From Staphylothermus marinus F1 (GTDB lineage: Archaea > Thermoproteota > Thermoprotei_A > Sulfolobales > Desulfurococcaceae), in NCBI RefSeq assembly GCF_000015945.1, contig NC_009033.1:1530001-1562000 (forward strand): a stretch of DNA of 32,000 nt. The letters run 5' to 3'. Every line of letters begins with the position of its first letter. Positions within the stretch are counted from its first letter, which is position 1. A program made the translations under genes and the position numbers. The notes below the pieces were generated by a model, which saw only the letters and a list, made by a program, of their open reading frames with translations, had not been told where the DNA came from and made no database searches. Below, piece by piece: positions 1-32,000 of the stretch.

Positions 1-1081
1 TTATCTCTATATGTTTGGGATCGGGGTATCTACCGTATTTCCAAGCTTGTAATCCTACTTCTCTAAACCTGATCTCATTTATTTTGATTCCTTTCTCCAT
101 GCATCTCTTCTCAACATATTCTCTGAGATTAGACTTCTTAGTTCCAGCCACAACTTCTGGTGCTGGTATGTCTCTCCTAATCCTCATTATCCTCACATAT
201 TTCGGTATATACCTGTACATCTCCGATATGACTTCAACAGCTGTTTCATCATCATATGGCTTATACCATCCCTCTCTCCACCACTGGTATAGAACTGTTC
301 CCTCAACAATTTCTGTAGGGTAAATCTTCAGCATGTCCGGTCTAAAATCTGGGTTTTCAAATATTTCCTTCATCATTTCAATATCTCTATCAGGATCGCT
401 TCCCGGAAGTCCCAGCATTATATGGTATACTATTTTGAAACCTGCATCTTTCAATATCCTAGTAGACTTTATAGTCTCAGCAACACCATGCCCCCTATTA
501 ACCTTTAATAAGACATCGTCATAGATGCTTTGAACACCTAGCTCAACACGTGTAGCACCATAGTATAGCATTTCATCAGCATGCTTCTCATATCCATAAT
601 CAGGTCTAGTCTCAATTGTTAAACCAACACATCTATGGCGAGCTGTCTCATTTCTAAGCTGGGCCAATTCTAGATCCCATTTCCTAGGAGGATTCGGGTC
701 AGGGTATCTGTTGAGTGCTTCAAATATCATTGTTATAAACCACTCCTTATACCTCTGCGGAGCCGCTAGAAAAGTTCCACCCATAACTATGACTTCAACC
801 TTGCTAGGAATTTGTTTGAGATACTCGTATTGAAGCAGTCTATTCCAAACCTGCTTGTATGGGTGGAACTGGTTTCTACGAGCTCTCCTCAATGCTGGCT
901 CGTTGCCGAAATAGCTTTTTGGAGCATTATATTGTGGTCCTCCGGGACAATAATAACAGTTGAAGGGGCATGGTATTGGATGAGTCATAACAGCAACTAC
1001 ACTAACACCACTAAGCATTCTCGAAGGCTTCCTAATCCTTTTCAGCCCTGTTTTGATACTGCTCAAACCTTTTCGCCACAC
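1..1081 (-). CDS. elp3: Elp3-family radical SAM enzyme (N-terminal ~360 aa; the 3' end runs off the window)
   Basis: It is absent from the ORF track because the window edge truncates it. My minus-strand translation from GTG at 1081 reads VWRKGLSSIKTGLKRIRKPSRMLSGVSVVAVMTHPIPCPFNCYYCPGGPQYNAPKSYFGNEPALRRARRNQFHPYKQVW...VEVIVMGGTF...GATRVELGVQS...RGHG. This includes a CX3CX2C radical-SAM cluster, and the frame stays open to position 2. The plus-strand ORFs 15..323, 333..524 and 812..1150 are antisense artefacts. Confidence 0.8.
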   Translation of the reverse strand, partial: MWRKGLSSIKTGLKRIRKPSRMLSGVSVVAVMTHPIPCPFNCYYCPGGPQYNAPKSYFGNEPALRRARRNQFHPYKQVWNRLLQYEYLKQIPSKVEVIVMGGTFLAAPQRYKEWFITMIFEALNRYPDPNPPRKWDLELAQLRNETARHRCVGLTIETRPDYGYEKHADEMLYYGATRVELGVQSIYDDVLLKVNRGHGVAETIKSTRILKDAGFKIVYHIMLGLPGSDPDRDIEMMKEIFENPDFRPDMLKIYPTEIVEGTVLYQWWREGWYKPYDDETAVEVISEMYRYIPKYVRIMRIRRDIPAPEVVAGTKKSNLREYVEKRCMEKGIKINEIRFREVGLQAWKYGRYPDPKHIEI

Positions 1082-1166
1082 AGGTTTCTCCAAAAAATAC
1101 TATTGTGTTTTAAACAACTAATATATCTCAACCACTATAAGATCATATAGATATGGTGAACCAGTA

Positions 1167-2285
1167 TTGGATATGTTGAGAGAAATACTATTGGATGCTG
1201 GATTAGAAATAATATGGTTTGATAGCTTAGGAGCAAAATCATCATGTATAGCCATACATGTTGATTGGAATAACTGTATCCTTATAGATCCTGGAGCAGC
1301 AGCTATGCAGCCAAGCTATCCATTGCCTAGAGAAGAAAAAATTATTCTTAGGAGAAAAGCTGTATATAGAATAAGATCCGTTGCTAGACGATGCTCAACA
1401 ATAATTATCACTCATTACCACTATGATCACCACATTCTCTTGAGCGATAGGGATTTAGAAAATGAGAACATATATGCTGGTAAAAAACTCTACATAAAGG
1501 ATCCTAACAAGTATATTAATTATAGTCAGTGGAGAAGATCCAGGTTATTCCTAGAACAAATCCTTAATACTCAAGGTCTTAGACTCGATGATTTCTATGT
1601 TAAGCCTTGGCAGAAAAAGTTTCCTGATCCAGTTGATGATCTAAGATATATTCATGAAAGAAACTATGGAGATTATATGGCTAGGAGGAGAGAACTATTA
1701 TTGAAGGGTAAGAAATGGTTTCATAAACTCGTTGATTACTGGAGAAAAAATCCATGGATACGAGATAACATTGTTTTACCAGATAATACTAGGATATTTC
1801 TCGGTGATGGACGAAAAGTGCAGATGGGAGGAGCATATGTTGAGATTTATCCTCCATGGTTTCACGGCGTAGAATATGATAAGACTGGATGGGTCACACC
1901 ATTATATATTGTGAATAGAGGCTACAAAATATTTTATACAAGCGACTTGATGGGTCCTATAATAGAGGACTACGCATATCACATAAGCGACCTATCACCA
2001 GACTTAGTAATTGTTGACGGGCCACCAACATACCTATACCCATACATGTTCAACAAGATAAACTTGGATAGAGCAATAGATAACATGATTAAAATAATTG
2101 ATTCAAAACCAGAAATAATAATCTACGACCACCACTTATTAAGAGATGCTAATTGGAGAAAACATGTTAAAAAAGTAATAGATTATGCTAAAGCAAATAA
2201 GGTAGCATTAATTACAGCAGCTGAAGCAATAGGTGAAAAACCATTGATAGATAAAATAGTTGAACAAAAACATATATCAGACTAA
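1167..2285 (+). CDS. MBL-fold metallo-hydrolase family protein
   Basis: 372-aa ORF. It has an HxHxDH-type motif (IITHYHYDHH) preceded by LIDPG, as in metallo-beta-lactamase-fold proteins. GGTGA lies at 1154-1158 upstream; the start could be TTG 1167 or ATG 1173. Confidence 0.6.
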   Translation: MDMLREILLDAGLEIIWFDSLGAKSSCIAIHVDWNNCILIDPGAAAMQPSYPLPREEKIILRRKAVYRIRSVARRCSTIIITHYHYDHHILLSDRDLENENIYAGKKLYIKDPNKYINYSQWRRSRLFLEQILNTQGLRLDDFYVKPWQKKFPDPVDDLRYIHERNYGDYMARRRELLLKGKKWFHKLVDYWRKNPWIRDNIVLPDNTRIFLGDGRKVQMGGAYVEIYPPWFHGVEYDKTGWVTPLYIVNRGYKIFYTSDLMGPIIEDYAYHISDLSPDLVIVDGPPTYLYPYMFNKINLDRAIDNMIKIIDSKPEIIIYDHHLLRDANWRKHVKKVIDYAKANKVALITAAEAIGEKPLIDKIVEQKHISD

Positions 2286-2410
2286 AACCTTTATCGCGGA
2301 ATAATCGAGTAGAAAAGTTCTTTAATAAATATCATGGTTTCCGGCTTATGAACATGGTTTGTAATTTTAGGTGGCTCATATATATTATTAGGTATTAGTG
2401 GTGTAGAGCT

Positions 2411-3652
2411 ATGGTGAAGTTTCTAGGCAGTTTGATTAGTGTTGATGAAGCTGTTGAGAAAGCTACTAAGGCTTTTAAGGATCTAATAGAGTTAAGAGTT
2501 GTTGAGAAAACTGTTTGGGACGCACTATATTATGTTTCCTCAGAAGATGTTGTAGCATTAATTGATCAGCCGAGATATGATAGATCCGCTGTTGATGGAT
2601 ACGCTGTTATAAGCTCCGACACTACAGGTGCTTCACCAACTAACCCGGCAATATTAAGGGTTAAGGGATACATGTCTCCAAGCTCTACTCCAGATGAATA
2701 CATTGTAAAAAATGGTGAAGCTGTTGAGTTAACAACGGGATCACCATTACCATTGGGTGCTGACGCTGTTGTAATGTATGAAGATACTTATCGTGTAGGA
2801 GATGAAGTCGAAATATACAAGTCTGTGCCAAGCGGAGCTAATGTTGCCAAGAAAGGCGAGGATTACAAGAAGGGAGAGGTTCTCGTAAAAAAGAATACAT
2901 TGCTTAAACCATGGCATTTATCAATTATAGCAAGTACAGGGATTAATACTGTAAAGGTTTTTGAGAAGATGAGAATAGGAATAATTGCATCAGGATCAGA
3001 ACTTGTTGAACCCGGATATAAGCTTGACAAAGGACAAATATATAATTCAACAAGCGTGCTTGTGAAAAACTATATCGAGACACTAGGATTTACTACAAGT
3101 AAATACTATGGAGTTTTCCCGGATGAGAAAGAAGCATTAAAAGAAGCATTGTTTAAAGCATTGAGAGAAAACCATTTAGTCATAACTACTGGTGGAACAG
3201 GTGTAAGCGATGAAGATGTTATTCGTGACATCGTTGATGAATATGGTGAATGGGTATTTAGAGGGGTTGCTATGAGGCCTGGTAGACCGACAAGTGCAGC
3301 AATAATTAATGATAAACCAGTCTTCCTACTAAGCGGCTACCCTGTCGCCGCGTGGACAGGTCTTGAAGCAATTGTTTCGCCAACACTATATAATATTCTA
3401 GACCTAGAAAAACCTGTTAAACCAGTTATTCAAGGGGTTCTAGCTCGCCGTGTACCGAACACGGTAGGTTATAGAAGCTATATACGTGTAACTATACGAA
3501 TTAGTTCCGATAACAAAGTAATTGTTGAACCATACATGTTGAAGGGAAGTGGAGTATTATCTAGCCTTGTAAAAACAAATGGTTATATAATATTATATGA
3601 AAATGTAGAGGGTTATGAGAAGGGGAGTATTGTAGACGTAATATTATATTAG
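2411..3652 (+). CDS. moeA: Molybdopterin molybdenum/tungsten transferase MoeA
   Basis: 413 aa with the MoeA blocks RSAVDGYAV, TTGGTGVSDEDV and RPGRPT. An SD-like GGTG lies at 2400-2403, upstream of the ATG. Confidence 0.85.
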   Translation: MVKFLGSLISVDEAVEKATKAFKDLIELRVVEKTVWDALYYVSSEDVVALIDQPRYDRSAVDGYAVISSDTTGASPTNPAILRVKGYMSPSSTPDEYIVKNGEAVELTTGSPLPLGADAVVMYEDTYRVGDEVEIYKSVPSGANVAKKGEDYKKGEVLVKKNTLLKPWHLSIIASTGINTVKVFEKMRIGIIASGSELVEPGYKLDKGQIYNSTSVLVKNYIETLGFTTSKYYGVFPDEKEALKEALFKALRENHLVITTGGTGVSDEDVIRDIVDEYGEWVFRGVAMRPGRPTSAAIINDKPVFLLSGYPVAAWTGLEAIVSPTLYNILDLEKPVKPVIQGVLARRVPNTVGYRSYIRVTIRISSDNKVIVEPYMLKGSGVLSSLVKTNGYIILYENVEGYEKGSIVDVILY

Positions 3653-3986
3653 ATCACTATAGTCGTGGAGCCCGTTTCATCATTCCACATAAGTTTTATA
3701 AATATGGATATATGTATTTTGAAAAACAACAAGATACTTATCGAAGAGGTGCACATAGCTGATCAATTATAGAGTTCTCATTGTAGCATTAACATTAATA
3801 ACAATAAGCCTTATAGCTTTCTCCACAACTATTCAAGGAATCCCTACATGGGTTAGACCAGGAGTTTATTTTCAGTATAAAATAGAGGGGCGCATCATAA
3901 CTAATCCACCTATAAGAGAGGATCTAGCAAACTACTATGTAGTTGGTACTGCAAGATTTGTTGCTACATCATTTAACGAGACAGGA

Positions 3987-4535
3987 ATGAAAGGATACTA
4001 TGAGCTATTAAGTCTTAATGATACAAAAGGGTATTTCTCACAAGTACTCGGATCCCCTGGTAGTAAGGCTGAAGCCTTTGTTAAATGGGATACCGTATAT
4101 AATAAAACAAAGTTTAACATATATGTAAAACCAGAAACCATACCTGATAATCCAAAACCATACGAGTCTGTATCAACTAGAGATAATCTCGCATCTTATA
4201 TATTCATTAATGTAACATATGATCGCGGAACAGGCATTATACTTGACTATTATTATTTAAACGACGTCAATGAAACAACCAACTATACCAACTACAAATA
4301 CATACTACACTATAAACTCATAGATACAAATCTAGAACAACTCTATAAATATATTGGAAAAACATATACACCGATACAAACAAGCACCCCTACAACCACG
4401 GAAACAAGCAAGAACACAGGAACATCTAATAATGAAGAAAACAGTTACCCTATTCAGTACATAGGCGGAGCCATAATAGTTGTTATATTAGCCGTTCTCA
4501 TATATGAATTAATAGCTTCAAGAAAGAAAACTTAG
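3987..4535 (+). CDS. Predicted secreted or membrane-anchored protein (Thr-rich segment plus C-terminal TM helix); the true 5' end is probably upstream
   Basis: The ORF ends with TSTPTTTETSKNTGTS followed by the hydrophobic GGAIIVVILAVLIYELIA and then SRKKT. The same frame is open back to 3759 and there encodes a signal-peptide-like NYRVLIVALTLITISLIAFSTTIQG, with no ATG/GTG/TTG before 3987. Confidence 0.55.
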   Translation: MKGYYELLSLNDTKGYFSQVLGSPGSKAEAFVKWDTVYNKTKFNIYVKPETIPDNPKPYESVSTRDNLASYIFINVTYDRGTGIILDYYYLNDVNETTNYTNYKYILHYKLIDTNLEQLYKYIGKTYTPIQTSTPTTTETSKNTGTSNNEENSYPIQYIGGAIIVVILAVLIYELIASRKKT

Positions 4536-4585
4536 CGTTGCCGTTTTTAATTCTCTCCATAATAATATATTATTAAACGAAAACT

Positions 4586-7500
4586 TTGAATAGAAATGGT
4601 GTTTTTCCGGAGTTGAGAGAAAAACTATTATTAGAGCATATAAGGAATTTGAAGGAGAAAATACTTATTTATCCCCACGTATTAGCTCTTATAAATTTAG
4701 CCCATGATCTATTGGTGGAGGGATTAGAAAAAACACTTACCAAGTACAGAGATATTCTAGGAACAAATATTGACTATTTGAGAAAATGCGAATACATTAT
4801 TGATAAGGAGATAAGTAAGAAAAACATTAATACGATCATATCAAAACTAGACCTATGCATTATTGATCCAGATCTCAGATTGAAACTGCTAAATAATTTT
4901 CTTAATAAATATGGATTCGAGCAGTTATGCTCTGATCTATCACTTAATGATGAGTTGTGTTCAAAAACTAAGAAGCAAGTAGATATCTTAAGAAGGGAAT
5001 ATGATTTATTGAAATATTTATTCTATAAGCCAATAAACAATTACTTAGAACTAGCAATTTATTTAAACACTCCATTAAATGAACTCATTATAACAAGAGG
5101 ATTAATAAAGAGATCAAAATGGTTAGCAGACATTGTTACTAAAAATAATAATTTAATTATAATGGGGCCTAGCTTTACAGGTAAAACTACTCATTTATTC
5201 ATGGCCAGCTATATATTGATGAAAAAGCATAATCTACAACTTGCTACAAGTCTTTCTCCCCAGAATGTTCCGCGAACAAATATATATGTAGGCGATGATC
5301 TAAGCCTAGAAGAGCTGAGGCTACTTCAAGGAAAAAGATATATGGTTTCAATTAATTCTGGAGAAGTTGATCTAATGGATAAAATATTGTCAGGAGAAAA
5401 AATAGTATTGGGAAACGAGGATATTGGTAAACCTATTCGTTTCAAGAATAAAACAGTTGTTCTAGCTCTAACCAATCAATTATATCCGCCAAGCGAGATC
5501 CAAAAAATTTCAAGCGAGAAACTCCTTGAACGAACAGACAATTTAAAAATCTTACATATTAGACAATATGTTGCCAAGAATAAGCTGAAAGAAGAATATG
5601 ATAATATTACTGATCTATTAAAGAGGCTCATAACTAGATATTATTATATTCGTAAATATGCACCATTAATAGGCTTCATAATAACATCACATGGTATAAA
5701 CATGGTCTCCACGAAGAACATGATTATAACAATAACTAGATACAGGAACGCCTACGGTGATCCATCACTTCTACTAGGAAACATAAACAGAGAAATATAT
5801 ACAATACCCCATAAAACATGGATTAAGAGCCTGATAGAACTTTATGAAGACGAGAATATAAGTGAAATAATTGAAGAAATAAAATCTTTTCTCGAAGACA
5901 TATACTCACTAAGAAAAACTATCACATACAAAATAGAAAATCCGTTAGAAGCACTTGTTTTAGCAAACAATTATCCCGAATTACTATTGGAAACAATAAT
6001 TAGAGGATCGAAGAAAGCAATACATGTATCTCCAATACATTTTCTAGAATACTCGCAGAACTCAGATATATTAGAATTGAAGAAGAACATGAGGTTCGGT
6101 AAAGATTTAAGCGATATAGTATATTGTTTGATCTTGTTTATGCTTAAAAATAAGATAAAAACAGACTATTTGGATATTATACGGAAATATAAGGTGTCAA
6201 AGAAACAATCCAAGAAATTATTCACGGTTATTAATAGTGGTGAAAACGATTTAGAAGAATTAGTTAAGCAATATTATGCCGAGAAAAATATGTTAATAAA
6301 GAAGATCTTGATTGATCAGATAATAAATAAAATAGCTTTATCTAAGCAAATCCTACCCTTACTCAACCATCTATACAAGATTAATTCCTACAAGCTAAAA
6401 CAAAAACTATTCTATTTAACAGGAGAATATAATAAGTTGCGGAAACTACTTGAAAAGAAAAAATTGTTTAATAAACGAGTAATTATGAGGCTAGATTATC
6501 TAAGCGGTAAAATAGATAGGATTATCTCAAGCACTGATCCATTAAGTGAATACTATAAGGCAAACATATTTCTCAGAATAGGAGATCTTGATAGAGCCCT
6601 TCTAAGCATTAACAGATCATATATTGGCGCATATAACAGATTAATTAATGGAGAATTAAATTATGCATACACATACATACTTTCCCTATACAAACTAGCT
6701 GTAACGAATTTACTCGAGAAAAAAATTGATGAAGCACAAGCTATAATTAATAAATTCCTCGAAGATGTTGATTCGTATGGCCATATCATAGAAACAAAAC
6801 ATTTAGAACCAATATTATTGACAGTTATGTCTCTGAAAGAGATGCTGGATAAACATACATGTAACTATAAACACCTAGAATGCTTAAAAGCATCAATTCT
6901 CCTAGATAGTCCGAGAATATTTAGAAGACACCTTACAGAAATAATTAGTAATTTTAATAAATTAGATTTACATGAGATCTTAGAGATCGGACGTATTATT
7001 AGGAATGGACTCGTAAAGAAATGGATTAGCAGTGATCTAGTTGAAGCATATCTGAATAATATTGAAAAATACATTACTATTCCCCGCTTCAGATATGTTT
7101 ATCTCAGCATTATACCCTTATACATAGTTAGGAAGAAAAGAATTAATAAAAAATATCTTGAACTAGACAATCAATACAATGAGTTATTGGAGAACTACGG
7201 TATATGGGCAAAAAAGATCTATTTAGACTACTTATATGCCAAAGGAATATACTATGTAAAGATACTGAGAAATCCTGAGAAAGCCACATACTACTTTAAG
7301 AAAGCCCTAGAACTATTAAATACATTCAAGAACATATCTCGAAAAGTATATGTTAGGAAGAGAAACCTTCTGGAACTATGGATCAATATCTCCGAGATTC
7401 AAGACAATAATTACTCAACATGTCATAAATCCCTGAAAACCATGTTAACTAGAAAACTATCCCCAACAACAGAAGTGATGGCTAAGTATTGGTTTATCAA

Positions 7501-8587
7501 GTGCTTAATTGGAAATCAACTATATAGAACAGCTCTTGAAAAAACCTCTGAGATTGTATTGACCATTAGAGACCCGATCAACCGGTTTAAATTCATGACG
7601 TTATTATTCATTATTTCATATAGAATTAATCGTTTACTCGCTGAAAAGAGGATTGGAGAACTAATCAACTACTTATATGAACAACTTAGAAACAAGAAAA
7701 TAACGCGTAGCATGGCTATTCAGAGTATTTCGAGACTAATAATTATGCAGTGGAAACATGCTGGATCATATGGTATAGATAAGATTGTTAATGTATTAAT
7801 CGATCTATTAAGATCAGCCGATCTAGATTCTATAAAGCCTAATATACAGTATTTGAAGAGAATAGTTGTTATCCTTAGTGAATTAAATAAGCTGGACTAT
7901 ATTTATAAAATATTATCAAGGATCATAGAAACAATAAATGATCCAAATCTTATTCTATTACATATAGACTCATTATTAATGAGTGGCAGATATGGGGAAG
8001 CAGAGAGAGAATTAGGAAAAATATCTAATATTATCAGTAAAGATATTCGGCGAGCATATGAAGCCCAAATATTATATTATAAAGGTAAAACAGGCAAGGC
8101 TTTGAGGAAAGCAAACAAGATCATAGATAAAATTAATCGGTTAGACTTGAAAGCTAAGCTACTATATATTATTGGGAAAGCATGGGAATCCAAAGGAAAA
8201 CTCGATAAAGCTTATAAAGCATATACAGCTCTCCTAGAGATCAATGAGACGAACAAACATATACCTTTAACAATTATTGGAGACACCTATTATAGGCTTG
8301 CAACATATTACCAAGTGAAGAGAGACTATAACAAAGCATTAAAATATTATGAGCTAGCTCTTAAAACCTATGATAAAATAGTATTTGAGAACCAAAGATT
8401 CGAACAAATAATTAGAATTACCGATATATTACAGAATATATTATTAGTGTTTAGCGGCATTGAAAACCCATTCTTCTACGCTGAAGCCAGAGAACTAGTT
8501 TGTGAATACATAAACAGGCGATACGAGAAAATAAATAGAAAAGGATTAACCAACATGTTTACATACATATTAAATTCTTGTAAGTAA
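4586..8587 (+). CDS. Large P-loop NTPase with an SF3-helicase (D5/P4-primase-C)-like motif set, fused to a ~1000-aa helical-repeat/TPR region
   Basis: 1333-aa uninterrupted ORF. Walker A is MGPSFTGKTT (nt 5162-5191), Walker B is NIYVGDD (DD at 5294-5299), and motif C is VVLALTNQLYP (N at 5474-5476). TPR-like units occur at the C-terminus, e.g. YYRLATYYQVKRDYNKALKYYELALKTY. The TTG start is uncertain. Confidence 0.6.
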   Translation: MNRNGVFPELREKLLLEHIRNLKEKILIYPHVLALINLAHDLLVEGLEKTLTKYRDILGTNIDYLRKCEYIIDKEISKKNINTIISKLDLCIIDPDLRLKLLNNFLNKYGFEQLCSDLSLNDELCSKTKKQVDILRREYDLLKYLFYKPINNYLELAIYLNTPLNELIITRGLIKRSKWLADIVTKNNNLIIMGPSFTGKTTHLFMASYILMKKHNLQLATSLSPQNVPRTNIYVGDDLSLEELRLLQGKRYMVSINSGEVDLMDKILSGEKIVLGNEDIGKPIRFKNKTVVLALTNQLYPPSEIQKISSEKLLERTDNLKILHIRQYVAKNKLKEEYDNITDLLKRLITRYYYIRKYAPLIGFIITSHGINMVSTKNMIITITRYRNAYGDPSLLLGNINREIYTIPHKTWIKSLIELYEDENISEIIEEIKSFLEDIYSLRKTITYKIENPLEALVLANNYPELLLETIIRGSKKAIHVSPIHFLEYSQNSDILELKKNMRFGKDLSDIVYCLILFMLKNKIKTDYLDIIRKYKVSKKQSKKLFTVINSGENDLEELVKQYYAEKNMLIKKILIDQIINKIALSKQILPLLNHLYKINSYKLKQKLFYLTGEYNKLRKLLEKKKLFNKRVIMRLDYLSGKIDRIISSTDPLSEYYKANIFLRIGDLDRALLSINRSYIGAYNRLINGELNYAYTYILSLYKLAVTNLLEKKIDEAQAIINKFLEDVDSYGHIIETKHLEPILLTVMSLKEMLDKHTCNYKHLECLKASILLDSPRIFRRHLTEIISNFNKLDLHEILEIGRIIRNGLVKKWISSDLVEAYLNNIEKYITIPRFRYVYLSIIPLYIVRKKRINKKYLELDNQYNELLENYGIWAKKIYLDYLYAKGIYYVKILRNPEKATYYFKKALELLNTFKNISRKVYVRKRNLLELWINISEIQDNNYSTCHKSLKTMLTRKLSPTTEVMAKYWFIKCLIGNQLYRTALEKTSEIVLTIRDPINRFKFMTLLFIISYRINRLLAEKRIGELINYLYEQLRNKKITRSMAIQSISRLIIMQWKHAGSYGIDKIVNVLIDLLRSADLDSIKPNIQYLKRIVVILSELNKLDYIYKILSRIIETINDPNLILLHIDSLLMSGRYGEAERELGKISNIISKDIRRAYEAQILYYKGKTGKALRKANKIIDKINRLDLKAKLLYIIGKAWESKGKLDKAYKAYTALLEINETNKHIPLTIIGDTYYRLATYYQVKRDYNKALKYYELALKTYDKIVFENQRFEQIIRITDILQNILLVFSGIENPFFYAEARELVCEYINRRYEKINRKGLTNMFTYILNSCK

Positions 8588-8738
8588 TTGGTTGAGTGCA
8601 AGATATACAATTATTACTTATTTTATTAGTTATGAATGCAGTTTTGATAATTTATCATAAGTTTACTGTTTTAAAACTATATTATTTATTGATGCCATTA
8701 TTTTATACTTGTCCGAAAAAGTTAACAGGTGCTTTCTC

Positions 8739-9989
8739 ATGAAAATGCTTCTGCTAGGTTTTGCGAGTAGGTTGCATGGTGAGCTATACTATAAGTCTAT
8801 GTTTCAAGAAGTAACTGATATCTTATCTGTATTTAAAGATCTAGAAATACACAAAGATATAATTACTGAGCCAGTAACCATTGATGTTAACAACTATGAA
8901 TTAATTATTGCTTATTTATTGACTGGTGGAACAAGCAAGCTTGCTTATAAGGTATTAATGAGCACAGATAGGAAACCTGTTCTTATAATTGCTCATAGTA
9001 AACATAATAGCTTAGCATCAGCTCTTTCATTAAGAACGAAACTATTAGATGCTGGTGTAAAGGTTAAGCTAATTTATTTCTTGGATAAAAATGATTTATT
9101 AATGAAGTTTACAAGGTTTTATAAGGGTGTTGTTGCTGGGTATAGTTTAAAATATTTGAGAATAATAGAGATCAACGATTATCCTGAGACTAGTGATGAA
9201 GGAAAAAGATTCGCAGATAGATTCGGAGCAGAGATTATCCATGTAAACTACGATGAACTATGGAGGATAGCCGGAGAAGCTACAATTGACGATATAAGAG
9301 AATTAGAGAATCTCGTGCATCAATACATTGATCTCTCAGGCACTAATAAACAGTATCTAGACAAAGTTCTACGCATATATTATGCTCTACGAAAGCTCTT
9401 ATCAATACACGGAGCAAACGCTATTGTTATTGATTGTTTTCCCCTAGTTCTCAAATACAATATTACACCATGCTTAGCGGTTGCAATGATGAATGCAGAG
9501 GGAATACCGACTGCTTGTGAAAATGACTATTATAGTCTGGTCTCACTATTTATAAGCTTGGCGTTAACTGGTTATCCTGGATGGATATCTAATCCAAGCG
9601 GTATAACTAGTGATGGTTATTTAAGATTTGCTCATTGCACAATAGCACCGGTTCTAGGAAGAAATTGTTTCTTAACAACACATTTTGAAACAGGAAACCC
9701 ATATGCTGTGGTGTGCAGGTTTAGAGCTGATAAAGTATTATTTATTAGGGTTGACAAGGGTTTCGATGGGTTAACAATTTATAGAGGCAAAGTAGTTCGT
9801 TCAGGACTATTAGAGCCAGGTTATTGTAGAACACAATTAATCATAGATACTGGAACATTGAAGCCCGAAGAATTCGTTGAGAAAGCAACAGGAAACCACC
9901 ACGTGTTTATTCCTTGGAGTAAGAGATTAATTGAATCATTAAAACATATGGCTTGGTGGATGAATTGGAGAATAGAGATAAGAAACTAG
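8739..9989 (+). CDS. Hypothetical protein, possibly a sugar isomerase-like (FucI/AraA-like) fold
   Basis: I prefer ATG 8739 because GGTG lies at 8727-8730. The family call rests on weak recollection of LLTGGTS, IIAHSKHNSLASAL and CENDYYS blocks in L-fucose-isomerase-like proteins. The coding call is solid; the function is not. Confidence 0.3.
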   Translation: MKMLLLGFASRLHGELYYKSMFQEVTDILSVFKDLEIHKDIITEPVTIDVNNYELIIAYLLTGGTSKLAYKVLMSTDRKPVLIIAHSKHNSLASALSLRTKLLDAGVKVKLIYFLDKNDLLMKFTRFYKGVVAGYSLKYLRIIEINDYPETSDEGKRFADRFGAEIIHVNYDELWRIAGEATIDDIRELENLVHQYIDLSGTNKQYLDKVLRIYYALRKLLSIHGANAIVIDCFPLVLKYNITPCLAVAMMNAEGIPTACENDYYSLVSLFISLALTGYPGWISNPSGITSDGYLRFAHCTIAPVLGRNCFLTTHFETGNPYAVVCRFRADKVLFIRVDKGFDGLTIYRGKVVRSGLLEPGYCRTQLIIDTGTLKPEEFVEKATGNHHVFIPWSKRLIESLKHMAWWMNWRIEIRN

Positions 9990-10984
9990 GAGAACTCGGA
10001 GAAGAAGGTGTTCTCGAGAAAATTATTTCTAAATACATACATAAACCCTTGCCTGGAGAATACTTAGATTATCCAGATGATGCACGAGATATTCTCCCAA
10101 TTTCTCCACGAATACTCGTGAATATTGATGGATACAGTATTTCCTCTATGAAGCTTCCATGGAGGACATGGTCTGATGTAGGATACGTAGCTGTGGCGGG
10201 GGCTATAAGTGATCAAATAGCTAAGGGAGCTGTTCCCAGAGATATAATGGTTTCACTAGGTCTACCCCCCAGCATGGAGGCAAGCATTGTTGAAGAAATA
10301 TATAAGGGCATTGATGAAGCTTCAAGAGATTATAATTTAAGACTCCTCGGAGGAGACACTAATTCATCTAGTACACCATGGATTAGTGTTGCAGTAATAG
10401 GTTATACTACCGCTAAGAAACCGCCTAGTAGGAAAAACGCTAAGCCCGGAGACATAGTTGTTGTTACAAGTCTTTATGGCGCAATGGGTTATGTAGCGAT
10501 TAATGGGGTTGAGAATGCTATACATAAGGAATGGGTTGTAGAAGCAACAAAACGTCCAAGACCATTTCTTGAAACAGCAATTGTTATAGCGAGTAATTAT
10601 AGAGGAGTACATGCTTCAATAGATGTAAGCGATGGATTAGGTTATGCCTTAAAAGAGTTATCGAAGAGGTCAAATGTTCGGATTATTCTGGAAGATAAAC
10701 CCCTCTACTATAAGGAGTTGGAAGAAATATGTAATGGAAACACTCGTTGCTTATGGAAATATGTATTGAATGGCGGAGAAGAATACGGCGTTATACTAAC
10801 AATAGATCCCAGGCTTTCAGATATGATAATTGATTATATGAAGAAGTTTAGAATACCACATAAAATAATTGGAAGAGTAGAGCAGGGACATGGCTTAGTG
10901 TTCGAAAAAGAAGAGATCAGCATAGATGAAATAGTGAGATGGGACCATTTTAAAGGATGGGTACCAATATTCAGCAATAGTTAA
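9953..10984 (+). CDS. thiL: Thiamine-monophosphate kinase (PurM/AIR-synthase-related superfamily)
   Basis: The N-terminal LGELGEEGVLEKII, then DDARDI, AISDQIAKGAVP, LLGGDTNSS and AKPGDIVVVT match the ThiL block order. Every candidate start (TTG 9953, GTG 9956, TTG 9965) lies inside the upstream gene. Confidence 0.7.
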   Translation: MVDELENRDKKLGELGEEGVLEKIISKYIHKPLPGEYLDYPDDARDILPISPRILVNIDGYSISSMKLPWRTWSDVGYVAVAGAISDQIAKGAVPRDIMVSLGLPPSMEASIVEEIYKGIDEASRDYNLRLLGGDTNSSSTPWISVAVIGYTTAKKPPSRKNAKPGDIVVVTSLYGAMGYVAINGVENAIHKEWVVEATKRPRPFLETAIVIASNYRGVHASIDVSDGLGYALKELSKRSNVRIILEDKPLYYKELEEICNGNTRCLWKYVLNGGEEYGVILTIDPRLSDMIIDYMKKFRIPHKIIGRVEQGHGLVFEKEEISIDEIVRWDHFKGWVPIFSNS

Positions 10985-11029
10985 TGATTAATATTTCAAA
11001 CAATACACTAACACTTAGTAAAATATCTA

Positions 11030-11065
11030 TAAACGATCATGAATAATAATGAATAGGATCGTTTA
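11030..11065. promoter_or_regulatory. 9-bp perfect inverted repeat (TAAACGATC / GATCGTTTA) with an 18-nt loop containing ATGAATA twice
   Basis: The arms at 11030-11038 and 11057-11065 were read directly. The element sits 46 nt after the thiL stop and about 22 nt before the phosphatase start, so it could be a terminator hairpin or an operator. Confidence 0.35.
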
Positions 11066-11086
11066 ATTCCTAATAGAATTATAGAG

Positions 11087-12073
11087 GTGCTTGTTTATTT
11101 GAGCTATGTATGGATTATTCCATACAAGTTGGCTCAGGGTCCTTTACCTAGGATTAATGAATTGAAAAGTTTATCTGAAACATTTGATGTATTCATAGTA
11201 CTTATTATGCCTCATGAAGTACCTGGCGGCATAGATTATTATTTATCAATGCTTAATAGTTATGGCATAGAATACATACATGTTCCAACCCCTGATTTTC
11301 ACCCCTTACAATTATTGGAACTATATTATTTATCGAGGTATATTGAGGAGCAAATCAGTAATGGTAGAAAAGTTTTCGTTCACTGTATGGGTGGTGTTGG
11401 AAGGAGTGGTTTAGTAACAGCTTCGTATCTAGTGTATAAGGGATATGATCTATATAGTGCTATCAAGTATTTACGTGATAGAGTTCCTTATGCAATTGAG
11501 AATATTGGTCAGCTAAGAATGCTTGAAGACTATTATTTATTTATGAAAATAATTGATAAAGATCATTTTGGAAAAGTATTTGATCTATTTATGAAGCATA
11601 GCTCGAATACCATGTTTAAACATTCATCTAAAACTGCTCAACTGGTCATAGAGCTTGCTGACCTATTTGGTCTTAGAATTGATAAGTCAATGTATAAAAC
11701 ATTATTGTCATCAATCCTGCACTCAATACGAGATCTAAGAATAATTGAGAAGACACTAGAGAATACATGCACAGATATAGATTACTGTAAGAAGCTAACT
11801 ATTTCTATAATAAAAACTTTAAAGAATTGGACAATCCCCAGCAACCGGGAAGAACTATTAATACTTGTCTCCCATACACTGGATTATACCCGTGATCAAA
11901 GAGTCGTATTTACTGATACAAATATACTTAGCAAAAAAGCTAGTATAACATTATATTGCGACTATGATTGTACAGTTATAATCAATAAACTAGGAGATCT
12001 ACTAAATAAGATAGAAGGAGTGATCGGGAAGAAAATAGAGATTTATCAACAATCATATATGGATTCAGTATAG
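11087..12073 (+). CDS. Dual-specificity/tyrosine protein phosphatase domain with a ~170-aa C-terminal extension of unknown function
   Basis: It carries the CX5R signature VHCMGGVGRSG. An alternative start is TTG 11099, preceded by GAGGTG at 11084-11089. Confidence 0.75.
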   Translation: MLVYLSYVWIIPYKLAQGPLPRINELKSLSETFDVFIVLIMPHEVPGGIDYYLSMLNSYGIEYIHVPTPDFHPLQLLELYYLSRYIEEQISNGRKVFVHCMGGVGRSGLVTASYLVYKGYDLYSAIKYLRDRVPYAIENIGQLRMLEDYYLFMKIIDKDHFGKVFDLFMKHSSNTMFKHSSKTAQLVIELADLFGLRIDKSMYKTLLSSILHSIRDLRIIEKTLENTCTDIDYCKKLTISIIKTLKNWTIPSNREELLILVSHTLDYTRDQRVVFTDTNILSKKASITLYCDYDCTVIINKLGDLLNKIEGVIGKKIEIYQQSYMDSV

Positions 12074-12218
12074 AGAATGGTCCGTGCCCGCTTACTGGCT
12101 AGGATATATCATCGCTCCAAGCGGAGCTACTATCCCGGGTTCTTCTTCATCCCATTTATTCTTAATTATATAGAGCATAATATTAGTTTGCCGTTTTCCT
12201 TTTAATTATCGGTATCGA

Positions 12219-12917
12219 CTATGTTAAATACTTAATTATTTTCTTAAATGGGTATATGATCATATTGAACGTTATTCTGAAAACTTCTATAATAATACAT
12301 ATGATTGCCTTTACTAATCCTTTCTCAGACGCTATTCTCGCTATTTTTATCCATTCTATTTTCGCCATAACATATGTTAGATAAAGCGTTAACACTATGA
12401 GTATAGGTAATGTAATATATTCCGGATAATTTGTAGTTGCTCTTATAGCCCATTCAATGGATGAACCAAAGAATACAGCGAGTCCTGTAATAGTTATTTT
12501 TCCTGCTAGGAGAGCTATGAAGTATTTTTTCAAACTATACTTGGTTGCTCCTAGTGGAATATATATTATATCATCAGGTAGTGGTGATGCAGCAAAAATG
12601 AATACAGCTATAAAAGTTGATTTTCTAAATAATCTTGTGAATAATTCAAGATTTTCCTTCATATTCTCCGGTAATACATGTCTTATTCCCCAACCAAAAT
12701 AATAAACTACTACTTTACCTAAAGCAGCACCAAATCCTCCAGCAAATGTTATCATTGCATGTATGATTGGGTCGTGAACGGAGCCAGAATATAATACTAT
12801 AAATACTAAGTATGGTATAGTAGAGTATGGAATAGCGTTTCCTATAAGAGATACAATAAATACTCCGAAAACTCCGTACTGGTAAATAAGCCATGATAAT
12901 CCCTGAGATATCGTCAA
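12219..12917 (-). CDS. DedA/VTT (SNARE-associated)-family integral membrane protein
   Basis: 232 aa with multiple TM segments. The N-terminal YGVFGVFIVSLIGNAIPYSTIPYLVFIVLYSG resembles the DedA re-entrant motif. The start is TTG. Confidence 0.5.
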   Translation of the reverse strand: MTISQGLSWLIYQYGVFGVFIVSLIGNAIPYSTIPYLVFIVLYSGSVHDPIIHAMITFAGGFGAALGKVVVYYFGWGIRHVLPENMKENLELFTRLFRKSTFIAVFIFAASPLPDDIIYIPLGATKYSLKKYFIALLAGKITITGLAVFFGSSIEWAIRATTNYPEYITLPILIVLTLYLTYVMAKIEWIKIARIASEKGLVKAIICIIIEVFRITFNMIIYPFKKIIKYLT

Positions 12918-13020
12918 ATATTACACCGTTTTCAACAGTTATTAACTATTGATAACTAGGTCATTATTTAATTTTTAATAGGGAACATGAATTAAAATAT
13001 ATTGAGTGTTTACAAAATGT

Positions 13021-13036
13021 GTTAGGGATGCCTAAC
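13021..13036. promoter_or_regulatory. Candidate operator upstream of feoAB: perfect palindrome GTTAGG-GATG-CCTAAC
   Basis: Read directly. It lies 23 nt upstream of the feoA ATG (13059) and downstream of a TATA-like TTAAAATATATT (12992-13003). Confidence 0.35.
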
Positions 13037-13058
13037 ATCTATTATATGGGGATATAAT

Positions 13059-13289
13059 ATGATGCAAACAACATTAGACACATTGCCAAGTGGTGCAAAA
13101 GCGAGGATAATAGGATTCGCTCATGGAGGGGGCTGGCTATATAGATTGTACCAAATGGGTTTTACCCCCGGGGCAATCATAGAGGTTGTAGCTAATTATG
13201 GCAAAGGCCCCCTAATTGTCCGTATTATGGGGGCAGAGGTTGCTGTTGGGAGAGGAATTGCTAGGAGAATACTTGTCCAACCACTATAA
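13059..13289 (+). CDS. feoA: Ferrous iron transport protein A
   Basis: 76-aa SH3-like FeoA pattern (LPSGAKARIIGF...GFTPGAIIEVV...PLIVRIMGAEVAVGRGIARRILV), immediately upstream of feoB. Confidence 0.85.
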   Translation: MMQTTLDTLPSGAKARIIGFAHGGGWLYRLYQMGFTPGAIIEVVANYGKGPLIVRIMGAEVAVGRGIARRILVQPL

Positions 13290-13309
13290 TTATCGGGGGT
13301 GATTTACTT

Positions 13310-15400
13310 TTGCCTAAAGAATACATAGAAGTAGGAGTTATAGGGCAACCAAATGTTGGTAAATCCACTTTATTCAATGTATTAACTGGTAGAAAGGTTC
13401 ATGTAGCTAATTGGCCTGGAGTCACTGTTGAGAAGCATGTGGGTGAACGTATTCATCGGGGTAGAAGAATAATTTTTGTTGATTTACCTGGAATTTATGG
13501 TTTTTCAGCGACAACGATCGAGGAGAGAATTGCGAGAAAATATATTTTAACTCAACAACCAGATGTCCTACTAGTGCTTGTCGATTCGTTGAATCCTGAG
13601 AGAACAATGTATTTAGCTATACAAGCATTAGAAATAACTCCCAGAGTCATACTTGTTTTCACTAAGGTAGATAGCGTCCATGCTCATGGTATTCACATAA
13701 ATTATCGGGCTTTATCAAATAAATTAGATGTTCCAGTGGTTCCAGTATCTTCCGCTACTGGAGTCGGAATAGTTGAGTTGCTCGATACAATAATAGACGT
13801 GAAAGAGGAGCGTAAGGGTAGGAAGACTCCTCTTATAGTTGACTATAAAGAATTGAATCCATTTATTGATTCAATAGTGGATATATTGAGGGAGAAGAAC
13901 GGCAACATATTAGGTTTCCCAATTAGATGGGTTGCTGTTAGGCTGTTGGAAGGTGACGAAGAACTTGAACAAATTATTTGGCAGAAAATGGGGGAAGATG
14001 TACTAGAGAGAATACGTGCGATTAGAGATGAAGTTAAGAAAATATTTGGTAGAGAACCATCAGAGCTTTTGTCTATTAGAAGATTTGAATACATCAACGA
14101 AATATTGAAGGGGGTAGTTATTCGTATTAGTATTAGCTCTAGGAAAAGCAAAGTACTTTCATACTTTTATAAACCAATTATTGGCCCAACTCTCGGCTTA
14201 ACCATACTATTTACTATTTTCATCTTAGCTTTCACGATCAATACCGGTTTTCCTCTGAACATTATATTGGATATCATGGGTTACCCCGATCTTGCATCAG
14301 CTGTTGAAGAGTATAGTATAGGAGGACTAATGGAGTCTGGCTTTGATTATCTAAGCAATATCCTATATAGTGTTATGGGAGATAATATGTATTCACATCT
14401 CATAATAGATGGTATAATAGGTGGTGTTGGCTCAGTATTAATGTTTCTACCATTAATAATGGTTGTAGCCTTAATGCTTGCTATACTAGAGGATTCAGGC
14501 TTGGCTCCTAGAATAGCTGTTAGCCTCCATGGAATGTTGACAAAAATAGGTGTATCGGGCCATGCTATCTTTCCCATGATGCTTGGTTTAGGCTGTAATG
14601 TACCAGCTATAATGGCGACAAGAGCTACTCCTAATATACGTGAAAGACTAAGATTAATTATGACTCTACCATTTATTCCATGTCAAGCTAGGTTAGTGGT
14701 TATGTTAGCTTTTGCATCAGCTTTGTCAGGTATAAAAGGTCTTCTACTAATAATATATGGGTATGTTGCGGCTTTCGCCACTTTTGCAATCACTAACAAG
14801 CTTCTCTACATATATGATAAGAAGAAGAATAAGATTATTGAACCAGAGATCCTCTTGGAGCTGCCACCGCTTCATAGACCAATACCTAGAGTTATATGGT
14901 GGCATGTATGGGATGCGACAAGACATTTCCTAATAAAGGCGGGAACAATTATTTTCTTTCTAAGCATAATAATATGGTTCTCCGTAAGCTTCACATCCTC
15001 TCTAACCTATACAAGTGATCCCTCTATAAGCATAGCTTCAGATATAGCTAAAGTATTTGCACCACTATTATCACCAATAGGTTTATCCGGAGATGCTGCT
15101 TGGATAATGGCGTTCGCGCTCATCATAGGATTTGTTGCGAAAGAAGCAGTAATAGGTACATTAACCATTATAACAGGAGCCTCCTCGGGTACTGCAGCCA
15201 TTATACAGCTAGGCTTAAACGATGCACAAATAGCTGCTTTAACAGTTTTCACAATCCTATACGTACCTTGTCTAGCAACAATAGCTGTTATTCAGCTAGA
15301 ATCTAGGAATTGGAAAATAACATTATCAACTATAGCATTAATGCTGTCTATAGCGTATATTGGAATGATAATAACATATCTTCTAGGATTCCTTATTTAG
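13310..15400 (+). CDS. feoB: Ferrous iron transporter B (G-protein domain plus polytopic membrane domain)
   Basis: GQPNVGKSTLFNVLTG (G1), DLPG (G3) and TKVD (G4) are followed by a long hydrophobic C-terminal part. GGGGGTGA lies upstream of the TTG start. Confidence 0.9.
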   Translation: MPKEYIEVGVIGQPNVGKSTLFNVLTGRKVHVANWPGVTVEKHVGERIHRGRRIIFVDLPGIYGFSATTIEERIARKYILTQQPDVLLVLVDSLNPERTMYLAIQALEITPRVILVFTKVDSVHAHGIHINYRALSNKLDVPVVPVSSATGVGIVELLDTIIDVKEERKGRKTPLIVDYKELNPFIDSIVDILREKNGNILGFPIRWVAVRLLEGDEELEQIIWQKMGEDVLERIRAIRDEVKKIFGREPSELLSIRRFEYINEILKGVVIRISISSRKSKVLSYFYKPIIGPTLGLTILFTIFILAFTINTGFPLNIILDIMGYPDLASAVEEYSIGGLMESGFDYLSNILYSVMGDNMYSHLIIDGIIGGVGSVLMFLPLIMVVALMLAILEDSGLAPRIAVSLHGMLTKIGVSGHAIFPMMLGLGCNVPAIMATRATPNIRERLRLIMTLPFIPCQARLVVMLAFASALSGIKGLLLIIYGYVAAFATFAITNKLLYIYDKKKNKIIEPEILLELPPLHRPIPRVIWWHVWDATRHFLIKAGTIIFFLSIIIWFSVSFTSSLTYTSDPSISIASDIAKVFAPLLSPIGLSGDAAWIMAFALIIGFVAKEAVIGTLTIITGASSGTAAIIQLGLNDAQIAALTVFTILYVPCLATIAVIQLESRNWKITLSTIALMLSIAYIGMIITYLLGFLI

Positions 15401-15507
15401 ACAATACTTAAAACAATAAAATATCATTTTATCATAACAATCGATGTGAAAACAAAAATTCGATTAAACAATACTAAATATCTATGAAGATACCTGGTGA
15501 AATAATA

Positions 15508-16134
15508 ATGAAGCATAAATCAATAATTATAATAACTATTATAGCAATTATCATAGCTTCTTTAATCAGTATACATATCTATAATCAAACAATGAATCAA
15601 AGAGAAGGCTCAGAATCAACATATACAACCACTACAACAACTATTACACCTTTCAACCCATATACTGAGGAGGTTAAGGAAACAATAGCTAATTCTACAA
15701 GGATAAGAATATTTAGTGGAAGCTTATATTTCGATAATTTATTCAAAAACCACTACTACGTATTCACAAGCCAAGGATTATCACTATATACAGGAAAAAA
15801 TTTCTATGGCATATTTAATGCTATGGAATATCCAGGCTATTATTTCAAAACAATAGATCTCAGCGAAAACGAGACAAACATAGTTCTTATAGTAAATATA
15901 TCTTCAACCGGAGTATTAGACTACTCTTACAAAATAGTATTCGAAAATACAAAAACAGGTTCAAAGCTCAGCTGGCCATTAATGAGATCAACGAATACTA
16001 CAATTATAAAAATGGATATCTCAACTATTGGGGGCCCTGGTAAGTATAGACTCTACCTGTATGGATGGATCTATACTGGATCAGACATCGTCACTATTAA
16101 CTGGCAGATCGACTATAGATTGCCTAAAAAATAA
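15508..16134 (+). CDS. Hypothetical N-terminally anchored membrane or secreted protein
   Basis: I prefer ATG 15508 because GGTGA lies at 15496-15500. The N-terminus is MKHKSIIIITIIAIIIASLISI, followed by a Thr-rich linker (STYTTTTTTITP). Confidence 0.5.
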   Translation: MKHKSIIIITIIAIIIASLISIHIYNQTMNQREGSESTYTTTTTTITPFNPYTEEVKETIANSTRIRIFSGSLYFDNLFKNHYYVFTSQGLSLYTGKNFYGIFNAMEYPGYYFKTIDLSENETNIVLIVNISSTGVLDYSYKIVFENTKTGSKLSWPLMRSTNTTIIKMDISTIGGPGKYRLYLYGWIYTGSDIVTINWQIDYRLPKK

Positions 16135-16265
16135 CCGTGAAAAAATTAAATAGTTATTTTAACATTTACCTTCAGTCTTTAGTTGAACCTGATAATATAT
16201 TTTAAATATATGTTAAAACTAAATATTCTATTAAGATAATATTAGCATTAGTGAAGGTGTAGAAA

Positions 16266-18242
16266 TTGAGTGGTTCATCAACAACGTATAGGGTATTGTT
16301 TATAGATGTAAATAATAGGAAATACTGGGTAGAAGAATATGGTCTCGAAGAGGTAATGGGGCCAATCGAGCTTGGGGTAAAGCTTCATCTTGAAAAATAT
16401 AAGTCTTGGAAAAAACCCGTATACGATCCTGATAATGCTGTTGTAATAGGTGCAGGCATCTTTACCGGGACAAACCTTTATGGTGGACACAGGTTTGTAG
16501 CTGTATTCAAGAGTCCTCTTACAAGAGGATTACATGTTGCTGCGATGGGTGGTGCTGCTTATCAGTTTAACGTTAATGCTGATGCCATTGTTGTTGAGGG
16601 TAGATCAAATAAGCCCCTAATAATCAAAGTATATGATGAAGGAGATGGGGAAGTCAAAGTAGATTTTGATGAGATAGATGAGGAAGAACTAGAAAATGTT
16701 TGGAGAAACTATAAGGGAGAAAAAGGTGTATTTGCTCTTCAAGAATATCTAAGCGAGAAATATAAGAAATTCTATGAAGAATACAATGGGAGATCAATAC
16801 TTGTTGGACCAGCATCAAAATACACAAGCCTAGGAGCATTAGTGTCAATAACCCTTGTCAAAGGCAGGATCGATCGTGGAAGCGAAGAATACGCTGCACG
16901 CGGCGGTCCTGGAAGCGTTCTCTACAGAGCACATGGTGTAGCAGCCATAGTGTATGGTGGAAAATTCAATAGAAGAACTAAGAGACCAAAAGATCTCTTG
17001 GATACACGTAAAATAAACGAGTTGTTCAGAGAAATAGCTGGAAAACCATATATAACAATGGTTATCGAAGCTGGAACAAAGTATAGATATAACCCAAAGC
17101 TCAACACTGGAGGTACACTTGGAGGAAACTATCCCAGCTTAAAAATATATACTCCAATGTTCAACTGGAACATGATCTATTTACCTCCTGATCTCAGAGA
17201 AAAACTACACGAACTAATAATGAAACACATATGGGAACCATTCAATAAGGAAGCCATAGAAACTAAGTCTTGGAAAACATGCGGAGAACCATGTCCTATT
17301 GCATGTAAAAAAGTTAGATTAGACAAGTATAAATCAGACTATGAACCCTACGAAGGATTCGGACCATTCATAGGAGTATTCGACATACATGAGTCACAGA
17401 AAATAGTAGAATTAGTAGATGCGTATGGGTTTGACGCTATAGAGACAGGACAACTAGTTGGATTCATATATGATGCTTTAGAGAAGGGATTATTAACACC
17501 TGGAGAAGTAGGTTTATCGAGTAAACCCTACTTTAATCCATATGAGTTCAAACTTGAATATAGTAAGCATAATGCTGACCTAGCAATTCAACTAATAGAG
17601 AACCTGGCATGGGGTAAGAACCCATTATTGAAACTAATCGGAGAGAAAGGATTAAGATCGGCTGCTAAAATATTGGATATACTATACGAGAACAGAGTAA
17701 ATGAGAGAAAATGGAGATTCTCAGACCTATTAGTATATGCATCCTTCGGCGAAGAAGGACATATAACACCAAACTATTACTGGACACCTGGAATGGTAGC
17801 ACCACTACCAGTTCTGGGAAGATACTGGACACTCTATAAGGGAGTATTCATAGATCCAGAACAATACGCTGAGAAAAGCTTTGAGAGAGCAGTAAAGGAA
17901 ATGTGGAGCGATAATGGTGGGTTCTGCAGATTCCATCGTGGATGGGCTGAGAAAACACTTGACAAACTATATGAGAAATACTATGGAATAAAGGATCTCA
18001 ATGAAAGATATAAGCAATTATACAAGAAAATAATGGAGTACCAAGACTTATCAGGAGCTAAACCAACATTCTGGGAATCCAAGAAAATAATAGACTACCT
18101 AGCCAATGCAGCTAAGGAATACGGCAACGATGAATGGAACGCTAAGTTCTCACTGAACAAAGAGGAAGCAGCTAGGGAATGGTGGGAGAAATTCTATGCT
18201 AAACTAAACGAGTTATTATCAAGTACGCCGGTGCAGAAGTAG
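16266..18242 (+). CDS. gor: Glyceraldehyde-3-phosphate:ferredoxin oxidoreductase (tungsten AOR family, GAPOR type)
   Basis: The 658-aa length and the blocks AARGGPGSVL, YRYNPKLNTGGTLGGNYP, TCGEPCPIACKK and FCRFHRGW match my memory of Pyrococcus GAPOR. An SD-like GGTG lies at 16256-16259 and a TATA-like TTTAAATATA at 16201-16210. Confidence 0.85.
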   Translation: MSGSSTTYRVLFIDVNNRKYWVEEYGLEEVMGPIELGVKLHLEKYKSWKKPVYDPDNAVVIGAGIFTGTNLYGGHRFVAVFKSPLTRGLHVAAMGGAAYQFNVNADAIVVEGRSNKPLIIKVYDEGDGEVKVDFDEIDEEELENVWRNYKGEKGVFALQEYLSEKYKKFYEEYNGRSILVGPASKYTSLGALVSITLVKGRIDRGSEEYAARGGPGSVLYRAHGVAAIVYGGKFNRRTKRPKDLLDTRKINELFREIAGKPYITMVIEAGTKYRYNPKLNTGGTLGGNYPSLKIYTPMFNWNMIYLPPDLREKLHELIMKHIWEPFNKEAIETKSWKTCGEPCPIACKKVRLDKYKSDYEPYEGFGPFIGVFDIHESQKIVELVDAYGFDAIETGQLVGFIYDALEKGLLTPGEVGLSSKPYFNPYEFKLEYSKHNADLAIQLIENLAWGKNPLLKLIGEKGLRSAAKILDILYENRVNERKWRFSDLLVYASFGEEGHITPNYYWTPGMVAPLPVLGRYWTLYKGVFIDPEQYAEKSFERAVKEMWSDNGGFCRFHRGWAEKTLDKLYEKYYGIKDLNERYKQLYKKIMEYQDLSGAKPTFWESKKIIDYLANAAKEYGNDEWNAKFSLNKEEAAREWWEKFYAKLNELLSSTPVQK

Positions 18243-18289
18243 AAAAATAAGTTATTATATTATTCTTTACTATATGGTGACAACTATTA

Positions 18290-19744
18290 ATGCGTATACT
18301 AATAGTTACAAGTATTTCAGCCAAGAAGATTGTTGAGGAGGAAATAGAGAAGGTAAAGAAAAGCATAGACCCCAATACTATAATAGATGTTTTACCACTG
18401 CCAATAAGCGTTATAGCTTTAGCACCTAAGGAATTCATAAAGCATCACTTGTTGAAGCATGATCTTAGAAAATATGATTACATAGTACTGCCTGGAACCA
18501 TAAAGTATGATCTCAGGGATCTCTCAGATGAACTAGGCATTAAAATAGTTAAGTCTCCTAGTAGAATAGAATTATTAAAAACAATGTTTCTCATAGGATT
18601 AGAAAAATTCTCACCAAGCATAAGCGGTGATAAAATAGTAGAGCAAAGCGTTGAGCAAATCTATGCAAAAGCCAATAAATACTTTATGGAGAAAACAGAG
18701 TGGTTGAGAATAAATAATAAAAAACTTATACCATTAAAACCGCCCCCAATAATTCTTGGACTACTATATGATCACGTATGGGGAGATGAGTTTCTAGAAC
18801 AATATATTCGAGTCTTTAAGCCAGACATAATATATTTGACGGAAAACTCAACAGAGAAAACTATTAAGAAACTAGTTAAGTTAGGCTATTCAGGTAGATT
18901 AGCTGTTCCACCAAGCATATTGGATACACATATACTAGAACATGTAAGCATAATATATGGAATAAGAATAGATGAAATAAACAATTATTTAAAATATAAT
19001 AAAATACTTCAAATTCAAACTCAAACAATAAATAATAAACTACTCGGACAGTTAAGGAATTATAGAGAAAAAATAATAATTGACCCTATCCTCCCAACAT
19101 TATCCTCTCAGAAAATACTAGATAAATTAAACGAATATAAATCAATCACAAATTATGCCAAAGCAGGATGGATTACAAATATTAGTTACAGCATTGATGC
19201 AGACACACATGGATTATATCCTTTTCTCCTAGAACTCCTAATAGAAGCTGGAGTAAGTCTATTAATTATTCATGAATCAGAAGAAAAACTTGTTTGGAGC
19301 CTCCAAGAAACAATAGAGGCTAGAAAATTATTAACAATATCCCGATATTTAGGAACAAATCCAAGAGACCTGGGAATCGATCTATTATATTTGAAGAGTA
19401 AAACATATGTTTACCCAGAATATGAGAAGCCTGAGGAAATAGTTGTTGCAACAAAAGATCCAACATACCAAATAGACCCTATGGGTATATTTAAGATAAG
19501 AGTAAACCATAAAGAACAAGTAATAGAGGTATTCTATATTGGTAGGAAAGGTAAAATATTGATAAAAGGGCGAAACTGCGAAGAGATCAGAGACACTATA
19601 TTGAGACTAAAACTAGTATCCCTTATGAGCCATGCATTCTATTTAGGAGGAGAAATATGTAAAGCATATGAAGCACTAAGAATAGGTAAAAACTATGAAC
19701 AAGAAAAACCATTACTGCCCCAAAGATGGAGTAAGAATAAATGA
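18290..19744 (+). CDS. Dihydropteroate-synthase-related / DUF4346-type protein (pterin-binding-like)
   Basis: The 484-aa size and the C-terminal DPMGIFKIRV...HAFYLGGEICKAYEALRIGKNYEQEKPL resemble the DUF4346 end of archaeal DHPS-related proteins. This is recollection only. Confidence 0.4.
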   Translation: MRILIVTSISAKKIVEEEIEKVKKSIDPNTIIDVLPLPISVIALAPKEFIKHHLLKHDLRKYDYIVLPGTIKYDLRDLSDELGIKIVKSPSRIELLKTMFLIGLEKFSPSISGDKIVEQSVEQIYAKANKYFMEKTEWLRINNKKLIPLKPPPIILGLLYDHVWGDEFLEQYIRVFKPDIIYLTENSTEKTIKKLVKLGYSGRLAVPPSILDTHILEHVSIIYGIRIDEINNYLKYNKILQIQTQTINNKLLGQLRNYREKIIIDPILPTLSSQKILDKLNEYKSITNYAKAGWITNISYSIDADTHGLYPFLLELLIEAGVSLLIIHESEEKLVWSLQETIEARKLLTISRYLGTNPRDLGIDLLYLKSKTYVYPEYEKPEEIVVATKDPTYQIDPMGIFKIRVNHKEQVIEVFYIGRKGKILIKGRNCEEIRDTILRLKLVSLMSHAFYLGGEICKAYEALRIGKNYEQEKPLLPQRWSKNK

Positions 19745-19868
19745 TTAAACAAAGTTTTCTACGGACGAAAAGAATAATGCATAAAATAAGCACTTATACT
19801 CATAATTAACATGAATAAACCATTACCCTATATCTCAATAATAATATGATAAATATTTGATAATATGA

Positions 19869-20747
19869 TTGACGAGATGGTTCCTATTGCTTACTAAAAA
19901 TACTAGGGGTTTTAGTAGAGTTTTAGGAAAAAAGACCAAGTTGGCAATAATAATTGCTGTAACTATACTAGTTGTTTCAACGATATTTTTAGAAATACTA
20001 TTTAGTAATCAATTCATGTTTGTACACGAGAATAATTTGATAAATAATAATGTGGAAAATTCTAGAGAGGAGAAAAGAGTATTAATATATGATCCATTAT
20101 CGAGAGAGTATTCGAATCCTGAACTCATAGATTTATTGATGAAAACGTTTACTCAACATAACTATACAGTAGATATATACATTGGGAAAAACGCTACACT
20201 TGATCCATTATATCATCTAGATCGATACGATATCATTATATTAAGGGCTCATGGAGGATACAATAACAACTCAAAAATACCTGAACCAGTTGGACAATAT
20301 GTTTTCACGGGGATATACTTTAATGAAGCAATCAAAATATATGGTAAGAACAAGATTTATGATCTATTAAAACATCACTACATAGTTAAAGGTGTAATAC
20401 CTAGGAATGGCGTATCAATATATGAGTTACCCTTATACGTAGTGGTTTCACCATTATTTTTCAAGGATAAAATATCTAGTCTAAAAAATGATACAATAAT
20501 AATATATACTGGTTGCTATGGCTTAGACGATGATGTATTAGCAAATATTTTTCTAGATAAAGGAGCCTATGCATATTTATCGTTTAAAGGAGATGTAACA
20601 TGGGTTTTCGGAGACCAAATATTAGAGATCATACCCGTTAGAATAGCGAAGGGCGAAGATATAGTAGAAATATATAAATCACTAAATGAGACTCAAATAA
20701 GAGATCCATATACAGGTGCAGAATTAGAGATTAGATACCGGAAATAA
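19869..20747 (+). CDS. Membrane-anchored protein with a clan-CD (caspase/gingipain-like) cysteine-peptidase signature
   Basis: The N-terminal TM segment is KLAIIIAVTILVVSTIFLEILF. A hydrophobic strand plus HG (YDIIILRAHGG, H128 at 20250-20252) is followed by a hydrophobic strand plus C (DTIIIYTGCYG, C216 at 20514-20516), then FLDKGAYAYLSF. Confidence 0.4.
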   Translation: MTRWFLLLTKNTRGFSRVLGKKTKLAIIIAVTILVVSTIFLEILFSNQFMFVHENNLINNNVENSREEKRVLIYDPLSREYSNPELIDLLMKTFTQHNYTVDIYIGKNATLDPLYHLDRYDIIILRAHGGYNNNSKIPEPVGQYVFTGIYFNEAIKIYGKNKIYDLLKHHYIVKGVIPRNGVSIYELPLYVVVSPLFFKDKISSLKNDTIIIYTGCYGLDDDVLANIFLDKGAYAYLSFKGDVTWVFGDQILEIIPVRIAKGEDIVEIYKSLNETQIRDPYTGAELEIRYRK

Positions 20748-20862
20748 TATTGTAGGGATTCTCGAGATTTTGAAGTTTCCTCGATGTTTCTCTATATAGG
20801 AAAGAATTTATATGTTTAATGTAAAATTAAATATAGTGTGTCAATTATTTGGGGCGCATATT

Positions 20863-22881
20863 ATGGGAAGTGATAAAATTATTTATACAACTGTGTTAAC
20901 CATTATTATCTTATTAATTATAGCTTCTCAGTTCGCAATAACAACAAGACTTATCACAGTATCCACAATCAGCCCTGGTACAGTAATATATTCATTTGAT
21001 GATCCCTTGGGCGATGATAATGGTTATGGTAATATAACTTATCCTACGGATTCAGTATTTCAGCCAGGAGTATTTGATCTTGTGAAATTCCAGATAGAGG
21101 ATACAGCATCTACACTATATTTCAAGGTTACACTGGATAATCTAGGAGATAATCCATGGAATGGTCCAAATGGTTTCTCACTACAATATATACAAATTTA
21201 TATTCTAACATCTAATCAGACCTTACCAGTTAACTATACAACGTCGGGATTAAATGTTATGGTTAGCCATGGCTGGAACTATGCTGTATTAATGGTTCCT
21301 GGATGGGATACTGCACCTGTCCCCAACGGCCAGTTATCCGCTATTTATGATGCTAACGGAAATGTTGTCGCTGTTGAGGGTTCTACTCCAGGGTTCGATG
21401 TATATGTTGATCCAAACATAAACAATACTATTGTGGCATCAATTGACAAAACACTCCTATACGATACCCAGAACCTACCATTATGGAAGATAGCGGTTGT
21501 TGTTGCTGGATACGATGGTTACGCACCCTACAAGGTTAGACAAGTAGTTGCTGGAAACTCTACACAATGGGAGTTTGGCGGAGGCGATCCTGCAGCTATA
21601 AATGCTGGTGTACAGCCTGAAGTAATTGATTTACTTGCACCCACAGCTAATGATCAATACCAGATGTTATCATCATATAATGCATCAACCGGGACACCAG
21701 CAAATATAACTGGTATAAGTGTTTCATCAATGACTTCAACCACTATTACAACAACCACGCCGACAACAACTACACCACCGCCTCAAACTGTTTTCGAAAT
21801 GAATGATCCCTTGGGCGATGATAATGGTTATGGTAATATAACTTATCCTACGGATTCAGTATTTCAGCCAGGAGTATTTGATCTTGCAGGCTTTAAAGTC
21901 GTTGATGCTGGTTCAACCATACAGTTTTATGTATACTTGGATAATCTAGGAGATAATCCATGGAATGGTCCAAATGGTTTCTCGTTGCAGTATATACACA
22001 TTTATATCTATACTGGTGATAGTAGCTTACCAGTCAACACTACATCTTTTGGTGAAAACGTTGATTATAGTCCTGGATGGCACATGGCTATATTATTAAC
22101 TCCTGGATGGGATACTGCACCTGTCCCCAATGGCCAGTTATCCGCAATATATTATTATAATGGAACAGCTTATGCACAGGATAATAACTTGTTCAAAGTA
22201 TATGTTGATACAAGCAACAATACTATAATAGCAGAAGTCGATAAGTCGCTTCTACTAGACACGAACATTATTAATAACTGGAAATACGCTGTCATAATGA
22301 CAGGCTACGATGGTTATCAACCAGATAAGGTTAGAAAAGTGGTTGCTGGAAACTCTACACAATGGGAGTTTGGCGGTGGTGATCCTGCAGCTATAAATGC
22401 TGGTGTACAACCATATGTTATAGACTTATTAGCGCCAACATCTAGTGAGCAATACCAGATGTTATCATCATATGACCCCGCGGCTGGAACACGTGCTGTA
22501 GTCTACGTACAATATCCAGTCACAACACCAACAACTACCACAACTACTACGACTTCTCCAACCAACACTACGACTACCACAACGACAACAACTACCACAG
22601 CCACTACGACAACAACGCCTCCACCAACAAATACAACAACTACATCGCCTCCTACAACGACTACGACAACCACAACAACCACTACAACTACATCTCCAAC
22701 AACAACTACTACAACGACAACGACTACGACTACTACACCGCCTACTGGTGGAGGAGAGATTATTCCAGAAAAAGGTCAGGGTCAGGGTTCTAGCTGGGTT
22801 ACTTGGGCTATTATTGTCGCGATTGTAGCGGCTGTTGCTGTGATTGGTTATTTTGTTTATAGATTCTATAAATCATGGTGA
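20863..22881 (+). CDS. Surface glycoprotein: signal/TM, two glucodextranase-C-like (DPLGDDNGYG...YPT) domains, a poly-Thr/Pro stalk and a C-terminal TM anchor
   Basis: I prefer ATG 20863 (MGSDKIIYTTVLTIIILLIIASQF). There are two ~265-aa repeats, each starting DPLGDDNGYGNITYPTDSVFQPGVFDL. A >70-aa T/P run follows, and the C-terminal WVTWAIIVAIVAAVAVIGYFVY is followed by RFYKSW. NxS/T sequons are frequent. Confidence 0.75.
   Translation: MGSDKIIYTTVLTIIILLIIASQFAITTRLITVSTISPGTVIYSFDDPLGDDNGYGNITYPTDSVFQPGVFDLVKFQIEDTASTLYFKVTLDNLGDNPWNGPNGFSLQYIQIYILTSNQTLPVNYTTSGLNVMVSHGWNYAVLMVPGWDTAPVPNGQLSAIYDANGNVVAVEGSTPGFDVYVDPNINNTIVASIDKTLLYDTQNLPLWKIAVVVAGYDGYAPYKVRQVVAGNSTQWEFGGGDPAAINAGVQPEVIDLLAPTANDQYQMLSSYNASTGTPANITGISVSSMTSTTITTTTPTTTTPPPQTVFEMNDPLGDDNGYGNITYPTDSVFQPGVFDLAGFKVVDAGSTIQFYVYLDNLGDNPWNGPNGFSLQYIHIYIYTGDSSLPVNTTSFGENVDYSPGWHMAILLTPGWDTAPVPNGQLSAIYYYNGTAYAQDNNLFKVYVDTSNNTIIAEVDKSLLLDTNIINNWKYAVIMTGYDGYQPDKVRKVVAGNSTQWEFGGGDPAAINAGVQPYVIDLLAPTSSEQYQMLSSYDPAAGTRAVVYVQYPVTTPTTTTTTTTSPTNTTTTTTTTTTTATTTTTPPPTNTTTTSPPTTTTTTTTTTTTTSPTTTTTTTTTTTTTPPTGGGEIIPEKGQGQGSSWVTWAIIVAIVAAVAVIGYFVYRFYKSW
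20999..22473 (+). repeat. Intragenic tandem duplication (offset 804 nt at the 5' end, 795 nt at the 3' end) with islands of perfect DNA identity
   Basis: Aligned by hand: 20999-21082 = 21803-21886 (84/84), 21134-21179 = 21938-21983 (46/46), 21297-21341 vs 22101-22145 (1 mismatch), 21547-21614 vs 22342-22409 (2 mismatches), and 21655-21678 = 22450-22473. Confidence 0.95.
22521..22745 (+). repeat. Low-complexity ACN/CCN codon run encoding the poly-Thr/Pro stalk
   Basis: It is directly visible as acaac/actac/acgac repeats and translates to TTPTTTTTTTTSPTNTTTTTTTTTTTATTTTTPPPTNTTTTSPPTTTTTTTTTTTTTSPTTTTTTTTTTTTTPP. Confidence 0.9.
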
Positions 22882-22882
22882 G

Positions 22883-22922
22883 TAGTCAAATAAGGGTATT
22901 TGACTAATCATAAATATTTTTT
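22883..22922 (+). terminator. Hairpin (10-bp stem TAGTCAAATA/TATTTGACTA, loop AGGG) followed by a T6 run
   Basis: The stem at 22883-22892 / 22897-22906 begins 2 nt after the stop codon. TTTTTT lies at 22917-22922; archaeal termination typically uses oligo-T. Confidence 0.4.
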
Positions 22923-22978
22923 ATTAACCACCATAGATGTTAAAAGTAGTTGAACGACGCGTTCTCACGGTGTAGCTA

Positions 22979-23908
22979 GTGTTAATTGATAGGTTTGGTA
23001 GGCCAATAACACATATGCGTATAAGTGTTACTCTTAGATGTAATCATTCATGCATATTCTGCCACCGGGAAGGAGTATTTAATTTAAAGAATAGAGAGCT
23101 TTCTCCAGCGGATTGGGGATTTGTTGCTGAAATGGGGGTTAGAAACGATATTAAATACTATAAGTTAACTGGTGGAGAGCCTCTGATCCGAGACGATATA
23201 GTTGATATTGTCCACGAAATAAGAAGAGTTGGTGGAATAGTATCCATCACAACTAATGGATCTAGACTCGCAGAATTCGCTGAGAAACTAGCTGAGGAGA
23301 AAGTTGATCATATAAATGTTAGCCTCCACTCATTAAAACCCGAAGTTTTCAAAACAATTACCGGCGGAGATCTAGGGAAAGTATTGACTGGCATATACAA
23401 AGCATTAGAGTATGGATTAAAGCTTAAAATAGACTATGTCATCCTAAGCCTTAACATTAATGAATACAAAGATCTAATATCTTTTGCACAAAAACATGGT
23501 TTAGACATGAACATCATAGAATTAATCCCCCTAGGCATGAGCCAAGAAACATATAAAAAACTACATGCAGGCTTAAACAACATATTAAATTACTTGGAAA
23601 ATATAAGTGTCAAGAAATATAAGAAAGAATTCCAATCAAGACCAACATATATTCTACCAAACAACTCCAAAATAACAATAGTTATAGGCTGGCAAAACCC
23701 AGAACTATGCATGAAATGCACAAGAATAAGAATGACCCCCGACGGCAGAATAAAACTATGCATATTCAGAAACGACCTAGTCCTAGATGCTCGAGAAGCC
23801 ATACTAAACAGAGACAAAGAAGCTTTTCAAAAACTACTAGAAAAAGCAACACAACTCAGAGAACCCTACTTCAAACCAAAACAACAAATATTCCTCAATC
23901 CTATCTAA
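22979..23908 (+). CDS. moaA: GTP 3',8-cyclase MoaA (radical SAM)
   Basis: RISVTLRCNHSCIFCH (CX3CX2C), LTGGEPL, and the C-terminal cluster CMKCTRIRMTPDGRIKLC. The start is GTG, with GGTG at 22969-22972. Confidence 0.9.
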   Translation: MLIDRFGRPITHMRISVTLRCNHSCIFCHREGVFNLKNRELSPADWGFVAEMGVRNDIKYYKLTGGEPLIRDDIVDIVHEIRRVGGIVSITTNGSRLAEFAEKLAEEKVDHINVSLHSLKPEVFKTITGGDLGKVLTGIYKALEYGLKLKIDYVILSLNINEYKDLISFAQKHGLDMNIIELIPLGMSQETYKKLHAGLNNILNYLENISVKKYKKEFQSRPTYILPNNSKITIVIGWQNPELCMKCTRIRMTPDGRIKLCIFRNDLVLDAREAILNRDKEAFQKLLEKATQLREPYFKPKQQIFLNPI

Positions 23909-23943
23909 GTTTCTATGGACCCTTTAAAAACATATTATATTAA

Positions 23944-24425
23944 TTTCAATTCTTTCTATGTTGTTACCATTATGTCCCCCGTATCACTAGAGCTTGTAGA
24001 CTCATACACTTTCAATTCTTTCTATGTTGTTACATTGGCATCCACAATGTTATTGTTTTTATGGGTTTCCTGCTTTCAATTCTTTCTATGTTGTTACTTC
24101 AAGCCCTGATATACCTTCTCAGCAACATTTAATGTTCTTTCAATTCTTTCTATGTTGTTACAACTATTATATTGGATCCCGCCTTGTAAAAGTGTATGTA
24201 TCTTTCAATTCTTTCTATGTTGTTACTCTACAAATCTGAAAAAGACCTTATCGAGGTTGATACTGACTTTCAATTCTTTCTATGTTGTTACCTATACTAT
24301 TACATTCGAGGGCTACCCCAATACTAAGCCTTTCAATTCTTTCTATGTTGTTACACTTTAATTTCTGTATAATTTGAAGCATCAACAGTTACTACTATGC
24401 TTTCAATTCTTTCTATGTTGTTACT
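23944..24425 (-). CRISPR. CRISPR array with 8 repeats of 25 nt and 7 spacers of 38-45 nt; no cas genes in the window
   Basis: On the plus strand the repeat is CTTTCAATTCTTTCTATGTTGTTAC. Copies lie at 23944 (first base A instead of C), 24010, 24074, 24138, 24203, 24268, 24331 and 24401. Spacer lengths are 41, 39, 39, 40, 40, 38 and 45 nt. On the minus strand the repeat reads GTAACAACATAGAAAGAATTGAAAG and ends in the ATTGAAAG typical of crenarchaeal type I/III repeats, so the array is probably transcribed from the minus strand. The variant repeat then sits at the trailer end. Confidence 0.95.
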
Positions 24426-24560
24426 TTGGTTCGAATACGTTGTTACATTTATTTAATCTGTTCGAATTGTTATATATGTTTTTCTATATTTGATCCCTAA
24501 TTGATCGTGTTCGACTAGTTTTCTATAGATTTAATAGTATCTCCGACCCCATGACAAGTT
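24426..24560 (-). promoter_or_regulatory. Putative CRISPR leader (AT-rich), shared with the divergent moaC upstream region
   Basis: The position follows from the inferred repeat orientation. The region contains GTTCGA(A/C)T three times (24430, 24461, 24510), TTCTATA twice (24483, 24522) and TATA-like tracts. Confidence 0.45.
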
Positions 24561-24690
24561 TGTATAATGAAAAACATTCGAGTGGTTTCCGTTGGTTTTT
24601 TGTATATTTTGTTGTTAAGTCTGGTTATTGTTTATTTTTGGTTGTTGCTTATATGTTTGTGTTGGTGGAGGGAGGTGGTTGTTTGTGTCT

Positions 24691-25122
24691 ATGGTTGATG
24701 TGTCGGGTAAGAGGGTTGTTTTTCGTGAGGCTGTTGCTGAGGGGGTTATTAGGCTTAGGCCTGAGACTGTTAGGAGGATTAGGGAGGGTAGGGTTGAGAA
24801 GGGTGATGTTTTAACTGTGACTAGTGTTGCTGCTATTCAGGCTGTTAAGAAGGCTTCGGAGCTTTTGCCTTTGTGCCATAATATTCCTATAACTTATGTT
24901 GGTGTTGACTATGAGTTTATTGGTGATGATAGGATCAGGGTTGTTGTTACTGTTAGAACAACTGCTCAGACAGGTGTTGAAATGGATGCATTAACAGGTG
25001 TATCTATAGCGTTGCTGAATATATGGGATATGGTTAAGAAGTATGAGAAGGATGAGAAGGGACAGTATCCTGAGACATGGATTGAAAAGATAAGGGTGGT
25101 TTCTAAGATTAAAAAAGAATAA
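24691..25122 (+). CDS. moaC: Cyclic pyranopterin monophosphate synthase MoaC
   Basis: MVDVSGK..., LPLCHNIPI and TGVEMDALTGVSIALLNIWDMVK. I prefer ATG 24691 because GGAGGTGG lies at 24671-24678. The 21 extra residues from the track's 24628 start are low-complexity. Confidence 0.85.
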   Translation: MVDVSGKRVVFREAVAEGVIRLRPETVRRIREGRVEKGDVLTVTSVAAIQAVKKASELLPLCHNIPITYVGVDYEFIGDDRIRVVVTVRTTAQTGVEMDALTGVSIALLNIWDMVKKYEKDEKGQYPETWIEKIRVVSKIKKE

Positions 25123-25246
25123 TTGAGAAATGCGGTAAGGATCACGGGTCTGACACTATTCTTATTAATCGTTAATGCATCGTATTCATATTTTGAACTA
25201 AGAAAGCATAATATGTATTAATGTTTTTTCTAGGATTTGAAGAGCG

Positions 25247-27568
25247 GTGTTTGACATGATTCAGAGCTATATAGGGGTAAGTGATTGTCTCGAAAACATT
25301 CTAGTAGAGGCATTGTCTAGTGTTTTAGGAGAGGATGAAAAGGTTGTGAGAGAATATTTTAGTAGTAAGAGAATAAAGATCACTAAGACACCTGATCCTA
25401 AGCTTGGCGATTACGGGTTAGCTCTCCACTACTTATTCCACAAGTATAGAATTAGCAGGGATGATTGGGAAAATATTGCTTCTAGGATAATCAATTATTT
25501 GGAGAGTAGGGGTCTTCTCGGTAAATGCTATGCTAGTAGAGCTGAATATGTTAATGGATATATCAATTTCTACATAGATTATAACTTGATGAAAGACATT
25601 ATATTCGAAAATTATCTCTCCAAGAAAATATTTGATCAAATAAAGAGTTTTGGTAAGGGAGAAAAAATAGTTGTTGAGCATACTAGTGCAAATCCTGTTC
25701 ACCCACTACATGTTGGTAGTGGGAGAAACGCTGTCATAGGAAACACGTATGCTAACCTACTCAGATATTTAGGCTTTAATGTTGAGGAGAGATTCTATGT
25801 AAACGATATGGGTAGGCAAGTTGCTGTACTAGTATATGGGTATAGGATTGTTAAGAACGAAAAACTAGTTCCTCCTCCAAATATGAAAATAGATCACTGG
25901 ATTGGAGCAATATATGCATTAACCAATATATTGATCCATAAACTAGTGGTTGAGAGAGAAATACATGTTCTCGAAGAAAAACTACGCGGAGAACTAGAAA
26001 CAATACTCAGGGAAACCGAGAAGTTCATGGAAAACAATAACTTATACCCACTAGTAGAGCTATCCATAACAATAGAGAACCTATTAAAGAAATACAGGAT
26101 AAAACACTACATTGGAGAAATAATAACTGAATCAATAAAATCAATCGAAAAAATAGTTAAGATTCTCTCAAGCAAGGGATACAAGCATATAAGTAAATAC
26201 TATGAGGAGAAACATGATGAACTGAAAAAATATGAGAAGAAATACAAGGATCTATTAATGGAGCAGAACGAATATAGTGATTCTGAGAACAAGTTTGCTG
26301 AAACATATCCAGAACTATATGTTGCGTTGAAAAAGAACATAACCGATCCAGACAAGGCTGAGGAGGAGATCAGGAAATATATGAAGAAATATGAGGAGGG
26401 AGATGAAGAAGTAGGTGTATTATTCAGAGAAGTTTCAGAACAAACACTAAAAGGTTTCAGAGAGACACTGTCAAGGCTTGGAATAGTTTTTGATTCATAT
26501 GATTGGGAGAGTAGCCATATTATAAGAGAACTTGCATGGAATGTGATCAGGGAATCAGAGAAGCTACCCTATTCTAGTAGGGAGGAGGGAGCATTAATCA
26601 TAGATCTCGATAAAGCCGCTGAAGAACACTTATTTATCAAGAAGTTATTCGGCAAAGACCAGCCCGGTAAACTGGTTGTTCAGAGAAGTGATGGAACAAG
26701 CCTCTATACTACCAGAGATATAGCATACTCAATATACAAGTTCAAGTATTTGGGGGCGAGCAAAGTATATAATGTTATAGCTGTTGAGCAGACAAGAGAG
26801 CAGAAACAAGTAAAGGCAACTCTCTACCTTCTAGGATATAGGGATGAAGCTGAGAAACTAGTTCATTTCACATATGAAATGGTTAATTTGAAAGGTATGA
26901 GGATGAGTGGTCGTAGAGGTCAATATTATAGTTTAGATGAACTATTAGAAGACTATGTTAAAGCTATTGCTAAATCATATGTTGAAAGCCAAATTAAGAG
27001 GATCGGAGGACTAGAATCGAGTATACCAATAAATTTGGATGAATTGAAAAAGGTTTTCGAAAAACTAGCAGTTGCTGATTCAAGAGCACTACTATTATCG
27101 ATTGATCCATCCAAGGTATTAACATTTGATCATAGGAGACTAGAAGAATACAATATGGGTTCATGGATACTATACACATTTGTCCGGTTGCAAGGCATTC
27201 TTAGGAAATGGCTTGGAGTAGAGCCGTTAACAAATATTGATAAACTACTGGTTGAAGCAAACAAACTATATAATACATTGAAGAATAAAGAGATTGACCT
27301 AAATTTACTGGAGAGAAACATACTCGAAAACCTACTAGAATACCCCTCAATACTGTATAAATCATATAGTGAGCTGAAACCAAACAAATTACTAGAATAC
27401 ACAAGCAATCTATGCATGAACATAAACAAACTATACGAAACAGTCCCCGTTCTCGGAGAAAAAGATCAATATAAGAGAAGCTTTAGAATACTCTTAGTAA
27501 TAGTAACAACTCTAATTCTAAAAGACCTAGTAGAAATAATGGGTTTCCCAACAATAACAAAAATATAG
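25247..27568 (+). CDS. argS: Arginine--tRNA ligase, unusually long (773 aa)
   Basis: HTSANPVHPLHVGSGRNAVIGN (HIGH region), NDMGRQV, QRSDGTSLYTTRDIAY and a C-terminal helical anticodon-binding domain. The alternative start is ATG 25256. Confidence 0.9.
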   Translation: MFDMIQSYIGVSDCLENILVEALSSVLGEDEKVVREYFSSKRIKITKTPDPKLGDYGLALHYLFHKYRISRDDWENIASRIINYLESRGLLGKCYASRAEYVNGYINFYIDYNLMKDIIFENYLSKKIFDQIKSFGKGEKIVVEHTSANPVHPLHVGSGRNAVIGNTYANLLRYLGFNVEERFYVNDMGRQVAVLVYGYRIVKNEKLVPPPNMKIDHWIGAIYALTNILIHKLVVEREIHVLEEKLRGELETILRETEKFMENNNLYPLVELSITIENLLKKYRIKHYIGEIITESIKSIEKIVKILSSKGYKHISKYYEEKHDELKKYEKKYKDLLMEQNEYSDSENKFAETYPELYVALKKNITDPDKAEEEIRKYMKKYEEGDEEVGVLFREVSEQTLKGFRETLSRLGIVFDSYDWESSHIIRELAWNVIRESEKLPYSSREEGALIIDLDKAAEEHLFIKKLFGKDQPGKLVVQRSDGTSLYTTRDIAYSIYKFKYLGASKVYNVIAVEQTREQKQVKATLYLLGYRDEAEKLVHFTYEMVNLKGMRMSGRRGQYYSLDELLEDYVKAIAKSYVESQIKRIGGLESSIPINLDELKKVFEKLAVADSRALLLSIDPSKVLTFDHRRLEEYNMGSWILYTFVRLQGILRKWLGVEPLTNIDKLLVEANKLYNTLKNKEIDLNLLERNILENLLEYPSILYKSYSELKPNKLLEYTSNLCMNINKLYETVPVLGEKDQYKRSFRILLVIVTTLILKDLVEIMGFPTITKI

Positions 27569-27577
27569 CTACAACAA

Positions 27578-27690
27578 CACTATTTGGAAACTATGTATTA
27601 GTTACCCAGAATAAAGATTTTGCAAGATCAAGAGATCTAGGCCTTAAACTCGAACTACAATAAAAGACTATTTTAGGAACTATGTACTAC
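27578..27690. repeat. Imperfect direct repeat, CACTATTTGGAAACTATGTATTA (27578-27600) and GACTATTTTAGGAACTATGTACTAC (27667-27690)
   Basis: Read directly in the argS-downstream intergenic region. The shared core is ACTATTT..GGAAC/AACTATGTA. Confidence 0.5.
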
Positions 27691-27718
27691 TTTTTCAGGA
27701 CTCAATTGTTTAAGGAGA

Positions 27719-27765
27719 GGGGGGTTAAATTATTTATTAGGGTTTATTCGTGAAGATAACCCCCC
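27719..27765. other. Inverted repeat GGGGGGTTA (27719-27727) / TAACCCCCC (27757-27765) with a 29-nt loop
   Basis: These are perfect 9-bp G/C-rich arms in an otherwise AT-rich intergenic region. The function is unknown; an RNA hairpin, operator or terminator are all possible. Confidence 0.5.
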
Positions 27766-27863
27766 GGTTCCCCTGAAGAAAATATATGCAAGGTCCTCAT
27801 TAACCCCTAATCTTTAAGCTGTTGTATTTTAAATGATTTTATGAGTTAGATATCATTTGGTGT

Positions 27864-28058
27864 ATGGTTTTGGAGGAGAGGTTTAGGATAGCTTTAAGGA
27901 TCATTGATGAGTTGAGAGCCAAGGATAGAGTTCGAACTAGTCGTAGGAGTGTTGGTGATGTTTTAAGGATTGCTGAGATTTCCCGTATATTGTTTAAAAG
28001 GTATTTTGAAGTGGTTGATTGGGAAGGGGAGAATCGAGTGTTGAGGATGAAAATCTAG
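27864..28058 (+). CDS. Small HTH-like protein (candidate antitoxin or regulator)
   Basis: 64 aa. SVGDVLRIAEISRILFKRY looks like helix-turn-helix. The ORF overlaps the next ORF by 40 nt in a different frame. Confidence 0.45.
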   Translation: MVLEERFRIALRIIDELRAKDRVRTSRRSVGDVLRIAEISRILFKRYFEVVDWEGENRVLRMKI

Positions 28059-28639
28059 CTGAGAAGCTATATAATGAGTACATAGGGTTTATGAGGAAAA
28101 TAGTTGACACGAATGATTTGTTAAAGAAATATATGTTGTTCATAGGTTTTCTCAACAATTGGTTTATAGAGAATGATTTGGGATATATAGTTGTTACGGG
28201 AGGGTTCGCGGTTGAGGTATTTACTGGGCAAGCCTATAGAACAATGGATGTTGATCTTATAGCAAGCAATAGTAGAGTTGCTAAAATCCTAGAATTGTTC
28301 CTTGAAAAAATAGGCGAGAAGATCGCAAGGGGATATATACTAGGCGATGAACAATTATTATCGAAGTCCATAGACATAGTATCTACAACATATACTCGTA
28401 GAAAAAATCCTGTGAAGATCATTGTAAATAGTTATCATGTATACGTAGATCCGCCCGAAGAACTTATTATATCATATCTAGCAGGCTGGAAATACCGGGG
28501 AGCAACAGAGGACAGAGATAAAGCTATTTGGCTATATATTGTTTTAAAAGACATGCTTGACAAAGAATACCTATACACTCGAGCCCGAGAAGATGACGTT
28601 GTTGATAAGCTTAAATTCCTGGAAGAGCTTGTTAAATAG
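28019..28639 (+). CDS. Nucleotidyltransferase-fold protein (pol-beta superfamily, MNT/AbiEii/DUF2204-like)
   Basis: VVTGGFAVEVFTGQAYRTMDVDLI matches the GG-x(n)-R-T-x-D-x-D NTase motif, and EELIISYLAGWKYRGATEDRDKAIWL resembles the C-terminal helix block of these families. The start is TTG 28019 (immediately after an in-frame TGA) or ATG 28091. Confidence 0.6.
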   Translation: MGRGESSVEDENLAEKLYNEYIGFMRKIVDTNDLLKKYMLFIGFLNNWFIENDLGYIVVTGGFAVEVFTGQAYRTMDVDLIASNSRVAKILELFLEKIGEKIARGYILGDEQLLSKSIDIVSTTYTRRKNPVKIIVNSYHVYVDPPEELIISYLAGWKYRGATEDRDKAIWLYIVLKDMLDKEYLYTRAREDDVVDKLKFLEELVK

Positions 28640-28756
28640 CATAATTATTTTTATAGTTGTAAAAATGTGTGGAAACATGCATTGACGAAGCAGAACTTAT
28701 CTATTCGTTAATAGGGGGCTAGGTAGGAATCCTTGAAATCTTTTTGGAGGAAACAA

Positions 28757-29479
28757 TTATTTCATGGTTTCTATGTGCATATAGATCCTGCTAACTTCCT
28801 CCTCTGTTAGTCCTGTGTGTCTCAGCATCCTTGTTAGTATTGATCGTTCATATCTATCTTCTGGAACAAGGTTGTTTTCTACGATAATCTTAGCTATGAA
28901 TTCATATAATCTAGGATCGTGTTTTAGTGATACAATATGGTATCTCCACAATCTTCTAAGCTTGTCTTTATAATACTTATAGTATTTTGGTCTACCCCTA
29001 GGCGTCTTATTGGTAAACACTATTTTTTCTGCATCTATATCTCTGATATAACTTATAATTGAGGAATATGAAATATTAAGGATTCTAATAAGATCAGTTA
29101 CCAGCATCGGACCTTTACTCTCCAGTAATTCCTTCATTAATTGTTTTCTCTTCTTCGCCATGAGCTTGTTCTTAACAAATATTCTCTCGCTCTTGAATCC
29201 TGCTTTGTGTAGATGGTAGAGGACTGTTTGATAATTTATACCTAGCATCTTACTTATTTGCTTCCCCGACAAGCCTTGTTTGTAGAGAGATACTATTTTT
29301 TCTCTCAACTCCTTTGAACGTTGAGACGGCAATTTAATGCCGTGCTTAACAAGGATTCTACGTATAATTTTTGGGTCGTGATGAAGAGTTTTTGCTATAA
29401 CAATCACTTTTCCATACTTCTTATACATTTCAATAATTAGTCTCTCCTCTTCAGGACCAGGTTTTCTTGAAATGATCAA
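28757..29479 (-). CDS. Multi-HTH DNA-binding protein (three predicted HTH/wHTH units)
   Basis: EERLIIEMYKKYGKVIVIAKTLHHDPKIIRRILVKHGI; ELREKIVSLYKQGLSGKQISKMLGINYQTVLYHLHKAG (resolvase/IS-transposase-N-like HTH); KQLMKELLESKGPMLVTDLIRILNISYSSIISYIRDI (wHTH-like). Confidence 0.55.
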   Translation of the reverse strand: MIISRKPGPEEERLIIEMYKKYGKVIVIAKTLHHDPKIIRRILVKHGIKLPSQRSKELREKIVSLYKQGLSGKQISKMLGINYQTVLYHLHKAGFKSERIFVKNKLMAKKRKQLMKELLESKGPMLVTDLIRILNISYSSIISYIRDIDAEKIVFTNKTPRGRPKYYKYYKDKLRRLWRYHIVSLKHDPRLYEFIAKIIVENNLVPEDRYERSILTRMLRHTGLTEEEVSRIYMHIETMK

Positions 29480-29569
29480 TCACCAGTTATCAATATATAC
29501 ATTGTCTTTAAAAACTATTCCATCCCATGTTATCTAGTATTTTTGAAGTAGGCATTATATATTTCATAG

Positions 29570-30940
<1,371 letters not shown>

Positions 30941-30942
30941 AG

Positions 30943-31557
30943 TTATGGATAAATTTTTCTTCCAAAACCATCCCTTGTAGCAGAGTTATTATATATCTCA
31001 ACTATTTTGAAAACATATGCTGGATAATCACTTTTCTTCCCTTCCCAATGAAATAAATCATGTATGCTGTTGAGATACTTCTTATATGGATCACTGTCTT
31101 CATCATGTATTTCAACAACAGTTCTAACCTCAAAACTTGTCTCGGGAGGCGTATAAAATAATACTGTAGCTTTACCTGTAGCCTTGATATTTTCCCAGCT
31201 ATGCTTAAACCCCATCTCCAACCCGCCAATAAGCATTGGATCAATAAGATCCATCCTGTAGAATTCTCTAAGCAAAGTACAAGCAATACTCTTCATATCA
31301 TTACCCGGCCTCTCAACATATGCGTATCTATAAGCTTTATCGGCTAGTTCCTCGATAAACTCCCTTCTAGGAACAAATCCCACCATCTTAATACTACCAC
31401 TCAATCCCCGGGGGCCATCCGTGATTACAGCCGGTGTTGTCCTCGTGAATTCTACTAGGAAATTCCTAGGCGGTCTCCCATCCATGCATAGTTTCCTTAT
31501 AACATTTATTCTTTGATAGAAGAAGTAATCCATCCACTCTTTGGGAAGCATGTTCAA
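30943..31557 (-). CDS. Hypothetical protein (possibly a PNPOx-like split-barrel fold; weak)
   Basis: 204-aa ORF with non-repetitive composition, convergent with the aminotransferase. GKATVLFYTPPETSFEVRTVVEIHDE is vaguely reminiscent of FMN-binding split-barrel proteins. Confidence 0.25.
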   Translation of the reverse strand: MNMLPKEWMDYFFYQRINVIRKLCMDGRPPRNFLVEFTRTTPAVITDGPRGLSGSIKMVGFVPRREFIEELADKAYRYAYVERPGNDMKSIACTLLREFYRMDLIDPMLIGGLEMGFKHSWENIKATGKATVLFYTPPETSFEVRTVVEIHDEDSDPYKKYLNSIHDLFHWEGKKSDYPAYVFKIVEIYNNSATRDGFGRKIYP

Positions 31558-31597
31558 ACACCTTATAGTAGGTATTAGCGATTATGCTAAAATATAA

Positions 31598-32000
31598 TTA
31601 TTTAGCATAGGGGCAGAAAACATTGATCTTAAATAGAGTATGCTTGTTTATGAAATAAGCAATAGCAGAAGCTGATACCCCATATAAATAAATCTTCTTA
31701 TCCATAATATATGCTCTACTAATAATGTTCCAGAAGCTTTTATTAACAATACTACTAGCTGTAACCAAGATAATATCTGATGCTCCAATATAGTTTTCAT
31801 TAAATAATCCATCATATACTAATCTACCATATCGGCTTCTCCAAACAGTATCGTTTCTAAGATCAGTGACTAGGAGATTATCTCTAAGAAAATAAGCTAA
31901 ATACTCTACATGCCCAGGCTGATAACCTATGTGGAGAACGCGCTTACCAACACCGTATTTAGCCAGTATATAGCTTGCAAGTTTCACACCACATTTAACC
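31598..32000 (-). CDS. DUF364-like Rossmann-type domain protein (C-terminal part; the ORF stays open to the window edge)
   Basis: GKRVLHIGYQPG...DIILVTASSIVNKSF...IYLYGVSA follows the pattern I recall for the DUF364 putative chelatase domain. There is no stop upstream of GTG 31987 through position 32000. Confidence 0.4.
   Translation of the reverse strand, partial: VKCGVKLASYILAKYGVGKRVLHIGYQPGHVEYLAYFLRDNLLVTDLRNDTVWRSRYGRLVYDGLFNENYIGASDIILVTASSIVNKSFWNIISRAYIMDKKIYLYGVSASAIAYFINKHTLFKINVFCPYAK

Follow-up and report, generated by a model that had tools for sequence, protein, structure and literature searches.

The giant gene at positions 4586 to 8587 of the window (i.e., the 32,000-nucleotide stretch of Staphylothermus marinus F1 DNA that was analyzed) probably encodes a very divergent STAND-like signaling NTPase (NLR/Apaf-1/MalT type, in the STAND-Cdc6-Orc branch) and not a helicase. 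The most likely role of its product is that of a switch or scaffold that senses a ligand and is gated by nucleotide. The protein is predicted to begin with an orphan helical domain and a compact P-loop core, which are followed by a helical bundle, a winged-helix-like unit, and then a TPR-like solenoid. The features are as follows, with residues counted from the TTG at 4586.

4586 to 8587, + strand: giant open reading frame (ORF), intact, TTG start, 1,333 aa
4586 to 5080, + strand: N-terminal all-helical domain (aa 1 to 165)
5096 to 5485, + strand: compact AAA+/STAND-type P-loop nucleotide-binding domain with six predicted strands (aa 171 to 300; model pLDDT of about 90, Foldseek neighbors)
5165 to 5191, + strand: Walker A, GPSFTGKTT (aa 194 to 202)
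5279 to 5299, + strand: Walker B, NIYVGDD (aa 232 to 238)
5387 to 5488, + strand: block LSGEKIV...TNQLYP (aa 268 to 301), earlier called SF3 motifs B'/C
5486 to 5695, + strand: helical bundle after the core, HD1/lid-like (aa 301 to 370; structure model and family alignment)
5696 to 5860, + strand: winged-helix-like unit with a YRNAYGDP loop and a beta-hairpin (aa 371 to 425; secondary structure of the model)
5861 to 6385, + strand: helical linker (aa 426 to 600)
6386 to 8395, + strand: TPR-like alpha-solenoid (aa about 601 to 1270; Pfam and hhalign)
8396 to 8584, + strand: C-terminal cap (aa 1271 to 1333)

The true start of the ORF is probably the second in-frame TTG, at 4613, which would yield a protein of 1,324 aa, because the annotations of S. 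marinus F1 (1,324 aa) and Staphylothermus hellenicus and the ortholog with 39% identity begin there; in alignments, the first residue of the orthologs falls on residue 10. An A/T-rich TATA-like box upstream of the ORF, at about 4557 to 4578, also supports this start. Public annotations describe the protein only as a "TPR repeat protein" or a "hypothetical protein," and its nucleotide-binding switch module has therefore gone unrecognized.

An earlier, sequence-only reading had proposed a P-loop NTPase joined to a large array of TPR type. This proposal holds, and all of the motifs that the reading named are present at the proposed residues. In composition-preserving shuffles, Walker A alone occurred at a frequency of 2.9%, and a strand combined with both Walker A and Walker B, a pattern drawn up after the sequence was seen, occurred at 0.015%. 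The P-loop of the giant protein is not explained by chance. Its two Walker motifs are ~37 aa apart within a core of about 110 aa.

An AlphaFold model of aa 165 to 520 (model 2; pLDDT, 89; pTM, 0.85) showed an alpha/beta P-loop core followed by a helical bundle and a helix/beta-hairpin unit. The best Foldseek match of this model in the PDB was Orc1/Cdc6 of S. solfataricus (2qby_A; E value, 6.9e-4; probability, 1.00). Apaf-1 (1z6t) was matched with a TMq of 0.42 and a probability of 1.00, further top matches were Dark (3j9k), ORC4, DnaA, and NOD2, and RFC was also among the neighbors. In a viral structure library, the best matches were RFC clamp loaders and an NLR-like protein. Significant and near-significant fold matches were all to AAA+/STAND proteins. 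The sole recurring P-loop hint from Pfam was nSTAND3, which was detected at aa 181 to 215 in three of nine family members (17 bits versus a cutoff of 27.2). No curated STAND profile (NB-ARC, NACHT, nSTAND1-6, AAA_16, or ATPase_2) was significant for family members, and no Cdc6/ORC family of Pfam or NCBIfam was matched. The signature D[GAS]hDE, which marks the NACHT subclade at Walker B, is absent, and GDDLSLEE (aa 236 to 243) is found instead. A secondary remark of the sequence-only reading, that the protein recalls STAND-type ATPases, is the better description of it.

STAND proteins are defined by a core that is extended C-terminally by a helical domain and a winged helix-turn-helix domain. 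In the giant protein, the bundle after the core contains a conserved YAPLIGF block (aa 358 to 364) and has the highest conservation of any segment in the family; the NBD-HD1-WHD block as a whole is the best-conserved part of the protein. Within the winged-helix-like unit, His409 (codon at 5810 to 5812) is invariant in all nine sequences and lies at the strand-to-helix junction after the hairpin in the model. This residue may be equivalent to the MHD/LHD-type His with which the STAND winged-helix domain contacts bound nucleotide, and it is a candidate MHD-type nucleotide sensor.

Conservation of the catalytic residues was uneven. The Walker A residue G199, Y300, and H409 remain unchanged even in members with as little as 15% identity. 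K200 is Lys in five of the nine members and Arg in the remaining four, the Ser/Thr that follows it is Arg in three, and the Walker B Asp pair is kept in five, reduced to a single Asp in two, and lost in two. Canonical G/AxxxxGK[ST] and hhhhDD motifs are kept in every sequence of the Staphylothermus clade, including those with identities as low as about 30%, a distance at which neutral positions are saturated. Because their catalytic residues are intact, proteins of this clade have probably retained nucleotide binding and hydrolysis. In deeper branches, the catalytic site has decayed repeatedly; therefore, those proteins probably work as scaffolds that do not depend on nucleotide.

The regions flanking the switch module were resolved to different degrees. 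The N-terminal domain (pLDDT of 68 to 84 over aa 11 to 140 in model 1) had no significant Foldseek match and no match in Pfam, NCBIfam, PHROG, or PADLOC; it is a putative output or adaptor domain. The linker at aa 426 to 600 is the least conserved part of the protein. Pfam-confirmed TPR units lie at aa 1157 to 1265 (nucleotides 8054 to 8380) and were placed at aa 1157 to 1180, 1190 to 1219, and 1235 to 1262, with aa 1233 to 1261 scoring above the curated cutoffs (TPR_2, 38.1 bits versus 27; TPR_1, 36.8 bits versus 27.8). In hhalign comparisons, the TPR block matched blocks from aa 601 to 1150 with E values of 2e-5 to 2e-3 (controls, E > 0.1), and the TPR-like signal reached N-terminally to about aa 640, which gives a solenoid of about 630 aa. 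The array, earlier put at ~1,000 aa, is therefore real but extends from about aa 640 to 1270, with no TPR signal at aa 426 to 600. TPR families were matched in all nine family members, and TPR_MalT was matched in five. In the C-terminal cap, C1306 and C1332 are invariant in 9/9 members.

HMMER, run exhaustively against 1.84 billion representatives, recovered 11 family members, all from Desulfurococcales-type archaea; the full-length members are all 1,290 to 1,400 aa long. The family is tiny, unannotated, and vertically inherited in Staphylothermus and its relatives. The gene is single copy and chromosomal, and its gene order, in a housekeeping setting, is kept down to 23% identity. The neighboring genes are listed below.

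3759 to 4535, + strand: upstream membrane-protein gene, a co-conserved partner (canonical-start ORF, 3987 to 4535)
8709 to 9989, + strand: 426-aa protein with no Pfam family, weakly similar to a sugar-isomerase family
9953 to 10984, + strand: ThiL-like AIR-synthase-family protein, overlapping the preceding gene

The upstream partner has a conserved in-frame signal-peptide extension from 3759 that lacks ATG, GTG, or TTG; it is a type I membrane-anchored protein with a probably glycosylated ectodomain. The giant gene and this partner are the fastest-evolving genes of the neighborhood. Most loci show synteny of the giant gene with both the 426-aa gene and the ThiL-like gene. The isomerase-like gene is missing from one locus (L009); in another (L008), a downstream gene of ~431 aa had no tblastn match to it at E <= 1e-5. 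About 15 kb separate the giant gene from a small CRISPR array.

The principal claim of the sequence-only reading was an SF3 engine of the D5/P4-primase-C type, possibly from a domesticated viral helicase or a relic of an integrated element. We now consider it extremely improbable that the protein is a viral or plasmid replication helicase that was domesticated and fused to TPRs. The SF3 D5/P4/pRN1 clade is marked by D5_N, DUF5906, and Pox_D5 (PMC9611036), and the giant protein shares with it an AAA+-class P-loop and tightly spaced Walker motifs. The short spacing, once taken as an SF3 sign, is real; it is a feature of SF3 helicases that is not specific to them, and it reflects an unusually compact core and not SF3 ancestry. 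AAV2 Rep40 ranked 16th (E value, 0.16) in a weak fold search with model 1, and in an SF3-rich viral library a few SF3-type proteins appeared, from rank 30 only (ranks 30 to 44). Because SF3 is itself an AAA+ clade, some such resemblance is expected. Judged by the refuting condition that the sequence-only reading itself had set, a placement of the P-loop domain outside SF3 by profile or structure searches, the claim fails on five counts: motif C, profiles, fold, the extension after the core, and the phage and plasmid records. The supposed motif C, with its T-N at N297, varies already among orthologs with 81% and 39% identity (TNQ, TDQ in S. hellenicus, and DDE in the 39% ortholog), and distant members have no Asn; its strand is the sixth in the model of aa 165 to 520, not beta4, and the block at aa 268 to 301 corresponds to the fifth and sixth strands. 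Neither the giant protein nor the nine members matched an SF3 profile: no D5_N, DUF5906, Pox_D5, Parvo_NS1, or RNA_helicase match was listed by Pfam at E <= 10 for the giant protein or the nine members (HMMER filters discard most matches above about 0.1), and there was no PHROG match either. No SF3 helicase was among the top 50 PDB matches of model 2, whose core is followed by a helical and winged-helix-like extension that distinguishes it from SF3 proteins. Relatives were absent from 50,697 phage and 72,556 plasmid records. As the sequence-only reading had noted, the N-terminal region has no detected primase and housekeeping genes lie on both sides of the ORF; this nonmobile setting contains no primase, integrase, or transposase, and together with stable synteny these flanks leave a domesticated helicase or an integrated-element relic without support.

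Other explanations accept the fold and differ on function. There is a modest chance that the protein is a catalytically dead pseudo-NTPase, i.e., a structural TPR scaffold in which the P-loop fold would be a relic and nucleotide is irrelevant even in Staphylothermus. It could, for instance, be a platform for assembly connected with the co-conserved membrane glycoprotein. The substitutions of K200 and the following Ser/Thr, the loss or reduction of the Walker B pair in four of nine members, and the persistence of length, fold, and invariant residues despite this decay are consistent with such a role, as are the vertical, single-copy, housekeeping context and the tight pairing with a fast-evolving membrane protein. 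The canonical Walker motifs in all Staphylothermus-clade sequences argue against it, as does the high conservation of the NBD-HD1-WHD block. An Avs/NLR-like antiviral sensor, whose solenoid would recognize a viral protein and whose N-terminal domain would be a novel effector, is improbable. The tripartite architecture resembles that of Avs and bacterial NLR-related proteins, Avs4 and plant NLRs were among the weak fold matches, the gene and its upstream partner evolve fastest in the neighborhood, and there is the CRISPR array about 15 kb away. However, PADLOC did not match the giant protein and gave weak single-member TPR-type matches in the family, no nuclease, protease, TIR, or SIR2-type effector was recognized, the family is tiny (11 representatives), and its single-copy genes in housekeeping synteny stable to 23% identity are unlike defense STANDs, which are patchy, island borne, and horizontally transferred. 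Still less credible, and very improbable, is a MalT/AfsR-type STAND transcription regulator of the neighboring genes. The MalT-like TPR model in five of nine members and a stable chromosomal position with the same downstream genes are compatible with it, but no helix-turn-helix or DNA-binding domain was detected at either end of any member, the N-terminal domain lacks a fold match, and the downstream genes do not adjoin it at every locus (L009 and L008).

Since the gene is single copy, chromosomal, and vertically inherited, a cellular regulatory or scaffolding role is favored over that of a mobile defense gene. In the STAND-like switch that we prefer, by analogy with characterized STAND proteins, the TPR solenoid would keep the protein at rest in a closed form with nucleotide bound, which His409 may touch. 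A ligand or partner protein that binds the solenoid would release this state and permit nucleotide exchange; the nucleotide-binding modules would then oligomerize and bring the N-terminal helical domains together for a putative output. A more specific version, which we regard as rather unlikely, is an archaeal NLR-like switch with an unusually minimal core and a novel N-terminal output domain, from a lineage-specific family that escapes all current profiles. It would work with the surface glycoprotein encoded immediately upstream, which would be inherited and evolve together with it, and its ATPase site would have been lost repeatedly while the His409 module was kept. If true, it could serve a hyperthermophile, e.g., in surveillance of the envelope or cell surface or in the sensing of viruses, and the family would be a natural series from nucleotide-gated to nucleotide-independent STANDs.

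If the STAND-like assignment is true, it adds a vertically inherited family from hyperthermophilic crenarchaea, located among housekeeping genes, to a class known for immunity and cell death, together with a very compact version of the nucleotide-binding oligomerization module. The orthologs with intact and decayed sites would then be a natural set for learning how far STAND function depends on nucleotide. A false lead is also removed, as nothing here supports the domestication of a viral helicase or the remnant of an integrated element.

Among known systems, Orc1/Cdc6 proteins belong to the same STAND-Cdc6-Orc branch of AAA+, and the Foldseek alignment with 2qby_A covers the AAA+ core, lid, and winged-helix domain. 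The Walker B of Orc1/Cdc6 proteins is of the hhhhDE type, and these proteins also carry an initiator-specific motif and a sensor 2 Arg; they are about 400 aa long and lack an N-terminal helical domain and a TPR array, whereas the giant protein has 1,333 aa. An Orc1/Cdc6-type initiator was considered and rejected: the fold alone resembles one, and size, extra regions, and absent profiles contradict it. Compared with STANDs, the giant protein has a shorter Walker A-Walker B distance (about 37 versus about 70 to 85 aa), an extra predicted strand in the core, no TTR-type sensor 1 Arg, and an orphan N-terminal domain, and its family is narrow and vertical, whereas STANDs are patchy and horizontally transferred. 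Like Apaf-1, Dark, plant NLRs, MalT, and Avs, it is tripartite, with an N-terminal domain, a nucleotide-binding module, and a TPR-type sensor. It has the hhhhDD Walker B of AP-ATPase STANDs, and its conserved His, placed in the model between a wing-like strand and a helix, would correspond in position to the LHD/MHD His. Degenerate P-loop members occur in this family as they do among STANDs, in which inactive proteins whose Walker motifs are disrupted are well established (bioRxiv 10.1101/2022.07.19.500537).

We read the giant protein as a probable, though very divergent, STAND-like NTPase that combines an orphan N-terminal helical domain, a compact nucleotide-binding oligomerization module, and a TPR solenoid. 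Its gene is an intact open reading frame (window positions 4586 to 8587, plus strand; 1,333 aa counted from the TTG at 4586), and every motif quoted in the sequence-only reading was recovered at exactly the residues given there.

Motifs of the giant protein (plus strand; residues numbered from the TTG at 4586)
aa 194-202, Walker A, GPSFTGKTT
aa 232-238, Walker B, NIYVGDD
aa 268-301, LSGEKIV...TNQLYP block, the region initially read as motifs B and C
aa 1157-1262, three TPR-like units

The Walker A pattern alone occurred in 2.9% of shuffles of the protein; a hydrophobic strand, Walker A, and a downstream hhh-x-D[DE] occurred together in 0.015%, a pattern set post hoc with the sequence already seen. 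The sequence clusters with ABN70658.1/WP_011839852.1 of S. marinus F1 (1,324 aa; exact sequence), which is publicly named "Tetratricopeptide TPR_2 repeat protein" or "hypothetical protein." Two in-frame TTG codons, at 4586 and 4613, lie 27 nt apart. The true start is probably 4613, because the S. marinus F1 annotation, the S. hellenicus ortholog, and a metagenomic ortholog with 39% identity all begin there and because a TATA-like A/T-rich stretch at about 4557 to 4578, upstream of the gene, fits a short-leader transcript beginning between 4586 and 4613. A promoter and terminator scan gave fewer matches than in shuffles and was uninformative, since its models are bacterial and the host is an archaeon.

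Searches of Pfam, NCBIfam, PADLOC, and PHROGs with the complete protein and with the N-terminal portion returned TPR matches only, without any P-loop family. When nine family members were scanned singly against Pfam at a permissive threshold, no SF3 family was matched, and nSTAND3 was the only recurring match in the P-loop region (three of nine members; best E value of 0.0016, short of the cutoff). HMM profiles of the N-terminal region retrieved only coiled-coil and low-complexity noise from all PDB sequences, and among 50,697 phage and 72,556 plasmid records, tblastn with the P-loop region turned up nothing beyond chance-level matches (E value of about 0.9). At the level of sequence profiles, the family reaches significance with no STAND model. 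A NACHT assignment was rejected because the Walker B signature of that class, D[GAS]hDE, is absent from the giant protein; KAP, RecA, and ABC-type P-loops were rejected because their Pfam matches were at chance level and in single members only.

A first AlphaFold model (aa 1 to 580; 4-sequence alignment) had a pLDDT of 55 and was usable only at aa 1 to 143 and 171 to 300; Foldseek found nothing significant with it, the N-terminal domain being without a match. A second model, of aa 165 to 520 from nine sequences, reached a pLDDT of 89 and a pTM of 0.85. Its core begins with a helix, beta1, the P-loop, a helix, and a short beta2, and Walker B lies on beta3, which is followed by three more strands and a four-helix bundle (aa 302 to 369). 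Past the bundle, a helix, a strand, and a helix lead into a beta-hairpin; His409 sits where this passes into the next helix. The best PDB match was Orc1/Cdc6 of S. solfataricus (2qby_A; E value of 6.9e-4; prob of 1.00), followed by the Dark apoptosome, Apaf-1 (1z6t; TMq of 0.42; prob of 1.00), ORC4, DnaA, and NOD2; these fold E values are marginal, and Orc1/Cdc6 scores just as highly as the STANDs. No SF3 helicase appeared in the PDB top 50. In a viral structure library rich in SF3 proteins, the best matches were RFC clamp loaders, an NLR-like protein, and AAA ATPases, and SF3-type proteins appeared only from rank 30 on. With about 37 aa between them, Walker A and Walker B lie atypically close together, and the predicted P-loop core has an additional strand. 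The SF3 engine of D5/P4-primase-C type proposed from sequence alone is thus unsupported, with no features specific to D5/P4 found and Orc1/Cdc6, Apaf-1, and NOD2 as fold neighbors; the STAND analogy, which had been offered there as secondary, was strengthened by Apaf-1, Dark, and NOD2 among the top folds together with the subthreshold nSTAND3 matches.

Conservation was read from an alignment of the window protein and eight relatives. Walker A position 200 is Lys in the window protein and four relatives (P0002, P0003, P0004, and P0007) and Arg in the other four (P0005, P0006, P0011, and P0012; GRRT, GRTT, and GRRS). Five of the nine retain the Walker B DD, two have a single Asp there, and two have lost the pair (IYSV and VIPR). 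Every sequence of the Staphylothermus clade, to identities as low as about 30%, has canonical versions of both motifs. Asn297, the motif C residue of the sequence-only reading, is already replaced by Asp in S. hellenicus, and the 39% ortholog reads DDE there. Residues G199, Y300, L314, E336, L397, H409, P483, C1306, and C1332 stay unchanged in relatives as distant as 15% identity. The best-conserved part comprises the nucleotide-binding domain, helical bundle, and winged-helix-like unit (25 to 28% mean pairwise identity), and aa 426 to 600 average 18%. The two cysteines (codons at 8501 to 8503 and 8579 to 8581), invariant in all nine members, lie in a region with identities of only about 12 to 40%, closest ortholog excepted; they may be joined in a disulfide or belong to a metal- or ligand-binding site of the C-terminal cap.

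TPR units in the C-terminal array are confirmed by TPR_2 (38.1 bits) and TPR_1 (36.8 bits), both above their curated Pfam cutoffs. In all nine members its Pfam matches are of TPR type only. The Pfam-confirmed block (aa 1151 to 1270) was checked for similarity to further segments of the family alignment with profile-profile searches.

Blocks of the family alignment compared with the TPR block
aa 601-760, E 1.9e-5, probability 78%
aa 761-900, E 1.1e-3, probability 21%
aa 901-1030, E 3.1e-4, probability 39%
aa 1031-1150, E 2.2e-3, probability 13%
five control blocks, E > 0.1, probability <= 0.5%

From these E values and the TPR-type matches, the predicted solenoid is about 630 aa long (about aa 640 to 1270), shorter than the array of ~1,000 aa originally envisaged. 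The segment at aa 426 to 600 is a non-TPR helical linker ahead of it.

A word-index search found only three clusters, at 97% and 81% (Staphylothermus) and 39% (metagenome), and when the N-terminal 580-aa profile was run exhaustively with HMMER against 1.84 billion representatives, only 11 proteins were recovered. Full-length members are all 1,290 to 1,400 aa long, with an identical layout, and the named sources are Staphylothermus and "Staphylothermus sp.," Desulfurococcales, and Thermoprotei MAGs. Judged from these searches, the family is tiny and lineage-restricted; the giant protein founds, or belongs to, a very small family without annotation. Desulfurococcales MAG JAMOPC01 carries two copies of the gene on separate contigs (L004 and L006) with the same neighbors; because these copies are 92% identical, they probably represent two co-binned strains rather than paralogs.

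The giant gene is accompanied by a small membrane protein immediately upstream in nearly all loci and by a downstream pair in most.

Genes accompanying the giant gene in the window
3759-4535, plus strand, membrane partner, called as 182 aa at 3987-4535
8709-9989, plus strand, 426-aa protein without a Pfam family
9953-10984, plus strand, ThiL-like AIR-synthase-family gene (TIGR01379, 175 bits, just under the 184 cutoff)

Membrane-partner homologs beside other family members are 255 to 267 aa long with an N-terminal signal peptide, and the corresponding coding part is in frame from 3759 and 53% identical to the homolog at locus L005. Because no ATG, GTG, or TTG follows the TAG at 3756 to 3758 in this extension, a non-canonical start (CTG at 3759, ATC at 3762, or ATT) is likely; a similar truncation seems to affect the S. 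hellenicus annotation (183 aa). The partner, a probable glycoprotein, is rich in NxS/T sequons; its stalk is Ser/Thr-rich, and its C-terminal TM anchor leaves a cytoplasmic tail of just about 5 residues. The 426-aa protein matches sulfoquinovose isomerase only weakly and partially (23.8 bits versus a cutoff of 700), and its gene overlaps the ThiL-like gene by 37 nt; the two products are 59% and 70% identical to their counterparts at L001 and 51% and 42% at L007.

As first described, the flanks are housekeeping genes (MoeA, an MBL-fold protein, the ThiL-like protein, a DSP phosphatase, FeoB, AFOR, MoaA, MoaC, ArgRS, and an aminotransferase), and the window contains no integrase, transposase, primase, or tRNA gene. 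G+C across the giant gene is about 0.29 to 0.32, versus about 0.32 to 0.41 for most of the window. The earlier suggestion of a relic of an integrated element was rejected given the lack of integrase and tRNA genes, the just slightly lower G+C, and the stable synteny. Loci L007 and L009 retain the accompanying genes with a giant protein just 23% identical; L008 differs. The giant and membrane proteins are the fastest-evolving of the neighborhood (30% and 47% identity at L005, versus 52 to 66% for neighbors; 23% and 28% at L007, versus 42 to 51%). Single copy, stable synteny, and housekeeping flanks argue for vertical inheritance of the gene and against a mobile or defense-island gene.

The L007/L009 neighborhood differs from that of Staphylothermus: upstream of the giant gene and membrane partner lie conserved unannotated genes (about 545, 290, and 262 aa), a GT4 glycosyltransferase, and a TtuA/ThiS pair, and an AAA_15/AAA_23 ATPase follows the ThiL-like gene. 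Elsewhere in the window, a small CRISPR array (23943 to 24424, plus strand) lies between the MoaA-like and MoaC genes and accounts for the strong negative AT skew at 24 to 25 kb. Its 25-nt repeat matches Rfam CRISPR-DR27 and occurs 8 times, at a spacing of about 64 nt; Pfam scans found no cas genes among the checked window ORFs of 100 aa or more. A 689-aa protein (20812 to 22881, plus strand) with a very strong match to Glucodextran_C, an SLH-like binding module (540 bits over two stretches), may be a cell-surface protein.

The fold class, architecture, conservation pattern, and context of the giant protein emerge directly from these results. By analogy, it would serve as a ligand-sensing, nucleotide-gated oligomerization switch or scaffold; we infer closed-to-open switching, with His409 as a putative MHD-like sensor, and presumed oligomerization and output. 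A fully inactive scaffold is rather unlikely. An Avs-like defense sensor is quite improbable, given the single copy, stable synteny, and housekeeping flanks, and PADLOC returned nothing meaningful for any family member. We give little credence to a MalT/AfsR-like regulator, although a MalT-like TPR model matched five of the nine members, and SF3 ancestry is extremely improbable in view of the variable Asn297 and the lack of SF3 matches in the nine-member profile scan and the PDB top 50.

According to PMC9611036, the D5/P4 clade of SF3 helicases is defined by D5_N, an SF3 core, and Pox_D5; its motifs are Walker A, Walker B, and motif C, along with an Arg finger. None of the features specific to this clade was found in the giant protein. 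STANDs with disrupted Walker motifs are known (bioRxiv 10.1101/2022.07.19.500537).
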